A DNA stretch of 64,000 nucleotides from a virus (Duplodnaviria; Heunggongvirae; Uroviricota; Caudoviricetes): IMG/VR virus record IMGVR_UViG_3300028048_000043. One strand, 5' to 3'. Positions within the stretch are counted from its first letter, which is position 1; the number at the start of each line of letters is the position of its first letter. The position numbers and the translations under genes were made by a program. Shown in pieces: positions 1 through 64,000 of this stretch. The notes below the pieces were generated by a model, which had not been told where the DNA came from, did no database searches, and saw only the letters and a program-made list of their open reading frames with translations.

Positions 1-1
1 A

Positions 2-1975
2 GGAGGTGGAGAATCTGGACAGAAAGAGCAGGGAACAAACGGGAAAAATAATTCCACAGATGGTTCGTCTGGTGGTTCACAAGGAGGAGATAATAATGAC
101 GAAAACGGTGAAAACGGTGATTCTCAATCTGGTGGTTCAGGAGAATCTCAATCCGGTAACGAAACCACAGATAATAACGGAGAGAAAGATGGCGGAACCG
201 GTGGAGATTTGTCTGGTTCAGACGACTCAGAAGAAGATATGAGTGGAGGAATTTCTGGAGAAGGAGACGATGGAAGCGATGATTTGTCAGACGAAGCTTA
301 TGATGCAATATCACAGGAAGCCGAGAAACAGTATGGAAACGGATCTGTTGCAATGAGAAATGCGGGAGATCAATCTGGAGAATTAAAGGGTAGTCATGTT
401 ATTTCAAAGGAAGATGCCGATGAAATAAGAAAAGAACTCAACGCGAAGGAAACTTCTACGGATTTGGGGGCGACTGGAACAGATGAAGACGTCGAAGAAC
501 TTATCGATCTTAAGAGGGGTTTAGATAGAATGAATGGTCGCGCTAATCATAAGGCTGGTGATGCTGAAGATTATAAGAAAACAGATGGTGCGTTTGATGC
601 TCAAATTAGAAAAGTAAAAGCTTCAACAGAAGGACCTATTGATTGGAAAGCTGTATTTAAAGATTTTACGAAGGTGCTATCTCATGAACACGAAAGAAAG
701 CACTTCAGGAAAAATTTGGCGGTTCGTGCAGGAATATATGCAAAGAACTCCTATAGAAAGCGTTCAGATTTTGAAAAGTGTGTTGTATATGTAGATACCT
801 CTGGTTCTGCATATGGATTCGTGCAGGTAATGATTCAGGAGCTTGCTAGACTTTTGGATGATTGCAACTTCGAATCAATGGATGTCAGACTTTTCTCGGA
901 CAGCGTTTATAAAAGCTACTTGAATCTCGATCCGACAGATGTTGTGGATGGAAAACTCAAGATTGAGGTATCGTCCGGAGGAACATCACTTGATGCTGTA
1001 TACAAAAACATATCAAAGAAATATTGTGATGAATACGGTGAGATAAATGATGGAATATCGGCTATTGTTATACTTACAGACGTTTCGGGTATATGGGGAA
1101 CATATGTTGAGTTATCGGAGTCGGATTTGGATACAGACTGTAAAGAGAAAATGTTCTATGCCGTTTATGATGAGTCGTCTCGTTCAAGAGAAGAAGTGGA
1201 AGGTGTCGTTCGCGATGCTATTGATGAGGATTCAGGGTTTATTATAGTTTGTCTCGAAAATTTAATTAGTTCGTTAAAGGGCGATGAATCTGTTTCGGAA
1301 TCAATGAATGAAGGTAGGCTTGAATTTTCCGATTATGATAATAAAGACGATAATCCAACAAATGAACCAAAATCAGAAGAAGATGAAGAAAAAATTTTTA
1401 AAAGACTAGGTCTTCATACTGCCAGATTATCAGGAAACTATGAAGGAGCATCTCCTGAAATAGTAGCAACATTGAAAGAATATCTTCCTAATGTTTCTCC
1501 TGTTTCAAACGAAGCTACGTTGTCAACGAAAGAAAATACCTATTTTATTGACGATGATGAAATTGTAAGTATACACATGAATCTTACAAATGATAATATT
1601 CAGAATTTCCTTTTAACATGCGAAAAGGTTAAATACGGAAGACTTATCGGAAATGTTAATATAAGTGATATAACTATAGAAAACCTTCCTGATAGTTTCC
1701 CTGTTGAAGTTGACGGAGATTTTTCGATAATAAACGTTAGCGGTATAACAACATTGAAACACTTTCCTAAGATAATCACTGGAACACCTGAGATAGTTAT
1801 GTGGTCGAGAAGAATGAAAGATGATTCTGGAAATTACATAAATACACAAAAGGCTATAAAAGATTATATTAGTCGTATTGGTAAGGATCAAGATTATATC
1901 AATAGATATAAAAAGATATACGAGAGATTTAATGCTGCTAACGAATATATAAACAAACACAAATCAAAGAGATGA
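2..1975 (+). CDS. VWA-domain protein (DUF2201/metallopeptidase-VWA-like), 5'-truncated, with an extra C-terminal domain
   Basis: The frame is open from nt 2 (GGGESGQKEQ..., Gly/Ser/Asp-rich linker), so the true start lies upstream of the window. It has a MIDAS motif VYVDTSGS...GGTS...ILTD. The C-terminal ~220 aa are paralogous to the N-terminus of the next ORF. Confidence 0.75.
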   Translation, partial: GGGESGQKEQGTNGKNNSTDGSSGGSQGGDNNDENGENGDSQSGGSGESQSGNETTDNNGEKDGGTGGDLSGSDDSEEDMSGGISGEGDDGSDDLSDEAYDAISQEAEKQYGNGSVAMRNAGDQSGELKGSHVISKEDADEIRKELNAKETSTDLGATGTDEDVEELIDLKRGLDRMNGRANHKAGDAEDYKKTDGAFDAQIRKVKASTEGPIDWKAVFKDFTKVLSHEHERKHFRKNLAVRAGIYAKNSYRKRSDFEKCVVYVDTSGSAYGFVQVMIQELARLLDDCNFESMDVRLFSDSVYKSYLNLDPTDVVDGKLKIEVSSGGTSLDAVYKNISKKYCDEYGEINDGISAIVILTDVSGIWGTYVELSESDLDTDCKEKMFYAVYDESSRSREEVEGVVRDAIDEDSGFIIVCLENLISSLKGDESVSESMNEGRLEFSDYDNKDDNPTNEPKSEEDEEKIFKRLGLHTARLSGNYEGASPEIVATLKEYLPNVSPVSNEATLSTKENTYFIDDDEIVSIHMNLTNDNIQNFLLTCEKVKYGRLIGNVNISDITIENLPDSFPVEVDGDFSIINVSGITTLKHFPKIITGTPEIVMWSRRMKDDSGNYINTQKAIKDYISRIGKDQDYINRYKKIYERFNAANEYINKHKSKR

Positions 1976-4944
1976 AAAAAATAAAGATAAACGAAGGTAG
2001 GCTTACTTTTGATGATTATGATATAATCGATAAAAGTAATGATACATCCGTCGATAGTGAAAAAAGAAGCGTCGATTCTTCAGATGGTGATTCGACTAAT
2101 CCAGAAGAAGATGAGAAACTGTTTAAACGTCTTGCTTTGCAAACAGCTAGATTATCTGGAAATTACGAGGGTGCATCGCCAGAGATTGTTGCCGCTATAG
2201 TTAAATATATGCCAGAACTAAGACCCGTGTCGAGCGAGTTTAGCCTTGAAGAAAATGAAAACACATATTATATAGATGACGATGAGTTCGTTAGCGTTCA
2301 TATAAATCTTGATAATGACAATATCAAGAATTTCATCAATATCTGTAACGATGGTGTTGTTTTTCTAAAATTGATTGGAAGTGTTAACATACAGAACGCC
2401 TTTGGTCTTAATGATGTTAAATTATTCCCGGCTGGATTCCCAAGAGAAATTGATGGGCAATTTATAATTAAACGTGTTGCCAGACCAATTAACTATAATA
2501 ATGCTCCAGTAAAATTTAGTGAAAAACCAGTTATAGTTACAATTAATAAGCATCTTGAAATCAAAGCAAACGAATATATTAACAGAGTTTGGTCAACCGA
2601 AACAAATGAAAATAAAACAGAAAAACACGATATGAAAATAGATCTTTTAAGTGAGGCAAGAAAAAGATTTTCACTTGGAGAAAGTTTTGCTTCAAATATA
2701 AATGAGGCTATGGGTCCAAAACTTTCCGCCCTTCTTCCAGCTAAAGGTGTCAGAAAGGGTTCAATGGACGATGATAATTTTGTTAGAGAAAATAACAGGA
2801 GAGTTATATTTGATATAATTGACCCAATGATAAACATTCCATGGGGAAATCTAGATGAAGATAAAGTAACTGTTCTTAATGATGCTCTTGAAATTGCGGA
2901 AGATGTAGCAACTGGTAAGAAAGATTTCGAGGGAATAAAGATATTCACAACAAAGGATAGACTCATTAGTGCAGTTTATGCTGCTTCTCCAAACAATAAA
3001 ATTCCAAAAATTGTATACCTTAGAGGAGATGATGGACAGGATCTTATTGATCCAAATGCTATCGCTGAAGAGATAAACAAAAGACATGTTTATTATGGAA
3101 GAAAATCTAAGAGTCTTGAAGACTTTGGTATAACGAGTAATGAACTTCCAAAAGATGAGAATGCAACTGTATCAGATCTTGTTTGCGGTTGTGTTTACTG
3201 GGCTCTTGGTGCATTGAAGTTCGGTCACGAGGAAAATCGTAGAAGATATACCGCAAAGACTTTCGATCCGTCTTCTGGTAGCGACAACAACGAAATTTTC
3301 GACAAGGTTATGTCTATTCTTTTCGGAAATTATGAACAGGTTCGCGAAAACGATAAAGCTGTAAAATTCAAGATAGATTTTGAATACGAAAAGAGTTCAG
3401 ACAATAGAAAAACAGAGTTTGTTATTATTGGTAATCCATCATCAAACCAGGCGTCATATAAAACTGATTTTGTTAGAGCTATAAAAGCAGCAAACGGAAA
3501 TGTCTCAGACATCGTTGAGCTTTTAAGCGAAGATATGCTTAAAGCGATTGCGTTTGGCTGTGGAATTCGTTTAATCGATGAATACCCAACCTATACAATA
3601 AATGATATTGAAGAAGGTTCAAGAGAAGATCTTGTCAATATCGTTCAGGGAATTCTTGATGCAAAAATCGTTGGTTCCGCAATTAAGAGAGCTTCTTATG
3701 CTGGTAATAAATGGAGTAAGAACCTTGAAAGCGAAAAAATAAATAACCCGGCTACGGTTGGTCTTCTTTTCCCAGATAAAATGGCTAAAGAGTATAAAGT
3801 AGACGTTAAGATTAAAGATGAATATAAAAAGAGACTATTCTTGGTCGCTGATAGAGCTCTTGCTAAATCTGGAACATATGATGTTCTTGGAAATAAAGCA
3901 GAATATTCTGGAACAGTATTTAATGCAATCGAAGACTTTAAAAATAATGTGTTTACAAAAGAAAGACTTTCAGAAACATATAAAGTTATCAAGTCTTATG
4001 CTGCTGGTACAACGTTTGGTGTAGCGAATTTGAAAGATGTTAGAGAATCTCTTTCGTTTATTCCTGTTGTAATAAATAACATCCTTGATATATATTCACA
4101 TGTTGGTGTTGATAAGATTGAATCAGACACATATGATGAAATAAGCGGATTTGCTAGCACTTTGTCAATAATTGATGACAAATTGAACGAAATTGAAAGT
4201 ATTGGTGTAGCAGATCCAAATTCTGTTTCCAGAAGCACTGCTGATAAAGTGTTCGATTTATTTGATGATATCAAGAAGGAAACAGAAAATCTTGTTAAAT
4301 TCCGTGATAACGTGGGAAAAGCAAACGGAGAGATGCCTATAATGGGTAAACTCTCAAACGCTATAAGACAAGCTAATATGAAGAGGGTTGACAGAGAGTT
4401 AAGACGTCAATCTACGACGCAACCATCTGAAGAACAAAGTTCCGGTGCACCATCTTTTGATACAAAGGAATTCAGTGACAATGTGACAAAGGTTAACAGA
4501 TATGTAAATAGTCTCAATTTCAAAGTTCCACAGATAAAGAAAAACGCAGCGTCGATAACAGATAGAAATGTTCAGAGAAAATTAAAAAATATTGACGGAT
4601 TTGTTTCAGATTTGAAGGAAGTTGCAAAATTCGGTAACGACGTTGTTAATAGCGGAGATTTTAATTTCCTTGAAAGTAGAAAATATATCGTTGATGACTT
4701 CTCAGAACTTGTCGATAAATTAAATCTTATCATGGGAACGAAGGGTATTGAGCCAATTGTAAGAGTTATATCACAGTGCCTACCAATTTTGGAAAATGTT
4801 CTTGATGTTGCGGATACGTATTACGATGCTCTAGATAGAAGAGAAAAGAACTCTCTCAGCATGGCAGAATCAGTCAAGTCTAAACCAGGTCTCAGACTCG
4901 TTGAATCCGTAAACGGAATCAAGATTTACAGAAGAGTAAAATAA
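1972..4944 (+). CDS. large hypothetical protein, probable virion/head internal protein (990 aa)
   Basis: Long ORF with an ATGA overlap with the upstream gene. It has several (I/L/V)xE motifs (KINEG, LSEA, NINEA, LVES). No catalytic motif recognised. Confidence 0.6.
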   Translation: MKKIKINEGRLTFDDYDIIDKSNDTSVDSEKRSVDSSDGDSTNPEEDEKLFKRLALQTARLSGNYEGASPEIVAAIVKYMPELRPVSSEFSLEENENTYYIDDDEFVSVHINLDNDNIKNFINICNDGVVFLKLIGSVNIQNAFGLNDVKLFPAGFPREIDGQFIIKRVARPINYNNAPVKFSEKPVIVTINKHLEIKANEYINRVWSTETNENKTEKHDMKIDLLSEARKRFSLGESFASNINEAMGPKLSALLPAKGVRKGSMDDDNFVRENNRRVIFDIIDPMINIPWGNLDEDKVTVLNDALEIAEDVATGKKDFEGIKIFTTKDRLISAVYAASPNNKIPKIVYLRGDDGQDLIDPNAIAEEINKRHVYYGRKSKSLEDFGITSNELPKDENATVSDLVCGCVYWALGALKFGHEENRRRYTAKTFDPSSGSDNNEIFDKVMSILFGNYEQVRENDKAVKFKIDFEYEKSSDNRKTEFVIIGNPSSNQASYKTDFVRAIKAANGNVSDIVELLSEDMLKAIAFGCGIRLIDEYPTYTINDIEEGSREDLVNIVQGILDAKIVGSAIKRASYAGNKWSKNLESEKINNPATVGLLFPDKMAKEYKVDVKIKDEYKKRLFLVADRALAKSGTYDVLGNKAEYSGTVFNAIEDFKNNVFTKERLSETYKVIKSYAAGTTFGVANLKDVRESLSFIPVVINNILDIYSHVGVDKIESDTYDEISGFASTLSIIDDKLNEIESIGVADPNSVSRSTADKVFDLFDDIKKETENLVKFRDNVGKANGEMPIMGKLSNAIRQANMKRVDRELRRQSTTQPSEEQSSGAPSFDTKEFSDNVTKVNRYVNSLNFKVPQIKKNAASITDRNVQRKLKNIDGFVSDLKEVAKFGNDVVNSGDFNFLESRKYIVDDFSELVDKLNLIMGTKGIEPIVRVISQCLPILENVLDVADTYYDALDRREKNSLSMAESVKSKPGLRLVESVNGIKIYRRVK

Positions 4945-4965
4945 CTTATGTTTAACCTAAAAAAG

Positions 4966-4989
4966 AAAGCCGCAGAAATGCGGCTTTTC
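4966..4989. terminator. bidirectional intrinsic terminator
   Basis: aaagccgca-GAAA-tgcggcttt with A-run before and T-run after, between convergent genes. Confidence 0.85.
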
Positions 4990-5766
4990 TCATTTAACGC
5001 TTCTCGCTTTATCGTAGCTTTTAGTCCTCAGTTCTAACAACCTCTCCATATATCCGTTTCTTCGCAGAGTTTTGAATATGAGGTTTCCTTCTGACATTTC
5101 CGGATTGCCTTCGTCGAAATTGTCTTTCCTGATCGATTTTATTCTATCGAAAAGATCACTAGCGTCGCTGTATACATTCCATGCGTCGTTTCCGTCTGAG
5201 AATCTTTTTTCCAAATCTTCTATCTCTGTCATAAGTTCGGCCGACTTTTCCTTGATATCGTCTTTATCAAGACCATCGGTAGAAATTTTATCTTTATCCG
5301 GTTCAACATTCCATTTATTTTTAAGAATGGAATAAACACCGGATGATGTGTGCTTTTCTATTGTATCCTGCACATATAGTTCAACGGGGAAACCGTTTAC
5401 CGTTATATCTTCGTGTGTTTTGTTCCAATTTTTTCTTACGGCGTCGAAATATTTCTTTATCAACTCTCTGTCGTCGCCTATAGTAGAGAAATCTATAACT
5501 ATGTGGAGATCTACGTCAGAGTGTTCTTTGCTCCAGTTATAGTTTGCGAGAGAACCTGTGAAAATTATGTCTTCAACGGAGATGCCTTCGATTTCAAGAT
5601 CCTCCAAAAAATCTCTCGATATAGATAGAAGATCTTTTCTTATTTCAGGTTTTAGTTTATTGTTTTCCCAGATGTCTTTATTGAGTTCATCCTTCGGTGC
5701 AAATGATTTCAAATCTACATCTTCGGGTGTTGCTTCGTCTAATTCTTTATATTTGAAATATTTCAT
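4990..5766 (-). CDS. DNA polymerase-beta superfamily nucleotidyltransferase
   Basis: IIFTGSLANYNW...SDVDLHIV gives the hG[GS]...DxD motif; third acidic residue in VELYVQD; helical C-terminus. Confidence 0.8.
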   Translation of the reverse strand: MKYFKYKELDEATPEDVDLKSFAPKDELNKDIWENNKLKPEIRKDLLSISRDFLEDLEIEGISVEDIIFTGSLANYNWSKEHSDVDLHIVIDFSTIGDDRELIKKYFDAVRKNWNKTHEDITVNGFPVELYVQDTIEKHTSSGVYSILKNKWNVEPDKDKISTDGLDKDDIKEKSAELMTEIEDLEKRFSDGNDAWNVYSDASDLFDRIKSIRKDNFDEGNPEMSEGNLIFKTLRRNGYMERLLELRTKSYDKARSVK

Positions 5767-5786
5767 TTTACTATTAAAAATTTTTA

Positions 5787-5793
5787 TATTTAT
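5787..5793 (-). promoter_or_regulatory. putative late promoter ATAAATA for the nucleotidyltransferase
   Basis: ATAAATA on the minus strand ~20 nt before the ATG; the same motif precedes the structural genes. Confidence 0.5.
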
Positions 5794-5884
5794 CCCCGTT
5801 TTAATTTTTTAAAACACATCAAAAATTTTCATATTGATATATAATACTTTAAGGTTTTTGTTTTTATAAAGACAATATTTTCTG

Positions 5885-5894
5885 TATATTTGCA
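5885..5894 (+). promoter_or_regulatory. Bacteroidota-type -7 promoter element TATATTTGCA (nrd operon)
   Basis: Matches the TAnnTTTG consensus of the Bacteroides primary sigma factor; near-identical copies lie before other early genes. Confidence 0.7.
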
Positions 5895-5950
5895 AAGCAA
5901 AGATTACAAAAATCAGCATAAATAAAACACCTTAATTTAGTAGAAAGTTT

Positions 5951-6430
5951 ATGATTAGATATATTCCAGAAGACACAACAGTTGTACTCGCTGAGGTACC
6001 TGATGAAATCTCTTTAGCTATAAATTTGTCAAATTGTCCACACCGATGTCCAGGATGTCATTCTCCTTATCTTCAGGAAAATAAAGGTGATGAACTAACG
6101 TTTGATGTAGCAAAAAAGCTCATAGACAAAAATTGCGGAATCACGTGTGTAGTTTTTATGGGCGGAGATTCTACACCGGCACAGTTGGTTAAACTTGTAT
6201 ATGACTTGAGGCAAGTTTATCCTGAATTGAAGTTTGCGGTATACTCTGGAAACCCAATCGCACGACCAGATTATATCGCGATGTTTGACTATATAAAACT
6301 CGGTGAGTATAAAGCAGATCTTGGTGGACTTGACTCTGAGACAACAAATCAAAAATTTTTCAAGAAGATCATGAAGGATGGGAGACCTTTCCTTGAAAAT
6401 CAAACATATAAATTTAAGAAGAAATGGTAA
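5951..6430 (+). CDS. nrdG: anaerobic ribonucleotide reductase activase (radical SAM)
   Basis: CPHRCPGC gives the CxxxCxxC motif; FMGGD; YIKLGEY; adjacent to nrdD. Confidence 0.92.
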   Translation: MIRYIPEDTTVVLAEVPDEISLAINLSNCPHRCPGCHSPYLQENKGDELTFDVAKKLIDKNCGITCVVFMGGDSTPAQLVKLVYDLRQVYPELKFAVYSGNPIARPDYIAMFDYIKLGEYKADLGGLDSETTNQKFFKKIMKDGRPFLENQTYKFKKKW

Positions 6431-6744
6431 ATTGCGGAAGTTGGAGTGACGTGCTCTACGAATTGAACAAAACGCCTGGTGGTCGTACAGTTCTAAAAAT
6501 ATCTACGTCTTGGTGTGGACCTTGCCGGACGCTTCAAAAAATACTCGAAGGTATAGAAGGAACAGTTGATAATGTTAAATTCATATGTGTCGACGCGGAT
6601 GAAGTTGATGATGAATTTATTCTTGAGAAATTTAACGTTAGGGGGGTTCCTGTCTTAATAGTCCTTGATGAGAACGGAGAGACTATAAGTCAAACGGTTG
6701 GTTTGCAGACAAAAGAACAAATTCTTGAAAGACTGAAACCATAA
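6424..6744 (+). CDS. trx: thioredoxin
   Basis: WCGPC active site, cis-Pro motif GVPVL, 106 aa. Confidence 0.9.
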   Translation: MVNCGSWSDVLYELNKTPGGRTVLKISTSWCGPCRTLQKILEGIEGTVDNVKFICVDADEVDDEFILEKFNVRGVPVLIVLDENGETISQTVGLQTKEQILERLKP

Positions 6745-6745
6745 A

Positions 6746-6857
6746 TGTCCAGATAATCGTTAATGATTTCTATGTTTGGGCAATTATCTGGACAAAGTAT
6801 CTCGAAAAAATTTACAGAATTACATATCTAGACAATTTTCTAGACAAATGTCTAGAT
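6746..6857. repeat. cluster of TCT(A/G)GACA direct and inverted repeats upstream of nrdD
   Basis: tgtccagataat (6746-6757) and attatctggaca (6783-6794) form a perfect 12-bp inverted repeat. Further copies: atctagaca 6826-6834, tctagaca 6839-6846, tgtctagat 6849-6857. Confidence 0.75.
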
Positions 6858-6903
6858 GGGCACATATTAACAAAATTAAAATAAAAATCAAGACAAATAT
6901 AAT

Positions 6904-9900
6904 ATGAACGTTAGAAAAAGTGACGGAAGCATTGAAGAATACAGCGCCGAAAAGGTTAAGAAAGGAATACGTGAAGCATTTGAAGCGGTTGGTGAAGTTT
7001 GCGATGACGCTGTTCTTTCTTTAATAGAAGGAAACCTTTATAATTATGAGAATATATCATCTTCAGAGATTGAGAGACAGGTTTCTGAATCTTTAATGTC
7101 AATAAACAAAAAAGCAGCTCGAAAATATCTAGATAAAGCGAGCGAGAATAAAGTATTAAAGAAAAATGATGATTTCGTAAGAAATTATATCGCCGCTTCA
7201 AATGCGGCAACAGGATCTAAATATGACTCAAACGCAAACGTATCAAACAAAAATATTGTTACGCTTGGACAGGAGCTGCACAAAGGCGAGAATATTCAAC
7301 AGAATAGATATATTATGCAAAACAAGATCAAGCAACTCTATTCCAAAAAACTTGCTGATCAGTATATCTATGATTTGGAACACCATATCATATATAGACA
7401 TGATGAGTCCGGAACACCAGGATATCCATACTGTGTTGCTATTACAATGTACCCGTTCTTAACCGATGGATTAACGAAACTCGGTGGATTATCTATTGCA
7501 CCGACAGACTTGAAGAGTTATTGTGGCGAGTTTATTAATCTTGTTTACTCTGTTTCTTCACAATTTATGGGTGCAGTTGCGACACCAGAGTTCCTTCTAT
7601 ATATGGATTACTTCATAAGAAAGGATTACGGTGAAGACTATCTCAATCATCTAGATGATGTAGTTGAAAACAATAGAAAACACAGAACTCTTGAACAGGT
7701 TATCGAGAATTCGTTTCAGCAAGTTGTTCATTCCATGAATATGCCAGCCGGAAATAGGGGGTATCAGACTGTTTTCTGGAATGTTAGTTATTTTGACAGA
7801 CCTTACTTTGAAGGTGTGTTCGGAGATTTTGTGTTTCCTGACGGAACAAAGCCAAAATGGGAAACGTTATCATGGTTGCAGAAAAAGTTTATGAATTGGT
7901 TCTGTAGTGAAAGAGACAAGTATGCTGTTATGACATTCCCTGTTGAAACGTTAGCTATGCTTACGGACGGCGGTGATGGTTTTGTAGATCAAGAATATGC
8001 TGACTTCGCGGCAGAAATGTGGTCAAAAGGACATAGTTTCTTTTGTTATTTGTCAGATAGTCCGGATAGTCTTAGCAGTTGTTGCTTCAGTAAAAACCAA
8101 AAAGTTTTATGGAAATCATCAACAAGTGGCGTTAATTTAACAACTTTAGAAGAACTACATAATTTAAACTGGGAACCATATAAGAAAAATCTTAGAATTT
8201 TCCACAATGGTAGCTGGGTAAGTGGAAAATCAATAAAATTACCAAACAGAAAGATGTATAAAGTTGTTACTGAAAACAACAAAGAAATATACATGACCGA
8301 TAATCATATTAATGTTACAATTGATGGTGAAAAACAGACATCAGAATTAACAGTAAATGATTATTTAATGTTTAATACAATGGCATTAAATGCAGTACCA
8401 GAAAATGATGAACATTTAACATATGAACAAGGTTTTGCTGTTGGTGCTTTTCTTGGTGACGGGTCTTTTGGCAGAAGATTTGACGATGGAGTTATATATG
8501 ATGTAAATTTCTCACAAAACAAAAACAAATATGAGAAATGTATGTCAATGATAGATGCTGCTAACAGTCAATTAGGAGGCGAAACTGTTTCTTGCTTGAG
8601 TTCTGTTTATAACAATGTATATCCAGTTAGAATTTGTTCAAAAAAATTAGTGGCATTTATACAAAGATGGACAAATTGGAAAGAAGGAACATTGTATTAT
8701 AATAAAGAATTGAACCTTGATTGTTTGTTACAGTCTATTGAATTTAGAAAAGGCATTCTTGATGGGTGGTATAATACAGATGGTGGAAATTCTAACAGGT
8801 GCTACACAACAAGTCAAAAACTTGCAGAATGTATGGAGGCTTTAATAACCTCTCTTGGTATGCAATCAATAATTGACATTTCTGATAGAACAGACGAAAA
8901 AGTTGTTATAAGGGGTAAAGAGTATAATAGAAATTATCCATTATATTGTGTTAGATGGTATGAGCAAGCAAATCATAGGACAAACAAAGATACTGAACGT
9001 TCATGGGCAAAGAAAAATAATTCAATTTATTTCAAGATAAAATCAATAGAAGAAGTTGAATATTTAGATGATGTTTATTGTATTGAATGTAAGAACGAAA
9101 AAGAGCCTTACTTCACTCTTCCTTGCGGTCTAATTACTCATAATTGCCGTTTGCGCAACGCCTTAAAAGATAATGCAGAAGACGATCTTAATCATACAAC
9201 GCATCAGTTTTCTATGGGAACCGCGTCCGTTGCTACTGGTTCAAAGTGCGTTATGACAATAGATCTTAATCGTGCGGTTCAGGATGCGACCAGAAAATAT
9301 TTCAAAGATGTAGTTGGAACAGAACTCAACCCAGGAGAAAAACTTCATAATGTTTCAGAAAAAGAAAGAGAGGGAATATATCTTTATATCTGCGATTATA
9401 TCAATGAGCTTACGGAGAGAGTTCATAAATATCTGACATCATTCAATGCAATCATAAAGGATTTCTTTAATGCTAATATGTTGACTGTGTATTCGGCAGG
9501 GTTCATTGATATGAGGAAGCAGTATTTGACTGTCGGCGTGAACGGATTGACGGACGCCGCCGAGTTCATGGGCATTGAAATAACACCAAATGATGAATAT
9601 GAGAAGTTCTCAGGGATGATTCTCGAAACAATAAACAAGTGTAATAAGAGAGACCGCACCAGAGATTGTATGTTTAACACTGAATTCATCCCAGGTGAAA
9701 ACGTTTCATACAAGCATTATGAATGGGACAAGAAAGACGGGTATTATGTTTCTCCAAAACACAATATGTATAGTTCATATTTCTATAATCCTGAGGATCC
9801 AAATATAAGTATATTAGATAAGTTTGTTCTTCATGGAAGAAGATTCTCTTCTATGTGTGATGGAGGAATGGCACTTCATGCAAATCAGAAAGAAATTGGA

Positions 9901-10152
9901 ACAAAAGAGCAATATATGAAACTTCTTAAATTTGCAGCGAAGAACGGCACAAGCTATTTTACATTTAATGTGATGGGAACGGTTTGTGAAGAGGACGGTT
10001 GCGGATTTATAAGCAAACATACTTTTGATCATTGTCCAAAATGCGGAAGTAAAAATATCAGTCACACTACAAGGATCATTGGGTATCTTAAAAAGATCAG
10101 GGATTTTAGTGAGCCAAGACAAGAAGAAGCAGCAAAAAGAGTGTATAACTAA
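6904..10152 (+). CDS. nrdD: class III (anaerobic) ribonucleotide reductase with intein
   Basis: N-terminal ATP-cone-like start, PYCVA, SLSSC|CRL finger loop (interrupted by an intein), C-terminal CxxxxC...CPKC zinc site and TRIIGYL glycyl-radical motif. Confidence 0.95.
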   Translation: MNVRKSDGSIEEYSAEKVKKGIREAFEAVGEVCDDAVLSLIEGNLYNYENISSSEIERQVSESLMSINKKAARKYLDKASENKVLKKNDDFVRNYIAASNAATGSKYDSNANVSNKNIVTLGQELHKGENIQQNRYIMQNKIKQLYSKKLADQYIYDLEHHIIYRHDESGTPGYPYCVAITMYPFLTDGLTKLGGLSIAPTDLKSYCGEFINLVYSVSSQFMGAVATPEFLLYMDYFIRKDYGEDYLNHLDDVVENNRKHRTLEQVIENSFQQVVHSMNMPAGNRGYQTVFWNVSYFDRPYFEGVFGDFVFPDGTKPKWETLSWLQKKFMNWFCSERDKYAVMTFPVETLAMLTDGGDGFVDQEYADFAAEMWSKGHSFFCYLSDSPDSLSSCCFSKNQKVLWKSSTSGVNLTTLEELHNLNWEPYKKNLRIFHNGSWVSGKSIKLPNRKMYKVVTENNKEIYMTDNHINVTIDGEKQTSELTVNDYLMFNTMALNAVPENDEHLTYEQGFAVGAFLGDGSFGRRFDDGVIYDVNFSQNKNKYEKCMSMIDAANSQLGGETVSCLSSVYNNVYPVRICSKKLVAFIQRWTNWKEGTLYYNKELNLDCLLQSIEFRKGILDGWYNTDGGNSNRCYTTSQKLAECMEALITSLGMQSIIDISDRTDEKVVIRGKEYNRNYPLYCVRWYEQANHRTNKDTERSWAKKNNSIYFKIKSIEEVEYLDDVYCIECKNEKEPYFTLPCGLITHNCRLRNALKDNAEDDLNHTTHQFSMGTASVATGSKCVMTIDLNRAVQDATRKYFKDVVGTELNPGEKLHNVSEKEREGIYLYICDYINELTERVHKYLTSFNAIIKDFFNANMLTVYSAGFIDMRKQYLTVGVNGLTDAAEFMGIEITPNDEYEKFSGMILETINKCNKRDRTRDCMFNTEFIPGENVSYKHYEWDKKDGYYVSPKHNMYSSYFYNPEDPNISILDKFVLHGRRFSSMCDGGMALHANQKEIGTKEQYMKLLKFAAKNGTSYFTFNVMGTVCEEDGCGFISKHTFDHCPKCGSKNISHTTRIIGYLKKIRDFSEPRQEEAAKRVYN
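8083..9144 (+). mobile_element. intein with LAGLIDADG homing endonuclease in nrdD (354 aa)
   Basis: Starts CFSKNQKV, block B MTDNH, two LAGLIDADG-like helices (GAFLGDGSF, GWYNTDGG), ends LITHN followed by Cys+1. Removal restores SLSSCCRL. Confidence 0.95.
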
Positions 10153-10153
10153 T

Positions 10154-10372
10154 ATGACATTTCAAATCTATAGAAAACCAGGATGGATATTAAATCCGAA
10201 CGATAAAGTTGTAAACGGTATTATCAATGGGCTGAATAGATGTGACGGTCACTGTCCGTGCCACAACAAATATGCTGGAACAGATGACGACATTTGTCCA
10301 TGTAAAGCATACAGGGAAGAAGATTGTTGCTGTTGCGGATTGTACGTTTATCCTAAAAAACAAGAATCTTAA
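10154..10372 (+). CDS. ferredoxin:thioredoxin reductase catalytic (beta) subunit-like protein (72 aa)
   Basis: ATG 1 nt after the nrdD stop. MTFQIYRKPGWILNPNDKVV...GHCPC...ICPC...CCCCGLYV reproduces the CPC/CPC/CxC-GL pattern of FTR catalytic chains. Confidence 0.8.
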   Translation: MTFQIYRKPGWILNPNDKVVNGIINGLNRCDGHCPCHNKYAGTDDDICPCKAYREEDCCCCGLYVYPKKQES

Positions 10373-10387
10373 TTTTAGAAAATTCCG

Positions 10388-10397
10388 TATATTTGCA
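10388..10397 (+). promoter_or_regulatory. Bacteroidota-type -7 promoter element
   Basis: ccgTATATTTGCaaaa upstream of the ORF at 10418. Confidence 0.7.
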
Positions 10398-10417
10398 AAA
10401 ATGTACGGAATTTTTAT

Positions 10418-10660
10418 ATGAGTGAGATTAACAAAGAAAAATCGCCTGGACTACCCTTGGACGTGATGGTTGGAATTTATCAGAAAACGCTCGCGTATTC
10501 TCTTGAAAGCGTTAAGGTAAATCCTGACGGAACGACAACACATTTACACTCCAATGAATTTTTGGATAAACATCCAGAAAGACGCGATTCGCCTGAATTC
10601 ACAGAAGACGAAGAAAAAGAACAGGTGAAATTTATTGCAGCCGCAGCAAAAATATTTTAA
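10418..10660 (+). CDS. hypothetical protein (80 aa)
   Basis: ORF directly downstream of a promoter box, with phage-like codon usage. Confidence 0.65.
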   Translation: MSEINKEKSPGLPLDVMVGIYQKTLAYSLESVKVNPDGTTTHLHSNEFLDKHPERRDSPEFTEDEEKEQVKFIAAAAKIF

Positions 10661-10711
10661 TTTTGAAATTTTTTAACATTTTGCATATTATAAGAAACTG
10701 ACCGATCTATA

Positions 10712-11515
10712 ATGAAAGTTTATTTGTGCGCAATTGGAAAAAATGAAAATCGTTATATAAAAGAATGGGTTGATTATCATCTTTCCATAGGTTTTGATAA
10801 AATAATACTTTTTGATAACAATGATGTTGATGGAGAACGTTTTGAAACCGTCCTTCAATCGTATGTATACGATGATAAAGTAGAGCTTGTTTATGTTAGG
10901 GGCAAAGAAAAACAGCAGTTGCCATCATATGAATATGCTTATAAAAGGTATGAGTCAGTTTGCGATTGGATGGCGTTCTTCGATTGTGATGAATTTCTAA
11001 CGTTCGCAGACGGTGTAGATCTTAAGCATTGGATTTTTTATCTTGATAAAATTAATCTAGGTGTAGACTGCATTTATGTTAATTGGATGTGTTACGGAGA
11101 CTGTGAAAACCTTTTCTATGACAATAAACCGGTTTTAGAAAGGTTTCCGGATCCGCTTCCTTTTCATAAGTGCACAATATACGAGTTCCCTCAAAATTGT
11201 CATGTAAAGTCAATTGTAAAGACTGGCTCGAAAACTATTTCTTTTTCAAATCCTCATACGCCGGACAACAATAATTTTATATATTGTTCTCCGTCTGGTT
11301 GTGTTTTGAGTCATTATACTCCATTCCTTAGTTATGATTATAGCTTTGCTTGGCTTAGACATTATACAACAAAAACAATTTCAGAATGGAAGGATAAAAT
11401 GAATAAAGGTTATCCAGATCAATCAAAGGAAGAATCTAAGAAAAATCTTACATTTGATATGTTCTTTAAGTGGAACGAAAAAACAGAAGAAAAGTTGAAG
11501 ATAGCGAATGAATAA
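10712..11515 (+). CDS. GT-A glycosyltransferase (GT92/DUF23- or Glyco_tranf_2_4-like)
   Basis: LCAIGKNENRYIKEWVDYHLSIGFDKIILFDNN N-terminus, WMAFFDCDEF (DxD), KSIV, LRHY motifs. Confidence 0.8.
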   Translation: MKVYLCAIGKNENRYIKEWVDYHLSIGFDKIILFDNNDVDGERFETVLQSYVYDDKVELVYVRGKEKQQLPSYEYAYKRYESVCDWMAFFDCDEFLTFADGVDLKHWIFYLDKINLGVDCIYVNWMCYGDCENLFYDNKPVLERFPDPLPFHKCTIYEFPQNCHVKSIVKTGSKTISFSNPHTPDNNNFIYCSPSGCVLSHYTPFLSYDYSFAWLRHYTTKTISEWKDKMNKGYPDQSKEESKKNLTFDMFFKWNEKTEEKLKIANE

Positions 11516-12266
11516 AGACGACGAGTTTCAGATTTATATGTTAACTCATAAAATCCCTGAATATGGACTTTGGGATAATGAGTACTTTACGCCCTTACAT
11601 TGTGGAAAAGCGTTAACCGATGAATATGTCTGTGATGTTTGTGACAACACGGGCGACAATATCTCATCCAAGAACAGAACTTATCTTGAAGCGACAGGGA
11701 TATATTGGATATGGAAGAATACAGATCATGATCTGGTTGGTCAATGCCAATATAGGAGACGTTTATTTACAAGACCTTTGTTTGTTTTTAAAAATATATT
11801 GAAAGACAACGATATAATTGTTGCGAAACATCTTTCTGTTCCTGTTTATAAACAATATGCGGTGTGTCATAATTCAGATGATATGGATGTTTGCGGAAAC
11901 ATCATACATGACAAGTTTCCTGAGTTTTATGATCCATATGTGAAATACATCGTCAACGGAAACATACTTTTTTATTCTAATGGGTTTATAACACATCGAA
12001 CAATATATAATGGTTTGTGCGAATTCTGTTTCGGCGTGATTGAACAATATGAGAAAGAGTTGGATCTTGAAACATATGATGATTGGTTAAATAGAGCAAA
12101 ATTGTGTGAAAATAAAGGAAATCCTCACAACGAAATAAGAAACATAGAATATCAAGCTAGGATAGGAGGGGCGCTGTTCGAAAGATTATCTACATTATAC
12201 ATATTAACGACATGCAAAAATATTATAGAGACTCCTTATTTGAAAATGGAAGAAAACATACTATAA
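11508..12266 (+). CDS. DUF4422-family glycosyltransferase
   Basis: THK, GDNISSKNRTYLEATGIYWIWKN, VGQCQYRR and GALFERL patterns typical of DUF4422; overlaps the preceding GT. Confidence 0.75.
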   Translation: MNKDDEFQIYMLTHKIPEYGLWDNEYFTPLHCGKALTDEYVCDVCDNTGDNISSKNRTYLEATGIYWIWKNTDHDLVGQCQYRRRLFTRPLFVFKNILKDNDIIVAKHLSVPVYKQYAVCHNSDDMDVCGNIIHDKFPEFYDPYVKYIVNGNILFYSNGFITHRTIYNGLCEFCFGVIEQYEKELDLETYDDWLNRAKLCENKGNPHNEIRNIEYQARIGGALFERLSTLYILTTCKNIIETPYLKMEENIL

Positions 12267-12281
12267 ATAAGGATTTTTCCG

Positions 12282-12291
12282 TATATTTGCA
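12282..12291 (+). promoter_or_regulatory. Bacteroidota-type -7 promoter element (helicase operon)
   Basis: ccgTATATTTGCaaaa. Confidence 0.7.
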
Positions 12292-12313
12292 AAAATAAAA
12301 TTTATTTGGCTGA

Positions 12314-13918
12314 ATGGCAGCTAATCAGACAAACACTTACATACAAAATATATTTTATCATTATATTCTTTCTGAACCAAGTTTAGCCACAAAATTTGAA
12401 CCAGAATTTTTCTTGGCAAAACCTGTTCAGATTTCGTTTAAACTTGCGAAAGAGTTTGTGATAAAATATCATTCTGAGCCCAGCGCCGATCAGATGAAGC
12501 AACTTACGAGACAAAACGGTCTTGAAGAACAGTTGCCGGATGATATCATCGATGCGTTATATTCTCAGAAACAGATGTTGGCTAGTTATCCTGAAGAGTG
12601 GTTATATGATGAAACCACCGACTGGGCTATGCTTGAGAACGTTAAAAAGGCTATATATGAAGCGGCCGCGTATCTTAAGCTTAACCAGGATAATATGGAA
12701 AGCGGGAAAGCGAGGGAAATTGTTGAACACATAAAGACCATGTTCAACAGAACATGCGTTCTTGAGTTCGCTGACACCGTTGATCACGGTTCCGATTTCT
12801 GGGATGCTGAGAGTCATAAACAGAAAAAGATGGTGCGTCGTCCAAGTGGGTTCCCGTTCATCGATTATTGTCTCAATGGCGGTTGGTTCGACGGATGCCT
12901 TGCTTGCTTTGTCGGTGCCCCAAAAATCGGCAAATCCCTTTGGTTGCAGAATCTATGTGCAGAGTCAGTTAAGGCTGGTGAAAACTCAGCATACATAACT
13001 CTTGAGCTTCCTGAAGAGATGGTAAACTCAAGAATGGGTTCAAACATGTTTTCAATACCATCTTTGGAATACGATAAGTATTCAGCCGACACAGCAAAAT
13101 TCAAAGAGATAATGAACAATTACAGAAAGAGTTGTTTGTTAAAGCCAGGAGAGCTTCTTGTTAAGTTTTTCCCAACATCAACACTGACTGTCATTGAACT
13201 CGAATCGTTCCTTCTTTCCGAAGAGGAGAGGCGTTCAACTCCAGAAAACCAATTTAAGTTCAAAAATGTGTTTGTGGATTACATAAACATCATGAGAAAT
13301 TATCGTAATCCAAATTCAGAGAACACCTACATGAAGATTAAGCAAATCGCAGAGGACCTGAAAGCTATGGGCGCTAAAAACGGATGGGCTATAATAACTG
13401 CAACACAAACAAATCGAGCTCAGTTTGATACAAATGATGTGTCAGCATCTAACGTTGCAGAATCTACAGCTCTTGGAGCGACTGTCGATGTCATGTTTGG
13501 TCTTATCGCTGATCCAATGATGAAAGCAAAAGGAGAATATTATTGCAAATGTATATATGATCGAGTGTCGCCGCAAGAGAATAAGAAAAAGAAATATAAC
13601 TGTAATTTCAATTTCTTGAGGTTGACTGAAGACCCGAATGAAAAAATCATTGAGGTTGATTTTACTTTCCCTCAGACCACTCTTCCTGGTGGAAGAAAAC
13701 GCGGCAACGGTAAACCTGGTTCCGACCAGCAATTTGAACCAGGAAAACCATCTGCCGCTATACAACCAAACACAGAGTTTGACGTCCCGCAACCGCAGAC
13801 AGCTAGCGTTGACCTATTTGCAAACAACGGTGGAACCGGAAACGTCTCTGAATTTTCAGGTCAACCAAATAACACAGCAACCCCTCTTATAAAAATAACC
13901 GGAATGGGAATGTTTTAG
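12314..13918 (+). CDS. DnaB-like replicative helicase (T4 gp41-like)
   Basis: Walker A GAPKIGKS, YITLEL, Walker B FVDYINIM, TATQTNR; Pro/Gln-rich C-terminal extension. Confidence 0.92.
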   Translation: MAANQTNTYIQNIFYHYILSEPSLATKFEPEFFLAKPVQISFKLAKEFVIKYHSEPSADQMKQLTRQNGLEEQLPDDIIDALYSQKQMLASYPEEWLYDETTDWAMLENVKKAIYEAAAYLKLNQDNMESGKAREIVEHIKTMFNRTCVLEFADTVDHGSDFWDAESHKQKKMVRRPSGFPFIDYCLNGGWFDGCLACFVGAPKIGKSLWLQNLCAESVKAGENSAYITLELPEEMVNSRMGSNMFSIPSLEYDKYSADTAKFKEIMNNYRKSCLLKPGELLVKFFPTSTLTVIELESFLLSEEERRSTPENQFKFKNVFVDYINIMRNYRNPNSENTYMKIKQIAEDLKAMGAKNGWAIITATQTNRAQFDTNDVSASNVAESTALGATVDVMFGLIADPMMKAKGEYYCKCIYDRVSPQENKKKKYNCNFNFLRLTEDPNEKIIEVDFTFPQTTLPGGRKRGNGKPGSDQQFEPGKPSAAIQPNTEFDVPQPQTASVDLFANNGGTGNVSEFSGQPNNTATPLIKITGMGMF

Positions 13919-13921
13919 TTT

Positions 13922-14380
13922 ATGGAAGATAAGATTTTTAACAGTAATTTTGACAATGTAGAATATGGCACAGAGAGATCTTCTCAGTCATCAATATCTA
14001 TTGATCCGGCAGCTGAGAGGTATTACGAGGAAAGTATGAGCGAAAACATCGAGGATCTTTATACAGAAAGGAGACTTCGAGATATAATGTCAAAAATATA
14101 TGACGAATCCGAGTTTAAGGACAAATACAGCGACATTCCTAAAAAGATAGAACGTCGCGATATGTTCAAAATTTATTACTATTTTAAAGACGAACTGAAC
14201 AAAATAGGAGAATTTAATATCGTTCAGATATTTTGCGCTATTGCTGAATTTTTTGATATGAATTATAGAACTTTGTATAAAGACGTCATAACTCTTGAAG
14301 ATAAAGCCGAGATTCTTGAATTGATTGAGGAGCAGAACGGAATAGAAAAACATGTCTCAAAATCTAAAAAACTTTTCTAA
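13922..14380 (+). CDS. hypothetical protein (152 aa)
   Basis: ORF fills the operon between helicase and nuclease; TAATG overlap with the next gene; ends in KKLF. Confidence 0.7.
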   Translation: MEDKIFNSNFDNVEYGTERSSQSSISIDPAAERYYEESMSENIEDLYTERRLRDIMSKIYDESEFKDKYSDIPKKIERRDMFKIYYYFKDELNKIGEFNIVQIFCAIAEFFDMNYRTLYKDVITLEDKAEILELIEEQNGIEKHVSKSKKLF

Positions 14381-15492
14381 TGGCTGGAATAAGAACAGTT
14401 AGCAGACCTGATGTTGATGAGGTCATTTTCATATCTGATGTTCACTTTGATAAAAAGAGAACGTCTCTTGAGTGGAATCAGAATATAGTAGAATATTTTG
14501 ATAATTTTTTCATCCCGTTGATTAGGAAAGAAATGACAAAGGGTCGCCGTCCTGTTGTCGTATTCGCCGGGGATTATTTTGATAACAGACAGACTGTTGA
14601 CATAGATGTTATGAACAAGGCGGCTGATGTTATGATTAGGATAGCGTCGGTTTGCTCAGTTTATGTTATGATAGGGAATCACGACATCTACAAAAAGACT
14701 GATACAAGCATTACAACGTTGCGTGTTATAGAGAATTTCAAAAACGTTGATCTTATACGAGACAGAATGGTTTTGTCAATAAAAAACGATAGAACATTCA
14801 TGTTGAACTCCTGGATAGGAGACTGCACAAAGGAAAGCAAGTTGATTCAGAAATATAAAGACAAGTATGATTTTCTTGTATTTCATACAGAGATATCCGG
14901 GATGAGTTACGATAACGGAAGACAGATAACGAACGGAATCAATTTGAGTACCGTTGGAGACGATTGTCGTATATTATCTGGTCACATTCATAAGAGACAG
15001 GAATCAAAGAAAGCCCTTTATTTCGGATCCCCGTATGAAATTACAATCGAGGACATGGGAAACGTTAAAGGTATATATACTTTTTATGTTAATGACGACA
15101 ACGAAATTATTAGAGAATTTCACGAAAACACATATTCTCCAAAACAGCTTATAGTAGAGTATAACGACTACGGGAAAGAACTTGAAAAATGGAAGTTCAT
15201 TGAAAATAATTACGTGAAAATCTATTTTGAACCAGGCCAATTCAAAAAAGTTAACGTGAATAAATTGTCTGATGATTTGCAAACTTTCAATCCACGAAAG
15301 CTCGAATTCATAGAAAAAAAGAGAGAGAAATTGGAGAAGGAGGTTAAACAGGTAGCAAAAGATGCTACAATATATGATATCTTTGAAGAAAAGGTCTCCG
15401 CAAGAGAGAATATGACGGACGACACAAAGAACGAACTTATGAAAATAAACAAGGAATATATCAAGAGAGCCGAGGAGGAGCTTGCACAATGA
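14380..15492 (+). CDS. Mre11/SbcD-like recombination endonuclease (T4 gp47-like)
   Basis: SDVHF, AGDYFD, GNHD, VFH, SGHIH metallophosphoesterase motifs; paired with the Rad50-like gene. Confidence 0.92.
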   Translation: MAGIRTVSRPDVDEVIFISDVHFDKKRTSLEWNQNIVEYFDNFFIPLIRKEMTKGRRPVVVFAGDYFDNRQTVDIDVMNKAADVMIRIASVCSVYVMIGNHDIYKKTDTSITTLRVIENFKNVDLIRDRMVLSIKNDRTFMLNSWIGDCTKESKLIQKYKDKYDFLVFHTEISGMSYDNGRQITNGINLSTVGDDCRILSGHIHKRQESKKALYFGSPYEITIEDMGNVKGIYTFYVNDDNEIIREFHENTYSPKQLIVEYNDYGKELEKWKFIENNYVKIYFEPGQFKKVNVNKLSDDLQTFNPRKLEFIEKKREKLEKEVKQVAKDATIYDIFEEKVSARENMTDDTKNELMKINKEYIKRAEEELAQ

Positions 15493-17165
15493 AGATATTA
15501 AAACTTGAATGGAGAAATATATTCTCTTACGGTGATGATGTCACCACGATAGAATTTGGTGAGGATTCAAAACTTTGGCAACTTTCTGGTAGAAGCGGCT
15601 CCGGAAAAAGCAGTCTTCTGTCTATTCCAAAACTTCTTTTTTATGGAAAAACGGAGGGGTCAGATGGAAGAAGCGTGAGTGTTACTGCGATAGCAAACAG
15701 AATCAATAAAAAAGGTTGGATTCGAGGAACAATAAAGAAAGGAAACGATCTTTATATAATAGAGAGAACATTTTCTCCATCTGGTCTTGTTTTGTTTAAG
15801 AACGGCGAACAGATTGATAAAGCTGGAATGAAAAACATCCAAGATATTATTGAAGATGATGTTCTTGACGGGATGCCATATCACATATTTGCGAATGTGA
15901 TGACGCTTTCCCTCAATAATTTCAAGTCTTTCATATCAATGACTCCTGCTGATAAGCGAGCTATTATTGATAAGATATTTTCGCTTGAAATAATTAACAA
16001 GGTGTACGAGCTTATCAAAAAAGATATGAAGGATCTTGGAAACGAAATAAATTCAAGCAACAGTCAGATTTTTACATTGGATCAAATGTTAAAGACATCT
16101 ACGGCGGAACTTGAATCTCTTTCATCAAACCAGCCAGGATCAAAAGATAAGCTTTCTGAAATAAGTGCGAAACTAAGAAAAGTTTCTGAACTTTCTCAGC
16201 AACAAAATGCGTTGTATGCTGAGCATTATTCAAAGTACAACGAATTGAATCTTGCTCAGAATCAGATAAATCAGATTATATATCAAAAGAATGTCGAGCT
16301 TAATACAGTTCAACAGAAACTTAACTTGTTCAGTCAGGATAAGTGCCCTACATGTGGAACTCCTTTCAACACCGGTGATTTTGATGAACTGAGACAGGCT
16401 CTTGAAGATCAAAAGGTAAACATTCTTTCTGATATAGATGCTCAGACGGCTAATTTGGAAAAAGTGAAGGACGCTGTGTTGAAGTATACGTCTCTGTTAA
16501 ATGAGCTTAATTCAAATATACAGAAGATTAACACAAAGTACAATGAGCTCGTTGTTGAGTATAAAACCATCGAGGCTGTCCTTAATAGTGCCAACGAAGC
16601 AAACTCTATCAAGAACATCATAAAGGCAACGGAAGAAAGCAAAGCCGCTATGGAGAAGTCAATAGATGAATCGAACAGAAAGATGGATATACTTAACGTC
16701 ATGGAGGAAATGTATTCCGTTGACGGTATAAAGCAGGAGTTGATGAACAATTATATACCGACTCTTAACGAAGAAGTTGCAGACACTTTGTCTGCCCTCG
16801 GGTTTCCATATACACTGGAATTCGATTCTTATTTTGACGCACACCTTCAGGACGTTACAGGTGAAATAACGCCTCAGAGTCTTTCTACAGGAGAGCATAA
16901 AAAGGTTGACTTGACGGTGTTGTGCGCAATATTGAAAATGCTGAAAAGAAAGTATCCGCAGATTAATCTTGTTTGTCTGGATGAAACCGTGTCGTCTCTT
17001 GATTATGAAAGCTCGACAGACGTTATAAAATATCTTAAGGAGCTTTCAAAGAATATGGGAATGAACATTTTTATAGTTAGCCACACGACACTAGATGAAA
17101 ATCTTTTTGATGTACATTTAAGTGTAGAAAAGCCTTACGGATACAGCGTATTAAGTGTAATTTAA
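15489..17165 (+). CDS. Rad50/SbcC-like recombination ATPase (T4 gp46-like)
   Basis: Walker A GRSGSGKS, coiled coils with CPTCG zinc hook, signature LSTGE, Walker B CLDE, H-loop VSH. Confidence 0.93.
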   Translation: MKILKLEWRNIFSYGDDVTTIEFGEDSKLWQLSGRSGSGKSSLLSIPKLLFYGKTEGSDGRSVSVTAIANRINKKGWIRGTIKKGNDLYIIERTFSPSGLVLFKNGEQIDKAGMKNIQDIIEDDVLDGMPYHIFANVMTLSLNNFKSFISMTPADKRAIIDKIFSLEIINKVYELIKKDMKDLGNEINSSNSQIFTLDQMLKTSTAELESLSSNQPGSKDKLSEISAKLRKVSELSQQQNALYAEHYSKYNELNLAQNQINQIIYQKNVELNTVQQKLNLFSQDKCPTCGTPFNTGDFDELRQALEDQKVNILSDIDAQTANLEKVKDAVLKYTSLLNELNSNIQKINTKYNELVVEYKTIEAVLNSANEANSIKNIIKATEESKAAMEKSIDESNRKMDILNVMEEMYSVDGIKQELMNNYIPTLNEEVADTLSALGFPYTLEFDSYFDAHLQDVTGEITPQSLSTGEHKKVDLTVLCAILKMLKRKYPQINLVCLDETVSSLDYESSTDVIKYLKELSKNMGMNIFIVSHTTLDENLFDVHLSVEKPYGYSVLSVI

Positions 17166-17169
17166 TGAT

Positions 17170-18204
17170 ATGAAGCAGTTTAAAGATATAACGGAAAAAG
17201 AGTTGAAGTATCTTCGGACACACAGCGTTCATATAAAGGAGATGCTTGATATGGTTTATTTTAGAATCGTTGTCGGAGAAGGTGGATCGTTCAAAGTGTT
17301 GAGTGCGAAGGGAAGAGAACTTTCACTGATTGATTGTGTAGTAAATGACGTAAACGATCAGATTATGAAGTTCGCTCAGAGATTCGATCCATCTATAGAT
17401 AGTGAGATTTACGATACGTTTGGCGAATGCAACATAGGGTTTTTTTATCTTCCAGTTAAACAAACACGAACGATATCTTATGATAAGATGTGTGAGAGAA
17501 GCTTTATTTTATCCGACTTTTACACAAAAGATAAATCTAGGAAATCGACGTCTACGCTGATGCATATAATAAAGGGTGGAGATGCAGAAAATTCTCGGTT
17601 GTATAATTGCTATCCTCTTATAGATAACTTTGATAGGTTGCCGGACAACGTTGTTCCGACGGAAACCGATATGAACAACATTAGAGAATTAACAGGTGGA
17701 GATACTTTTTCAGGAAATAAAATAGAAGATATCGAGGGGATATTAATTGAGTCAGGCGGATACAAGTTTTTGTTAAAAGTTAATGATACTTCGCATTCTA
17801 TAGAAAAATCAACAAAGCTTATTTATAGAGATGTTATTCTTGAAGACTTTGTTAAAGTTATATCTGAAGAAAAAATAACGGATGCTTTTTCAAACAAAAA
17901 TTATCTCTGCGCAATGCAGGATCTTTTTATCGAGTATATAGATAGAAGTGATTTGCTTGCGAGAACTGTTATAGAACCAGAGGACACTCTTCCTCCGATT
18001 AAAGGATATATTGGAGATATATGTTATGAATATCTTAATTCGACAGTATCTTTAATATGTAAGAACAACGAAGTGTATAAAAACATATTAAGAATACTTC
18101 TGGTTGCGTTCAACGGTGGAGGAAAGCGTTTGTTTGACAGGTTCCCGGAGCAAAAGAAACAGATATTTGAAAAAATAATTTCATTAGTGAAAAGAAATCA
18201 ATAA
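17170..18204 (+). CDS. hypothetical protein, possibly a degenerate ATP-dependent ligase (Rnl2-like) fold
   Basis: IKEMLDMVYFRI aligns by eye with motif I (EKLDG). FGE, EGILIE and LLKV resemble motifs III, IV and V. The catalytic Lys is absent. The ORF itself is certain; the fold call is tentative. Confidence 0.4.
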   Translation: MKQFKDITEKELKYLRTHSVHIKEMLDMVYFRIVVGEGGSFKVLSAKGRELSLIDCVVNDVNDQIMKFAQRFDPSIDSEIYDTFGECNIGFFYLPVKQTRTISYDKMCERSFILSDFYTKDKSRKSTSTLMHIIKGGDAENSRLYNCYPLIDNFDRLPDNVVPTETDMNNIRELTGGDTFSGNKIEDIEGILIESGGYKFLLKVNDTSHSIEKSTKLIYRDVILEDFVKVISEEKITDAFSNKNYLCAMQDLFIEYIDRSDLLARTVIEPEDTLPPIKGYIGDICYEYLNSTVSLICKNNEVYKNILRILLVAFNGGGKRLFDRFPEQKKQIFEKIISLVKRNQ

Positions 18205-18212
18205 AATATCAG

Positions 18213-18222
18213 TATATTTGCA
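18213..18222 (+). promoter_or_regulatory. Bacteroidota-type -7 promoter element (SSB); an ATAAATA box also lies at 18255-18261
   Basis: cagTATATTTGCa upstream of the gp32-like gene. Confidence 0.65.
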
Positions 18223-18335
18223 TAGAAAAATAAATGCACATAGAATAAAATTGAATAAATAACATGTTCAGAGATGAACATTTATACATTCAATAAAATC
18301 ACTAAAGTTCAAAAAAATCAACAAAGTTTAAAATT

Positions 18336-19580
18336 ATGAGTGATCCTACGATCAACAGCATCTTTACTCCAGGAGGAGCCGATGCACAGCAGCCGCGAAA
18401 TTCAGATGTTTATCGCGTTTCTTACAAAGCCTCAAAGTCGGGTAAATACACATCTGTAATCCGTTTCGTTCCATTCTACAAGAATCCTTCAAAGAACATT
18501 GTTTCAAAGTTTGTATCTTGGGTTTTGAATCCGTTTACAACTCGTGGTATGTACGTGGATGATCCTCGTTCTGTAGGAAAGCCTTCTCCAGTAACAGAGA
18601 AGTATTGGGTGATGCAGAATACAAACATCGCTACATATCAGGAGTGGGCAAAGAAATATATCGGCGGAAAACAGCAGTATGCTTCACTGGTTCAGATTCT
18701 TCGCGATGACATTCATCCTGAACTCGTCGGACAGATTAAGGTTTTCGTTTACGGAAAGAAAGTGTTCGACAAGCTTCACAGCGAAGAGTTTCCTGAGAAC
18801 GGTCAGAAGGGAATCAACCCGTTCGATCCATTTAAGGGACGTAAATTCTCTCTAGTTTGCGAGAATGTTTCGAACTATAATAACTTCGACAACTCTGCAT
18901 TCTATGATGAGAAGGATCCTACAGGAACACAGATTCTTCCTTCCGGTATCTGGTATCAGAACCCTGAGACTGGACAGTTTGAAATTGCTGTAGAAAGCAT
19001 GCCAGAGAAAAATCGTCAGTATCTTGTCGATTATCTTGCAGCAAACTCTCCAGACCTTAGTGCACACGAATATCAGGAGTGGACGACCGAGCAGACTAAT
19101 CATGTCAATGAGGTTCTGCAAATCGCAACAAACTTCCTTTCTACAGGTCGTTGTGAACCAGTCGCCCAGACAACAACGAGTGCCGCATATCAGACAATGT
19201 TTGGTGGACAGCCATCAGGAGCACCAGTTCCTCCTGCACCCGTAGCGCCAGCTGCACCTGTAGCGCCGCAGGCTCCCGTTTCTCCAGCATCTCCCGTATT
19301 CCCTGGTGCAACCGCCGTACCAGGATCTATGCCAGGAGTATCAGCGCCAGTTACACCGCAGGCACCCGTTGCTCCAGCATCTCCAGTTATCACGGCTCCA
19401 CAAATGGCGGCACCAGTAGCTCCAGCTGCACCCGTCGCTCCGGTTACGCCGGTCGCTCAGCAGCCTGCCGCAACAGGGTTTGCTCCAGTGACCCCTCCGC
19501 AGGTAACTCCGCAGGGTGCTCCAGCAGCAGCCGCAGCCCCGACAGGAATGAATGTGGATGACATTCTGAGTCAGCTTTAA
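18336..19580 (+). CDS. single-stranded DNA-binding protein (T4 gp32-like) with long Pro/Ala-rich tail
   Basis: [48 protein letters not shown] gp32-type core; acidic-hydrophobic tip DDILSQL. Confidence 0.85.
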
Positions 19581-19595
19581 ATAAGCTATATAAAA

Positions 19596-19630
19596 CAAAA
19601 AAGGAGGAATTATTCGTTTCCTCCTTTTTT
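19596..19630. terminator. bidirectional intrinsic terminator
   Basis: aaaaaggaggaa...ttcctcctttttt between convergent genes. Confidence 0.8.
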
Positions 19631-21556
19631 GTTTCTCTTTGTATTTGATTGCTTACCGATTCTTTTTCGTGCATTTCTCAATGTTTCTTTATCTCCAGCA
19701 ACCGCCATCGACAGATTGTATATTTCCTTGTCAACATCTTCTATCTTTTTGTTAATGTCGTTAATGGATTTATCATATCCATTTATCATAGCCTCTAATA
19801 TTCCGCCAATAGGTTTCATAGATAAATTCATTAGTTTTCCACAAAGCTGTTTAAGAATGTCTATAGCCATGTTTGCTGCCGGAATAACAAAAGATGGAAC
19901 GTCACTCATATTTACAAATAGAAGCATAGGTAGAGGACATATTCCACATAAACCAAGCCCTATGACTATTGTAACTTTGCCAGATACAACAAAGAAAGGT
20001 ATGAATATGATTGGAAGAGGCAGTGGAGCTCCAGCTATAACGAGTCCAGTTCCCCAGAAAGGCGGAAGCATACAATTTACTAATGTAGCCATCGTACAAT
20101 ATCTCAACCAATATCCATACGAGTCTACACCGTATTCGGTTTTTAACGAATCTTCTGTGTAGTTGTATTTCCTTACATTTCCAGAGCTATATCCCGGTGT
20201 GGACTCGGTTTTCTTTTTTTTCAAAAAGTCTTTAGACGTTTCCGGCATTTCAATGAAATAGAAATCGTGTGCTTTCTTTTCCTTAAAAACGGTTGATGGA
20301 GATCCCCATTTTGGCTCAACGAAATTATCAAAAATTTCTCCGCTTTCAACCTTTTTACCGTTTGTTAGATACCAGTCGATCGCATTTTCACAAATCTCGT
20401 TGAGTCTCTTTACTTCTGCTCTCGTTATATCTCTAAGTGCTCCGAGATACTTTTTTAATATTTGTCTATTTGTGTAGTTTTCAGCATTTATAGTTGTTTC
20501 GTAATAATCTTTTATATCTTTCTTTTGTTTTTTAAATTTATCTCTCAATGTAAATACATCTGACAGGTCTTTTTTTGAAATGTATTCAGAGAAATATGAA
20601 TAATTTGAATTATCAACTTCTATTTTTCTAAGGTTGACAAAAATTATTGATATCTTTTTAAGTTTTTTTAATAAATTCTCGTTGTATTTCTCACTTCCTT
20701 CTTCAGCTTTATCTATTTTTTTCTTCGCTGCACTGTCTCTCGATATGTCTTCATATGACAGACCTTGATATTTTTCTTCAGGTTGTTTCGGTTTATTGTA
20801 TCTTGTTATTGTTTTTAAGTGCTCTAGAACCTTTTCGTACGCTGTTATTCTTCCTTTATCGTTTATTGATGCTTCTATAAGATTTTTATCATCTGAAGAA
20901 TAAAAATCATATTTGAAATCATCTCTTAATTTCGCATAGTAGTTTTTATCCCTCCAAGACCAAAAAGGTTTTAATACAGAGTCGCATTCTTTATTGAAAT
21001 CGGCAACCAGACCGTCTATATTTTGGCAGTTGTATTCGATTCTGGATCTCATCCTCATAAACTCATTTATAGCCTGAAATAATTCTACTACATATGGATT
21101 ATCTTTGTCGTAATAGAAGTTGTCACTTGCCAAATAACTTGCGTATAGGTTATATAGCATGTAATCCGATATCTTTCCGGTTGTATTTCCGTATTTTTTA
21201 GTTGATCTATACTGGTTTATGATTTTATTGATTGAGCGTTCTTTCTCGTCATCGACTTCTTTCTTTACGCCGAACAGGTCATCATTTTCACAACGTTCCT
21301 TTACATGATCTTTATCACATATTTTTTTGATATTGTTCTCATATTCTTCTATTATTTTATCGGCGTCTTTTTCATATATTTCGTTTATTTCCTCTGTTGT
21401 TTTAGAGCTTATGATCGATAAAGGATTTTTATCGTCTATGGTGTTCAATGCCAACTCAGGAAATCTGAAACGCAATATAAAGTCCTTTATGAACATGTTT
21501 GCATTTTTATTCATGTTCATAAGTTCTAATATTTCTTCCAACTGTTTATTGTTCAT
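19610..21556 (-). CDS. hypothetical protein (648 aa), Lys/Glu-rich N-part, hydrophobic Pro/Gly/Cys segment and coiled-coil C-terminus; probably structural
   Basis: Long ORF in the minus-strand late operon; segment GTGLVIAGAPLPLPIIFIPFFVVSGKVTIVIGLGLCGICPLPMLLFV. Confidence 0.6.
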   Translation of the reverse strand: MNNKQLEEILELMNMNKNANMFIKDFILRFRFPELALNTIDDKNPLSIISSKTTEEINEIYEKDADKIIEEYENNIKKICDKDHVKERCENDDLFGVKKEVDDEKERSINKIINQYRSTKKYGNTTGKISDYMLYNLYASYLASDNFYYDKDNPYVVELFQAINEFMRMRSRIEYNCQNIDGLVADFNKECDSVLKPFWSWRDKNYYAKLRDDFKYDFYSSDDKNLIEASINDKGRITAYEKVLEHLKTITRYNKPKQPEEKYQGLSYEDISRDSAAKKKIDKAEEGSEKYNENLLKKLKKISIIFVNLRKIEVDNSNYSYFSEYISKKDLSDVFTLRDKFKKQKKDIKDYYETTINAENYTNRQILKKYLGALRDITRAEVKRLNEICENAIDWYLTNGKKVESGEIFDNFVEPKWGSPSTVFKEKKAHDFYFIEMPETSKDFLKKKKTESTPGYSSGNVRKYNYTEDSLKTEYGVDSYGYWLRYCTMATLVNCMLPPFWGTGLVIAGAPLPLPIIFIPFFVVSGKVTIVIGLGLCGICPLPMLLFVNMSDVPSFVIPAANMAIDILKQLCGKLMNLSMKPIGGILEAMINGYDKSINDINKKIEDVDKEIYNLSMAVAGDKETLRNARKRIGKQSNTKRNKKGGNE

Positions 21557-21558
21557 CG

Positions 21559-21999
21559 TTATTTCTTCAATTTTTTAATGTCATTCATAGAGTATCCTCC
21601 TACATTTACTCCATAATCAGACATTGCTTTGTTGATATAGTCTTCGAAATATTCAACTAGCTCATCTTCAGATTTTCCATTTAAATCGTCAACGATACTC
21701 AAATCGTATTCCCCGACTATATATTTTTCATGAACCTCGGTTATTTTACCCTTTACCTTTGAATATACAGGTATGTTTTCCATTTCAGCTATAATGGTAT
21801 TTTGATCTATTAAATCTCCAGGCGACACTTTAACCGAAACATTTTCTGTACCGAATTCTATGACAAACTTATCACAGTTCCCTATTCCGTTAAGTAACGG
21901 GGAATTTTCCATCTCGTATTCAACGTCCGTCTCAACAACGGGTGAACACATAGATACTCGGCAAAGGTTTTCCATAAGTTTTTCAGCTTCTGTAGCCAT
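21559..21999 (-). CDS. protein with barrel-sandwich hybrid (biotinyl/lipoyl-like) motif
   Basis: VKVSPGDLIDQNTIIAEMENIPVYSKVKGKITEV matches the VkvGDxV...SPvsGkVxeI pattern; no MKM/DKA attachment turn. Confidence 0.5.
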   Translation of the reverse strand: MATEAEKLMENLCRVSMCSPVVETDVEYEMENSPLLNGIGNCDKFVIEFGTENVSVKVSPGDLIDQNTIIAEMENIPVYSKVKGKITEVHEKYIVGEYDLSIVDDLNGKSEDELVEYFEDYINKAMSDYGVNVGGYSMNDIKKLKK

Positions 22000-22616
22000 T
22001 ATAGTGAAAAATTTTCTTTATTTTCTCTAGCCAATTGAAGTACTATGCTTGAACTGTTTTTTTCCTTTTGCTCTTTAGCAATATCTTCAAGTTCATTTTG
22101 TACTCGTTTTAATGGTGATTGTTCGTTTCCGTTAGAAACATCCTCAGGCATCTCAGATTTTATCTCTTCTTTCTCTGCTTGGCGTATTGCCAACAGTGTT
22201 CCAGCTAGAGCACCGAGAAGCGGAAGCAGGGTTTTTACAAATTTTCCGAAATCAAACTTTTTCTTTTCTTCGTCAGACACGGGAAGATCTGCAACATTTT
22301 TTAATTTTTCTATAACGTGTTGCCACATTTCACCTGGAGTCTTTTTGAGATTTTTTATAGCTTCTAACATATCTGTTGTCGCGTCAAGTTGAAGAGATTT
22401 AAAAAACAAATCCCTCTCCTCTTGACTCATACTCATCAGTTGGGTGTACAATTTGTTTCGTCTTACGACATCTTCTGCGTCCGTTGCTCCATTTTTTTCT
22501 AATTCTTCATCTTCGTCGATAAAGAATCCATCGTTCGAAAACATTCCGTCCAGCTCAGGATCGTATCCGTCGTCGACTTCAACTTTTTTACCGTTATATA
22601 AGTAAATTTCACTCAT
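21999..22616 (-). CDS. hypothetical protein with one hydrophobic helix
   Basis: LLPLLGALAGTLLAI segment; TAATG overlap with the downstream gene. Confidence 0.6.
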   Translation of the reverse strand: MSEIYLYNGKKVEVDDGYDPELDGMFSNDGFFIDEDEELEKNGATDAEDVVRRNKLYTQLMSMSQEERDLFFKSLQLDATTDMLEAIKNLKKTPGEMWQHVIEKLKNVADLPVSDEEKKKFDFGKFVKTLLPLLGALAGTLLAIRQAEKEEIKSEMPEDVSNGNEQSPLKRVQNELEDIAKEQKEKNSSSIVLQLARENKENFSL

Positions 22617-22622
22617 ATTAAA

Positions 22623-24311
22623 TTATCTTCCGTGTGCAGAAAAATGCATAAAATCATACGGGCATCCGCCACCTCTATACATTCCTCCCCATCCCCAGCC
22701 ATATTTTTCAAATATTTTTACTACTGGGTTGTTTTCTGTTCTAATCATTATTGATTTTTTGTTTGTTGCACTGAATTCATAAGGAATGTCGTCAGATTGC
22801 GCTGAACCATACCAGTTGTCAGGAGGATTGATGTCTACAGCAACTCCATATGAGTGTGGTGACAAATAAACTTTTCCATTTCCACCAGTATTTCGTATCT
22901 GCCTGTAGTTATATACCTGAACTCCACAATAATCTGTTGTCGTTTCAGCATAATGGTTTGTTACGACAGATTTATCGAACGCTCCTTTCTTTTGTCCTCC
23001 TCCACTCCATTTTATCATATAACCTATATTGTACAGTTCATTGAATATTGAAACGAAATCCTGAGCTATAAATTTGTTAACCCCTCTTATTTTTATATAC
23101 ATCGTTTCGCCGTCCGGGAATCTTTTTATTTTTATTGTTACATCTGTAACGTATGATGCACATAATGATTTTGAATCAACCGCCGTCTCTGCTCCAGAAT
23201 TTCGCATTCCGTTTCCATTTGTTAAAAACCTACAACGTTCTGTAAAATCCGGATGATTGACGAGAATTCCAACACTTGCTCGTTTAAACGTTGATCCGCC
23301 CCTTCCTCTCATTTCATTAGCTGTTCCTCCGATGTTGGTCTGAACTTGGGTTATTACTTTTTGTTTAATTTCATAATCCATCATTTCATACGTTGCGTAT
23401 ACTTCTGAGTCTTTTTTTCTTTGTTCTTCGTTAAGTGCGTCCACTTGATCCATATATCCGGAAAAACTATTATAATAGTCTACGTTGTCACCATTATCAA
23501 GATTATCTGGGTCGTCGAATGAGGGCAGCTGTTCAGTTATTGGACTTGCAACGCTTTTAACAATCGGGGTTATGCTTGATACTAATTTTCTAGCAAGTTG
23601 ACATGCTGTAGATGTTGCATATTTAATTGTATATGTTAGCACTTCCTGAGGATTTGGTATAACGCCATACATTCTTGTTATTGCGACATTTGAAGCATGT
23701 TTCAAATCTGCAAGGAATTTACAAGGATCTGTTAAAATTTCCATGGCAGCTATCTCAACAAGAGGTGGATCCGGCATTTCTATATCTGGAATCCAATCAT
23801 CCAGAGAGTTTATGGCTTCATCTATTTCCTTTTGAACCTTTTTTATTTTCCACAGTGGTCCGCGAACTCCATTTTCGCTTCTGAACTTTTTAATAGCTTT
23901 AATAAAAGCTTTCTTGTCTGCTTTTGATTCAAGTCTGTGATACCATGTTGATCCGCGTTCAACTTCTTTATCATTAACATATTTTACATATTCAAACGAC
24001 GCGTCGTCATTTAACGCTCTTATCTCGTATCGTATTTCTGTTTTAGATGTCCCGTCGGTTAACTCCTCATTATGTTTTGCTATATAGTCGCTGGCTTCTA
24101 TTTGAAACGGAACAGAGTATATTGATGGTATCTCGTCAATCTTTGAATTCTTTATTTTGTTGTAAGAAACACCGCCTTCATATATTATATCATCCACAGT
24201 TTTTGATAAATCGTGGACAATAGTGTTGTATGTTTTATGATCGCTGTACTTAAGAATTTTAGTGCTTTCTTCTACAGACTGATCCTTAAATTCAAATCTT
24301 AAGTTCATCAT
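22623..24311 (-). CDS. modular peptidoglycan hydrolase with C-terminal M15 Zn-peptidase (L-Ala-D-Glu/D-Ala-D-Ala type)
   Basis: YRQIR...LSPHSYGVAVDINP...FEKYGWGWGG...DFMHFS gives the SxHxxGxAxD and H Zn ligands of Peptidase_M15. Confidence 0.85.
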   Translation of the reverse strand: MMNLRFEFKDQSVEESTKILKYSDHKTYNTIVHDLSKTVDDIIYEGGVSYNKIKNSKIDEIPSIYSVPFQIEASDYIAKHNEELTDGTSKTEIRYEIRALNDDASFEYVKYVNDKEVERGSTWYHRLESKADKKAFIKAIKKFRSENGVRGPLWKIKKVQKEIDEAINSLDDWIPDIEMPDPPLVEIAAMEILTDPCKFLADLKHASNVAITRMYGVIPNPQEVLTYTIKYATSTACQLARKLVSSITPIVKSVASPITEQLPSFDDPDNLDNGDNVDYYNSFSGYMDQVDALNEEQRKKDSEVYATYEMMDYEIKQKVITQVQTNIGGTANEMRGRGGSTFKRASVGILVNHPDFTERCRFLTNGNGMRNSGAETAVDSKSLCASYVTDVTIKIKRFPDGETMYIKIRGVNKFIAQDFVSIFNELYNIGYMIKWSGGGQKKGAFDKSVVTNHYAETTTDYCGVQVYNYRQIRNTGGNGKVYLSPHSYGVAVDINPPDNWYGSAQSDDIPYEFSATNKKSIMIRTENNPVVKIFEKYGWGWGGMYRGGGCPYDFMHFSAHGR

Positions 24312-24939
24312 CTTTTAACGTAGTTTTTAAGCACCAGTATGAATCGGCGATGTCATCCATCCCTGTGACATATTTTGATTTTTTCTTAAGAAGTTCTTTT
24401 CTTTCTTTAACAATTTCGAAAAGAAGATGTCCAGTTTCATTTCCGAGTGCCTCAATCATAGCATCTTTTCCTAATCCTTTTTTTGAGCAACCGGCTGTTT
24501 TCTTCATCGTGATAGGAGAATATGTTCTAAAACGCTTGAATCCGTGATTTATAAGAGTGTACATTAAAATGTATTTGTATCCAGATAAATCTAACACGGC
24601 GTCTCCTTTCGCGGAGAATGCGAAACTCTCATTTGATATTATGGCATCAGATTTCTCAATGCCATTTTCTGATATTATGTTTTCAATTGTTTCGACTATA
24701 AGTTCCGATAATTTTGTTGCACGAGAAACATGTTCAAGTATTAAATCGTGGCTGTTTAAGACGTGGTCTTTTATTTTTGGTAGATCTCTGTTATAAATTT
24801 TCACTCCAACAGATTCCAACGTATCAATGGACTTTGCGTCCAAGTCTGACGGCCAGAAATAAAAACTAACCTCATCGTTGACAAATGAGGTCATCGCTGG
24901 CTTGTTCATTGAAAAATCGAAAGCAAATATAGCTTGCAT
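24292..24939 (-). CDS. RuvC-like Holliday junction resolvase
   Basis: AFDFSMNKPA (D), ISNESFAF (E), MKKTAG, DDIADSYW acidic tetrad pattern of RNase H-fold resolvases. Confidence 0.8.
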   Translation of the reverse strand: MQAIFAFDFSMNKPAMTSFVNDEVSFYFWPSDLDAKSIDTLESVGVKIYNRDLPKIKDHVLNSHDLILEHVSRATKLSELIVETIENIISENGIEKSDAIISNESFAFSAKGDAVLDLSGYKYILMYTLINHGFKRFRTYSPITMKKTAGCSKKGLGKDAMIEALGNETGHLLFEIVKERKELLKKKSKYVTGMDDIADSYWCLKTTLKDDELKI

Positions 24940-24960
24940 CGTATAATTCTGTCGTTTCTG

Positions 24961-25005
24961 TATTTATCGGTTTGAAAGTTAGATGTAAGATTTTGCAAAT
25001 AAATA
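24961..25005. promoter_or_regulatory. divergent pair of putative late promoters (ATAAATA on minus at 24961-24967, on plus at 24999-25005)
   Basis: Both boxes lie ~20-30 nt before the divergent start codons at 24939(-) and 25035(+). Confidence 0.55.
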
Positions 25006-25034
25006 ACAAAAAGGAAAATTCTCTAATTTAGAAT

Positions 25035-28000
25035 ATGAATAATAAAGTTAATGAGATTGATGCTAATCTTCCTGTAGATACGATAGGTATGGTTGCTAAT
25101 GTAACAAAGCCAGCGAGGGTTGCAACCGTTAGTAAGTCTGTGTGGCCGCTTACAATCAATATAGATAGAAGCAGAACTATTATAACCCAGACAATGAAAA
25201 ATGTTGGAAACATTACGGCTGGTGCAGGTGGTGCAAGCGGAAGCAGCGCAGCCGGATTGGGTTGGTTTGCCGCAAACTTTAAAACAATCGCAATTGTTGC
25301 TGGTGCATCAGCTTTGATAGCTGCTATAGCTAAACTTATCAAGACTCTTGACAAGAGTATAAAGGTTAGATATAATAAAGTCGTTAAGGCTCTCCAGACT
25401 GCACAAAGAGATTTTACGCTTTCACCTGACGGAATGAACATGAAAAACATTCTTCCTGGGTATGGTGGATTGGGCGCAAAGATTGGAGATTTTGCATCAA
25501 GATTGTTTACTCTTAATTTCTCTAAGAAAAATTCTGCAAATTCTGCAAAATATAACATCGGTCTACATCCGTTCTGTGACAAATATAAACAAGAAATCAC
25601 TATGGATTATCAGACCGCTGTCGACGCATTTAACAAAATTAAAGCTGCAAACGAAAACGATCAGAACGAATCTGTCAAAGAATCAGAAGGAAAGGTATAT
25701 GAGAGTTTCCATGCAGTATTAGAGTCTTTACATCTTAATGAAGGACACGAAAGCACAAGCGGTCAAGGCTTCGCTTTGTCAGACGTTTCTTTGAAAGGTG
25801 GTCAATTCAGCTATAAAGGTGAGACTGTACAGTTGAATAAAGAATCCGTGAGGGAGATTTGTTATTCAATTATATACAACTATGCTGACAAATACGTTAA
25901 CATGGACAAGGTGTTCAAGGAGCTTGGTATATCATCAGGTTCTCTGTCTGATCTAGACGCATCAAGTGTTGATAAGCTTCACGATATTCTTGAAAAATAC
26001 TCAAAGCCAGAGGGCAACAAATACGGCAAGCAGTATTCAAGAATCAAGGAAGGTTATGATAGCATGTTGAAACATTACTATTCGATCGGTGATGGAATCA
26101 TTAAGAACTTTGAGAAGTTTACAGAAGCCAAGGATGAGAAAAAATCAAATCTTCTTGTAGCATCTAAGGAAAAGCTCCAGAACATGTGGGACTCTCAGAA
26201 GGATGTTTATAATAAAAACTTCTCTCATGTTCTAATAGAGATTATTTCAAGCGATGCATATATCGGATATCTTGGATTCATCCTTCAGAATGTTCTTCCT
26301 GTCTTCAAATCAGGTCTTGCTGGTGATGCAGATTATGTTCTCGATATGATGCCGGTAAAGGGTCAATATTATGTCACGAGACAAACGAATCCTCAGGGCG
26401 TTATCGGTGATCAGCTTGGTCAGGATAAATCAAAAGGAAATGTTGCTATAGTTAAAGTTCTTTCATTCGACAGTGAAAAGAAGGAGATTAAATTCTCTCT
26501 TCTCGGTTCTTTGGATGAAGGTAGAGGTTTAAGTATAACCGATGGATTTGCTCATATAACGTCTGGTGAAAGCATCAACTTTGATGCATATAAAGATGAT
26601 AACGGAGCAAAGAAAGAGGTAACTCTTCCATATGGAAAATGGCTAGGTCTTGATCCATATCTCGTTATGAATGATGATTGGACCATCGGCACAAAATCTC
26701 CTCTTTATAAGAGAGAAATCGGAGAAGGAAATAAAAAGGAAACACAGTATATCTACGCAACAGGAACTGGTGAAGGTAAGGCTGAAACCGGAAGCGAAGA
26801 ATATGATACAGTTTATTTTGCCATATACAACCAGAAATATTCCGGATTCACAAAGGCTGTTAAACTTTCGATGCAGCATCCTATAAAGAAAGATGAGTTC
26901 GAAAAACTTGTTACAAGTACAGACGAAGTCAAAGTGAACAATATGGGATTCGCTGAAGATACGGTGGAACCAGATGAGACCATAAAGAGAATATCTGGAT
27001 ATGTTCAGCAGGATAAGGAAGTCGAAATAAAAACAAACGACGAAATCGTTAAACTCATAAACGGAGGAAACGAGGAAGGTTCCGGCGCAAAGTATAAGAT
27101 TTCTAATATATACGGACGTGAAAACGGCGAGTATGATGAATATATCTTTGCAGTTATTCCTATAAATACAGAATCCGTTGACTATTCTAACATGAGCCAC
27201 CTCAATGACAATACAATCAATGAGGCTGGAGAAGGAGAAGGAAACGGTGAAGGTGGTGAAAATTCTGGAAACGGAGATACGGAAAAAGCAACGACTCCTG
27301 ACAATACGGAAGATAAAACCAAATTCCTTGTATATTATAGATATAAGAGCGGAAAGAAGATAACTGACGGCGACGCCGATTACTCTGTAACCGGAATTCC
27401 TCTTGAACCAGAGGCATCTATAAAGGAATTTGGTGACGCTGTTACGGGTCTTGAGCCGGTTGATGAAAAGAAATTTGCGGTTTCTTCTGAAGAGTTAGCT
27501 GACGAAGTCAAAGATAAACTCGTTCAGGACGCAAACGAGAAAAAACTTAAATTCGCTACTAACATTTCCAGCCTAGCGGAAACATACAAAAAGATCCTTG
27601 AAGGTATCGAAAAAGGAAAAACAAGTCCAGAAGAGCTTTATAAAAAGGCTGTTGAAAAAATAAATCAGGTTGCTCCCGCCATCTTTGATTGTATTAAATA
27701 TAATAATGAAGATAAGAAGTGGCATCTTGAAAAAGAAGTGGCGGATGGTGAGAATAAAGGATTCGTGGCAGAAAAGGTAAGCGGAAACGGACAGGAAGAT
27801 CAACCAAAAATCACAATACCTGAAGTTATAACATTCTGGATTGGTTCTACAAAGGATCAAGCAGCGGCACTTTTGACAGACGATAAGCTAAACGGTCAAC
27901 CAACCAAGTTCCAGGACGCAAATGGACTTGTTCAGGCGATTGCCGCTCTCGTTAAGTTAGCAATGGAGAATCCATCTGGAAAGAAAATTTCCACAGAGAT

Positions 28001-28538
28001 TGTTCCAAAACAAAACGGAAACGAACAGAACGCACAGAAGCAAGAACAGCCCGCACAAGGAAATGAGAACGGAGGCGAAAACGGGCAACAGGCTCCAGCA
28101 CAACCAGGAACCTCCGGAGAAGGTGCACCAGCTGGCGGTGAAGCCAAGGTAGAATCGTTCGCTGTAGAATATTCCGTTGAAAAGGTTTTCGATGAATCAG
28201 TAACCATAAAGCGCAGTTTTGATAACTACGTTTCTCCAAAATGGTACATTCTTTCCGAGTCTATATTCGATGACGGTTCAAATAAGTCATCTAGAATCGA
28301 CAGCGCTTCATTCCGTGAAGGTCTTCTTGAAAAGGATGATGTGTTTGCATATGTGAAATCAAGAAAGAATGTTTCTCTTATAGAAGGAGCAACGGTCGGA
28401 ACGTTTAGTGTTGAAAGAGCGTTTGGTTATGTTCCATCTCCTGCCACACCGCTTTATGAATCAGCAATGCTTATTAAGTTTGCTAAGAACGGAACGGTAG
28501 AGCAGAAAGTTTATCTCGGAAAGGTAAGAATATCTTAA
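25035..28538 (+). CDS. large hypothetical virion protein (1167 aa), candidate ejection/internal protein
   Basis: N-terminal Gly/Ala linker plus hydrophobic helix (FKTIAIVAGASALIAAIAKLI); many xNE/ES motifs; Gln/Gly linkers; late-type promoter. Confidence 0.55.
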   Translation: MNNKVNEIDANLPVDTIGMVANVTKPARVATVSKSVWPLTINIDRSRTIITQTMKNVGNITAGAGGASGSSAAGLGWFAANFKTIAIVAGASALIAAIAKLIKTLDKSIKVRYNKVVKALQTAQRDFTLSPDGMNMKNILPGYGGLGAKIGDFASRLFTLNFSKKNSANSAKYNIGLHPFCDKYKQEITMDYQTAVDAFNKIKAANENDQNESVKESEGKVYESFHAVLESLHLNEGHESTSGQGFALSDVSLKGGQFSYKGETVQLNKESVREICYSIIYNYADKYVNMDKVFKELGISSGSLSDLDASSVDKLHDILEKYSKPEGNKYGKQYSRIKEGYDSMLKHYYSIGDGIIKNFEKFTEAKDEKKSNLLVASKEKLQNMWDSQKDVYNKNFSHVLIEIISSDAYIGYLGFILQNVLPVFKSGLAGDADYVLDMMPVKGQYYVTRQTNPQGVIGDQLGQDKSKGNVAIVKVLSFDSEKKEIKFSLLGSLDEGRGLSITDGFAHITSGESINFDAYKDDNGAKKEVTLPYGKWLGLDPYLVMNDDWTIGTKSPLYKREIGEGNKKETQYIYATGTGEGKAETGSEEYDTVYFAIYNQKYSGFTKAVKLSMQHPIKKDEFEKLVTSTDEVKVNNMGFAEDTVEPDETIKRISGYVQQDKEVEIKTNDEIVKLINGGNEEGSGAKYKISNIYGRENGEYDEYIFAVIPINTESVDYSNMSHLNDNTINEAGEGEGNGEGGENSGNGDTEKATTPDNTEDKTKFLVYYRYKSGKKITDGDADYSVTGIPLEPEASIKEFGDAVTGLEPVDEKKFAVSSEELADEVKDKLVQDANEKKLKFATNISSLAETYKKILEGIEKGKTSPEELYKKAVEKINQVAPAIFDCIKYNNEDKKWHLEKEVADGENKGFVAEKVSGNGQEDQPKITIPEVITFWIGSTKDQAAALLTDDKLNGQPTKFQDANGLVQAIAALVKLAMENPSGKKISTEIVPKQNGNEQNAQKQEQPAQGNENGGENGQQAPAQPGTSGEGAPAGGEAKVESFAVEYSVEKVFDESVTIKRSFDNYVSPKWYILSESIFDDGSNKSSRIDSASFREGLLEKDDVFAYVKSRKNVSLIEGATVGTFSVERAFGYVPSPATPLYESAMLIKFAKNGTVEQKVYLGKVRIS

Positions 28539-28577
28539 GTAATTGTCATATATAACTTTTATAAGTAATAAAAACCA

Positions 28578-29381
28578 ATGATTAATCTTGAGAAACAATT
28601 GCAGAACTATAGTGACAGCATATCGGAGAAACTCCAGTATGCTGCCACAAATAGGTATGTGCGCGGAAGAGTTTCAAAAAAATCTCTTGATGAGCTGTCA
28701 AATTTAATCGAATCGTTCTCAGTTTTATCAGCCGGAAGCAAAAACAACGAATTTGTTGCAGAGTCAAAAGTTTATTTCGATATTCTTGAAAAGTTTGCAA
28801 ATGAATTTTCTTATGCTAAAAAATTGAACGAGTATTTTGAAAATCCGTTTGATTCTTTTGATGATGAACCCGTAGAAACGAAGAAACAAGAAAAAATCGT
28901 TGACAAGAAACCAGAAGGTATTCAGTTCAAGAGAATAAACGTGTGGAATTCTGATGTTCAAGATAAAGTGATGTTTTCTGGCGGAAAGATGCTGGCTTGT
29001 AAATTTTTCAAAGCCGGAGATGTTATAGAGAGATGCCCCGTTAAATTGATAAAAAGAACGGATCTTTATTATGACATGATAAACAGATTCGCCATACCTA
29101 TTGATAAAAATAGAAATCTATACGGATTCCCTTATGGAAATGCGGTTCTTTATAGAGTTGACAAACAATCTGGTCTTGACGGGAACGCCGAATATGAATT
29201 TATCGAGAATGGTGGCGAACCATATATACGAATAGTTGCTACAAAAACAATAAAGAAAGGAAACGAAATAATTCTTTGTTCCGATTCTCTTGACTTCGAA
29301 AACGAAATCAAAGATAACCAATTTAAATATCAAAGAGGACCCGAACCGTTTTATGCCGTTAAAAACTTTAAAATTGTTTAA
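28578..29381 (+). CDS. protein with C-terminal degenerate SET-domain-like fold
   Basis: GGKMLACKFFKAGDVIERCPV...PYGNAVLY...GNAEYEF...IRIVATKTIKKGNEIIL follows the SET pattern G.G.FA...I.kGe.Ie.cPv...G...lyNHs..pNa.y...i.i.A.rdI..GeEit; NHS and the terminal Tyr are not conserved. Confidence 0.65.
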   Translation: MINLEKQLQNYSDSISEKLQYAATNRYVRGRVSKKSLDELSNLIESFSVLSAGSKNNEFVAESKVYFDILEKFANEFSYAKKLNEYFENPFDSFDDEPVETKKQEKIVDKKPEGIQFKRINVWNSDVQDKVMFSGGKMLACKFFKAGDVIERCPVKLIKRTDLYYDMINRFAIPIDKNRNLYGFPYGNAVLYRVDKQSGLDGNAEYEFIENGGEPYIRIVATKTIKKGNEIILCSDSLDFENEIKDNQFKYQRGPEPFYAVKNFKIV

Positions 29382-29389
29382 CACAAACA

Positions 29390-29413
29390 AAAATAAATAA
29401 TAAAAGTAAAATT
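29390..29413 (+). promoter_or_regulatory. putative late promoter/leader, 24-bp element identical to 42446-42469
   Basis: aaaataaataataaaagtaaaatt occurs identically at both positions and contains ATAAATA. Confidence 0.7.
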
Positions 29414-29423
29414 ATCAAATAAC

Positions 29424-29909
29424 ATGAAGTCATTTGATTCTGTATACGGAAAAAAGAGAAATATAGCTATAAACGAGCATAAAACTGCGGTTGATAGAGA
29501 TCATTCTACTATCGTTGCAGCCGTAAAGAAAGAATTCGGTATTAACGATTTCAGGACTCTAACAGAGGCTGAAAGAGAATCGTATCGTTCCATGATTAAC
29601 GAGATGTGGAACCGTGAAGAAGGTTTGACAGAGAAAGGTGTAGCTTTTTTGAACGAAAGCAAAGACACTCTTACTGATAAATCGACCGACGAACAGATTG
29701 CTCGATTTATCAAGAAATCAATCAATCCTGTTGTAGACAGAGTTCTACAGGATATCGTGTTGAAGAAAGAATCAAAGATTGTCAAGGATACAAAAGCAGC
29801 TATAGATTCACAGATCGGTAGAAAATATAGCAATAAGGCATATCGCGAAGAAGTTGGAAAGCTTCTCATTGCTTTTGTCGGAAAGGCAATCAATTCTATA
29901 AAACTTTAA
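29424..29909 (+). CDS. hypothetical head-module protein (161 aa)
   Basis: ORF after a late-type promoter; AINE, LTEA, LNES motifs. Confidence 0.65.
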   Translation: MKSFDSVYGKKRNIAINEHKTAVDRDHSTIVAAVKKEFGINDFRTLTEAERESYRSMINEMWNREEGLTEKGVAFLNESKDTLTDKSTDEQIARFIKKSINPVVDRVLQDIVLKKESKIVKDTKAAIDSQIGRKYSNKAYREEVGKLLIAFVGKAINSIKL

Positions 29910-29929
29910 ACCATTCATTGTAATAAGAT

Positions 29930-30436
29930 ATGAAATTCAATAAAGACACATTTCTAAATGACATCACCGATAAGGTGCAGTCCGCTATTGACAAAAACCT
30001 TATTACACAGGAAGATGTTGAAAGCGGAGATCTCGACAGACTTCATGGTTTTATTCAGTATGAACTTCTTCAGTATATTGAAGACAGAAAGTTCGCCATC
30101 GACGTATTGAAGGATTTCAATTATGATGAAAAGACGCCTTGGGAGAATCTTCAGAATGAATACGGTGTTTTCCGCTCATTGATGGATATTGCGTTGGTAA
30201 ATCTATGGAAGTTCCTCCAGGCGGAAGGCTGCACAAAATATGAGTATTATAATCACGATAACAAGCAGACAGATCATATGCTCGACGCAATCCACGATAG
30301 AGAGGATATTCCTGATTATAATGAAGATCTTGACAACAGTGACGATAACAAGGAAAACGATTATGAAATCGGATTTAACGCGCCTGATGCAAAGAGTGGT
30401 GAAAGACCAAGACGTAAACTTCGCATTGCGAGATAA
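29930..30436 (+). CDS. hypothetical head-module protein (168 aa)
   Basis: ORF between head genes, acidic C-terminus. Confidence 0.65.
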   Translation: MKFNKDTFLNDITDKVQSAIDKNLITQEDVESGDLDRLHGFIQYELLQYIEDRKFAIDVLKDFNYDEKTPWENLQNEYGVFRSLMDIALVNLWKFLQAEGCTKYEYYNHDNKQTDHMLDAIHDREDIPDYNEDLDNSDDNKENDYEIGFNAPDAKSGERPRRKLRIAR

Positions 30437-30453
30437 AAATAAATTATTTTGAA

Positions 30454-32190
30454 ATGCCAAAGAATTTGATTATTAGAAGAAGTGCAAACAGTTCACTTAA
30501 GCTCAACGAGGGTTTAGGTGAACGCGGCGGTTATATTCTTGAAGGTATATTCGCTGAACTTGACACTCTCAATAGAAATAAAAGAATATATCCTAAGGAT
30601 GAATATCTGAAGCATCTTCAGTATCTAAGGGATGATTTGAAAAATGGAGAACCTATTCTTGGTGAATTGGATCATCCGGATGATAGATTTGAAGTTAAAT
30701 TGAAAGAAGCATCCCACAGAATTATAGATTTGTGGTATGATTCTAACGACAACACCGTTAAGGGTAAGATTGAGCTTCTTGATACTCCTAACGGTAAGAT
30801 TGCAAAATCTCTTGTCGACCAGGGTGTTCCTCTTCACATTTCATCAAGAGCTGCTGGTACAGTCGGCAGCGACAGTAAGGTTTCAATTCAGCAGATTTAC
30901 ACATATGACCTTGTTTGTAAACCGGGGTTCGCTGGTGCCGTTCTACATAGAGTGAACGAGTCTGCTGATAACAAGACCTATGATGAAACCGTTATGAAAT
31001 TTCTTGCTGAATCGGAGAAGAATGAAGCTGAACAGTCAGCTAAGAATTCAGCCGATAAATTCGGTCTTCTTAATGAAGAAGTTTCAGTTGTTGAGACATC
31101 AGCAGAAATCAATCTCCGTCAGAATGAGAAAAATCAGGACAACAATACAGATATGAATAAAGTAACTAACGAAAGCGAACTAGACGAGAAGAAAGTTTCC
31201 ATAGAAAAGGAAAAACAGGAACTCAAGTCCGTTTTTGAAAAAGACGATAAAGAAGGAAAGGATGAAGATGATTCATCTGATTCCGGAGACGAAGGTGATT
31301 CAAAAGGCGACGACGATAACGAAGACAAAGGCGTAGAGATTCTTGATGTTAAAGCCGTTACAACTGACGATGAAGATAAGGAGAAAGATAAGGACGACGT
31401 TGAAATAAAAGACGTTGAAGGGAAGACATCCGATGACGGAGAAAAGAACGATGATGAATCTTCAGAAGAATCATCTGACGACGAAGATAAGGAAAACGAA
31501 GAGAGCAACGAAGCCAAAACTGACGAATGTGGAGATGCCGCATCAGAAGGTGATGGTGAAAACTGTGGTGACGCCGACAAGTGTGACACAAAGAACGCAC
31601 TCTTCGATTGTAAAGAGTTAAAGGATAAAAAAGAAAGTTTTTTGGACGACATCGACGATAGGATTGAAGAACTAAAAAGAAAGTCCGAATCCTCAAAGAA
31701 GAACGAGTCCGAGACAATATCAAAGTATCCAGGTTCAGCATTACTCAGTAAGGAGAATTTCAAGGAATTCGCAAGCTTGACCGAGGCACAAAAAAGAAAC
31801 GTGGCTGACTACTTAGCGGACAACAGAATTAACACCCCTGAAGCTATTAACGAAAACTGGAAATCAGGAATAGAATATAAAAAGGTAACTGAAGCCTGGC
31901 TTGAGCATGCACCTGCCGACTATAAGAGACTTTTTGAATCTGCACCTGAGAGCGTAAAGGATTCAATCAGAAAGACAGCATCATTCTGCCTCTTTGAGAA
32001 CCAGAGAGATGTCAACAGATTCTGGGAGAATACTGGTCTCGTTGAAGCACAGCAAAGGAAAATGCTTAATGAGAATTTTATTAACAATCTGCCAAAAATC
32101 AACGAAAGTGTAAGTGTAAAAGAGGAGCTACCATACTCCAAAGGTTTCATCCAAATGATCGCTGATATGGCATCTGAGTACAACAAATAA
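30454..32190 (+). CDS. prohead core protease (T4 gp21-like) fused to an acidic scaffold-like region
   Basis: LEGIF..DTLNRNKRIYP, LGELDHP (catalytic His), ISSRAAG (catalytic Ser), TYDLVCKPGF; followed by ~400 aa acidic and helical region; directly upstream of the capsid gene. Confidence 0.92.
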   Translation: MPKNLIIRRSANSSLKLNEGLGERGGYILEGIFAELDTLNRNKRIYPKDEYLKHLQYLRDDLKNGEPILGELDHPDDRFEVKLKEASHRIIDLWYDSNDNTVKGKIELLDTPNGKIAKSLVDQGVPLHISSRAAGTVGSDSKVSIQQIYTYDLVCKPGFAGAVLHRVNESADNKTYDETVMKFLAESEKNEAEQSAKNSADKFGLLNEEVSVVETSAEINLRQNEKNQDNNTDMNKVTNESELDEKKVSIEKEKQELKSVFEKDDKEGKDEDDSSDSGDEGDSKGDDDNEDKGVEILDVKAVTTDDEDKEKDKDDVEIKDVEGKTSDDGEKNDDESSEESSDDEDKENEESNEAKTDECGDAASEGDGENCGDADKCDTKNALFDCKELKDKKESFLDDIDDRIEELKRKSESSKKNESETISKYPGSALLSKENFKEFASLTEAQKRNVADYLADNRINTPEAINENWKSGIEYKKVTEAWLEHAPADYKRLFESAPESVKDSIRKTASFCLFENQRDVNRFWENTGLVEAQQRKMLNENFINNLPKINESVSVKEELPYSKGFIQMIADMASEYNK

Positions 32191-32274
32191 TAAAACGAAT
32201 TTAAACAAAAAACACGTGCTCAGCGTATTCTAATGCGGTTTTTTCAAATTTTAATTTTTTTGAAATAATAAAAA

Positions 32275-32281
32275 ATAAATA
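32275..32281 (+). promoter_or_regulatory. putative late promoter ATAAATA for the major capsid gene
   Basis: ATAAATA ~57 nt upstream of ATG 32338. Confidence 0.55.
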
Positions 32282-32337
32282 ATTTGAAAAGATTTCATAA
32301 AGAATTCGAAAACAAAAACAAAACATTTCAAATTAAA

Positions 32338-34116
32338 ATGGCAAAGAATAAAAACAACATCGCTATGATCGTTGAAGCTTGGGGTCCAGCTGTAAAGCAG
32401 ATCACAAACAACGCTGTTAACGAACAGAGCTCAAGATTTGAATGGCTTTGCGAGTATGCACACAATCACGCAATGGCTATCAATGAAGAGGCTGCTGGTG
32501 GAGCTACGTTCCCATTCAGTACTCTTTACAACACAAACGGTATCGGCAACGCAGTTCCTGCATCACAGGCTGGTCAGACCGCAGTCGATCAGGCATCATC
32601 TGCATCTATCGGTTCAGGTGACAAGTGGCCTGCTCTTCTCCCTATGGCTCTCCAGGTTGCTGCAAGAACAGTAGGTTTCGACCTCGTTAACACTTTCCCT
32701 CTCCAGGGACCTACAGGTGTTATCCCATTCCTTGACTATGTTTACGCTGGTTCAAAGGACACTTATGGTGCAACTCCTTCTTACAGCCCTGCAACCGCTA
32801 ACCCTAAGATCGGAACAAAGCTTGGTTCAGAAGTAGATCCTGCTTACGCACTCTACGAGGCTCCTCACGCTTTCCGTTGCAAGATCGCTGGCGACGCATC
32901 CGCAAAGGCTGCTGCTTACGAAGCTCTCAATGCTACTCGTGACGCAAGTGTTTCACAGTTCGCACTTGACGCATCCGGTCTTCTAGTTGTAGAATACATC
33001 GGTGCTAGCCGTATTTCTGCTGATCCTATGTTCAAGGTTTGCGCTCAGTCAAAGAACGTTTCTCTCGGACAGGTATTCTCAGCTGATGGTACTCTCGCAG
33101 TAACAGTTGGTGGTGCAAGCTTTACTCTCGCTCGCCCTCGCCTTATCTCTGCTCTTGAAGACCAGGTTCTTGGTTTCACTGGCGCAGGTAAGTACGATTC
33201 AGACAAGTGGAGCGGCACATTCCACGATGATCAGCACCTCTATGAACCTATGGACAGAGCTACTGGTGAGATGCAGTATCCTCGTCAGATGTCTCTCCGT
33301 GTATTCACGAAGTTCGTCCAGGTTGGAACACAGAGCGTATCTGTTTCTGTAACTCAGGAGCAGGTTCAGGATCTCCAGAAGCAGTGGGGTATCGACGTTG
33401 TGAAACTTGTTGAGACCGCCGGTATCAATGAGCTCTCACAGAGCATGAACAAACACATCCTCAGCCGTCTCTTCGCGCTCGGTTGGAGAAACCACTTCGA
33501 GGCTTACGAGTCTGAAGGAATCAACCTTAACCTCTCACTCACAGGTGTTGCTGGTACAAAGACCTGCGCTACCTACTTCGAGGATGAGTCTAAGGAAGTT
33601 CTCGCAACAATGGATGTTCCTGCAATCGTTAAGTATGGTGATTTCGAGAACTCTGACACAGTGTTCAAGAAAGTTGCTACCCTTATCCTTGCAGCTGGCA
33701 ACCTCATCATGAATCGTGGTCGTAGAGGTCCTGGTACCTTCGTGGTTACTAACTGGAAGATCGCAAGCATCCTTCAGAGCAACTCACAGTACGCTATCAG
33801 CCCTATCGCCAACACATTGAGCCAGAACAACGGCAACCTCTATCCTGCTGGAAACATTGCTGGTATGACTCTCTATGTTGATCCATTGATGAGAACAGAT
33901 GACACCAGAGTCCTCGTTGGACGTAAGGGTGGTAAGGAAGAGCCAGGCGTGGTCTTCGCACCATATATCATGGCTGAATCCGTTCGCCTCATCGCTGAGC
34001 AGACAGCTGCTCCTAAGGTGGTCATCAAGACACGTTATGCTCTTATCGACCTCGGTTGGTATCCTCAGCTTAACTACGTCACATTGTTCATCAAGACACC
34101 TGACGGAATCGTTTAA
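32338..34116 (+). CDS. major capsid protein (T4 gp23-like)
   Basis: PLQGPTGVIPFLDYVY, SVTQEQVQDLQKQWGIDV, FAPYIM, KTRYAL gp23-type motifs; strong high-expression codon bias. ATG 32338 preferred over TTG 32284. Confidence 0.93.
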   Translation: MAKNKNNIAMIVEAWGPAVKQITNNAVNEQSSRFEWLCEYAHNHAMAINEEAAGGATFPFSTLYNTNGIGNAVPASQAGQTAVDQASSASIGSGDKWPALLPMALQVAARTVGFDLVNTFPLQGPTGVIPFLDYVYAGSKDTYGATPSYSPATANPKIGTKLGSEVDPAYALYEAPHAFRCKIAGDASAKAAAYEALNATRDASVSQFALDASGLLVVEYIGASRISADPMFKVCAQSKNVSLGQVFSADGTLAVTVGGASFTLARPRLISALEDQVLGFTGAGKYDSDKWSGTFHDDQHLYEPMDRATGEMQYPRQMSLRVFTKFVQVGTQSVSVSVTQEQVQDLQKQWGIDVVKLVETAGINELSQSMNKHILSRLFALGWRNHFEAYESEGINLNLSLTGVAGTKTCATYFEDESKEVLATMDVPAIVKYGDFENSDTVFKKVATLILAAGNLIMNRGRRGPGTFVVTNWKIASILQSNSQYAISPIANTLSQNNGNLYPAGNIAGMTLYVDPLMRTDDTRVLVGRKGGKEEPGVVFAPYIMAESVRLIAEQTAAPKVVIKTRYALIDLGWYPQLNYVTLFIKTPDGIV

Positions 34117-34140
34117 TCAACGAACGAACATAGCAAAGAT

Positions 34141-34173
34141 AAAGGAGACGTTTAGAACGCCTCCTTTTCTTTT
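34141..34173 (+). terminator. intrinsic terminator after the capsid gene
   Basis: aaaggagacgtt-tag-aacgcctcctttt followed by a T-run. Confidence 0.7.
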
Positions 34174-34187
34174 TGTGGCATTTTCAG

Positions 34188-34197
34188 TATATTTGCA
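34188..34197 (+). promoter_or_regulatory. Bacteroidota-type -7 promoter element; a second copy TACATTTGC lies at 34313-34321
   Basis: cagTATATTTGCaaaa and acTACATTTGC. Confidence 0.65.
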
Positions 34198-34344
34198 AAA
34201 ATATATAAAGGGCATGAAAGATTCTGGAGACACTTTCAGCATAAGATTGAAAAAGTTCAACGTGTTGGATTTATCATAATTTTTTTTTTTTGGATTTTTC
34301 AAAAATTATCACTACATTTGCTTTGTATTTAAATTTTATAGAAT

Positions 34345-34776
34345 ATGAAAGCAATTAAAACTTTGTGTCTCGGACGAGAAAAGGTAAAGGTTTATTTCAA
34401 AAATTTCGAGTATTTCCAGCCGAATATTCATAAGTGCGGGGATTGTCACATTAGGTGTATATGCGCCGCAACAGGAAAATCTTGGTTGGAGGTTTTTGAT
34501 GGAATGGTTGAGTCTGCCAGAAGGAATCAGTGGAACCTTGGATTGACAGAGAACATTACAGATTATCTTTCGTCTCTTGGTTTCGAATGGCATGCCGTCA
34601 AACCAAAACGAGGGGAATCCCGTCCGACAGTTGCCGAGTTTGCCGAACAACACAAAAATGACGCATATGTTATGCGAGTGTCTAATCATGTTGTAGGCGG
34701 AACGAACGGAAAATACGCAGACATTTGGGATTGCGGATACAAATCACTCTATGGTTATTGGATTAAAAAAGGATAG
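34345..34776 (+). CDS. hypothetical protein, possible papain-like/C39-type Cys-His-Asp fold
   Basis: CGDCHIRCIC...SNHVVG...ADIWDCG; the order of C, H and D is compatible with a triad. Fold call tentative. Confidence 0.4.
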   Translation: MKAIKTLCLGREKVKVYFKNFEYFQPNIHKCGDCHIRCICAATGKSWLEVFDGMVESARRNQWNLGLTENITDYLSSLGFEWHAVKPKRGESRPTVAEFAEQHKNDAYVMRVSNHVVGGTNGKYADIWDCGYKSLYGYWIKKG

Positions 34777-34778
34777 TT

Positions 34779-35141
34779 ATGACAGATTGTTGGCTTGACA
34801 TATATGGGAATGTTTATCCGGTTGAGAGAATGGGAGGTCATGAAGATGTTTCTATGGAAATTCTGCGTGATGAGTTTCCGATGGAAAACCACACCACCCC
34901 TATGCAAACCGGTCCTCTCAGAGTAGAACTATGGGAAGAAAGAGGATTCCGAACATGTTTTACTGAAACACTTGAACGCAGAGGTTGGGTTCGATTTACG
35001 ACAACTATGAATAAGTGGAGCTGTGAACACTCGATTGGATTCGAAGACCGATATCCTCGACCAACAAGTGCGCAGGTTGACAGGATGTTTGAATTGACAG
35101 GATTCAATTATGATGATCCTGAATCATATAGTAGGTTTTAA
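34779..35141 (+). CDS. hypothetical protein (120 aa)
   Basis: ORF starting 2 nt after the previous stop. Confidence 0.65.
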   Translation: MTDCWLDIYGNVYPVERMGGHEDVSMEILRDEFPMENHTTPMQTGPLRVELWEERGFRTCFTETLERRGWVRFTTTMNKWSCEHSIGFEDRYPRPTSAQVDRMFELTGFNYDDPESYSRF

Positions 35142-35154
35142 TTTTTTTTTTCAG

Positions 35155-35164
35155 TATATTTGCA
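35155..35164 (+). promoter_or_regulatory. Bacteroidota-type -7 promoter element preceded by T10
   Basis: ttttttttttcagTATATTTGCaaatATG; only 5 nt between TTTG and the start codon. Confidence 0.65.
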
Positions 35165-35167
35165 AAT

Positions 35168-35773
35168 ATGACACGAGAAGATTTCAACTTCATGTTCGAC
35201 GCCGAACTGTATAGCGAAATTAGAAAAACGGCCGCCTTTCTCCATGAATCTGTTAACCAGATGTATGGAGATAATCCTTATGTTTATCATCTCGATAATG
35301 TTGCTGAGTTTGCCGTAAAGTTTGGGCATCTTGTGTGCGAGAGTAAAACAGATATAGCCAAAATTATATTTGGCGCTTATTTTCACGATGTAATAGAAGA
35401 TACAAGGCAAACATACAACGATGTTTTTAAGCTTGCTAAAAAAATATTTACATATGACGACGACGCAAAGCACGCCGCAGAGATTGTGTATGCTCTCACT
35501 AATGAAAAAGGAAGAAACCGAGCAGAAAGAGAGAATGACAAATATTTTGAAGGTCTCCGCGCTGTTAAGTTTGCATCATATGTAAAGATGTGTGATAGAC
35601 TTGCGAATATAAACTATTCGAAAACCGAAGGTGAGGAAAGGATGTTCAAATGCTATAAGAAGGAGTCTCCGGATTTTCTAAGACGAATTCTTTACAGAAC
35701 TCCAGAAAACGAGATTCCGCAGGAGATGCTTGATTTCATGCAGGAATTGCTAAACGATAACAAAGCTCAATGA
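35168..35773 (+). CDS. HD-domain hydrolase, RelA/SpoT (small alarmone hydrolase/Mesh1)-like
   Basis: Y.DNPYVYHL..VA, YFHDVIEDT (HDxxED), ALT, VKMCDRLAN (KxxDRxxN). Confidence 0.85.
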   Translation: MTREDFNFMFDAELYSEIRKTAAFLHESVNQMYGDNPYVYHLDNVAEFAVKFGHLVCESKTDIAKIIFGAYFHDVIEDTRQTYNDVFKLAKKIFTYDDDAKHAAEIVYALTNEKGRNRAERENDKYFEGLRAVKFASYVKMCDRLANINYSKTEGEERMFKCYKKESPDFLRRILYRTPENEIPQEMLDFMQELLNDNKAQ

Positions 35774-36765
35774 TAAAAAGTGTAAGTTTTCCTAACGATG
35801 GTAAAGGGTATGTCTACGCACACCCTGATGAGCCTGTTCGTCCAAACAGAAGAGACCGCGAATTCTATGACAAAACTCCAGAAGAGTATAAGAAAGGACT
35901 GAACAAATATTACAAGGAGCATAAAAAGTGGGAAAAGGAAAAGGATAATTATGTGTGTCCTTGTGCTAAAAATCTTATCGGAAAAAAATTTGATTTTGAA
36001 GACCATAAAGTAAATGTCATTTTCGGTAGGAACGGATCCGGAAAATCCACAATTATTCGTCAGATAGGAGGAACGGCGCTTATAGAGAAATCAGGCTTCA
36101 CTTCGATCCACGAACCGATTGATTTTGGTTGGGGATCGGAGAAGAACGTAGAATATCTTGTAAATAAGTACAAAATGAATTCGTCATCCGTTGAGTGGGA
36201 TGGATCACCTGTTTATCTTTATAATCCAGATGTCTTGACAACGTTTGGCAGTCATTTTGGAGAAATGGCTAACACTCTTTTTAACGGGGACACTTCGTCA
36301 GAGATAACATATATATTTAGTAGCAGTATGGTATCCAGCGGTCAACGTTCGGCATTAATGTTGAACAGAATAATGGGTGTTTGTGAAATGGTTTCTTCGA
36401 TGAAGCAACTCGTATCCTATGCTCAGACACAGCTAGATAAAGGAAGAATGAATGATACATGGATGACCACCTATCGTTGTCAGCTGGATTATCTTAAGGG
36501 GTTTAGAAACTTTGATAAAGAAGGTCCGACGACACTCGTTTTTGATGAGATAGATAAAAGTCTAGATATCCCTACAGTAATATTCCTTTATACGGAATTC
36601 TTTCCTCGTTTGGTGAAGAAGTATGGAACTCAAGTAATACTTGTTTCTCATAATCCGTTAATTTTATCAAAAAACATCATCGAGCAGCCAGAATTCAATC
36701 TGATATCTGTTGATGATGAATATACGGCAAATGTAAGAAAAACATTAAACGGAATATCATTTTAA
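35770..36765 (+). CDS. ABC/SMC-superfamily ATPase (no coiled coil or membrane partner seen)
   Basis: Walker A GRNGSGKS, signature SSGQ, Walker B VFDEID, H-loop VSHN. Confidence 0.85.
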   Translation: MIKSVSFPNDGKGYVYAHPDEPVRPNRRDREFYDKTPEEYKKGLNKYYKEHKKWEKEKDNYVCPCAKNLIGKKFDFEDHKVNVIFGRNGSGKSTIIRQIGGTALIEKSGFTSIHEPIDFGWGSEKNVEYLVNKYKMNSSSVEWDGSPVYLYNPDVLTTFGSHFGEMANTLFNGDTSSEITYIFSSSMVSSGQRSALMLNRIMGVCEMVSSMKQLVSYAQTQLDKGRMNDTWMTTYRCQLDYLKGFRNFDKEGPTTLVFDEIDKSLDIPTVIFLYTEFFPRLVKKYGTQVILVSHNPLILSKNIIEQPEFNLISVDDEYTANVRKTLNGISF

Positions 36766-37622
36766 TGTCAGTTCATTATAAAACACCGTTAAGATATCCA
36801 GGAGGAAAAAGCAAGGTTGCGGGTCAGCTCGTTTCCTTGTTTCCTTCATTTTCTGAGTATAGAGAGCCTTTTCTTGGTGGAGGGTCCGTTTTTCTTGAAA
36901 CAAAGTCAATATATCCGGACAAAGTTTATAAGGTAAACGATCTGTATTATGATCTGTTTTGCTTCTGGAAAACAGTTCAGAAGCAAACTGAGCATTTGAT
37001 TTACAGGATAAAAGATATGTATCCAAGAAATAGCTGTGATAAAGATTACGGAAAAGCTTTGTATGAAGAATGCATTAAGGAATTGTCCGGGGACTGTTCT
37101 GAAATCGATCGCGCTGTGTATTTCTTTATTATCAATAGGATTACGTTTTCCGGAACATCTTTGAGCGGAGGATATTCCCAGGAGTCGTTTGAAAAAAGAT
37201 TCACGGAATCTTCAATAGAGCGTATACGATACTGTTCCTGGGCGTTTAGAAAAGGAAATGTTGATGTTTCCTGCGAAGATTATTCGGTGCTATTATCTGA
37301 GCCTGGCGACGATGTGTTCATATTTTTAGATCCTCCTTATTATTCTGCGACGGATTCCGCGTTGTATGGAAAGAACGGCGAACTTCATAAGGGATTTGAC
37401 CACGAGAGATTTAGGGAATGTGTTGGAAACTGTAAGCACAAATGGATGATTACATACGATGACTGCGAATATATCAGGGATTTGTATAAGGATTTCAATA
37501 TAAGACCTTTCGAATTTTCTTACGGAATGAGAAATGTTACAGAGGATGCAGATATGAAAGGTAAAGAATTGATAATAACAAATTACGATATAAAAGAACA
37601 AAAAGAAACAACATTATTTTAA
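36765..37622 (+). CDS. dam: DNA adenine methyltransferase (Dam/D12 class)
   Basis: PLRYPGGKS, EPFLGGGSV (SAM-binding), VNDL, FLDPPY (catalytic). Confidence 0.93.
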   Translation: MSVHYKTPLRYPGGKSKVAGQLVSLFPSFSEYREPFLGGGSVFLETKSIYPDKVYKVNDLYYDLFCFWKTVQKQTEHLIYRIKDMYPRNSCDKDYGKALYEECIKELSGDCSEIDRAVYFFIINRITFSGTSLSGGYSQESFEKRFTESSIERIRYCSWAFRKGNVDVSCEDYSVLLSEPGDDVFIFLDPPYYSATDSALYGKNGELHKGFDHERFRECVGNCKHKWMITYDDCEYIRDLYKDFNIRPFEFSYGMRNVTEDADMKGKELIITNYDIKEQKETTLF

Positions 37623-38903
37623 ATGGCACTAATAGAAGGATACAAATATCTTGATAAGGATAAACTTGGGTTTGATCCTGAGACATGTCCGATAGAGGAG
37701 CTTGAAAAACAGATAGAGAAGTATAAAGGTGAAGAAGATTACTGGAACACAATGCAGCTCAGCGCTAAAACCTTTATTAACTCTGTTTATGGCGTATTCG
37801 GAACAAAATACTTCAACCTGGCAAACACTGATATAGCTGAATCAATCACTTTGCAAGGACAGCACCTTATTAAATATTCGGTTGTTCAGATTAACAAGTA
37901 TTTTAAGGAACAGTGGCATTTGGATGTTGAGGGGCATAAGAGAATTGCGTCTTACATGAAGGATAAATTTCCTGATTTTGATGTTGAAGCGTTCCTTAAA
38001 ATGGCATCTACTAATAAATTGAATTTCGACACTTTACAAGTATATGGGGATAGTGTGACTGGGGACACAGTTATAACATCATCAAACGGAGAACTTAAAA
38101 TAAAAGATATGTTTGATTCTGTTTGTGATTCTGATTCTCCGGACAAGATAAGGGTTAATTATAATGGTTATGTTTTTTGTGCAGATAAGTCTGGAAATCT
38201 TCACTTTCGTCCAATTGATTATATAATGAGACATAAAACAAATAAAAGAATATATCGCGTTTTTGTTAATGATAAAAGTGTGGACGTTACCGAAGACCAT
38301 TCTATAATGATTAGGGGTAAAGATGGAATATTACACGAAAAATCTCCAAAAGATTGTAAAATTGGAGACACTGTTTGTTTATTCTTTGAATCTGAAAACG
38401 GAATAGGTGTAAATGATGGGTTCATTAAAGATATAAAAATACTCTGTGAATCTTTTGATGATTATGTTTATGACATTTCCGTGCGCTGTTTAGAAGACGA
38501 AGATTGTCACAATTTCTTCGCTAACGGTATTCTTGTTCATAATACTGATTCTGTGTCTCATGATACAGTCGTTAGAACAAAAAAACATAAATCTGGAATA
38601 AGAATAAGCGATTTTTATGATGAAAATTCAAATAATTTGTCAGAAACTACAAAAGCTGGACACGAGTCAGTGAAAACAAACGATATGGTTTTAAACGCTA
38701 CAGAGTGTAAAGCTGATTATTTTCCTGTAAAAAGAATAATTAGACATAAAGTTAAAAAGAAAAAATGGAAAATTGTTACAGCAAGCGGAAAATCAATAAT
38801 TTGTACAGAAGATCATTCGATAATAGTATTTAGAGATGGGAAAAGATTAGCCATATCGCCTAAAGAAATTATTCCTGGAGATAAAATAATAGAATGTTTG
38901 TAA
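37623..38903 (+). CDS. polB: family B DNA polymerase, fragment 1: motif B to YGD, mini-intein, TD, then N-half of a split intein
   Basis: AKTFINSVYG (motif B KxxxNSxYG), ITLQGQ, QVYGD|SVTGDT...LVHN|TD|SVSHDT...TEDHS...ECL-stop. Confidence 0.93.
   Translation: MALIEGYKYLDKDKLGFDPETCPIEELEKQIEKYKGEEDYWNTMQLSAKTFINSVYGVFGTKYFNLANTDIAESITLQGQHLIKYSVVQINKYFKEQWHLDVEGHKRIASYMKDKFPDFDVEAFLKMASTNKLNFDTLQVYGDSVTGDTVITSSNGELKIKDMFDSVCDSDSPDKIRVNYNGYVFCADKSGNLHFRPIDYIMRHKTNKRIYRVFVNDKSVDVTEDHSIMIRGKDGILHEKSPKDCKIGDTVCLFFESENGIGVNDGFIKDIKILCESFDDYVYDISVRCLEDEDCHNFFANGILVHNTDSVSHDTVVRTKKHKSGIRISDFYDENSNNLSETTKAGHESVKTNDMVLNATECKADYFPVKRIIRHKVKKKKWKIVTASGKSIICTEDHSIIVFRDGKRLAISPKEIIPGDKIIECL
38052..38543 (+). 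mobile_element. contiguous mini-intein (164 aa) at the YGD|TDS site of polB
   Basis: Ser1 (SVTGDT), block B VTEDHS, block F VYDISV, block G FFANGILVHN, Thr+1; no endonuclease domain. Confidence 0.93.
38550..38900 (+). mobile_element. split intein, N-terminal half (117 aa) at the YGDTD|S site
   Basis: Ser1 (SVSHDT), block B CTEDHS, SPKEIIPGDKI, then a stop codon where endonucleases normally insert. Confidence 0.9.
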
Positions 38904-38906
38904 AAC

Positions 38907-38976
38907 TTCAAAGTTATGGTGATTTTTATTTTTTCGCCATAAATTTGAAATAAATATTAAAACAAACTTATTTATT
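38907..38976 (+). promoter_or_regulatory. hairpins and late-type promoter ahead of the endonuclease gene
   Basis: ttcaaagttatggtga (38907-38922) pairs with tcgccataaatttgaa (38934-38949). ATAAATA lies at 38950-38956. aataaata (38949-38956) is complementary to tatttatt (38969-38976) immediately before the ATG. Confidence 0.65.
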
Positions 38977-40158
38977 ATGCCTGTTGTAAATTTAGGAAAA
39001 ACAATGGATCCTGAGCAAAAAAGGATATGTGATGAATTTAATAAGAATAAAACATTGTCTGAATTTTCTCGATTATGTGACATGAATCCAAAATATTCAA
39101 ATAGACAAAAGTGTAGAATATGCGGAAATGATATTTTTTATAATAATGTTTTGTTCGCTGGAGCGTATCAAGAATACCCAGAAATTAAACAAGGAACAAG
39201 TTTTCTAACTGTTAAAAAAATTTGTGGTAATACGTATCAACTATCTGTGTGTGAACATTGTATGGAGGAATGTGTTGATGGATATAAAGATGTTAAAAAC
39301 AGATCAAGAGTTTTTAATATGCCAAACAGATTTACACAATTTGCGTTCAATATACCAGATAGTGTTATAAACGAGAAAAAGACAGAACTTTGTGTTAGAA
39401 GCGAGGAGTCTTACATAAAAAAATTTGGAGAAGATGAAGGAAAGAAAAGATGGGACGCATACGTTGAAAAACAAAAATACACAAAATCTTTTGAATATTG
39501 GAGCAAAAAAAATAATGCATCAATAGAAGATTATGAGCAGTATAATAAAAGTAGAGCATGTACATTGAATAATATGATTTCCAGACATGGGGAAGAGGAA
39601 GGTCGTAAACGTTGGGAAGAATATGTTAAAAAACAAAGATACACAACATCAAAAGATTATTTTATAAAGGAATACGGAAAGGAGGATGGAGAGAAAAAAT
39701 ATAAATCTTTTATAGAAGCAAGGGATAAACAGGGACCGTATTCAAATATCTCTCAGGAGTTTTTTAAAGAATTGTCATCTATAAAACAATTTTCTAATCA
39801 TAGAATATTATATGCTACAAATGGAAAAGAGGAACAAATTTTAACAGGAAGCGGACGATTATATTATCTTGATTATTATGATTATGATTTGAAGATATGT
39901 ATAGAATTCAATGGAAATAAGTTTCATCCAAAGCCTGGCGAATATAAAAAAGATGATATTTTTATAAATCCCTTTGGTGAAGAAAACATAGTTGGGGTGC
40001 TATGGGAAAAAGAAGAACTTCGAAAAGAAGATTTATTAAATGAATTTGGAATACGAACAATAATTGTTTGGGAAGATGAATATAAAAAAAACAAGAAGAA
40101 GTGCATCTGTGAAACTGTTGATAAAATTTTAGAAATTTGTAAAAACAATATAATATGA
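38977..40158 (+). CDS. free-standing putative homing endonuclease, Vsr/DUF559-like PD-(D/E)xK C-terminal domain with N-terminal CxxC and three helical repeats
   Basis: SQEFF...YLDYY...CIEFNGNKFH...RTIIVWEDE; CRIC and CEHC; repeats YIKKFGEDEGKKRW / MISRHGEEEGRKRW / FIKEYGKEDGEKKY; lies between the two intein halves. Confidence 0.8.
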   Translation: MPVVNLGKTMDPEQKRICDEFNKNKTLSEFSRLCDMNPKYSNRQKCRICGNDIFYNNVLFAGAYQEYPEIKQGTSFLTVKKICGNTYQLSVCEHCMEECVDGYKDVKNRSRVFNMPNRFTQFAFNIPDSVINEKKTELCVRSEESYIKKFGEDEGKKRWDAYVEKQKYTKSFEYWSKKNNASIEDYEQYNKSRACTLNNMISRHGEEEGRKRWEEYVKKQRYTTSKDYFIKEYGKEDGEKKYKSFIEARDKQGPYSNISQEFFKELSSIKQFSNHRILYATNGKEEQILTGSGRLYYLDYYDYDLKICIEFNGNKFHPKPGEYKKDDIFINPFGEENIVGVLWEKEELRKEDLLNEFGIRTIIVWEDEYKKNKKKCICETVDKILEICKNNII

Positions 40159-41147
40159 TGGAATTAAAATTGGAAGATATAGTATCTTGTGAAGAGATCG
40201 GAGAGTTTGATGACGAATATGTATATGATATAGAAATGGATGACGATTCTCATACATTTTTTGCAAACGATATACTTGTTCACAACTCTGCTTATATTAC
40301 TATGGATCCACTTATCGATATGTATAAAATCCCTAGCGAGCAGCAAACAGAATTTTCACTCGCTGTGCATAAATGTGTTCTTGATAAATTCCTTGATGAC
40401 AGATTCGAAGATTATGCACGGGCGTTCAACTGTGAAAAGAATCTTGAAAAGTTCGAGCTTGAGAAGATTTCTAGAACAATTATAATGCTTTCCAAGAAGA
40501 ACTACATTTGTGATGTTGCTTGGGCGGATCCTGATATGTATTATGAACCGTTGTCCCACATAACTTATACAGGTTATGATGTCGTCAAGGGTACTGTCAC
40601 AAATTATTGCAGAAAGGAGATGAAGTATTTTACCAATTTCGTTATGGATAAACTGAACAATGGTCGTAAACCTACAATGGGAGAGATTGTTCAGGTGCTT
40701 CGTGAGATAAAGAAAAGATTCTCTATGCAGTCTCCAAACGACATATCCAAGACTGTAAATGTTTCTAACTATGAGAACTTCGTAAAGGATGATAAAAGTA
40801 CACCAATTGAGTATTTTGAACTCTATACATCTGATGGAAAGAAAGCGCCTCTTCCTATTCATGTCAGAGCGGCCGCAACATATAACAACATACTTTACAA
40901 TAAAGGTAAGGAATATTTAAGTAAATATGATACTCTGAAATCAAACGATAAAGTTAGGTTTTATTATATAAATGACGATGACGTGTTCGGGTTTATTCCT
41001 GACGATTATCCTATAGAGTTTGCACCGCCCGTTGACATTGATGTTCAGTTTGATAAGATGCTTCTATCTCCGTTAAACAGAATCGTTGAAGCTATAGGAT
41101 ACAAATCCGTTCCACCAAGTCTGACATATAACGTAAGTTTGTTTTGA
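40155..41147 (+). CDS. polB: family B DNA polymerase, fragment 2: C-half of the split intein (44 aa, 40155-40286) plus palm/thumb C-extein
   Basis: MMELK...VYDIEM...FFANDILVHN|SAYI; then FELEKI, SKKNY, GYDVVKG, PIHVRAA, KVRFYY polB C-terminal motifs; ATGA overlap with the endonuclease stop. Confidence 0.93.
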   Translation: MMELKLEDIVSCEEIGEFDDEYVYDIEMDDDSHTFFANDILVHNSAYITMDPLIDMYKIPSEQQTEFSLAVHKCVLDKFLDDRFEDYARAFNCEKNLEKFELEKISRTIIMLSKKNYICDVAWADPDMYYEPLSHITYTGYDVVKGTVTNYCRKEMKYFTNFVMDKLNNGRKPTMGEIVQVLREIKKRFSMQSPNDISKTVNVSNYENFVKDDKSTPIEYFELYTSDGKKAPLPIHVRAAATYNNILYNKGKEYLSKYDTLKSNDKVRFYYINDDDVFGFIPDDYPIEFAPPVDIDVQFDKMLLSPLNRIVEAIGYKSVPPSLTYNVSLF

Positions 41148-41578
41148 TGAAATTCTGGACATCATATTACGGAGCGATGAAAAATTTTACTGATGACTAC
41201 CTTTGCGTAGCCATTAGTCTTTATGTACCTATCATAGAAAAAGAAAATTTTAAAGTAGCTAGAGAGTTTGCGCCGGATGCAGATTTGCTAAAAGATTTCA
41301 AATCCGGAAAAGAGACCCAGGATGGATACAAAAGGAGATATGTGGAACATCTTTTTAAAATGTTCACTCCAGAAAAATTGAAACGTTACATAAAAGAGAT
41401 AGAAGAAAAATATAGTGATAAATACGACAATATGGTTTTCTTGTGTTATGAGAAACCTGGAGATTTCTGTCATCGCCACATCTTTGCAAAAATTTTAGAA
41501 ATCGTTTGCGGAATAGAATGTAAAGAAATCGATATCACTAAGAATAACGAAAAAACAAAAGAAATCGCATTATTTTGA
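41144..41578 (+). CDS. DUF488-like protein
   Basis: FWTSYY, VAIS, FLCYEKPGDFCHRH (LCxE...CHR) pattern. Confidence 0.65.
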   Translation: MMKFWTSYYGAMKNFTDDYLCVAISLYVPIIEKENFKVAREFAPDADLLKDFKSGKETQDGYKRRYVEHLFKMFTPEKLKRYIKEIEEKYSDKYDNMVFLCYEKPGDFCHRHIFAKILEIVCGIECKEIDITKNNEKTKEIALF

Positions 41579-42426
41579 ACATGGAAAATCTTGAAAATAT
41601 AAATCATCTTATAGTTCCGGACGTTCACGGAAGAACATTTTGGAAAGAACCAGTAAAGGAAGTTTTAGAGAAAACAAACGCTAAAATTGTATTCCTTGGG
41701 GATTACTTGGATCCGTATGGATATGAAGGAATAACTTCTAAAGATGCCATAGTGGTATTTAAAGAAATCATAGAGTTGAAAAAACTTTATAAGGATAGGA
41801 TTATTCTATTGATAGGAAATCATGATGTTTGCTATATAGGTGAAACTGAATCCGGAGGACGATATGATAGGTGGAACGCCCCAGAGATAAGGGATCTTTT
41901 TATTAACAACTGGGATTTGTTCGAATTCATTTATTTTGATGAAGTTGCAGGTAAGAAATACTTGTTCAGTCATGCTGGTTTCAATCCCGAGTGGCTTGAT
42001 ATTCGTCGAGAGTTTCTCGGCATCAAGGATGATGATGAACCGTCTCTTGATTTCGTTCTAGGGTATGATTGGAAGTTAAATTTCTTTAAGGATCAAATGA
42101 GATTGGTTTCATATCTTGAAGACGTTTCTTTTTGGAGATGGGGTCCAGCTCGTGCATCGAGCTTTGTGTGGTGTGATGTTAATGAACATCTTTTTGAACA
42201 TAAACATCTTGAAGGTTGTGTACAGATATTCGGTCACACACAGCAGGCTAAAGTTCCTGTTAGGGAAAAGGATAATCTATACTGCCTTGACGTAAGGCGT
42301 TGTTTTATTCTAGATAATGATGGCGTAGTTAGAGAGTTGGATGGAAGAGAGCTTGAAGATAACAGCGACGCCATAATGGAAAAAGAAAGGAAGAATGCTG
42401 AAAACGCAATGGCTTTTCTCTTTTAA
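41575..42426 (+). CDS. calcineurin-like metallophosphoesterase
   Basis: PDVHG, LGDYLD, GNHD, SHAG, FGHT motifs. Confidence 0.9.
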   Translation: MNMENLENINHLIVPDVHGRTFWKEPVKEVLEKTNAKIVFLGDYLDPYGYEGITSKDAIVVFKEIIELKKLYKDRIILLIGNHDVCYIGETESGGRYDRWNAPEIRDLFINNWDLFEFIYFDEVAGKKYLFSHAGFNPEWLDIRREFLGIKDDDEPSLDFVLGYDWKLNFFKDQMRLVSYLEDVSFWRWGPARASSFVWCDVNEHLFEHKHLEGCVQIFGHTQQAKVPVREKDNLYCLDVRRCFILDNDGVVRELDGRELEDNSDAIMEKERKNAENAMAFLF

Positions 42427-42445
42427 TTTTTTGAAATTTAAAAGG

Positions 42446-42469
42446 AAAATAAATAATAAAAGTAAAATT
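42446..42469 (+). promoter_or_regulatory. putative late promoter/leader, identical to 29390-29413
   Basis: aaaataaataataaaagtaaaatt. Confidence 0.7.
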
Positions 42470-42477
42470 TTCTTATA

Positions 42478-43428
42478 ATGAGAAAGTATTTTAATTACAC
42501 GACTAATAAACTTTACGAATCAGAAGGTATCGTATATAAAATTGATGTAAAGCTGGAAGCGCTTGAAGGTGCATCTGCATTGAGCGTTGATGATCTTGAG
42601 GACGAACTGCTTTCAAGAATCGGAGAACCACAGAACAGCAATGATGAGGCAGTAGACATGCTCTATTGTGCTTTGAAGGACTTGCAGAAGGATTTCGGAT
42701 TTGACATTCATGATATAGATTGTGAAGATGATGGATCATACGTTTTAGTTGTTCCAGACGTAGCAATCTGCAAATTTACAATTGTTCCTGCAAATGAAGG
42801 CGCATCTGTTGAAACTGAGGTTGAAACTGAAGGGACTCTTGAGTCTGTTTCTCAGAGATTTGCAAAACTTCGTGCCCTTTATGAAAGCGAGGATGAAGGA
42901 AACGTTTCTGAAAAGAAAAAAGATGATTCTTCAGACGATGAAGGCAAGGGAGACGATGAAGAAAAATCTGATGATGAGAAGTCAGATGACGAAGGAAAAG
43001 AAGGCGACAAAGAAGGCAAGGGTGATGACGAAGATGATGATGAAGGAAAGGGTGATGAAGATGAAGAGGCAGAACTTACCGGAATAGAGCTTACAGTAGC
43101 AAAAGACGATGCCGACAAATGTAAGGAAGAGCTTATTGACGCCGGTATTCCAGAAGAAGATATTGAAATCGTAGAAGGTGAAGATGATGACGATGAAGCA
43201 AAAATTGTCGTTGATGCCGCATCAGCAGTCGAATTAAAAGAATATCTCGCAAAGAAAGGAATCGATCTTGAAGAGAAAATCGGAGGTGAAATTGTAGACA
43301 CCGATGAAGATTCAGATGAAGATGAAGGTGGTGAAGGAGATTCAGATGAAAACGGCGAAGAAAAAGAAAATGATGATGAAGATTTCGATTTCGAGAATAT
43401 TGGAGACCTTTTCGGAGCAGAAGAATAA
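42478..43428 (+). CDS. highly acidic protein, probable prohead core/scaffold-associated
   Basis: D/E-rich low-complexity tracts; LYES motif twice; late-type promoter. Confidence 0.55.
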   Translation: MRKYFNYTTNKLYESEGIVYKIDVKLEALEGASALSVDDLEDELLSRIGEPQNSNDEAVDMLYCALKDLQKDFGFDIHDIDCEDDGSYVLVVPDVAICKFTIVPANEGASVETEVETEGTLESVSQRFAKLRALYESEDEGNVSEKKKDDSSDDEGKGDDEEKSDDEKSDDEGKEGDKEGKGDDEDDDEGKGDEDEEAELTGIELTVAKDDADKCKEELIDAGIPEEDIEIVEGEDDDDEAKIVVDAASAVELKEYLAKKGIDLEEKIGGEIVDTDEDSDEDEGGEGDSDENGEEKENDDEDFDFENIGDLFGAEE

Positions 43429-43448
43429 TTAAATATAATCTCTTGTAG

Positions 43449-43477
43449 AACGCTGGTGCTTGGCATCAGCGTTTTTT
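43449..43477 (+). terminator. intrinsic terminator
   Basis: aacgctggtgc-ttg-gcatcagcgtt followed by tttt. Confidence 0.8.
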
Positions 43478-43500
43478 AATTTTTAGTATTTTGTCCTTAA

Positions 43501-43507
43501 ATAAATA
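43501..43507 (+). promoter_or_regulatory. putative late promoter ATAAATA (sheath/tube)
   Basis: taaATAAATAataaaa ~35 nt before the sheath ATG. Confidence 0.6.
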
Positions 43508-43541
43508 ATAAAACGAAAACTAAAATTAAAAATAGAGAAAT

Positions 43542-46028
43542 ATGTCTCAGAAAATAAATTTTTCAGATTATAGCGCATCTGGCGTCTATTTCCTTGAGAT
43601 AGATGATTCTATTGTTTACGGTTCTTCATCACAGAACGCGTTGCGTCTCGCAGTCGGTTTTAATATGAGAGGACCTTTCAATAGACCTGTCTTCATCTCT
43701 GATACAGGAACTATTTCGAGACTGTTTGGACCTATTGACCGTAAGCTCGAAAGACGCGGCTGCTTTACAAATAGAGCAATCCGTACTATGGTCGGGAGGG
43801 ATCCTCTTTACGTTCTTAATCTTTTGAAGGTTGACGCTGGAGCAAACAGTCAGGATAAGGTCGGATATGCTTATCTAAGTACAGATCCAAAAGTAGATTC
43901 AAGCGTAAAAGATACTAATTATACATCAATGTATGATAGAACTCGCTTCTGGATCGCCGACGATGACGCATTCAAACAGAACGCGTTAAGATTTGATGCA
44001 TCAGACGGAAAGACAATCGAGCAGGCTCCTCTATATGCAATCGCAAACTGCGGAACCAAAGACTTCTCTGTTATCGTAAGAAAATCAGAAAACGTTGCAG
44101 GGTTCAATCTTTCATTCTTTGACTATTATGGTGGTCAGGATAACATTCCATTCAGATGGATAAATCCTAACGATTTAGTTTCTGATTACTTCGTTGATGT
44201 ATATGTTTTGTCTGGCGACTGGACAGATTATGCTGCTCTTTCAACCGATAAGGTTTGGTCAGCATATTTCGACGCAAACGGTCTCATTAAGTCAAAACTT
44301 AATAAATTTATCAACGCGGAAGGTGTTAACCTTATCGGAACGTGGACCGGATCCATCATCCCTAACTTCACTGATGCACAGGGAAATCTAAAGAGCATTG
44401 ATTACCTTATTAACAAGAGCAGCAACGAAACTGGTTTGATGTTCGCTATTAACGAATCCGCATACGATGCACTCGCATACGATGCATCATCTGGGTATTA
44501 TCTTGATATTGATGGAGATGGTGAATACAGTGCAGGCAGCGATGTTCTTGCTAAATATAAACCGGATTTTGTAACATCTCTTGTTGATTTTGACGCAGAT
44601 CCATCAACAGGATTCAACTACCTTTCAACATACATCGACGCTAGTTCATATAAGGAAATGGTATTTGATGTTTCTGCAAACAGCGTTACTTCTACAAAAT
44701 TCTCTGTCGCCGGTGACGCATCAACTGGTCAGATTCCTTTCTCAAAGGGAGACTATGTAGAAGGAAAGGACGGAAGATGTGTTATTGTTCTTTCAAAGAA
44801 GGGAACGTCATCAAATACGGCAAACGGAGCAACTACACAATATGTAATAGAAACATCAGGTGAATACAAACTTGATTCATCGACTGTTACTATTCACAAG
44901 GATTACGCAGACGTTGCTAAGACTTTGAAGTTGTTCGCGTTGAAGGGTCTAAAGATTTCAAGCAGACATATGCCAGGTTTCGATGCTTCCGGAAAAATCG
45001 ATAACGAAGCAGGCGTAGAAAAGATTTATTCTCTTCTTTCAACAACACGCGATGATAACGGCAAATACACTGTCGGTGACGAAGGAATTGTAAGAGGACT
45101 CCTTAATAACAACAAGATGGACTTCAGATACATCGTTGACACGATGGCATATGGACTTAAGTCAAATTGCGGTGGTAAGAAATATCTTTCACAGCTTGCC
45201 TATGCTAAGTTCCACTGCACGGCTCTCATTAACGCACCTTCTATGACGCAGTTTGCGAACAGTGATGCTCCATTCTTTGGTGATGACTGGTTTGATAAAG
45301 ATGAAGCAAGACCTCAGTTCAACGTAAAATACATCCCTGAAGGTGGTAACAATGACATGGTTTACGATGCAAGCACAGAGATGTTCAGTCTTCCTGACAC
45401 AGAAAACGGTGCAACTCACGCAGCTGTATTCTCACCATACTTTGTATATCGTGAGGGAAATCGTAGATTCCTTGTTCCTCCAGCAGCCGATGTTTCTAAC
45501 ACCTTTATGAACAAGTTCAACGGTGGAGATCCTTACAAGGCTGTTGCTAACAAGAACGGTATCATTCGCAATGGTGCAATCGATGGTCTTGAATATGACT
45601 TCGATGATGAGGAAAGAGGTTATCTCGAAAAGATGGGTATCAACCCTCTTATCGACAAAAATGGAACAAGAATGATTTTCGGCGACAAGACTGCTTATCA
45701 GACTGTCGATTCTGACCTTAGCTACCTCCACTGTAGAGAGCTCCTCAATACAATTCAGATTGTATGTAAGGGCATCCTCGACGACTACGTGTTCTCATAC
45801 AATATTCCAACCATGAGATCAGAAATTGAAACAAAGATTAACCCTATTCTTCAGGCTATGAAGGATTCTGGAGCTCTTATTAAATTCGAGATCGAATGTG
45901 ACGAATACAACAACGACGAAGAGGTTATTAACAACAAATTTGGTATTTGCGAAATCGGTGTATGGATTTCACAGCTTATGGAAAAGATCGTTGTTCCTAT
46001 CACGGTTCATCGCTCAACCACAGCTTAA
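43542..46028 (+). CDS. tail sheath protein (T4 gp18-like)
   Basis: N-terminal SGVYFLEID, GPFNRP..., C-terminal VPPAADV, GINPL, IFGDKT, L..LHCRELL sheath motifs; followed by the tube gene. Confidence 0.9.
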   Translation: MSQKINFSDYSASGVYFLEIDDSIVYGSSSQNALRLAVGFNMRGPFNRPVFISDTGTISRLFGPIDRKLERRGCFTNRAIRTMVGRDPLYVLNLLKVDAGANSQDKVGYAYLSTDPKVDSSVKDTNYTSMYDRTRFWIADDDAFKQNALRFDASDGKTIEQAPLYAIANCGTKDFSVIVRKSENVAGFNLSFFDYYGGQDNIPFRWINPNDLVSDYFVDVYVLSGDWTDYAALSTDKVWSAYFDANGLIKSKLNKFINAEGVNLIGTWTGSIIPNFTDAQGNLKSIDYLINKSSNETGLMFAINESAYDALAYDASSGYYLDIDGDGEYSAGSDVLAKYKPDFVTSLVDFDADPSTGFNYLSTYIDASSYKEMVFDVSANSVTSTKFSVAGDASTGQIPFSKGDYVEGKDGRCVIVLSKKGTSSNTANGATTQYVIETSGEYKLDSSTVTIHKDYADVAKTLKLFALKGLKISSRHMPGFDASGKIDNEAGVEKIYSLLSTTRDDNGKYTVGDEGIVRGLLNNNKMDFRYIVDTMAYGLKSNCGGKKYLSQLAYAKFHCTALINAPSMTQFANSDAPFFGDDWFDKDEARPQFNVKYIPEGGNNDMVYDASTEMFSLPDTENGATHAAVFSPYFVYREGNRRFLVPPAADVSNTFMNKFNGGDPYKAVANKNGIIRNGAIDGLEYDFDDEERGYLEKMGINPLIDKNGTRMIFGDKTAYQTVDSDLSYLHCRELLNTIQIVCKGILDDYVFSYNIPTMRSEIETKINPILQAMKDSGALIKFEIECDEYNNDEEVINNKFGICEIGVWISQLMEKIVVPITVHRSTTA

Positions 46029-46052
46029 TTTAAAAGTAATTGATAAAAAGAT

Positions 46053-46673
46053 ATGGCAGATGGAACAGGACTTAGCTCAGTCGGTTTGATGGGGCTTCCT
46101 CACTTTAGAACGTCAAGGGTTTCCAGAGAGCTTTGGGAACCAGTATATCTTAATCTGTTCACCGTAGAGATTCAGCTACCAGAGAAGATGGCTGCTTCAG
46201 AGGATGACAAACTTCTTCTCCTTGAAGGTGTTCAGAGAGTAGGTGGTCTTGATACCAATAAAAACCCTGGTGCTGCTGAGCTCCAGCACTACAAAATGGC
46301 AGACCGTAGCTTCGCTGCATCCGGTACTGGTCAGACATATATCGATCTTCAGCTTGACTTCGAGGTCAACGTCAGAGGTTCAGCCGAAGGAAAACCTGAT
46401 ATGTATACAGTAAAGATGCTCAGAAGATGGAACGACCTCGTTTGGGATCCTCTTACTGGTCGCCAGGGTATCAAGGTTGACTACGTTGCTCCTACAATGA
46501 CCATTACGATGCATGATAAGAAGAATCAACCATTCTGGCAGTGGATTTGCTACAATGTGTTCCCTATAACGAACTTGCCAGCTCCGGAACTCAACTATCA
46601 GAGCAAGACAAACCTTTATAAGGTTACTGGATTCACTCTTAGATGCGACTATTGGGATGAATCAATGATTTAA
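46053..46673 (+). CDS. tail tube protein (T4 gp19-like)
   Basis: EPVYLNLFTVEI, LRRWNDLV.DP.TG, YNVFP, FTLRCDYW; directly after sheath. Confidence 0.85.
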   Translation: MADGTGLSSVGLMGLPHFRTSRVSRELWEPVYLNLFTVEIQLPEKMAASEDDKLLLLEGVQRVGGLDTNKNPGAAELQHYKMADRSFAASGTGQTYIDLQLDFEVNVRGSAEGKPDMYTVKMLRRWNDLVWDPLTGRQGIKVDYVAPTMTITMHDKKNQPFWQWICYNVFPITNLPAPELNYQSKTNLYKVTGFTLRCDYWDESMI

Positions 46674-46704
46674 TTCAAAGTATCATCGGATTAAATTAAA
46701 TGTT

Positions 46705-46733
46705 AAACGAGAACGGAAACGTTCTCGTTTTTC
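46705..46733 (+). terminator. intrinsic terminator after the tube gene
   Basis: aaacgagaacg-GAAA-cgttctcgttt followed by tt. Confidence 0.9.
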
Positions 46734-46788
46734 TTGTTTTATCAATACTTAGATAAATACAATAAGGAATTAATTCTATTGATTGATA

Positions 46789-49700
46789 ATGGTCAACTCG
46801 TTAGAGATACTTACAAGTATAAATAAATCTGTCGCAATTATAGCGAAGAACACAACGCCTGGAAACGGTTCAGGCAAAGCCGCTGTCGCCACTCTTTCTC
46901 GCGGCAACGTTGCTGGTAGCGAAGCGTCTCAAAAAGCCGAAACGTTAAGTAAATCTGGAGGTCTCGGTTCGGGAGATATAAAAAGCTTAATATCTGTTCT
47001 AGGTGGGTTGCCAACAATAGTTAAAGCTATAGCGAAACTAAGCGACAAATCGATAAAAGACTTCAAGAAAACAATGAAAATTTTCTTTGAAGCGTTTGAT
47101 GTTAAGATTGATTCAAAACGAATAGAGACTCTGCAAAAGGCTGATATGGCTAATATCATATCTGCTCTCAGCGGAATACCGGTTGCTGTAAAAGCTGTGT
47201 CTTCTATAAGCGATAAGAAAATGAAAGCTTTTGAAAATTCTATCTTAACCTTTTATAAAGCAATCGATAAAATTCTTAAGTATAAGTTTGATAAAAAGAA
47301 AATAGAAAATATAAAGAGTGTAAACGAGATCATACTCGGTCTAGAAACAGTAGTCAAAAAAGCAGTTCCGCTTATTATAATTTCTCCTCTTGCAACTCTC
47401 GGTATTCTTCTGAGTATACCTTTCTTTGCGTTGACGATGTTGGTGATGAAGCTAATATCTTCATTTAAGGTGGATCACAAATCTATTAAAGAACTAACAG
47501 CCGGAATAAAAGAGATAACAATGACAGCTTATATGGCAGTCGGATTGCTTCTCGCTTGTATCGGTATCGCTTCTATTGCTGCTACAGAAAAAGGAAGGGC
47601 GTTGATTCTTGGTGGATTGGCTGTACTTGCCGCAACCCTTTTAACGATGGTATTTATTATAGGCATCGTTGGGCTAGCATCAAGACTTCTCAAGGGAATA
47701 GGAGCAATGAAAGGACTTAAAGAGATTATGTTGTTTGCTGCAATGACGATGGGTCTTGTTGTTGTTGCGGCCGCATTCGGCGTTGTGTTTGGAGGAGGCG
47801 CAGGAAAGAAAGCTCTTGTTGGCGGACTTGTTATTTTGGGTATGACTTTGCTGACTATGACAGCTATTATTTTGATAGTTGGATTGGCTGGAAATGTGTT
47901 GAAAAAAAGCAACGCAATGAAAAACGTAAAAGAGATCATTCTCTTTACTGTGCTTGGGTTCGCTGTTGTTGTCGCTTCTGCGTTTTTAGCTAGATTTGCT
48001 AAAAAGAACTGGAAAGACATATCAATAGGATTAGGTTTTGTGTCTGGAACACTTGTATTACTCGTCGGCATAGCTTGGCTTGCAGGAAAACTTGCAGGAA
48101 AAGCAAAGAAAGGAATGATCTCGTTAGCTATACTTGAGGCTCTTGCTCTCGGAACTATAGGCTTGGTTTGGATAACTGCTCAGCTGGCTAAAGAGTTGAA
48201 GAAGGTTGGTTATAAAGAGGTTCTCAAATCTATGGGTATCATGGGACTGATTCTTCTTGAATTTGGTGTTCTTGCGGGTGTAGCATCATTTATTATGCCG
48301 GAACTCATACTTGGTTCTGTAGCATTGGGTATGGTGGAACTTGTTGCATTCGGGGCAACACTTGTCGTTTCAGCAATTATAAATCTTACAAATAAGGCGA
48401 AAGAGTCGGGAACAACATGGAAAGAAATCGTTAAATCTGTAGGTGGAATAGGGTTGGTTATTGGTGCGTTTGGATTATTGGCCGCCGCGTTCTCTTTGTT
48501 AACAATACCTATTTTGTTTGCTACTCCAGCTATAGCATTAACAATAGGGTTTGCTGCTGGTGCAATAGGTGTTGTAAATTCTGTAATAGACATCAATAAG
48601 AAACTTGAAGAAATTGGTGGCGTTGATAAAGCAGTTGAAACTGTAAAAAATGTAGGGAAGATACTCAAACAATTTAACAAGAAAAACTTGTCAATTGATA
48701 TGAGTTTTTGGGATTTCTTTAAACTTGGAGCAAAATTTACAGCTCTTAGAGGTTTGGTTATACCTTTGATGTCATCTGTAGACTTTGTTACGAAGCTGGC
48801 AAACATATCTGATATTATAAACGATCAGGGCCAAATGAGAAAAGTTATATTCAGAGATCCAAAAACAGGAGAGGCAAAGTATGGAGAATGGGTTGATATA
48901 AAAGGTGTAGCCACGTCTATAACTGTAGGATTGACAGCATTTGTTCATGGATTGGACTTTTCATTCAAAGAACTTAAAAAGATGCTCTTAGCGTTGCCAA
49001 TAATGACTATTCTTGGAATGGTTGTCGATCCTATATCTAAATTCGTTGACATGTTAACGTCATATGAATCAGACGAGTCTGGATATCTTTCAAAAATAGT
49101 TATAAAGGATGATGGTTCTGTTGTTGTTTCGAAAAAGGTCAACGTTACAAAGGTTGGAGGAATCATTGCTGGTGCTGTGACTACATTTGTATCTTCTTTG
49201 TTCTCTGACAAAAATGTAGACGCTTGGTCAAAGATATTGTACGGCGAGCCTGGTGGTGGGATATCTGGATGGTGGGCGGCTAGAAAGCGCAGAAAAGGCG
49301 CAAAGGAAATGATGGGAATATTTAGTTCTGTCGTAGAACCAATAAGCTCTTTCGTTCAAACACTCTCTTTATTTGAAGTTGGATCTGATGGGTTGCTTCA
49401 CAAGATAATAGAAGATGGTGATGGTGGGTATAAGCAAGGACCGGCCATAAATGTTGTTGAATCTGGAAAACAGATTGCAAAAATGGTGACACAGTTCCTA
49501 ACATCTATAAATGGAATATTCTCTATGTCAGGTGATGAAGATGATGCTGAAAAATTCGGAGAAGTTCTTAGTGCTTATGAAAACGTCATTAAAAGGGTTA
49601 CTGAGTTTGGTGGCGATAACGGATCAATTCCAAAGGTAACAGAGAATCTCGATGCATTTTATCTTAAGATCACTCCATTTGGAAAGAATGTGATGGAGCT

Positions 49701-50199
49701 TCAATCATCATCCAAAGAATTTAGACCAGTAAGCGTTGAATCTCATGTTTTGGCAATTTCTTTCGATAAGATGACAACTTCTCTTGCTTCTTTTGATTCT
49801 GTTCTGAATAAAGAAAAAGCAAAAAGATTAAAGAATATTAAAGATCTTGCGAAAGAACTTGAAAACCTAAAAAATAGCGTTAGAGGGGCAGGTGATGATT
49901 TGAGAAGTTTAGCTGTAATAATCAACACTCTTAACAAATTTGATGCAGCAAAGGCTAATGATGCAGCGGAAGCCATAAGGAATGCCGTTGGTGCTTCATC
50001 CGGAGGAGGTTCTGGTTCTGTTTCCGGTGGTTCAGGAACAAGAAAATCTACAATTGTTGACGCTATTAAAGAGGCGTTGAATGGAGCATCATTGGATACA
50101 AACGCAATATCAACATATTCTGGATCTGAGGTTGACGATGGGGCAAAAGCAATAATAGAAGCTCTTTCTAACATGGATTATACTTTATCATTGAACTAA
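46789..50199 (+). CDS. tape measure-like protein
   Basis: ~1136 aa, long run of Ala/Gly/Leu/Ile-rich amphipathic and hydrophobic helices; follows sheath-tube. ATAAATA at 46753-46759. Confidence 0.75.
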   Translation: MVNSLEILTSINKSVAIIAKNTTPGNGSGKAAVATLSRGNVAGSEASQKAETLSKSGGLGSGDIKSLISVLGGLPTIVKAIAKLSDKSIKDFKKTMKIFFEAFDVKIDSKRIETLQKADMANIISALSGIPVAVKAVSSISDKKMKAFENSILTFYKAIDKILKYKFDKKKIENIKSVNEIILGLETVVKKAVPLIIISPLATLGILLSIPFFALTMLVMKLISSFKVDHKSIKELTAGIKEITMTAYMAVGLLLACIGIASIAATEKGRALILGGLAVLAATLLTMVFIIGIVGLASRLLKGIGAMKGLKEIMLFAAMTMGLVVVAAAFGVVFGGGAGKKALVGGLVILGMTLLTMTAIILIVGLAGNVLKKSNAMKNVKEIILFTVLGFAVVVASAFLARFAKKNWKDISIGLGFVSGTLVLLVGIAWLAGKLAGKAKKGMISLAILEALALGTIGLVWITAQLAKELKKVGYKEVLKSMGIMGLILLEFGVLAGVASFIMPELILGSVALGMVELVAFGATLVVSAIINLTNKAKESGTTWKEIVKSVGGIGLVIGAFGLLAAAFSLLTIPILFATPAIALTIGFAAGAIGVVNSVIDINKKLEEIGGVDKAVETVKNVGKILKQFNKKNLSIDMSFWDFFKLGAKFTALRGLVIPLMSSVDFVTKLANISDIINDQGQMRKVIFRDPKTGEAKYGEWVDIKGVATSITVGLTAFVHGLDFSFKELKKMLLALPIMTILGMVVDPISKFVDMLTSYESDESGYLSKIVIKDDGSVVVSKKVNVTKVGGIIAGAVTTFVSSLFSDKNVDAWSKILYGEPGGGISGWWAARKRRKGAKEMMGIFSSVVEPISSFVQTLSLFEVGSDGLLHKIIEDGDGGYKQGPAINVVESGKQIAKMVTQFLTSINGIFSMSGDEDDAEKFGEVLSAYENVIKRVTEFGGDNGSIPKVTENLDAFYLKITPFGKNVMELQSSSKEFRPVSVESHVLAISFDKMTTSLASFDSVLNKEKAKRLKNIKDLAKELENLKNSVRGAGDDLRSLAVIINTLNKFDAAKANDAAEAIRNAVGASSGGGSGSVSGGSGTRKSTIVDAIKEALNGASLDTNAISTYSGSEVDDGAKAIIEALSNMDYTLSLN

Positions 50200-50211
50200 A
50201 TTTATAATAAG

Positions 50212-52080
50212 ATGGCACTTGATTTAAAGATATTTAAAACAAACAGAATAGGTCTCTCGCAGATGTACGAGGACGCTATGAACTATGTAAAGAACGTATA
50301 TGCTGCAAATGATCAAGAGTTTACATCTGCATCTCCATTCGGGCAGATAATAAACGTTTTGGTTAATTTGGGAAGAATGATACTGTTCTATATAGAATCT
50401 TCTATAACTGAGTTAAACATAGAAACAGCTTACCAGGCTAGATCCATTGCTGGTCTTTCTGAGTTAACCGGGCATGTCCCTTCTCGCGGTATAGCCGCCA
50501 GGGGAACAATTTTTATGACTTATAATAAGGATTCTGAATATCTTGGCGAGACTATATCTTTGAAGAATTTTACAAAGATAAGAAATTCATCAAATGGTTT
50601 GGTTTATCTTATAATTTTGCCATCCAATATACTTCAGATAACTGTCGGTGAAAAGGATTCCAAGATGGAATTTCCTATAATCCAGGGTGAATTGAAATAT
50701 CAGCAAGGAACAGGAACGGGGGAAGCTTTACAGTCATTTAACTTTGCTGCAAAGACGGATGATATCATAGATGAGTTCTTCGCAAATGTTTATGTTAATG
50801 GAGAGAAATGGGAAAGAGTTGATTCTATCCTTGATATGACATATGAACAGAAAGCTTGCGTGATTAAGACGAGTATAAATGGAGGTATTGATGTGTTTTT
50901 CGGAACAGGAAATAACGGTGCAATTCCAATTACCGGTTCAACTATATTGTTCGAATATATAGTTTCGTCTGGAGGTGCCGGAAATATGATAAACGGTTCG
51001 ACAGAGACGACATGGATATTTGAAGACCAGGGTTATGATCAAAACGGCGATTATGTTGATTTGAACAATATGTATGCTTTATATACTGGTTCAGATATAC
51101 TCTTCGGAACATATGGAGAATCAATAGAGATGACGAGAAAATTGGCACCACACATGTCAAGAAGCTTTGTTCTTGCAAACGATGTCAATTATAAGACATT
51201 CCTTTCTAAATTGAACATCTTTTCTATCATCGACGTCTTCTCAGGTTTCAATACACTTGAGGACATAAAGATAGAAAAAGAATATAATGACGCTAAGAAC
51301 GAATACAACACAATTAAGTCGAACTATGCGGCTCAGTTAAATTTAACAGGAAAGAACTCTCCACAGGCTATTGAATTAGCCGAAGCGATGGCTGAACAAA
51401 AGAACATCGTTGATGGTCTCAAGGTAAAATATGATGAATCGAAACTAGATGATAACGTTGTGTATCTTTATCTGGTTCCGGACATATCAAAACGTATATC
51501 TGATGCTGACAATTATTTTACATGTTCGTTAGATAGGTTCCGACTTACAGACGACGAAAAAACAGGAATTCTGAATATGATAGAAGATTCAGGAAGAAAG
51601 GTGATATCCGTTGAAAATAGAATTATAGATCCGTCATATGTAAAGTTTGCTATAAACGCATTCATAAGGATATATGATAACTACAACTTCAACGCGGTTA
51701 AATCATCTATAATATCTGCTCTTTCTGATTATATAATTAAATTTAAAAGAAGAGACAGAATACCAGTATCTGATATAGTAAGGATCATAGAGGGTGTTGA
51801 TGGTGTAGACTCGGTTTCCGTTTATTTTGATGCAGACAAAAACAACCAGAATTATTTCGGTGAAGGAAATTATGGCATCGATGAATATGGAGACATCGTT
51901 TTGACAAGAACTCTTTCAGATAGATTAGGAAACAATGTCGATATAAAAGACCTACAGCCTTTGTTCAGAGGAGATTTCACTTCATACAACGATGTTTATT
52001 ACGAAGATTCGCTGAACGGATTACTTGGACCAGTAAACATAACGTTAACTGGAAAAACAGAAAAAAGCAGAGGAATTTAA
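50212..52080 (+). CDS. baseplate wedge protein (T4 gp6-like)
   Basis: SITELNIETA, VYVNGEKW, VFFGTGNNG.IP, Y..SSGGAGN, ESIE..RKLAP, VLANDVNY gp6-type motifs. Confidence 0.85.
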   Translation: MALDLKIFKTNRIGLSQMYEDAMNYVKNVYAANDQEFTSASPFGQIINVLVNLGRMILFYIESSITELNIETAYQARSIAGLSELTGHVPSRGIAARGTIFMTYNKDSEYLGETISLKNFTKIRNSSNGLVYLIILPSNILQITVGEKDSKMEFPIIQGELKYQQGTGTGEALQSFNFAAKTDDIIDEFFANVYVNGEKWERVDSILDMTYEQKACVIKTSINGGIDVFFGTGNNGAIPITGSTILFEYIVSSGGAGNMINGSTETTWIFEDQGYDQNGDYVDLNNMYALYTGSDILFGTYGESIEMTRKLAPHMSRSFVLANDVNYKTFLSKLNIFSIIDVFSGFNTLEDIKIEKEYNDAKNEYNTIKSNYAAQLNLTGKNSPQAIELAEAMAEQKNIVDGLKVKYDESKLDDNVVYLYLVPDISKRISDADNYFTCSLDRFRLTDDEKTGILNMIEDSGRKVISVENRIIDPSYVKFAINAFIRIYDNYNFNAVKSSIISALSDYIIKFKRRDRIPVSDIVRIIEGVDGVDSVSVYFDADKNNQNYFGEGNYGIDEYGDIVLTRTLSDRLGNNVDIKDLQPLFRGDFTSYNDVYYEDSLNGLLGPVNITLTGKTEKSRGI

Positions 52081-52093
52081 CCTCTGTTTTTTC
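52062..52093 (+). terminator. intrinsic terminator
   Basis: aaaaagcagagg-aatttaa-cctctgtttttt. Confidence 0.7.
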
Positions 52094-52111
52094 TTTTTTA
52101 ATTTTTATCCG

Positions 52112-52121
52112 TATATTTGCA
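52112..52121 (+). promoter_or_regulatory. Bacteroidota-type -7 promoter element
   Basis: ccgTATATTTGCaaat upstream of 52180. Confidence 0.7.
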
Positions 52122-52179
52122 AATGAAATCTAATAACAGGTTTCAAAATCATTACGTTTAACAATTAAAACATCTTTAG

Positions 52180-53076
52180 ATGAAGCTAAAATTACATTTG
52201 AGCGGTAGTGCCGAACCGTTTGTGAGCTATTTAAAGAATTACCTGAAGATTAGGGAATCTCTTTTGCTCGAAATCGACACAACATCTCGCGCCTTTGTCG
52301 CGAAGACTTTCACTGAGGATAAATCGGCGATTCGTTTTGCATCAATCACGTTTGATGATGCCAACATTTCGTTTGTTTCTGACGACGGTGAAGCTGAACG
52401 CGGAGCTGCGCGAATCAAGGCTGGAATCCTTATTCAGCTCAAGAAGTTCATTCAAATCGTAGAGCGGTTTGGTTCTGACGTCGATGCGGAAGGAAAGGCT
52501 GACTTCGATATCGAGGTTTCGTATGAGCCGTTTGCTCTTAAGGAAGGGGGCACCGATTTTGTTTCCACACAGATTCAGTTCTCTTCAAAGATCCTTAAGA
52601 TGAAGATTGACGGTTTCCGTCCAACCGAAATCGCCTATCTTCCTGATGATGTGTTCATCAACAACATTTTCAACGTCAGCGATGCCGTTCGTGCTGAGAT
52701 GACACCTGCTAAGATTGCAGACATCATCAAGATCTCCGATATCATCAAGATGGACGCAAGGAGAGATGCGCTCTCATTCTATGTCGAAGGAAAGACTCTC
52801 TACGTGAAGGATGTCAACATTTCTGTGAAGTCTTCAGACAATCAGAAGTCCGACTTCGTTTACACGATCGGAGAGGTTGATCATGAGCCAGATTATCCAA
52901 TCTCTCTTATCGTAAATCGAGAGAAGTTTGTCAAGATGGTGGATAAGTCAGAGGAGACGTTTACAGTCATTCTCGGTAAGTATACTGTCAATGGCTCTGG
53001 CGCAGTCGATCGAATCCTTCTTGATTCAACGTCCAATCCTACTAAGATCGTGATTGGTGCGATGAAGGAGAACTAA
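52180..53076 (+). CDS. probable DNA polymerase sliding clamp (gp45/PCNA-like)
   Basis: 298 aa with alternating helix-pair and beta-strand pattern repeated twice, acidic, early promoter. No catalytic motif. Assignment by pattern only. Confidence 0.45.
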   Translation: MKLKLHLSGSAEPFVSYLKNYLKIRESLLLEIDTTSRAFVAKTFTEDKSAIRFASITFDDANISFVSDDGEAERGAARIKAGILIQLKKFIQIVERFGSDVDAEGKADFDIEVSYEPFALKEGGTDFVSTQIQFSSKILKMKIDGFRPTEIAYLPDDVFINNIFNVSDAVRAEMTPAKIADIIKISDIIKMDARRDALSFYVEGKTLYVKDVNISVKSSDNQKSDFVYTIGEVDHEPDYPISLIVNREKFVKMVDKSEETFTVILGKYTVNGSGAVDRILLDSTSNPTKIVIGAMKEN

Positions 53077-53100
53077 GTTTTACTTTTAAACAGTTTTAAA

Positions 53101-54177
53101 ATGGGAAAAAGAATCAAATTTAAGCCTACAGGAAAGAGCTGGGGTCCAGACGACGGGTTCGATTGGTCTCTCTACGAAGATGGTTACGATGGCGGAACAT
53201 CTCTCCGTAGAAACACCAAGGTTAAGACTCATGGAAATGACATCGTTTATAGTCATGAGCCATATGCCCAGGAACTTTACGACTTGATGGAGGATTATTT
53301 CTCCGGTAGAAAAACGCAAGCTACACCTAAGGATTCAAAGAGTGGGGTTGTGTACAATGTGCAGAATATTAGTGCTCTTTCAGATCATGAGGTTGTGATT
53401 GATTCCGATAACGGAATGTCGGCTGTTGTTGATCTGAACAAGGAAGCCCAGTTCGTAAAGCACGTCGGTTTCAATCGTGCAGCCGATTTCACCAACGCCC
53501 TTAAAGATGATAAGTTCCGCGAGGAACTCGTTGCGTCAAACCTTCTCGCGAAGGTTATTGATAGTAACAGGGTGTCCATCTGGGAGGGTTACAAATCCAG
53601 AATCGAGAAAGAGTTTATGGAGGATCTTCTCCGTAAGGATGGTCCTAAGTATGCTTATCTCGGTAAGGTTGTTTCAGCTAACCCTGGTGGATATACGGTC
53701 GACATTATGGGGCTCAATTGCTTTATGCCAGCGTCGTTGGCATCCAATGGTCCAATTTCAGATCCTGAATCTCTCGTTGGGACAGAGTTGAAGTGCTGTG
53801 TTGTTAACTACGCAAGCCTCACGAAGAACTTCGTTGTTAGTCACAAAAAGTATATCGAGACCACTCTTCCTGCTCGAATTCGCGAAGAGCTTTACGTCGG
53901 TAAGCCAGTTTTCGTTAAAGTCACCGGTGTATCAAAGAACGGTCTTTTCTGCGCCATTAAAGATTCAGAAGGAAAATGGATGTTTAGCAGCCTTATGCAC
54001 AGAACAACCATGTCCAACTGTTTCGAAGAGATGTTCGATGAAGGACAGTTTGTTGCTGGAGATGAATTCCGCGCTTACGTCCACAAGCTTAATTGGGGAG
54101 ATGGTGATAGTTGCAGAATTGTCATCGGAGACAATGAGCCTGTGGAAACAGAAAAAGAGGAACTCGTAAAGGAGTAA
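53101..54177 (+). CDS. ribosomal protein bS1-like protein (tandem S1 OB domains)
   Basis: GKVVSANPGGYTVDIMGLNCFMPAS, LKCCVVNY...NFVVSHKKY and LYVGKPVFVKVTGVSKNGLFC are S1 repeats. Confidence 0.85.
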   Translation: MGKRIKFKPTGKSWGPDDGFDWSLYEDGYDGGTSLRRNTKVKTHGNDIVYSHEPYAQELYDLMEDYFSGRKTQATPKDSKSGVVYNVQNISALSDHEVVIDSDNGMSAVVDLNKEAQFVKHVGFNRAADFTNALKDDKFREELVASNLLAKVIDSNRVSIWEGYKSRIEKEFMEDLLRKDGPKYAYLGKVVSANPGGYTVDIMGLNCFMPASLASNGPISDPESLVGTELKCCVVNYASLTKNFVVSHKKYIETTLPARIREELYVGKPVFVKVTGVSKNGLFCAIKDSEGKWMFSSLMHRTTMSNCFEEMFDEGQFVAGDEFRAYVHKLNWGDGDSCRIVIGDNEPVETEKEELVKE

Positions 54178-54184
54178 AAACAAC

Positions 54185-54206
54185 GGATCCCCTTCACAGG
54201 GGATCC
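54185..54206 (+). terminator. GC-rich hairpin after the S1 gene (weak U-tract)
   Basis: ggatcccct-tcac-aggggatcc. Confidence 0.55.
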
Positions 54207-54225
54207 TTAAATTCAAAAATTAGTT

Positions 54226-54498
54226 ATGAATGATTTTCAGGGTGCCGGAGCTGCACCGCAAATGAATATGTCTTCCATACTCAATGCTCCAAATGTAACT
54301 TGCTCCTGTGGGTCAAAGATATTCACTCAGGCTTTTGTCTTGAAGCGCATTTCATCTCTCGTTTCTCCAACAGGTAGAGAGGAAACGATTGAAATTCCGC
54401 TTTTTGTTTGTGCAAAGTGCGGTGAAATTCCTTCTGTTTACAGGGACAATCCTCAGTTCAAAAAAATTTTCGGTGAAACAGAAATAAAGAAAGATTAA
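54226..54498 (+). CDS. small zinc-ribbon protein
   Basis: CSCG...CAKCG. Confidence 0.7.
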   Translation: MNDFQGAGAAPQMNMSSILNAPNVTCSCGSKIFTQAFVLKRISSLVSPTGREETIEIPLFVCAKCGEIPSVYRDNPQFKKIFGETEIKKD

Positions 54499-54499
54499 A

Positions 54500-54730
54500 A
54501 TGGATAATATCGGATATTACAAAGTTACCGTTAAAGTCGGCGTAGAGCAGGATAACGGAAAGATTAAGTATCATAAAGAGAATTACCTTGTCCACGACGC
54601 AGGGTCCCCTCAGATTGCAGCCAACGTCGTAGAAAAGGAATTCAGCGGGTGCATGGATGAGTGGCAGATTGAATGCGTGAAGCAAGAAAAAATAGACGCT
54701 ATTCTTGATGCCCTAGAAGATGAACGTTAA
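54500..54730 (+). CDS. DUF4494-like small protein
   Basis: YYKVTVK...GKIK..KENYLV.DA.S...A pattern resembles the Bacteroidota DUF4494 family. Confidence 0.55.
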   Translation: MDNIGYYKVTVKVGVEQDNGKIKYHKENYLVHDAGSPQIAANVVEKEFSGCMDEWQIECVKQEKIDAILDALEDER

Positions 54731-54735
54731 AGTCT

Positions 54736-55107
54736 ATGCCTTTCGTGTTTAATTTTAATTCAGCCATAGGAGACATCGAACAGATGGAGGTGTCTCCAAA
54801 TGGCTGGAATTCTCCTATTACGATTGAGTATTGTGTTGCTCAGGCGCATAAATACGATACTACTCGGTCAGTTGTGTGGAGAGTTAAAGGTACTACTATT
54901 TGCTTCACCATATCTGAACAAAAAATAAACGTTCTTACACGTGGGGATTATAAAAAACATTTTACGCAAGTTCTCGAAAACTTCCGGGAGGACTACCTAT
55001 CCTGGTTCGAAGACGATTACTACAAAGACGCAGAATGGAAATACGAATACCAAGACCAATTCGGATCTCTCATCAAAGGTAAGGATAACAAACGTGAAAA
55101 TCAATAA
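54736..55107 (+). CDS. hypothetical protein (123 aa)
   Basis: Tightly packed ORF in the operon. Confidence 0.65.
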   Translation: MPFVFNFNSAIGDIEQMEVSPNGWNSPITIEYCVAQAHKYDTTRSVVWRVKGTTICFTISEQKINVLTRGDYKKHFTQVLENFREDYLSWFEDDYYKDAEWKYEYQDQFGSLIKGKDNKRENQ

Positions 55108-55119
55108 TTTTGATATAAA

Positions 55120-55890
55120 ATGAGAAAAGAACGCAGATATTTTGAATGGATCGCCGGTGATGATATCGGTGAAGTTGTTCTTCTTGAATCAATGACGGAG
55201 ATAGGTGGCGAGTTGTTCTATAATTTTGAAAACGGGGATACCTGTAACTCAAGATTCATCGCGAAGGCTACTGCAAATAAAGCAGATCTTAAGGAAAAGC
55301 TTATGGTTGAGGTAGATTCTCCTACAAATATGTGGAGTATCGAAAAAGTTGAATCAAAGGTATATGATGACCGGTCCATGAACGGAGAGACCGTTGACAT
55401 TCCAACGCTTCAAGATATATTGAATATGGGTCAGGGCGGTGAAGTTGATTCAAATTTAGGAACACAAACCCTAACTGCTCCAAGAAGACAAGTTAGAACG
55501 AGGGAACTTCCAGATCCAAAAGATTGGCTTTTAGAAGATTCTGAGCCGATTGTTGAACAACATAAGGTAGAGACTGAATCCGTTGCTGCGCAGACATACG
55601 TTGAGAAGGAACCTGAGCAAAACGTTGTTTCTCGGGAACAAAAATCTATTGATGTGGAATCTCAAGATCCTGTGTTCATAATGGTTAGAAAATCAAAAAC
55701 TCACAGCACAGAGATACCGATAACTCTTAATATCGATCTTCCATCAAAGTCATTGTATAAGATAGTGTCCGAAGAATTTGAGAACGGAGGAGAAAAGTTC
55801 ATCGATTTTGTTGTAGATGGGATAGACGTTTCTTCCATAATTGAATCTTTAAAGACGTCTTTGAAACAGGCTTACGAAAAAGAAGACTAA
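55120..55890 (+). CDS. hypothetical protein (256 aa)
   Basis: Tightly packed ORF in the operon. Confidence 0.7.
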   Translation: MRKERRYFEWIAGDDIGEVVLLESMTEIGGELFYNFENGDTCNSRFIAKATANKADLKEKLMVEVDSPTNMWSIEKVESKVYDDRSMNGETVDIPTLQDILNMGQGGEVDSNLGTQTLTAPRRQVRTRELPDPKDWLLEDSEPIVEQHKVETESVAAQTYVEKEPEQNVVSREQKSIDVESQDPVFIMVRKSKTHSTEIPITLNIDLPSKSLYKIVSEEFENGGEKFIDFVVDGIDVSSIIESLKTSLKQAYEKED

Positions 55891-55900
55891 TTTTTGCGCA

Positions 55901-55941
55901 ATAAATAGGAAGTAAAAACACAAAATTTACTTCCTATTTTT
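55901..55941 (+). terminator. 14-bp perfect hairpin with T-tail overlapping an ATAAATA box
   Basis: aaataggaagtaaa (55903-55916) and tttacttcctattt (55926-55939); ATG at 55945. Confidence 0.7.
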
Positions 55942-55944
55942 GTA

Positions 55945-56376
55945 ATGAATATCTACTTTACTGTAGAGCCTTGTAAAAGACTGAAAAATCTTTTTTCAAA
56001 TTTAAGCTCTTATTATATTATCGACGTAGATTCAATTCTTGAGGAATCTGGGCTTGATGTGAATAAGAAATCTCATCAGTTCTTGATAAACAATGAGCTC
56101 GAAAGACTTCTAACATCCGGGGCGAAATCCAAACGGTATCTAGGAATAATCTATATAAACAAAAAGATGAATTACGATACGATTTCTTCAGTAAAGGAAA
56201 CCGTTATAAACATAGATGGTTCTACTGTTGAAAATTGTGTTGTTCTGGATGATTGTGACGTGCAGAAATTATCGGACTATTACATAATGTTTGATGAGGT
56301 TATATTTTTCCCCGCAATCAACAAAGCAAAGATTATCAAATGTGTGCCTCAAAATATAACAAAGTTCATAGGATGA
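55945..56376 (+). CDS. hypothetical protein (143 aa)
   Basis: ORF; alpha/beta pattern, no intact catalytic motif recognised. Confidence 0.65.
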   Translation: MNIYFTVEPCKRLKNLFSNLSSYYIIDVDSILEESGLDVNKKSHQFLINNELERLLTSGAKSKRYLGIIYINKKMNYDTISSVKETVINIDGSTVENCVVLDDCDVQKLSDYYIMFDEVIFFPAINKAKIIKCVPQNITKFIG

Positions 56377-56552
56377 TAAAGTTTTTCAAATCTATATTAA
56401 GCTTTTTAAGAGGTCTTTTCTGTAAAAAGGAGAAGAAAAATAAACGTCGTTCATTTTATGCAGAAAATGGAAACAAAAAAGAAGTCGAACTGATTGCGAC
56501 TCCTTTTATGAAAATTCGTGTTATAAGACCGGATGAATATAGGACGCTTTAA
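56373..56552 (+). CDS. small basic hypothetical protein (59 aa) with amphipathic N-terminal helix
   Basis: ATGA overlap with the previous gene; MIKFFKSILSFLRGLFCKK. Confidence 0.5.
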   Translation: MIKFFKSILSFLRGLFCKKEKKNKRRSFYAENGNKKEVELIATPFMKIRVIRPDEYRTL

Positions 56553-58150
56553 ATTGTGACGTTTACGTTCTTTTTAACCATAACGTCTTTTTCTCCCTTT
56601 CCGTATTTTTCTATTATTTTTGCTTCGCTCCAATTTTTCTTTTCGGCGTGTTTCTTTTGTGGCGGTAGAGCTTTTACATCTCTAGCCGTTTTTATTTTGT
56701 CTCCGAAGAACTTGAACAGGTTTCTTAGTTCTACGGATCCAGCTCTTGAAGCTTTTTTAGTGAATGCTGTTATTTTATTAGCATGAATTTTATCAGCTAT
56801 CTCTTTAGCAGCATACTCAGATGTTGATGCGATAACGTAAACGTCTCCGTCCCCATATGTGATTTTAAAAAGATCTTTCTTAGATTGATAATTTGTATAT
56901 GCCTCTCCGATTTCTGATTTTGATGATCCTAGAGTATCAAACAATATTTGTTCGGCGTCGGTATCGTTTCCGGCTGGATAATTAAACCTGAACTCAGCGA
57001 ATGCTGCACACATGTGATGAAGATGATCTGTCTTATATAAAGGGTTTGGCATCTTTTCGTCTGACGTTTTTCTAACAGTTGGTTTTGTTTCAGAAATGTT
57101 TTTAACCTTTGGTATAGATATTTCTTTAGAGTCAACTGATATTTCTTCAACAATCGGCTTCGGAACAACCAAAGGTTCAATAAAAATTAACCCTTTATTT
57201 CCATTGTTTATTGCATTACAAAGAAGTTTTCTTTGCTCAGTTGCAGTAGCTATAGCTTCTTTTTCATTTGTCGCTGCGACTATCGCTATCTCTCCGTTAT
57301 CAAAAGGAACCGTGTACTTATTATAGTTTTCGTTCGTTTTGATCGCCGCGTTCATGTTTTTGTACACTTTCTTTGTAGTAAGAGTGTCAATAACATAGTT
57401 TGCTTCCATTTTTGCGTTTTCTTTGGTATCTGCTAACAAACGGATAACTTCACCGTTTGTAAATGTAACAAAATACTCTTTGAAATCTAGGCTTTTTATT
57501 TCTTCTGGTGTGAATGGAAGCAATTCTCCTGTTGATGAATCAACAAATTTGTTTATGTCTTCAGGTGTTGCCGACTCAACATCTTTTCCAGTCTTTTTCT
57601 TGAACCAATCTTTAACTTTGTCGATGATTCCTTTCTTTTTTGCTGCTTCGTATCCAACGGCTCCAGCTGCGCCAATACCTAGCATTTTTAACGCACCTTT
57701 TGATATACCCTTTACGGCGTCAACCGGCCAAGAAACGGCTTTGTGAAGATATGATTTGCCCGTATCTGCCGGATCTGCAATAGCGTCTACCCAGAATCCG
57801 GGCATTAAACGATTTCTCCAAGCTTCCTTATTTTCCCATCTTTGCTGAATTCTATGTGTTAATGCTCCTATTCCAGCAAAAAGAGTTACTGGCCAAGCAA
57901 TTGCTGTTGTTATAGCTAAACTTGGAATTGATTGTAATACGGCTCCGATTCCCTTTACGTTGGATTCGCCTCCACCCGTATGAGATGTCCAACCGCTTCT
58001 TCCCCAATAATTTCCTTCATTTAAGGCGTTTATTATTTCTTCTTCTCCATATTCTTCTATAAGAGATTCTACGATAGCGATGTCATAATCGTCTATAATC
58101 TTAGGAGAGTTTTCTAGATTTTCTGGAGAATATATTTTTTCTACAATCAT
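56549..58150 (-). CDS. hypothetical virion-like protein (533 aa) with hydrophobic hairpin and three internal repeats
   Basis: ALNEG motif, hydrophobic SLAITTAIAWPVTLFAGIGAL, and three [FY]xVxFxNGE..A...A...A repeats. ATAAATA on minus at 58174-58180. Confidence 0.6.
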   Translation of the reverse strand: MIVEKIYSPENLENSPKIIDDYDIAIVESLIEEYGEEEIINALNEGNYWGRSGWTSHTGGGESNVKGIGAVLQSIPSLAITTAIAWPVTLFAGIGALTHRIQQRWENKEAWRNRLMPGFWVDAIADPADTGKSYLHKAVSWPVDAVKGISKGALKMLGIGAAGAVGYEAAKKKGIIDKVKDWFKKKTGKDVESATPEDINKFVDSSTGELLPFTPEEIKSLDFKEYFVTFTNGEVIRLLADTKENAKMEANYVIDTLTTKKVYKNMNAAIKTNENYNKYTVPFDNGEIAIVAATNEKEAIATATEQRKLLCNAINNGNKGLIFIEPLVVPKPIVEEISVDSKEISIPKVKNISETKPTVRKTSDEKMPNPLYKTDHLHHMCAAFAEFRFNYPAGNDTDAEQILFDTLGSSKSEIGEAYTNYQSKKDLFKITYGDGDVYVIASTSEYAAKEIADKIHANKITAFTKKASRAGSVELRNLFKFFGDKIKTARDVKALPPQKKHAEKKNWSEAKIIEKYGKGEKDVMVKKNVNVTI

Positions 58151-58206
58151 TGTAATTAAAAAGTACCTTTCTTTATTTATCTATTTCTTATTCAATTAAA
58201 TTTCCG

Positions 58207-58215
58207 TATATTTGC
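58207..58215 (+). promoter_or_regulatory. Bacteroidota-type -7 promoter element (primase)
   Basis: ccgTATATTTGCgcaGTG; the start codon is 4 nt after TTTG. Confidence 0.65.
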
Positions 58216-58218
58216 GCA

Positions 58219-59322
58219 GTGAATACTATATTTGATACATCAGGATCAACCGCAGGGTTGGAAACTCAGAACTTATCGAAGGATGAGTTCGTTGCGTCCA
58301 TTATTCCGAAATTGCAAGCAATTTTGGACAGGGCGTTTCCAAATGATCCACAGAAAAGAAAGATACGTGTATATAAGGACAGAATAAATTTCGCTGCTCC
58401 TTGTTGCGGAGATTCGGGTCACGACAATCATAAAAAAAGAGGAAATATTGTTCTTGAGGGAAGGTTCAAAAACGTGTATAAGTGTTTCAACTGTGGAACA
58501 TCTATGATGCTTCCTACTTTTTTTAAGAGGTATGGACAGAATCTTTCTCTCGATGAAATCGATTATATAACAGCAAATCGACCAGATTCGTCTTCATTCG
58601 GAGGAGGATACGGAATAGATTCCGTTTCGTATCTTTATGATATGGACGAAGTGAACAAATATGCAATCAATAGAGAAACTTTCAAAGCAAGATTGGGTCT
58701 AGTGGAGTGTGACACTGTTTCATTTGGACACAATTATTTGGTGAACAGAATGCAATACGATTTCAAAAAGTTTCTTTATTCTGTTCAAGCAAACAAGCTT
58801 TTTATTCTGAATCTTACTCCGGAAGGAAATATACTCGGAATTCAGGTTAGGAGATTTGATAAAAGTGGACCTAAATACAAGACGTATGGGTTGCAAAAAA
58901 TACACGAGATAATATTTAGGGATGGTATAGTTGTTCCAGATGATATCAATACGATGTCTATGCTTTTCAATATACTTCTTGTGGACTGTACCCGCGTCGT
59001 TACTATAACAGAGGGACCTATGGATGCATTCCTTCTTAAAAATTCAATAGCACTTTGTGGTGCAGGTAAAAACATTGTTCTTCCGTTTGACCAACGGTAC
59101 ATGTTCGATTCAGATAAAACTGGGCGCCAGCACACAATTGAAAAGTTGAAAGATGGATATGATGTGTTTCTTTGGGACAAATATATAAAGGATGCGAGTT
59201 TGCCGAACAGAAAGAAGTGGGATTTTAATGATGTTTTGCTTTATGCAAGGCAGTTCGGATTGAATCTTCCATCCATAGAAGGATATTTCAGTAATGATGA
59301 ACTAGATACAATTTTTATTTAA
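58219..59322 (+). CDS. DNA primase (T4 gp61-like)
   Basis: Zn-binding PCCGD...YKCFNCG, TOPRIM ITEGPMDA and FDSD, KWDFND. Confidence 0.9.
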   Translation: MNTIFDTSGSTAGLETQNLSKDEFVASIIPKLQAILDRAFPNDPQKRKIRVYKDRINFAAPCCGDSGHDNHKKRGNIVLEGRFKNVYKCFNCGTSMMLPTFFKRYGQNLSLDEIDYITANRPDSSSFGGGYGIDSVSYLYDMDEVNKYAINRETFKARLGLVECDTVSFGHNYLVNRMQYDFKKFLYSVQANKLFILNLTPEGNILGIQVRRFDKSGPKYKTYGLQKIHEIIFRDGIVVPDDINTMSMLFNILLVDCTRVVTITEGPMDAFLLKNSIALCGAGKNIVLPFDQRYMFDSDKTGRQHTIEKLKDGYDVFLWDKYIKDASLPNRKKWDFNDVLLYARQFGLNLPSIEGYFSNDELDTIFI

Positions 59323-59323
59323 T

Positions 59324-60238
59324 ATGTTAAACATAGAGGATATAAAAAAATTACACAAAGAACATCCATTTCCGAAAGAAGTTTCGGATATAAGGGAGAG
59401 GATTCTAAACAGTTTCAATGATTTGAAATTTGATCCTGTTCCACATACATATTTAGTTGAAAGTGGAATTGGTCTTGGTGTAGAGTTAAGAAGTGTCAGC
59501 TCGTTTGTAGAGTCGTTTTCTCCAAAAGAGGATTGGGATGCAATTGCGGAGAGATACGCCGCTAAAAATGGATTAACTGTTCCATCCGTCAAACGAATGT
59601 GGAAAGAGAATAATATTCGTTCGACAAATAACGGAACATCAACACACTTGTTTCTTGAGTCATATATGTGGTTTTTTCTAAACATGCCGTATAAAATAGA
59701 TCCAATCATTCTTCCACAATATGAAGACGGTTATCTTATACCATACGGACCAAAGCAGGAAGCTGGCGCAAAGTATTTTCAGGATCTTTATGATTCATAC
59801 TACAATGATGCGATATCTATAAAGGTTTATCCTGTCATGCCAGAAACCAGGATGTATGTTTTTGATAAAAATAAATTCGGGATGAAAACAAGGTTCGCTG
59901 GGACAATGGATATACTTCTAGCCTATTGTGATCCATATGATAACAAGTGGAAACTTATTTGCGATGACTGGAAAACGAATAAAAGTTTATATAACGATTA
60001 CAATAGGAAAAATGGATGTTATCTGGATTATCCTTTTAATGATATCATAAACGAGCCCATTGGACATTATCAGATACAGCTTTCTAGTTATACACTTATG
60101 CTTAGGCAACTCGATTACGATGTCACAGCAAGGAATCTTGTTTGGTTAAAGGATGATTCTAAATATGAACGACATCAACTTAAAGATTTGTCAGAAAGGA
60201 TACTTGAATACGATAAATTTATAAATAATAAATCATAA
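59324..60238 (+). CDS. PD-(D/E)xK exonuclease (Cas4/RecB-like)
   Basis: F..VPHTY, GTSTH..LE, PETRM, FAGTMDIL...ICDDWKTN, HYQIQLSSY. Confidence 0.85.
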   Translation: MLNIEDIKKLHKEHPFPKEVSDIRERILNSFNDLKFDPVPHTYLVESGIGLGVELRSVSSFVESFSPKEDWDAIAERYAAKNGLTVPSVKRMWKENNIRSTNNGTSTHLFLESYMWFFLNMPYKIDPIILPQYEDGYLIPYGPKQEAGAKYFQDLYDSYYNDAISIKVYPVMPETRMYVFDKNKFGMKTRFAGTMDILLAYCDPYDNKWKLICDDWKTNKSLYNDYNRKNGCYLDYPFNDIINEPIGHYQIQLSSYTLMLRQLDYDVTARNLVWLKDDSKYERHQLKDLSERILEYDKFINNKS

Positions 60239-60254
60239 ACAATAATATTACAAA

Positions 60255-60707
60255 ATGGTACTTGATGGACTTAAATGTGTTCGTTGTTTACACGAACTAG
60301 AGCTTGTAGAATCTGTCGATTTTGAAGATGATGAAACCGGCATAACTCATTATTTTCATTGCCCTTATTGTGGAGCAGATTTTGAAATAACGGAACCAAC
60401 TGAAGAACAAAAGAAAGAATATGATTTCTGGAAAGATCCGGAAGGACATCTTGCGCGTATTGACCATCAAGACGTATTCAACGGTCATTGTATAAACTGT
60501 GGTCATAAAATAGGTGTGTCAGGAAACTTTATGTTATCTGATTATGACGATACAACCAAAGAGAGTGCAGACAAAATGAATTTTGTTCTTACTACGTGTG
60601 AGAATTGCGGATGTTCAGAGGTAAGATGGGATACATCTGAAGATGATCAAAAGATTTATCCTTACTGGAAAAAAGCTAAGGAGGAAAATAAAAATGATGA
60701 AAAATGA
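60255..60707 (+). CDS. multi zinc-ribbon protein
   Basis: Four CxxC pairs: CVRC, CPYC, CINC, CENC. Confidence 0.7.
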   Translation: MVLDGLKCVRCLHELELVESVDFEDDETGITHYFHCPYCGADFEITEPTEEQKKEYDFWKDPEGHLARIDHQDVFNGHCINCGHKIGVSGNFMLSDYDDTTKESADKMNFVLTTCENCGCSEVRWDTSEDDQKIYPYWKKAKEENKNDEK

Positions 60708-61335
60708 ACCAGACAGTGTTAATCTTTTTGATTTTGGGTGCCCTGTTCCTCTGGTTACTCACGAACAGCGTATTGAGCGCCTTAAGAAGAAAAAGGCAGA
60801 AAAAAGAGAACCTTCGCAACACAGAAGAGCATCGAATCCTGCGCCGAAATCAGGGTCAGTTGAACTCTCAGTGGAAAAATCTGCTGTCGATGACGATATC
60901 AGAGGAGAATCTATTGAAACAGATAAAGTCGGAAATATTCCAGGACGTAAGAATTCTGCTCGCAAACGAAAAGGTTGTACAGACTCTGATGAATCAGGTG
61001 TCGTCATTGGAATCTCAGTTGAAACAAAAAGAAAGCGACATAAAAACGATGGCGCAGGAAATGGAAGCGTTGATACAGAAATACAGGGATCTGGAACAGA
61101 AAGAAAATCAAAATCCATAGACCTTTCTGATTTTAATCTTTCAGAGTTTCCTGTTAGTAATAAGATACTTAGTCCGAGACAAATTGAAGCTGGACCATCC
61201 GAACCAGATAATGATTATAACGTGGAGATCGTTATCGATGGAAACCGATATAAAGTTTCAAAATGGTCAGTAAACGGCAATGTATATACACAAGGTCTTG
61301 ATTCTAATTATCTTACTCACAAATACAAGGTTTGA
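60694..61335 (+). CDS. hypothetical protein (213 aa), disordered N-part and compact C-terminal part; overlaps 60704-61120 in another frame
   Basis: ATG in an A-rich context, phage-typical A/T-ending codons, and it is the only frame that covers 61121-61335. Confidence 0.5.
   Translation: MMKNEPDSVNLFDFGCPVPLVTHEQRIERLKKKKAEKREPSQHRRASNPAPKSGSVELSVEKSAVDDDIRGESIETDKVGNIPGRKNSARKRKGCTDSDESGVVIGISVETKRKRHKNDGAGNGSVDTEIQGSGTERKSKSIDLSDFNLSEFPVSNKILSPRQIEAGPSEPDNDYNVEIVIDGNRYKVSKWSVNGNVYTQGLDSNYLTHKYKV
60704..61120 (+). CDS. bitopic membrane protein with coiled coil (i-spanin-like architecture)
   Basis: ATGA overlap with the upstream stop; VLIFLILGALFLWLL TM segment followed by RRKRQKK and a heptad-rich region. 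Confidence 0.5.
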   Translation: MNQTVLIFLILGALFLWLLTNSVLSALRRKRQKKENLRNTEEHRILRRNQGQLNSQWKNLLSMTISEENLLKQIKSEIFQDVRILLANEKVVQTLMNQVSSLESQLKQKESDIKTMAQEMEALIQKYRDLEQKENQNP

Positions 61336-61372
61336 ATCTCTTAAATAAATAGAGAAAGAAAAACGCAGTATT

Positions 61373-62083
61373 TTGAGTTCAATAAAATCAGACAGGCTTG
61401 ATTTTGAACGCCTGTTAAACGGTATAGACCCAGTTGATGACATGGGGGTGGCTCCAAACAAGCTGTCCCCGTCTGTCGTATCTAAACCTTCATTAGATGT
61501 CGTTGATAATACTTCTCCGGCTGAGATAATGAATGCTAAGGCATTTGAGTTCGATTTTGAAGGTATAAGGAAAGGTATAAGAAAGAGATGTAGGAAGATG
61601 GTTCTGAACATTGTAAATCATGTGCTTCCAAACGATATAATTGATTTGGAATACATAAAGGATAAAATCGAACAGGACACAGAAACCCTTACGGTGCTCT
61701 ACATGCAGGTTGAAATCAACACTATAATGCAGAAGACTCTCGTGGAATCTGTTGCAAAGGGGCAGATTGCCCCAAGAATGTTTGAAGTGTTTAATCAGGC
61801 AACAGATACGGTTCTTTCAATAAATAAACAAATAGTTGATACTGAACAAAGGATAAGAAAAACTTATCTTGATCTTAAGTTTGAAGCTAGAGAGAAGATA
61901 AGTGATGATCTGGCTCTCGGTGTTTCTCAGAACGGACCGGCATCAGGAAATATGATTTCAGGTCCAAACGTTACTGATTCTGGAAAGGGGGTCCTTGTTA
62001 CAAATACAACTGATTTGATAAACGGTGTAAAGAAATTACACCTTGAAAATATGAAAAGCGCACAATACGAAATAAAAGAATAA
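61373..62083 (+). CDS. terminase small subunit (T4 gp16-like); start codon uncertain
   Basis: IAPRMFEVFNQATDTVLSINKQI resembles the gp16 PRxxEVF helix; two genes before TerL. ATAAATA at 61345-61351. Confidence 0.6.
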   Translation: MSSIKSDRLDFERLLNGIDPVDDMGVAPNKLSPSVVSKPSLDVVDNTSPAEIMNAKAFEFDFEGIRKGIRKRCRKMVLNIVNHVLPNDIIDLEYIKDKIEQDTETLTVLYMQVEINTIMQKTLVESVAKGQIAPRMFEVFNQATDTVLSINKQIVDTEQRIRKTYLDLKFEAREKISDDLALGVSQNGPASGNMISGPNVTDSGKGVLVTNTTDLINGVKKLHLENMKSAQYEIKE

Positions 62084-62085
62084 AA

Positions 62086-62457
62086 ATGATATCCGAAATC
62101 TACATAAGAGATGAGCATGATCCTAACTTTGAACCAGGAATAATCGAGTACAAAGATGAGATAGAAAGTATAGTGTCTCAAATAAAAATGTTGCTTGAAA
62201 CAAAACCTGGTGATGTTCTCGGAGACCCGGATTTTGGTCTTGACCTCGAATATTATATTTTTGAGACATCTGTTAATTCTGAGGCTATCAGAGAAAAGGT
62301 TAACGACGCCATCAGTATGTTTGTTAAGCACACGAACAACACTTCCGTAGATGTCGAAGTTTCTTTCGGAAAGTCTGCTAGAGGCTATGATTATTGTGTC
62401 GTTGATATAATAGTCAACGGAAGAAAAGTCGTAGGATATCTAATAGATAAAGACTAA
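62086..62457 (+). CDS. baseplate wedge/sheath initiator (T4 gp25-like)
   Basis: IKMLLETKPGDVLGDPDFGLDLEYYIFE matches the gp25/GPW signature. Confidence 0.85.
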   Translation: MISEIYIRDEHDPNFEPGIIEYKDEIESIVSQIKMLLETKPGDVLGDPDFGLDLEYYIFETSVNSEAIREKVNDAISMFVKHTNNTSVDVEVSFGKSARGYDYCVVDIIVNGRKVVGYLIDKD

Positions 62458-64000
62458 TGCCAGCACCAAAAGAAGGACCAAGAAAACGCAGTAGAGTATA
62501 TTCAACTGAAGCCATCAACAAGCTCCTAAAGGACAGATCGGAAGGATACGAGATAGACTATAGTCCGTTTTATCAAAGAGATTTGGAATTAAGAGCTCCT
62601 GGAGTTGTGTTCCAGATGACCGAGCAAGAGTACAGTGAATATGTAAAATGCTATGAAAATCCACTATACTTCATCACAAAATACTGCAAATTTAAAAACG
62701 ATGACGGATATACTCTAGTCACATTAAGAGAGTTCCAGAATAAAATAATTAAGTACGCGACAGAAGAGGTTTATGATCCTGAGAAGAATAAAATATATCC
62801 GAAAAACAGGAACATAATATGGATGGCTGCGCGTCAAAGCGGTAAGACTACAACACTCTGTTCCATACTTGCATATAAGATGATTTTCAACCCATCTTAC
62901 AACTGCGCTGTTATGGCTAATAAAGATGATACAGCTAAGGAACTTGTTTCAAAAATCACTGACATTTTCAAAGGTCTTCCTTATTTTTTGAAACCTGGTT
63001 GCGATAATTTCGGTAAGACCGGAATGCGTCTTGAGAATGGTTCAAGACTTATATCTTCAGCAACAACAAACACGGCTTCCATCGGTTTCACTATTAACTT
63101 CATGATTCTCGATGAGTTCGCCCATATTCCTGAGAACATTGTAAATAATTTCTGGCGTTCTGTTTATCCTACATTGTCATCTTCTAATGTCTCTCAGTGT
63201 ATGATAATTTCAACCCCTAACGGAACAACAAACAAATTCTATGAAATATGGTCTAAATCCATAGAAGGAAGGAATTCATTCGTTAACTTGAGAACGGATT
63301 ACTGGGAAGTTCCTGGACATGATTCCGCTTGGGCTGAAAAACAACGCGCCGACTTTGGCGATGAAGAATTCGCTCAGGAGTTTGAGTTGCAGTTCAGCAA
63401 AAACTCAAAAGCTTTGTTATCTGCCGAAGATATGGCGTTTATCGACAGAATTGCAGTTGATTATGTTCAGAAAAAAATCAACATCCAGAATCAGTACCTC
63501 AATGATCCACATCTCGTGTGGCACCCTAATTTCGATCCAAACGATATAAATCCTAAGGATAAGTTTGTAATTATTGTTGATATAGCCGAAGGTAATCAGG
63601 ATCCGGATGAGATTAAGAAAGAAAGCGGCGACAGGACTCCAGATTCGAATTCATTCAGCATATTCAAACTCAGATTAAATTCAATATCGAACATAAAGAA
63701 GTATTCGTATTTGAGCTGTGGTATTCCTGATTGTGTTCGTTTGGTGCAGGTAGGGAGATATTCTTCAAACGAGAATGATGAGATATATATGGCTAAAGTC
63801 GCATCTGCCGTTTGCTATAATCTGATGAACGATGATGTGAACGACAGCGTTCGTGTTATGGTTGAGATGAACTTTAATGGTTCCGGGTTCTTTAACGAAT
63901 TTAGAAGACACGTTCGTTTCTCTGATGCGACCGTTTTGAAGACATATCATAAAAAGCTTATGCCTGGTGAAAAACAAAAGAAAAAGGTTGGATTCAAAAC
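62457..64000 (+). CDS. terminase large subunit (T4 gp17-like), 3'-truncated; absent from the supplied ORF track
   Basis: TAATG overlap at 62455-62459. Manual translation gives MPAPKEG...LREFQ...MAARQSGKTTT (Walker A)...ILDEFAH (Walker B)...ISTPNG...VDIAEG (nuclease Asp). The frame is open to the window end. Confidence 0.92.
   Translation, partial: MPAPKEGPRKRSRVYSTEAINKLLKDRSEGYEIDYSPFYQRDLELRAPGVVFQMTEQEYSEYVKCYENPLYFITKYCKFKNDDGYTLVTLREFQNKIIKYATEEVYDPEKNKIYPKNRNIIWMAARQSGKTTTLCSILAYKMIFNPSYNCAVMANKDDTAKELVSKITDIFKGLPYFLKPGCDNFGKTGMRLENGSRLISSATTNTASIGFTINFMILDEFAHIPENIVNNFWRSVYPTLSSSNVSQCMIISTPNGTTNKFYEIWSKSIEGRNSFVNLRTDYWEVPGHDSAWAEKQRADFGDEEFAQEFELQFSKNSKALLSAEDMAFIDRIAVDYVQKKINIQNQYLNDPHLVWHPNFDPNDINPKDKFVIIVDIAEGNQDPDEIKKESGDRTPDSNSFSIFKLRLNSISNIKKYSYLSCGIPDCVRLVQVGRYSSNENDEIYMAKVASAVCYNLMNDDVNDSVRVMVEMNFNGSGFFNEFRRHVRFSDATVLKTYHKKLMPGEKQKKKVGFK

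Follow-up and report, generated by a model that had tools for sequence, protein, structure and literature searches.

The window analysed here is a 64,000-nt (64-kb) stretch of DNA from a giant phage that infects anaerobes of the gut or rumen. A promoter-like motif is over-represented in it, and between one copy of this motif and the next lie four genes, namely nrdG, a thioredoxin gene (trx), an intein-split nrdD and a gene encoding a 72-aa protein, hereafter mini-FDR (Table 1). The initial annotation had described four linked genes, and all of them were found in place by ORF and Pfam analyses. The motif TATATTTGCAAA has six exact copies on the plus strand of the window, and 11 matches are found at no more than one mismatch compared with 1.2 expected; the TAnnTTTG within it is presumably of the Bacteroidota -7 type. 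The copy behind the mini-FDR gene closes the four-gene unit and opens the following one with an 80-aa ORF (orf80, at 10418), for which neither a Pfam match nor conservation in related loci was found.

Table 1. Features of the four-gene nrd unit and its surroundings in the 64-kb window.
Feature	Coordinates	Strand	Description
Promoter-like motif TATATTTGCAAA	5885..5896	+	55 nt upstream of the nrdG ATG
nrdG, class III RNR activase, 159 aa	5951..6430	+	ORF; radical-SAM motif Cx3Cx2C (CPHRCPGC)
trx, thioredoxin, 106 aa	6424..6744	+	WCGPC active site at aa 30-34; PF00085
Intergenic region before nrdD, TCT(A/G)GACA octamers	6746..6856		5 copies: 3 on +, 2 on -
nrdD N-extein, aa 1-393	6904..8082	+	ATP-cone, PYC, first finger-loop Cys
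Predicted intein, 354 aa, aa 394-747	8083..9144	+	Between the two finger-loop cysteines
nrdD C-extein, 335 aa	9145..10152	+	Cys+1 of SCCR, FNTEF, Cys4 ribbon, RIIGY
mini-FDR, 72 aa	10154..10372	+	CPC-X11-CPC-X8-CCC; ORF; PF02943; model
Promoter-like motif TATATTTGCAAA, next copy	10388..10399	+	Sequence match

The nrdG product matches Fer4_12 above the Pfam cut-off (E 6e-7) and Radical_SAM just below it (E 2e-6, 28.5 bits, cut-off 29.5), and the gene is 42-50% identical to the nrdG adjoining nrdD in related loci. The reading frame of trx overlaps that of nrdG by 7 nt, and its product matches PF00085 with an E-value of 9.5e-13 (48.5 bits, cut-off 23.5). In the nrd operons of 17 of 80 close NrdD relatives, a trx with a WCxPC or WCxxC motif is also present.

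The nrdD gene (6904-10152, plus strand) encodes 1082 aa with Pfam matches to ATP-cone, NRDD and Intein_splicing. The insert starts with CFSKN (Cys1) and ends with ITHN, of which HN is the C-terminal pair, followed by Cys+1. It matches Intein_splicing at E 4e-9 and 4e-10, above the cut-off, and two LAGLIDADG-like motifs (GAFLGDGS and ILDGWYNTDGG) can be read from its translation, indicating an intein with a putative LAGLIDADG homing endonuclease, for which splicing is predicted. A homologous intein lies at the same site in five of the 80 NrdD relatives, and is 70-74% identical in loci L035, L037, L040 and L086. The nrdD of phage c-st carries an insertion there as well (ALASC/CFDG at the boundary).

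After removal of the intein, the finger loop would read SLSSC-CRLRN, the first Cys being Cys393; this SCCR without Met aligns to ASCCRL of Thermotoga maritima NrdD. The βA Cys is provided by Cys177 of the PYC at aa 175-177, which aligns to PYCFAYT (Cys125) of the same enzyme. Both the adjacent cysteines and the upstream PYC noted in the initial annotation are confirmed. Likewise, the active-site Glu927 in FNTEF aligns to FNIEQ, and the C-terminal CPKCG...RIIGYL, containing the glycyl-radical motif RIIGY (Gly1060), aligns to CPVCG...RIVGYL. The N-x-E is retained in all related phage NrdDs. When PDB sequences were searched with the window NrdD, the T. maritima NrdD chains were the only relatives (E 3e-58), and T4 NrdD was not matched. 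Previous studies suggest that SCCR plus Glu without Met marks the thioredoxin-only clades, MGCR the formate-dependent enzymes, and QCCR/A without Glu the NrdD3 enzymes (PMC9669993; PMC4493059). The window NrdD thus appears from its sequence to be a thiol-dependent enzyme with the thioredoxin-type signature (NrdD2/NrdDh), in line with the initial proposal.

A phylogenetic tree, as had been suggested in that annotation, was also constructed. Although the tree was small and quick, with rows that did not include the Neisseria bacilliformis or T. maritima sequence, the window NrdD fell inside the SCCR group on one side of a branch with an SH-aLRT of 99, apart from the formate-type enzymes. The sequences of Escherichia coli and phage KP27 (MGCR), Methanomicrobiales (QCCA) and CPR (MCCR) fell outside this group. 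The NrdD of phage c-st, placed in NrdDh1 by Aurelius et al. (PMC4493059), fell inside it. A formate-type assignment (MGCR) was rejected because the window NrdD has SCCR without Met and groups with the SCCR clade. NrdD3, the Methanosarcina type, was rejected because SCCR and Glu are present instead of QCCR/A without Glu, and the QCCA enzymes form a separate clade.

The ATG of mini-FDR starts after the nrdD stop with one base between them, confirming the 1-nt spacing reported initially. Residues 4-70 of the product match positions 11-91 of the 106-position PF02943 (FeThRed_B) profile at 24.6 bits (cut-off 22, E 2.7e-5). The cysteines of its motifs CPC (34-36), CPC (48-50) and CCC (59-61), namely C34, C36, C48, C50, C59 and C61, align to C55, C57, C74, C76, C85 and C87 of FTRc, and these six are invariant in a 22-sequence alignment of the family, which comprises 920 clusters at 50% identity. 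An AF2 model of the mini-FDR (pLDDT 89.5) was compared with PDB by Foldseek. Every one of the best 12 matches was to an FTRc, FDR or Grx-FDR structure (probability 0.96-1.0, E 0.03-0.1); the match after these had an E-value of about 9. On FTRc the model superposes with a VIA Z of 7.0 and an rmsd of 2.8 over 70 of the 72 residues. In absolute terms, these structural scores (Foldseek E 0.03-0.1, VIA Z 7) are middling. The profile of the phage family matches best the M. acetivorans FDR 4TPU (E 1.9e-6), and it also matches 7PWE, a natural Grx-FDR fusion. Profile, cysteine alignment and model together indicate that the mini-FDR belongs to the FTR/FDR family, as was originally supposed; binding of a [4Fe-4S] cluster and reduction of a redoxin disulfide with ferredoxin electrons are proposed for it.

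Cys60 of the mini-FDR aligns to His86 of Synechocystis FTRc, and the initial annotation had taken this Cys as a hint of variant chemistry. However, members of the phage family have H, C, E, I, V, T, Y or A here, and the FDR structures 4TPU and 7PWE both show Tyr. Since the position varies across the family, Cys60 is not special and the hint is abandoned. An FTR of plant or cyanobacterial type (heterodimer, CHC) was rejected for the mini-FDR, the catalytic His being absent with Cys60 in its place, and no candidate for FTRv (the variable subunit) was noticed in the four-gene operon. Because the mini-FDR is about 40 residues shorter than FTRc and lacks both FTRv and the rubredoxin domain of 4TPU, docking of ferredoxin is only presumed.

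The co-occurrence of these genes, which the initial annotation had proposed to measure, was surveyed in two sets of loci. Among 80 loci collected via the small protein, the FTR-like gene (F) adjoins nrdD or nrdG in 13, in the orders nrdD-[HNH]-F-nrdG, nrdD-nrdG-F and nrdD-nrdG-trx-F. Meanwhile, of 80 close NrdD relatives, 27 carry an FTR-like gene in the nrdD-nrdG slot, 17 carry trx there and five carry both, so that 22 have an FTR-like gene without trx near nrdD and 41 have neither. The linkage in these two sets (13/80 and 27/80), in several gene orders, exceeds chance. Relatives without the gene in the operon rarely have it elsewhere in the record (1 of 23 long records; 0 of 11 near-complete ones). 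In the NrdD-related jumbo phages, 27 of 28 FTR-like copies are no further than about 7 kb from nrdD, most of them placed between it and nrdG, and subtypes X11-C, X11-H and X13-E/I all occur beside nrd genes. In addition, 45 of 50 long phage contigs bearing the FTR-like gene encode NrdD (28) or a class I/II-type PF02867 RNR (17), as do 35 of 37 near-complete carriers, these contigs not being phylogenetically independent. For reference, RNR genes were reported in 128 of 685 phage genomes, a set not size-matched to the FTR-like carriers (PMC3653736). Every checked NrdD of the FTR-like-bearing contigs has YC, SCCR and Glu, also in crAss-like phages with tens of kb between the two genes, and none has MGCR. 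The FTR-like gene is therefore recurrently coupled in genomes to thiol-dependent RNRs.

The analysis establishes what the four genes are, which active-site signatures they carry, to which family and fold the small protein belongs, and that its gene is recurrently coupled to thiol-dependent RNRs. In our opinion it is reasonably probable that the operon serves anaerobic dNTP synthesis around an oxygen-sensitive, thiol-dependent class III RNR, fed from ferredoxin through mini-FDR and thioredoxin to NrdD. In effect, the operon would probably let host ferredoxin pay for DNA building blocks. NrdG would install the glycyl radical on spliced NrdD; splicing must come first, since the intein separates the finger-loop cysteines from each other. 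Each turnover would oxidise a pair formed by Cys177 and one Cys of the SCCR loop, which the WCGPC thioredoxin of the operon would re-reduce, to be re-reduced in turn by the 72-aa FDR-like protein. The latter would carry a [4Fe-4S] cluster on Cys34, 48, 50 and 59, beside a redox-active Cys36-Cys61 disulfide, and draw electrons from a low-potential ferredoxin or flavodoxin of the host. We infer the cluster, the thioredoxin partner, the ferredoxin donor and the independence from formate and thioredoxin reductase.

The description of this chain as self-contained was, however, too strong. No ferredoxin or flavodoxin gene was seen within the 64-kb window, many close relatives have no trx and many have no FTR-like gene, and a thioredoxin was found in only 12 of the 50 FTR-like-bearing phage records. 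With one or both of them missing in many close relatives, trx and mini-FDR seem to be optional add-ons, and the 41 of 80 relatives with neither near nrdD suggest that the chain is dispensable. Nor is a neighbouring thioredoxin gene strong evidence by itself: the T4-like phage KP27 has nrdC two genes away from an nrdD of the formate type (MGCR). It is more likely that the two genes boost or insulate the reductant supply than that they form an indispensable chain.

Alternatively, the mini-FDR might be a general redox auxiliary gene that reduces the host thioredoxin/glutaredoxin pool or other disulfides and thereby reprograms the infected anaerobe, with RNR as one beneficiary among many and the adjacency to nrdD incidental. 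The scarcity of phage-encoded thioredoxin among the carriers would suit this explanation, as would several placements of the gene. It lies about 85 kb from nrdD in Lak phages, the methanogen homologs are far from nrdD, and the X8 subtype (16 distinct variants) is never nrd-adjacent. In most crAss-like carriers it is far from the RNR, a placement that also fits a general redox role. In Bacteroides phage crAss001, gp5 ("putative ferredoxin-thioredoxin reductase") is a member of the same family, 55% identical to the mini-FDR over 65 residues, with CHC instead of CCC as third motif. It stands alone in a tRNA array in a genome without nrdD or thioredoxin, and was regarded by Shkoporov et al. (2018, PMC6235969) as an auxiliary metabolic gene with no relation to replication. 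The same genome also has a thiol-dependent RNR, gp69, annotated as B12 class II, with a Cys-rich tail at its end. However, a general role accounts poorly for the clustering of the gene near nrdD in jumbo phages, for a thiol-dependent RNR in nine-tenths of the carriers with no checked NrdD of the MGCR type, and for the convergence of several gene orders and subtypes on the nrd operon. We regard this alternative as unlikely.

It is also conceivable, with a still lower probability, that the mini-FDR reduces the NrdD Cys pair directly and the thioredoxin of the operon serves something else. This would fit the 22 relatives in which the FTR-like gene is near nrdD and trx is not, and the majority of carriers, which have no PF00085 gene at all. 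However, host thioredoxin can fill that gap, and the characterised family members are all reported to have redoxins as substrates, FTR reducing Trx and FDR reducing NrdH or Trx. The natural Grx-FDR fusion 7PWE and the CPR and DPANN genomes, in which eight loci have trx directly ahead of a distant FTR-like homolog, likewise argue for a redoxin partner.

NrdG needs a low-potential electron donor, which is flavodoxin in E. coli, and in many relatives the FTR-like gene either directly precedes nrdG or overlaps it. The small Fe-S protein might thus be ferredoxin-like and donate electrons to NrdG for S-adenosylmethionine cleavage instead of reducing disulfides. This is hardly plausible, because Cys36 and Cys61 of the disulfide are invariant across the family beyond the four cluster ligands, the gene is kept by carriers, e.g. 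crAss001, whose RNR is of class I/II type and in which no NrdD was matched, and in the window it comes after nrdD, not nrdG. Least credible is a non-redox, metal-binding (e.g. zinc) protein or a decaying remnant without a role in ribonucleotide reduction, which would agree with the very short protein and the marginal Foldseek E-values but not with a conserved, non-randomly placed gene of 920 clusters that passes the PF02943 cut-off and keeps six invariant cysteines at FTR-like spacing.

The ferredoxin-fed chain that we favour resembles a system in Methanosarcina barkeri, where, according to Wei et al. (2015, Biochemistry 54:7019), the class III RNR system reportedly consists of NrdD3 with an NrdH-like redoxin and a ferredoxin:disulfide reductase. 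The initial annotation had cited it as a precedent. This holds for the reductase: the phage family profile fits 4TPU, the structure of the Methanosarcina FDR, better than plant or cyanobacterial FTRc, and the FTR His is absent from the third motif of both (CYC in 4TPU, CCC in mini-FDR). In both cases, although only as a proposal for the phage, ferredoxin would give electrons to an FTR-family [4Fe-4S] disulfide reductase, and a small redoxin would relay them to a class III RNR that has two neighbouring cysteines. The precedent does not extend to NrdD, which is QCCA without Glu in Methanosarcina (NrdD3) but SCCR with Glu in the phage (NrdD2/NrdDh), the two being separated on the tree. The phage also differs in having a WCGPC thioredoxin instead of an NrdH-like redoxin and a 72-aa reductase without rubredoxin domain instead of the 173-aa chain of 4TPU, and the Methanosarcina system is cellular, not phage-carried. 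In the Methanomicrobiales genomes examined, the FDR-like gene does not adjoin nrdD.

The NrdDs of N. bacilliformis and T. maritima (NrdD2/NrdDh) share with the phage enzyme the βA Cys, SCCR without Met and the active-site Glu. They have been described with thioredoxin and NADPH-thioredoxin reductase, or, in T. maritima, with a protein reductant (Wei et al. 2014; PMC4493059). Unlike in the phage operon, no FDR-type reductase has been described alongside them, and the phage NrdD additionally has an ATP-cone and, in the finger loop, the LAGLIDADG intein.

Among phages, the precedents are known as annotation only, namely crAss001 gp5 and CST074-CST077 of Clostridium phage c-st (NC_007581). The latter form a grx-nrdG-nrdD(intein)-FTR-like array with the FTR-like gene directly after nrdD and the intein at the same ...SC/C... 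site. The 63-aa c-st protein, noted in GenBank as "weakly similar to ferredoxin-thioredoxin reductase", is homologous to the mini-FDR (hhalign probability 96.7%, six Cys aligned). In contrast to the window, the c-st redoxin is glutaredoxin-like (CTAC) and lies ahead of nrdG, whereas the WCGPC thioredoxin follows it; the small-protein motifs are CPC/CMC/CHC against CPC/CPC/CCC, and the c-st host is a Firmicute. Plant and cyanobacterial FTRc (1DJ7, 2PVG, 7BZK) share the fold core and the six Cys of CPC...CPC...CHC with the mini-FDR. However, the context here is a non-photosynthetic phage, and FTRc differ in having His86 and a first spacer of X16 instead of X11.

The chances seem to us about even for a broader proposal, that mini-FDRs of 55-130 residues are the smallest known ferredoxin-dependent [4Fe-4S] disulfide reductases and a portable module of crAss-like, Lak-like, jumbo rumen and clostridial phages. 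Such a module would wire low-potential host ferredoxin via thioredoxin to whichever thiol-dependent RNR is present (class II or SCCR class III), freeing DNA synthesis from host formate and NADPH-thioredoxin reductase. If so, many abundant gut and rumen phages, including the cultured crAss001, would bring with them a connection between fermentative ferredoxin and dNTP synthesis, and there would be an explanation for a gene hitherto listed as an unrelated "auxiliary metabolic" curiosity. The chain would also supply the physiological reductant route, missing so far, for SCCR-type class III RNRs in anaerobes, and widen the Methanosarcina FDR-redoxin-RNR system so as to include NrdD2/NrdDh enzymes as well as viruses. 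Meanwhile, the 72-residue protein would represent a minimal scaffold on which the [4Fe-4S]-disulfide chemistry of the FTR type could be studied in the absence of the catalytic His.

Five of the seven copies of TCT(A/G)GACA in the whole window fall in the intergenic region before nrdD, which is possibly an operator or RNA element.

The nrdG, thioredoxin, nrdD and 72-aa protein genes form a co-directional set in the ORF list of the window, and each was confirmed by Pfam, which bears out the four linked genes and the identities proposed in the initial annotation. The ATG of the 72-aa gene lies a single base past the nrdD stop. The set is bracketed by successive copies of TATATTTGCAAA, one at 5885 and the next at 10388. 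The window carries six exact copies on the + strand (5885, 10388, 12282, 34188, 35155 and 52112), and 11 matches, against 1.2 expected, when up to one mismatch is allowed; wherever inspected, the copies sit directly upstream of a gene start. The TAnnTTTG within TATATTTGCAAA is the Bacteroidota -7 box. TATATTTGCAAA is probably an early or middle promoter of the phage with this Bacteroidota-type box, a hint that the host belongs to the Bacteroidota, and in our reading the four genes are transcribed as a single unit. Five of the seven TCT(A/G)GACA octamers of the window crowd into 6746-6856, just before nrdD, where the operon has its one long intergenic gap, and this cluster may be an operator or attenuator. 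An 80-aa ORF (10418-10660) comes next after the operon, preceded by a promoter-like motif of its own; it has no Pfam match and no homolog in any of about 250 related loci. A megablast search with the operon gave no match among 50,697 phage records.

Features of the nrd operon in the window
Feature	Position	Strand	Evidence
nrdG	5951-6430	+	Pfam Fer4_12 and Radical_SAM
thioredoxin	6424-6744	+	PF00085 (E 9.5e-13), WCGPC; 7-nt overlap with nrdG
nrdD	6904-10152	+	Pfam ATP-cone, NRDD and Intein_splicing
intein in nrdD	aa 394-747, nt 8083-9144	+	starts CFSKN, ends ITHN, Cys next
72-aa gene	10154-10372	+	FeThRed_B (PF02943), 24.6 bits (cut-off 22)

The intein boundaries and the Cys that follows them imply a spliced finger loop of SLSSC-CRLR. 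Among all PDB sequences, the NrdD chains of T. maritima were the only ones that the window NrdD matched (E 3e-58), and T4 NrdD was not matched at E <= 0.001. The PYC of the window protein aligns on T. maritima PYCFAYT (Cys125), its SSCC on ASCCRL, its FNTEF on the Glu-containing FNIEQ, and its C-terminal Cys ribbon and RIIGY on their equivalents. The T4 and E. coli enzymes, which use formate, have MGCR in the finger loop (PMC9669993, PMC4493059), and clades with SCCR and Glu and without Met are 'likely to solely utilize thioredoxin' (PMC9669993). According to PMC4493059, PMC9669993 and PMC9176816, NrdD2 is recognized by a third Cys and a Glu, a signature that the window NrdD carries, so that it is predicted to be of the NrdD2/NrdDh type. 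NrdD3 is described in PMC9669993 by QCCR/A without the Glu; that identity was rejected for the window protein, which has SCCR and Glu. In a small, quick tree of 19 rows, in which N. bacilliformis and T. maritima are absent, the window NrdD nests in an SCCR group supported by SH-aLRT 99, alongside further phage NrdDs such as those of Vibrio phage Va1 and of Clostridium phage c-st, the latter assigned to NrdDh1 by Aurelius et al. E. coli and KP27 (MGCR), Methanomicrobiales (QCCA) and CPR bacteria (MCCR) lie outside, in agreement with the thioredoxin rather than formate clade expected from the initial annotation. The NrdD of Prevotella copri, from a clade that is a likely host of the phage, is a formate enzyme (PMC11226230).

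A 22-member alignment of relatives of the 72-aa protein (51-77% identical) shows exactly six invariant cysteines, CPC-X11-CPC-X8-CxC. Each of them aligns with a counterpart in Synechocystis FTRc, the catalytic chain of ferredoxin:thioredoxin reductase, where four are cluster ligands and two make up the redox-active pair. With phmmer the lone sequence reached FTRc in the PDB at E 4-6 only, so a family profile was needed; its best match is the ferredoxin:disulfide reductase (FDR) of M. acetivorans, 4TPU (E 1.9e-6), with FTRc behind. An AlphaFold model built from the 22-member alignment is confident (pLDDT 89.5), and its best 12 Foldseek matches in the PDB are all FTR catalytic chains, 4TPU or 7PWE, a natural glutaredoxin-FDR fusion of Desulfotalea, the following match having only E ~9. 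VIA-align gave Z 7.0 and rmsd 2.8 for 70 of 72 residues. In absolute terms the Foldseek and VIA-align scores are middling, yet the match of the model is specific and full-length. A plant-type FTR identity was rejected for this small FTR/FDR-family protein (hereafter mini-FDR), since the His and the variable subunit are missing and the spacer is shorter. The Cys found where plant FTR has a catalytic His is a correct observation, but it reflects a variable position in an FDR-like clade and does not set this gene apart: 4TPU and 7PWE have CYC rather than CHC as third motif, and across the phage family the residue between the two cysteines varies among H, C, E, I, V, T, Y and A. Because this position is variable family-wide, we rejected the CCC motif as a sign of distinctive variant chemistry. 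The family comprises 920 clusters at 50% identity (E <= 0.001), nearly all of 55-130 aa. A search for longer forms yielded a single N-extended protein call. A Pfam scan of ten of the longest proteins among the best 150 of the 920 representatives found no RNR or redoxin domain. One database protein, P0061, joins the FTR-like domain to a NUMOD4-HNH endonuclease.

Genomic coupling to RNR was found from both sides. Searching from the FTR-like gene (F), nrdD or nrdG was present within a few kb in 13 of 80 IMG/VR loci, in the orders nrdD-[HNH]-F-nrdG, nrdD-nrdG-F and nrdD-nrdG-trx-F, the genes between nrdD and F being HNH homing endonucleases. Such HNH_3 or NUMOD4 genes were seen in several relatives (e.g., L070, 9298-10020, and L007, 8323-9306), and mobile elements frequently settle in this slot of the nrd operon. 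Searching from NrdD, among 80 close relatives (64-83% identical, on jumbo-phage contigs of up to 412 kb), the FTR-like gene is near nrdD in 27, mostly in the nrdD-nrdG slot, a thioredoxin with intact CxxC in 17, both in five and neither in 41. Where long relatives lack the gene in the operon, it occurs elsewhere in the record in only one of 23, and in none of 11 near-complete ones. In the NrdD lineage of the window the FTR-like gene is essentially an nrd-operon gene. Three subtypes adjoin nrd genes (X11-C, X11-H and X13-E/I); the window copy is X11-CCC, and most relatives with 76%-identical NrdD have X13-CEC. Such a spread points to recruitment on several occasions or, at the least, to a long period of co-residence.

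Fifty long contigs with the FTR-like gene encode NrdD in 28 cases and a PF02867 RNR in 17, with no overlap (45/50), and one or the other is present in 35 of 37 carriers at least 90% complete; a rough baseline is any RNR in 128 of 685 phage genomes (PMC3653736), a set not matched in size or lineage. YC, SCCR and Glu were found in all 20 fetched carrier NrdDs, mostly from crAss-like contigs of about 100 kb, and in every nrd-adjacent carrier NrdD; no carrier NrdD checked has the formate-type MGCR finger loop. The crAss001 RNR is annotated as a B12 class II enzyme and has a Cys-rich tail at its end; when the window was searched by tblastn with this NrdJ, no class I/II RNR was detected.

The closest NrdD relative, L145 (IMG/VR 3300021431_000095; 83% identical), has the order nrdG-trx-nrdD(intein) as in the window, with SCGPC in place of WCGPC in its thioredoxin, and has no FTR-like gene within 4.9 kb downstream or in the remainder of the 95-kb contig. 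This suggests that the mini-FDR was gained or lost very recently. In several loci bearing the FTR-like gene (L030, L035, L037, L066 and L015 of IMG/VR, and L002-L004 of Lak-B5), nrdD/nrdG frames read under table 11 are interrupted by in-frame TAG, TGA or TAA, consistent with stop-codon recoding; the window reads cleanly under table 11.

Adjacency to trx alone is not diagnostic, since nrdC of the T4-like KP27 lies two genes from a formate-type nrdD. In eight loci of CPR and DPANN genomes (L114, L128, L135, L136, L138, L140, L142 and L144), a trx gene immediately precedes a distant homolog of the mini-FDR (32-38% identical), and the two may form a cellular trx-FDR pair; these reduced Patescibacteria/DPANN genomes have an MCCR-type NrdD elsewhere. 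Methanomicrobiales with FDR-like genes have QCCA (NrdD3) enzymes, and the genes are not adjacent.

Gene identities, active-site signatures and coupling to RNR are direct observations, and the best-supported reading is a chain of which we infer every electron-transfer step. Host reduced ferredoxin or flavodoxin would pass electrons to the mini-FDR, which, with a cluster on C34/48/50/59 and the disulfide C36-C61, would reduce the phage thioredoxin; this in turn would reduce the Cys177/SCCR pair of NrdD, and NrdG would supply the glycyl radical. The module is not obligatory: both trx and the FTR-like gene are missing from many close relatives, thioredoxin is encoded by only 12 of the 50 FTR-like carriers, and no ferredoxin-like ORF turned up when the 64-kb window was scanned for motifs. 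Therefore, the 'self-contained' chain of the initial annotation was overstated, and the low-potential donor, if not the redoxin as well in many cases, has to come from the host. The earlier interpretation stands in its main lines and fails in some details, among them this one and the supposed CCC chemistry.

Judged from sequence, the operon appears to be a phage-borne variant of the Methanosarcina-type FDR-redoxin-class III RNR system, from which it differs in its phage location, its NrdD2/NrdDh enzyme and its minimal 72-aa predicted reductase, and this variant is widespread. A similar order, glutaredoxin-nrdG-nrdD-CST077, exists in phage c-st (NC_007581), where GenBank describes CST077 as 'weakly similar to Ferredoxin-thioredoxin reductase'; its true homology to the 72-aa protein is borne out by hhalign (probability 96.7%, six Cys aligned). 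The gp5 of crAss001, annotated as a putative FTR, was considered an auxiliary metabolic gene with no relation to replication (PMC6235969). Our literature search found no paper tying a phage FTR-like gene to ribonucleotide reduction, and on FTR as a viral auxiliary metabolic gene only crAss001 and one cyanophage paper.

The LAGLIDADG intein of the window nrdD splits the pair of catalytic cysteines in the finger loop exactly (SC|C). Inteins homologous to it (70-74% identical) occur sporadically at this site in five of the 80 close NrdD relatives, and the loci grouped under this observation are L035, L037, L040, L086, L145, L156, L214, L219 and L252, the last being phage c-st. In the c-st nrdD this site is likewise interrupted (ALASC|CFDG), by a putative intein according to Dwivedi et al. 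The element looks like a mobile intein allele homing to the SCCR codons across distant phages.

Follow-up and report, generated by a model that had tools for sequence, protein, structure and literature searches.

The closest described counterparts of the locus reported here are in Aeromonas phages Aes123 and Aes508, in which the T4-type family B polymerase (polB) is likewise encoded as separate N and C halves (gp43A, gp43B1 and gp43B2). A Ser1/Ser+1 split intein, itself broken at the endonuclease position as here, interrupts the C half at DTD|S, and a VSR-like endonuclease gene with the same KYGxxEG repeats as our ORF2 lies between the halves. Translation of JN377899 places the Aes123 split intein at YIDTD|S, with the VSR endonuclease between its halves, and this PolB1 intein (PDB 9hth) trans-splices in vitro (bioRxiv 10.1101/2025.01.22.634254). 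For a further split intein, PolB16, the N-extein is SGDTD (PMC10189870). Aes123 and Aes508 differ from the phage described here, however, in their proteobacterial host and ~160 kb genome, and they have no second intein, the N-side of motif C being intact (YIDTD|S); their inteins are only ~30-35% identical to ours.

The same split intein and VSR endonuclease occupy DTD|S in Tenacibaculum phage PTm1 (ORF-236/239/240/241) and in the Prevotella Lak megaphages, which are jumbo phages of Bacteroidota. The N-terminal intein fragment (IntN) of PTm1 is 42% identical to ours, and the motifs of the C-terminal fragment (IntC) are nearly identical. These phages differ in having this intein only, and Lak differs further in an extra 80-aa ORF before IntC and in reading TAG as Q. 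The order of elements (IntN-stop, hairpin, Vsr-like endonuclease, IntC) is that of the fractured genes of Dassa et al. 2009 (PMC2677866), whose hosts are gp41, IMPDH, DnaE, NrdA, NrdJ, ligase and terminase; a family B polymerase is not among them, and no adjacent second intein is described. The original prediction placed the split intein and its Vsr-like gene in this metagenomic category. The kind is indeed a known one, but it is annotated also in the cultured phages Aes123, Aes508 and PTm1, and trans-splicing has been demonstrated for Aes123.

The other insertion point, YGD|TDS, had been named as an established polB intein site and is in fact pol-c (PMC549080). It is the exact site of the inteins of Mimivirus and archaeal PolB and of the Nanoarchaeum split intein; our intein 1 occupies it with Ser1 and Thr+1. 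The archaeal and Mimivirus examples carry LAGLIDADG domains, unlike intein 1; the polB of Salicola phage SCTP-2 has a cis mini-intein, 35% identical to intein 1, at IIYGD|...|TDSSYF. In these known cases the pol-c site is occupied alone. Multiple inteins in a single catalytic region, as here, are found at the haloarchaeal MCM-a and MCM-d sites (PMC10643990), but that pair has two nucleases and co-homes poorly, whereas our locus has one free-standing nuclease. In DnaB, insertion sites a and c are on record two residues apart (PMC4760082), the same spacing as here, but only sites b and a have been reported occupied together; in the present locus both of the sites two residues apart are filled. 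We found no description in the literature of pol-c and DTD|S occupied together so as to leave a two-residue extein. Each intein alone is of a known type.

Anatomy of the polymerase locus

The locus belongs to an uncultured jumbo phage of roughly 315 kb and was analysed in a contiguous stretch of 64,000 nucleotides (64 kb), referred to as the window. Its features are given in Table 1.

Table 1. Elements of the interrupted polB locus, with positions in the window
Feature	Position	Strand	Size	Description
ORF1	37623-38903	+	426 aa	N-extein, intein 1, Thr-Asp, IntN, stop
polB N-extein	37623-38051	+	143 aa	Ends LQVYGD; carries motif B, KTFINSVYG
Intein 1	38052-38543	+	164 aa	Cis mini-intein at pol-c site YGD|TD; SVTGDT...GILVHN
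Two-residue extein	38544-38549	+		Thr-Asp, codons ACT GAT
IntN of split intein 2	38550-38903	+	117 aa + stop	At DTD|S; SVSHDT...IIECL
Hairpin	38893-38958			Starts just before IntN stop; -19.2 kcal/mol, z -2.7; putative function
Spacer	38904-38976		73 nt	
ATAAATA box	38950-38956			Upstream of endonuclease start; putative function
ORF2	38977-40158	+	393 aa	Free-standing endonuclease gene
ORF3	40155-41147	+	330 aa	IntC (44 aa) + C-extein (286 aa)
IntC of split intein 2	40155-40286	+	44 aa	...YVYDIEMDDDSHTFFANDILVHN
polB C-extein	40287-41147	+	286 aa + stop	Opens with Ser+1 (SAYITMDP...); rest of palm + thumb

The 44 residues at the start of ORF3 end in DILVHN and are followed by SAYITMDPLIDMYK, and the stop codon of the endonuclease gene overlaps the start codon of IntC (ATGA). 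The two-residue extein is shared between the inteins: intein 1 uses the Thr as its +1 nucleophile, and the Asp, the second one in DTD, occupies position -1 of intein 2. This tandem-intein parse, with its ORF coordinates and lengths, agrees to the base with that originally predicted. A comparable hairpin, together with TAAATAAATA, is seen in a locus from another sample (L003).

When the inserts are removed in silico, 143+2+286 codons join into a frame for 431 aa, in which YGDTDSAY is uninterrupted. This product aligns end-to-end with the 423-aa polB that a sister phage encodes without inteins (L005, the same as P0070), with 362 of 431 residues identical (84%) and 77% nucleotide identity over the exteins. 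The empty allele reads YGDTDSAYITM, without insert, implying that the insertion of intein 1 was precise and in-frame. Taken separately, the N-extein is 82% identical to P0070 over 133 aligned columns and the C-extein 87% identical to L005. The Pfam family DNA_pol_B (PF00136) matches ORF1 over profile positions 145-248 (37 bits) and ORF3 over positions 265-377 (16.2 bits, below the cut-off), and ORF3 also matches the DNA polymerase families phrog_1918 (E 1e-30) and phrog_262 (E 7e-29). Motif B is present, and motif C is restored once the inserts are removed. We conclude that chance cannot account for the tandem-intein pattern, and that the locus is, as judged from these alignments, the C-terminal half (gp43B-like) of a T4-type family B replicative polymerase.

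The idea of a polymerase assembled from three pieces omits the exonuclease/motif A half, which would be a separate gene outside the window. Within the 64-kb window there is no match to the N halves of PTm1 or Lak, and no motif A pattern (DxxSLYPS) in any open frame. The N-terminal half of polB is a separate gene in PTm1, Aes123 and Lak, and in the Lak genomes it lies ~226 kb away.

Intein 1 has Ser1, RH (NX motif), TEDH (block B), VYDI, a terminal HN and Thr at +1, and has no endonuclease domain. The Pfam family Intein_splicing (PF14890) matches ORF1 residues 156-307 with 64.9 bits (cut-off 35.8), and there are matches to PDB 9hth (E 3.6e-12) and to PolB16 (8cpo). RH, TxDHS and VYDI are common to all 48 copies of intein 1, and the element reads as a class 1 intein (HINT domain) that would be expected to splice. 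In intein 2, the IntN fragment has Ser1, RIIRHK (NX motif) and TEDHS (block B), with RIIxHKV and TxxHS common to all copies, and the 117 + 44 residues of the two fragments align without loss to the contiguous homologues P0049, P0009 and P0020, and to intein 1. A model of the IntN/IntC complex scored 0.86 against 0.00 for the best control, and 58 of 80 solved complexes, against 2 of 110 mismatched pairs, score that high; the runs agree in at least 88% of contacts and the partner pLDDT is at least 63, and this pass could stem from resemblance to solved split inteins. Intein 2 has the character of a naturally split intein in a fractured gene, predicted to act by trans-splicing. For both inteins splicing activity is an extrapolation, because the nearest relatives are only 50% (intein 1) and 59% (IntN) identical.

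In the endonuclease, a Cys-rich domain at the N terminus is followed by three helical repeats of the YGEEEGxKRW type and, at the C terminus, by a nuclease domain (residues 253-393). In the structure model (pLDDT 91.5) this last domain shares the fold of 3hrl (Z 10.9, rmsd 1.8, 92 aligned), of the EDxHD homing endonuclease I-Bth0305I (3r3p, PMC3239194; Z 10.6, 97/97 aligned) and of Vsr (1cw0; Z 10.1). Across 39 homologues, E285, D299, E310 and H317 do not vary; the protein matches the 'VSR endonuclease' of PTm1, and dN/dS relative to the syntenic locus L008 is ~0.17. Modelling points to ORF2 as a Vsr-like (EDxHD-type) predicted homing endonuclease.

Two further elements of the original prediction are upheld by these data. 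Two class 1 Ser1 inteins surround a Thr-Asp extein, and the second is split, at the canonical endonuclease position, around a free-standing, Vsr-like endonuclease gene. Support comes from the empty sister allele, the conserved splicing residues, the cis-contiguous homologues of both inteins and Aes123 PolB1.

Distribution and mobility of the tandem pair

Relatives were surveyed in the best 120 homologue clusters, defined at 90% identity. The classification patterns demanded S or C at the start of an intein and H[NQ] at its end, so that counts of junction residues are partly by construction. Alleles with zero, one or two inteins, for which a search had been proposed, were all found (15, 59 and 46 clusters, respectively). 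The tandem-split layout seen here occurs in 41 of the 120 (for example P0002, P0006 and P0013), and both inteins are in cis in five (including P0009, P0020 and P0030). Intein 2 is alone in 57, of which 33 have it in cis (as in P0049 and P0066) and 24 split, and intein 1 is alone in only two (as in P0041). Syntenic tandem loci with an endonuclease between the halves are also present in other samples (L003, L004 and L008). The tandem pair therefore recurs in dozens of related metagenomic phages. No published description of it was found, but it is not unique to this phage, given that 46 of 120 clusters have both inteins.

On the extein tree, at least 14 changes are needed to explain the states of intein 1 and at least 22 those of intein 2, and intein content differs even between near-identical exteins. 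Such scattering is as expected of mobile selfish elements.

Proposed maturation and homing

We conclude that two selfish splicing elements, a cis mini-intein and a fractured split intein with its endonuclease, have very probably invaded adjacent motif C positions of polB. The anatomy of the locus, the precise empty allele, the conservation of key residues, the nuclease fold and the mobility pattern all argue for this. Intein 1 would first be removed in cis from the ORF1 product, by means of Ser1, Thr+1 and its terminal Asn. The IntN tail of this product would next associate with IntC, at the head of the ORF3 product, for trans-splicing (Ser1, Ser+1), giving the 431-aa protein with YGDTDS intact, which must in turn partner the separately encoded exonuclease/motif A half. 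The proposal that one cis and one trans event would rebuild YGDTDS gains support from the empty sister allele and from Aes123 PolB1, the characterised homologue that occupies this position. As the inteins are only two residues apart, the two splicing active sites may clash sterically. During co-infection the endonuclease probably cleaves intein-free alleles near DTD|S; as intein 1 lies just 6 bp away from DTD|S, copying of the cassette would bring it along.

It is quite possible, although we suggest it tentatively, that the tandem constitutes a composite mobile element of an undescribed kind. Such an element would have orthogonal Ser1 inteins 6 bp apart, separated by what is possibly the shortest natural extein (Thr-Asp), with intein 1 hitch-hiking on a single nuclease, a fixed cis-then-trans order, and no cross-splicing that would delete the catalytic Asp.

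If both inteins work, they provide a natural case of two inteins with two residues between them, bearing on the minimum spacing of splicing active sites, on whether order is enforced and on how related inteins avoid cross-reaction. Orthogonal Cys-less (Ser1) split inteins are sought for three-segment protein ligation (PMC12707363, PMC10189870), and the tandem family provides dozens of pairs that nature has already fitted to minimal exteins. [quoted passage not shown] In annotation, the arrangement accounts for the short-fragment polB genes of many gut jumbo phages.

Alternative readings of the locus

Could the tandem inteins set the timing of replication onset, as a conditional switch that holds back formation of the polymerase active site? 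Such a role is compatible with invasion by two selfish elements, and polymerase activity would be impossible before both splicing events, since both insertions lie within the catalytic motif. Among other proteins of replication and repair there are documented cases of conditional splicing, and an ATAAATA box and a hairpin lie upstream of the endonuclease gene. Inteins are entirely absent, however, from the nearest relative by extein (84% aa identity) and from 14 further clusters, and neither intein was seen to contain a sensor feature. Intein states that flip between near-identical exteins imply selfish gain and loss rather than a conserved regulatory device. A switch is thus unlikely, and the suggestion that the system gates replication onset is unsupported: close relatives run the same polymerase without an intein, and the states are scattered like those of selfish elements.

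It is considerably less probable still that a group I intron carrying the endonuclease gene spans the region between the IntN stop and the IntC start, with RNA splicing restoring a contiguous intein 2 and both inteins then splicing in cis. Group I introns are frequent in related large phages, in polB among other genes; one is annotated in Aes508 gp43B-1, and genes of the Jug phage are annotated with them (PMC12880540). The halves of intein 2 also sum to a full mini-intein with nothing lost, as this reading would have it. Yet no intron or other RNA family was matched in 37000-41600 at a permissive threshold, nor in the whole window. IntN ends in a stop codon, and separate start codons are present for the endonuclease and for IntC, whose ATG overlaps the stop of the endonuclease gene; this stop/gene/start layout is kept in L003 and L008 at 48-61% identity. 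Moreover, the two halves of the Aes123 homologue can splice in vitro when supplied as separate polypeptides (10.1101/2025.01.22.634254).

That the fractured gene is a decaying pseudogene, in a phage replicated by another polymerase, is hardly credible. A minimal PolIII alpha-like enzyme is also present in jumbo phages of this group (PMC7824862), and the exonuclease/motif A half was not found in the 64-kb window, but the same division into N and C halves is seen in cultured PTm1 and Aes123 and in Lak genomes. Motif B, motif C and all splicing residues are intact here, and extein dN/dS relative to the L005 empty allele is 0.045 (dS being saturated).

Least credible of all is that assembly fused two alleles of a mixed population, one with intein 1 and one with intein 2, into a chimera. 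The exact protein is known from one contig and mixed alleles clearly co-exist in nature, but the HN-TD-S junction occurs in 46 separate clusters (90% identity) drawn from many independent assemblies, among them P0009 with 63 members and P0013 with 29, the latter on several contigs.

Anatomy and setting of the polB locus

The original prediction described a DNA polymerase gene in which two inteins surround a two-residue extein, the second intein being split around an endonuclease gene, and this anatomy is confirmed. ORF1 carries the polB N-extein, a cis mini-intein (intein 1), Thr-Asp and the N-terminal half (IntN) of a split intein (intein 2); ORF2 is the free-standing putative endonuclease gene; and ORF3 carries the C-terminal intein half (IntC) and the polB C-extein. 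The arithmetic of the product spliced in silico holds (143+2+286 = 431 aa), its splicing activity being predicted. The Pfam intein splicing domain is found in ORF1 at 64.9 bits against a cut-off of 35.8, and the Pfam DNA_pol_B profile matches ORF1 with positions 145-248 and ORF3 with positions 265-377.

Features of the split polB locus in the window
Feature	Coordinates	Strand	Length and sequence
ORF1	37623-38903	+	426 aa
ORF2	38977-40158	+	393 aa
ORF3	40155-41147	+	330 aa
ORF1 polB segment			143 aa; motif B KTFINSVYG; C-terminal LQVYGD
Intein 1 within ORF1			164 aa; SVTGDT...FFANGILVHN
Thr-Asp extein within ORF1	38544-38549		ACT GAT
IntN within ORF1			117 aa; SVSHDT...GDKIIECL, then stop
ORF3 N-terminus			44 aa ending HTFFANDILVHN, then SAYITMDPLIDMYK

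An intein-free sister allele on another IMG/VR contig (L005) encodes a 423-aa polymerase C-terminal half without insert, identical to protein P0070 (sequence LQCYGDTDSAYITMEP). This empty allele fixes both insertion points, that of intein 1 at YGD/TD and that of intein 2 at TD/S. Aligned end to end with it, the in-silico spliced product is identical at 362 of 431 residues and the nucleotide sequences are 77% identical; the extein dN/dS is 0.045, with dS saturated.

The source contig, at 314,739 bp, indicates an uncultured jumbo phage, which at the polB locus is most closely related, among named phages, to Prevotella Lak megaphages and Tenacibaculum phage PTm1. T4-type genes in the window include those for gp23 capsid protein, prohead protease, gp32, a DnaB-like helicase, SbcCD-like proteins, sheath, large terminase and an intein-bearing anaerobic ribonucleotide reductase, NrdD (6904-10152, + strand). 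The NrdD intein is a large Cys1/Cys+1 element extending from about residue 393 to 747, and joining its flanks restores ...SLSSC|CRLRNA. A nuclease domain may form part of its roughly 355 aa. Between 36765 and 42426 (+ strand), the Dam methylase, polB C-extein, DUF488 protein and metallophosphatase share a Leu-Phe C-terminus (TLF, SLF, ALF and FLF); in polB homologues without an intein, the last residues are SLF or LW. These Leu-Phe ends may represent a common C-terminal docking motif.

Two known elements in a new combination

Split intein 2 and its nuclease make up an element that is already known. In Aeromonas phage Aes123 (JN377899, translated), gp43A, which carries motif A, is followed in order by gp43B1, a 'putative VSR endonuclease' and gp43B2; gp43B1 ends YIDTD|SVVGDT... 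and gp43B2 starts ...NDILVHN|SVYLN, the same intein site and gene layout as for intein 2 of the window. Aes508, PTm1 and Lak-A1 share this site and layout, the PTm1 genes being annotated 'intein-containing split DNA polymerase precursor' and 'VSR endonuclease'. A PolB16 split intein from sheep gut metagenome likewise follows the N-extein SGDTD (PMC10189870), and in Campylobacter phage CC_R7 the DTD|S site is occupied by a cis mini-intein. The insertion site of intein 1 is likewise on record: YGD|TDS corresponds to the pol-c allele found in archaeal, Mimivirus and Nanoarchaeum PolB (PMC549080), and in a cultured phage, Salicola phage SCTP-2, a mini-intein 35% identical to intein 1 sits at IIYGD|...|TDSSYF.

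Several details of these relatives deserve record. The SCTP-2 intein (L014, 1501-1989; the phage genome is 440 kb) has no annotation as an intein and ends Lys-Asn, where His-Asn is usual. In the Lak megaphages (Lak-A1, L002, 4605-7843; and L007), polB carries the split intein of the window together with its Vsr-like endonuclease, with TAG read as Gln; in Lak an additional 80-aa ORF precedes IntC, and the deposited records are without annotation. In PTm1 (L001, 3120-4175), ORF-238 separates the N-terminal polB gene from the gene that bears IntN; with the Vsr-like motif IIFEYHGSYWH at its C-terminus, it resembles another free-standing nuclease, sited at the gp43A/B break, where there is no intein.

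What, then, is new? It is the combination of these two known elements, filling two sites two residues apart, one in cis and one in trans. Among the best 120 homologue clusters of ORF1, the layout of the window (intein 1, Thr-Asp, split intein 2) is found in 41 and both inteins contiguous with Thr-Asp between them in five; intein 1 alone occurs in two, contiguous intein 2 alone in 33, split intein 2 alone in 24 and no intein in 15. Three tandem loci from other samples (L003, L004 and L008) keep the order Dam methylase, ORF1, endonuclease, ORF3 and on to tail sheath, implying that the tandem is real and recurrent and no accident of assembly. It is widespread among uncultured jumbo phages, one related contig being labelled gut metagenome; at the sensitivity of tblastn it was not found in 50,697 deposited phage records. 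A full-text literature search, covering few subscription journals, gave no description of two occupied intein sites two residues apart. The nearest published cases are two: sites a and c of DnaB are separated by two residues, joint filling being reported only for b and a (PMC4760082), and the double inteins of haloarchaeal MCM have one nuclease each and poor co-homing (PMC10643990).

Predicted splicing and the polymerase active site

Both inteins have Ser1, a block B TxxH motif (TEDH) and blocks F and G ending HN, with a +1 hydroxyl nucleophile provided by Thr for intein 1 and Ser for intein 2. Both also have the R/K-His 'NX' motif, reported as specific to Ser1 inteins (PMC10189870). Among 48 intein 1 homologues, conservation is at least 90% for RH, TxDHS, VYDI and HxFFxNxILxHN; RIIxHKV and TxxHS are conserved among 97 IntN homologues, and YVYD, H, HN and S+1 are invariant among 29 IntC sequences. 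Under the classification patterns, position 1 had to be S or C and the last two residues H[NQ], so that the internal motifs are the sole free observations here. Among solved structures, intein 1 matches the inteins of Aes123 PolB1 (9hth, E 3.6e-12) and PolB16 (8cpo). For IntN with IntC, the complex model scored 0.86 against 0.00 for the best control, a mark that 58 of 80 solved complexes and 2 of 110 mismatched pairs attain. Agreement of contacts between runs is at least 88%, and the partner pLDDT is at least 63. Resemblance to split inteins of solved structure may account for this pass.

Intein 1 would be complete once translation of ORF1 passes Thr+1, and IntN would require IntC from another protein. 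Splicing in cis and then in trans is thus kinetically likely, either order being chemically possible. The five cis-cis alleles imply that the split of intein 2 is not required.

The second Asp of the DTD motif is a metal ligand in family B polymerases, and in ORF1 this residue falls within the two-residue extein. Catalysis further depends on the motif A aspartate, which would come, together with the exonuclease domain, from a separate gene outside the window: searches of the window with the PTm1 and Lak N-terminal halves (tblastn) and a motif A pattern gave no match, and on the sister contig, a 135-kb fragment, PF03104, PF00136 and the PTm1 N-terminal half matched the polB C-terminal half alone. 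The N-terminal half is likewise a separate gene in Aes123, PTm1 and Lak, in the last about 226 kb away. The suggestion that the inteins gate the onset of replication finds no support, since sister phages run the same enzyme without inteins.

Mobility and the free-standing endonuclease

The N-extein tree requires at least 14 changes of state for intein 1 and at least 22 for intein 2, and the nearest neighbour of the window's polB is an empty allele. Near-identical exteins differ in content (the tandem in P0026, intein 1 alone in P0041, no intein in P0085, P0089 and P0094), and intein 1 copies are 57% apart in exteins only 9% apart. To judge from these sequences, the distribution is that of mobile selfish elements. 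Recent local duplication of intein 2 to give intein 1 is rejected, the two being 33% identical in this phage and all intein 1 copies standing apart from all intein 2 copies, Aes123, PTm1 and Lak included, in the best topology of a 91-intein tree; this separation marks them as distinct site-specific lineages. Intein 2 is also present in 46 of 48 intein 1 alleles, and just 6 bp separate intein 1, which has no nuclease, from the site of intein 2. It is reasonable to infer that intein 1 would hitch-hike on the free-standing nuclease of intein 2; distance correlations give a moderate signal of co-inheritance (partial r 0.44), not counted as proof of co-homing.

ORF2 has no Pfam family and no match by PDB sequence search, and whole-model Foldseek gave weak rows alone (E at least 0.015), the fold becoming clear only after re-alignment. 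In its AlphaFold model (pLDDT 91.5), the C-terminal domain (253-393) aligns with NGO0050 (Z 10.9), the I-Bth0305I catalytic domain (Z 10.6) and Vsr (Z 10.1), and 39 homologues show no variation at E285, D299, E310 and H317. The modelled fold agrees with the Vsr-like (EDxHD) homing endonucleases that accompany fractured genes (PMC2677866, PMC3239194).

Joining of the intein halves by an RNA intron had been raised as a rival to trans-splicing; Rfam gave no intron in the interval between IntN and IntC. A hairpin (-19.2 kcal/mol, z -2.7) just after the IntN stop and an ATAAATA box both lie 5' of the endonuclease start (38893-38976), the hairpin resembling those reported 5' of fractured-gene endonucleases. 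L003 has a similar hairpin and box (11243-11298), kept though the proteins are only about 50% identical to those of the window; across loci, the box takes the form ATAAATA or TAAATAAATA. Finally, in L009, from a phage whose two inteins are both contiguous, a DUF7487 (PF24308) gene adjoins polB upstream on the opposite strand (1307-2116, - strand). PF24308 also occurs in one distant homologue of ORF2, and the L009 gene may be a displaced free-standing nuclease.
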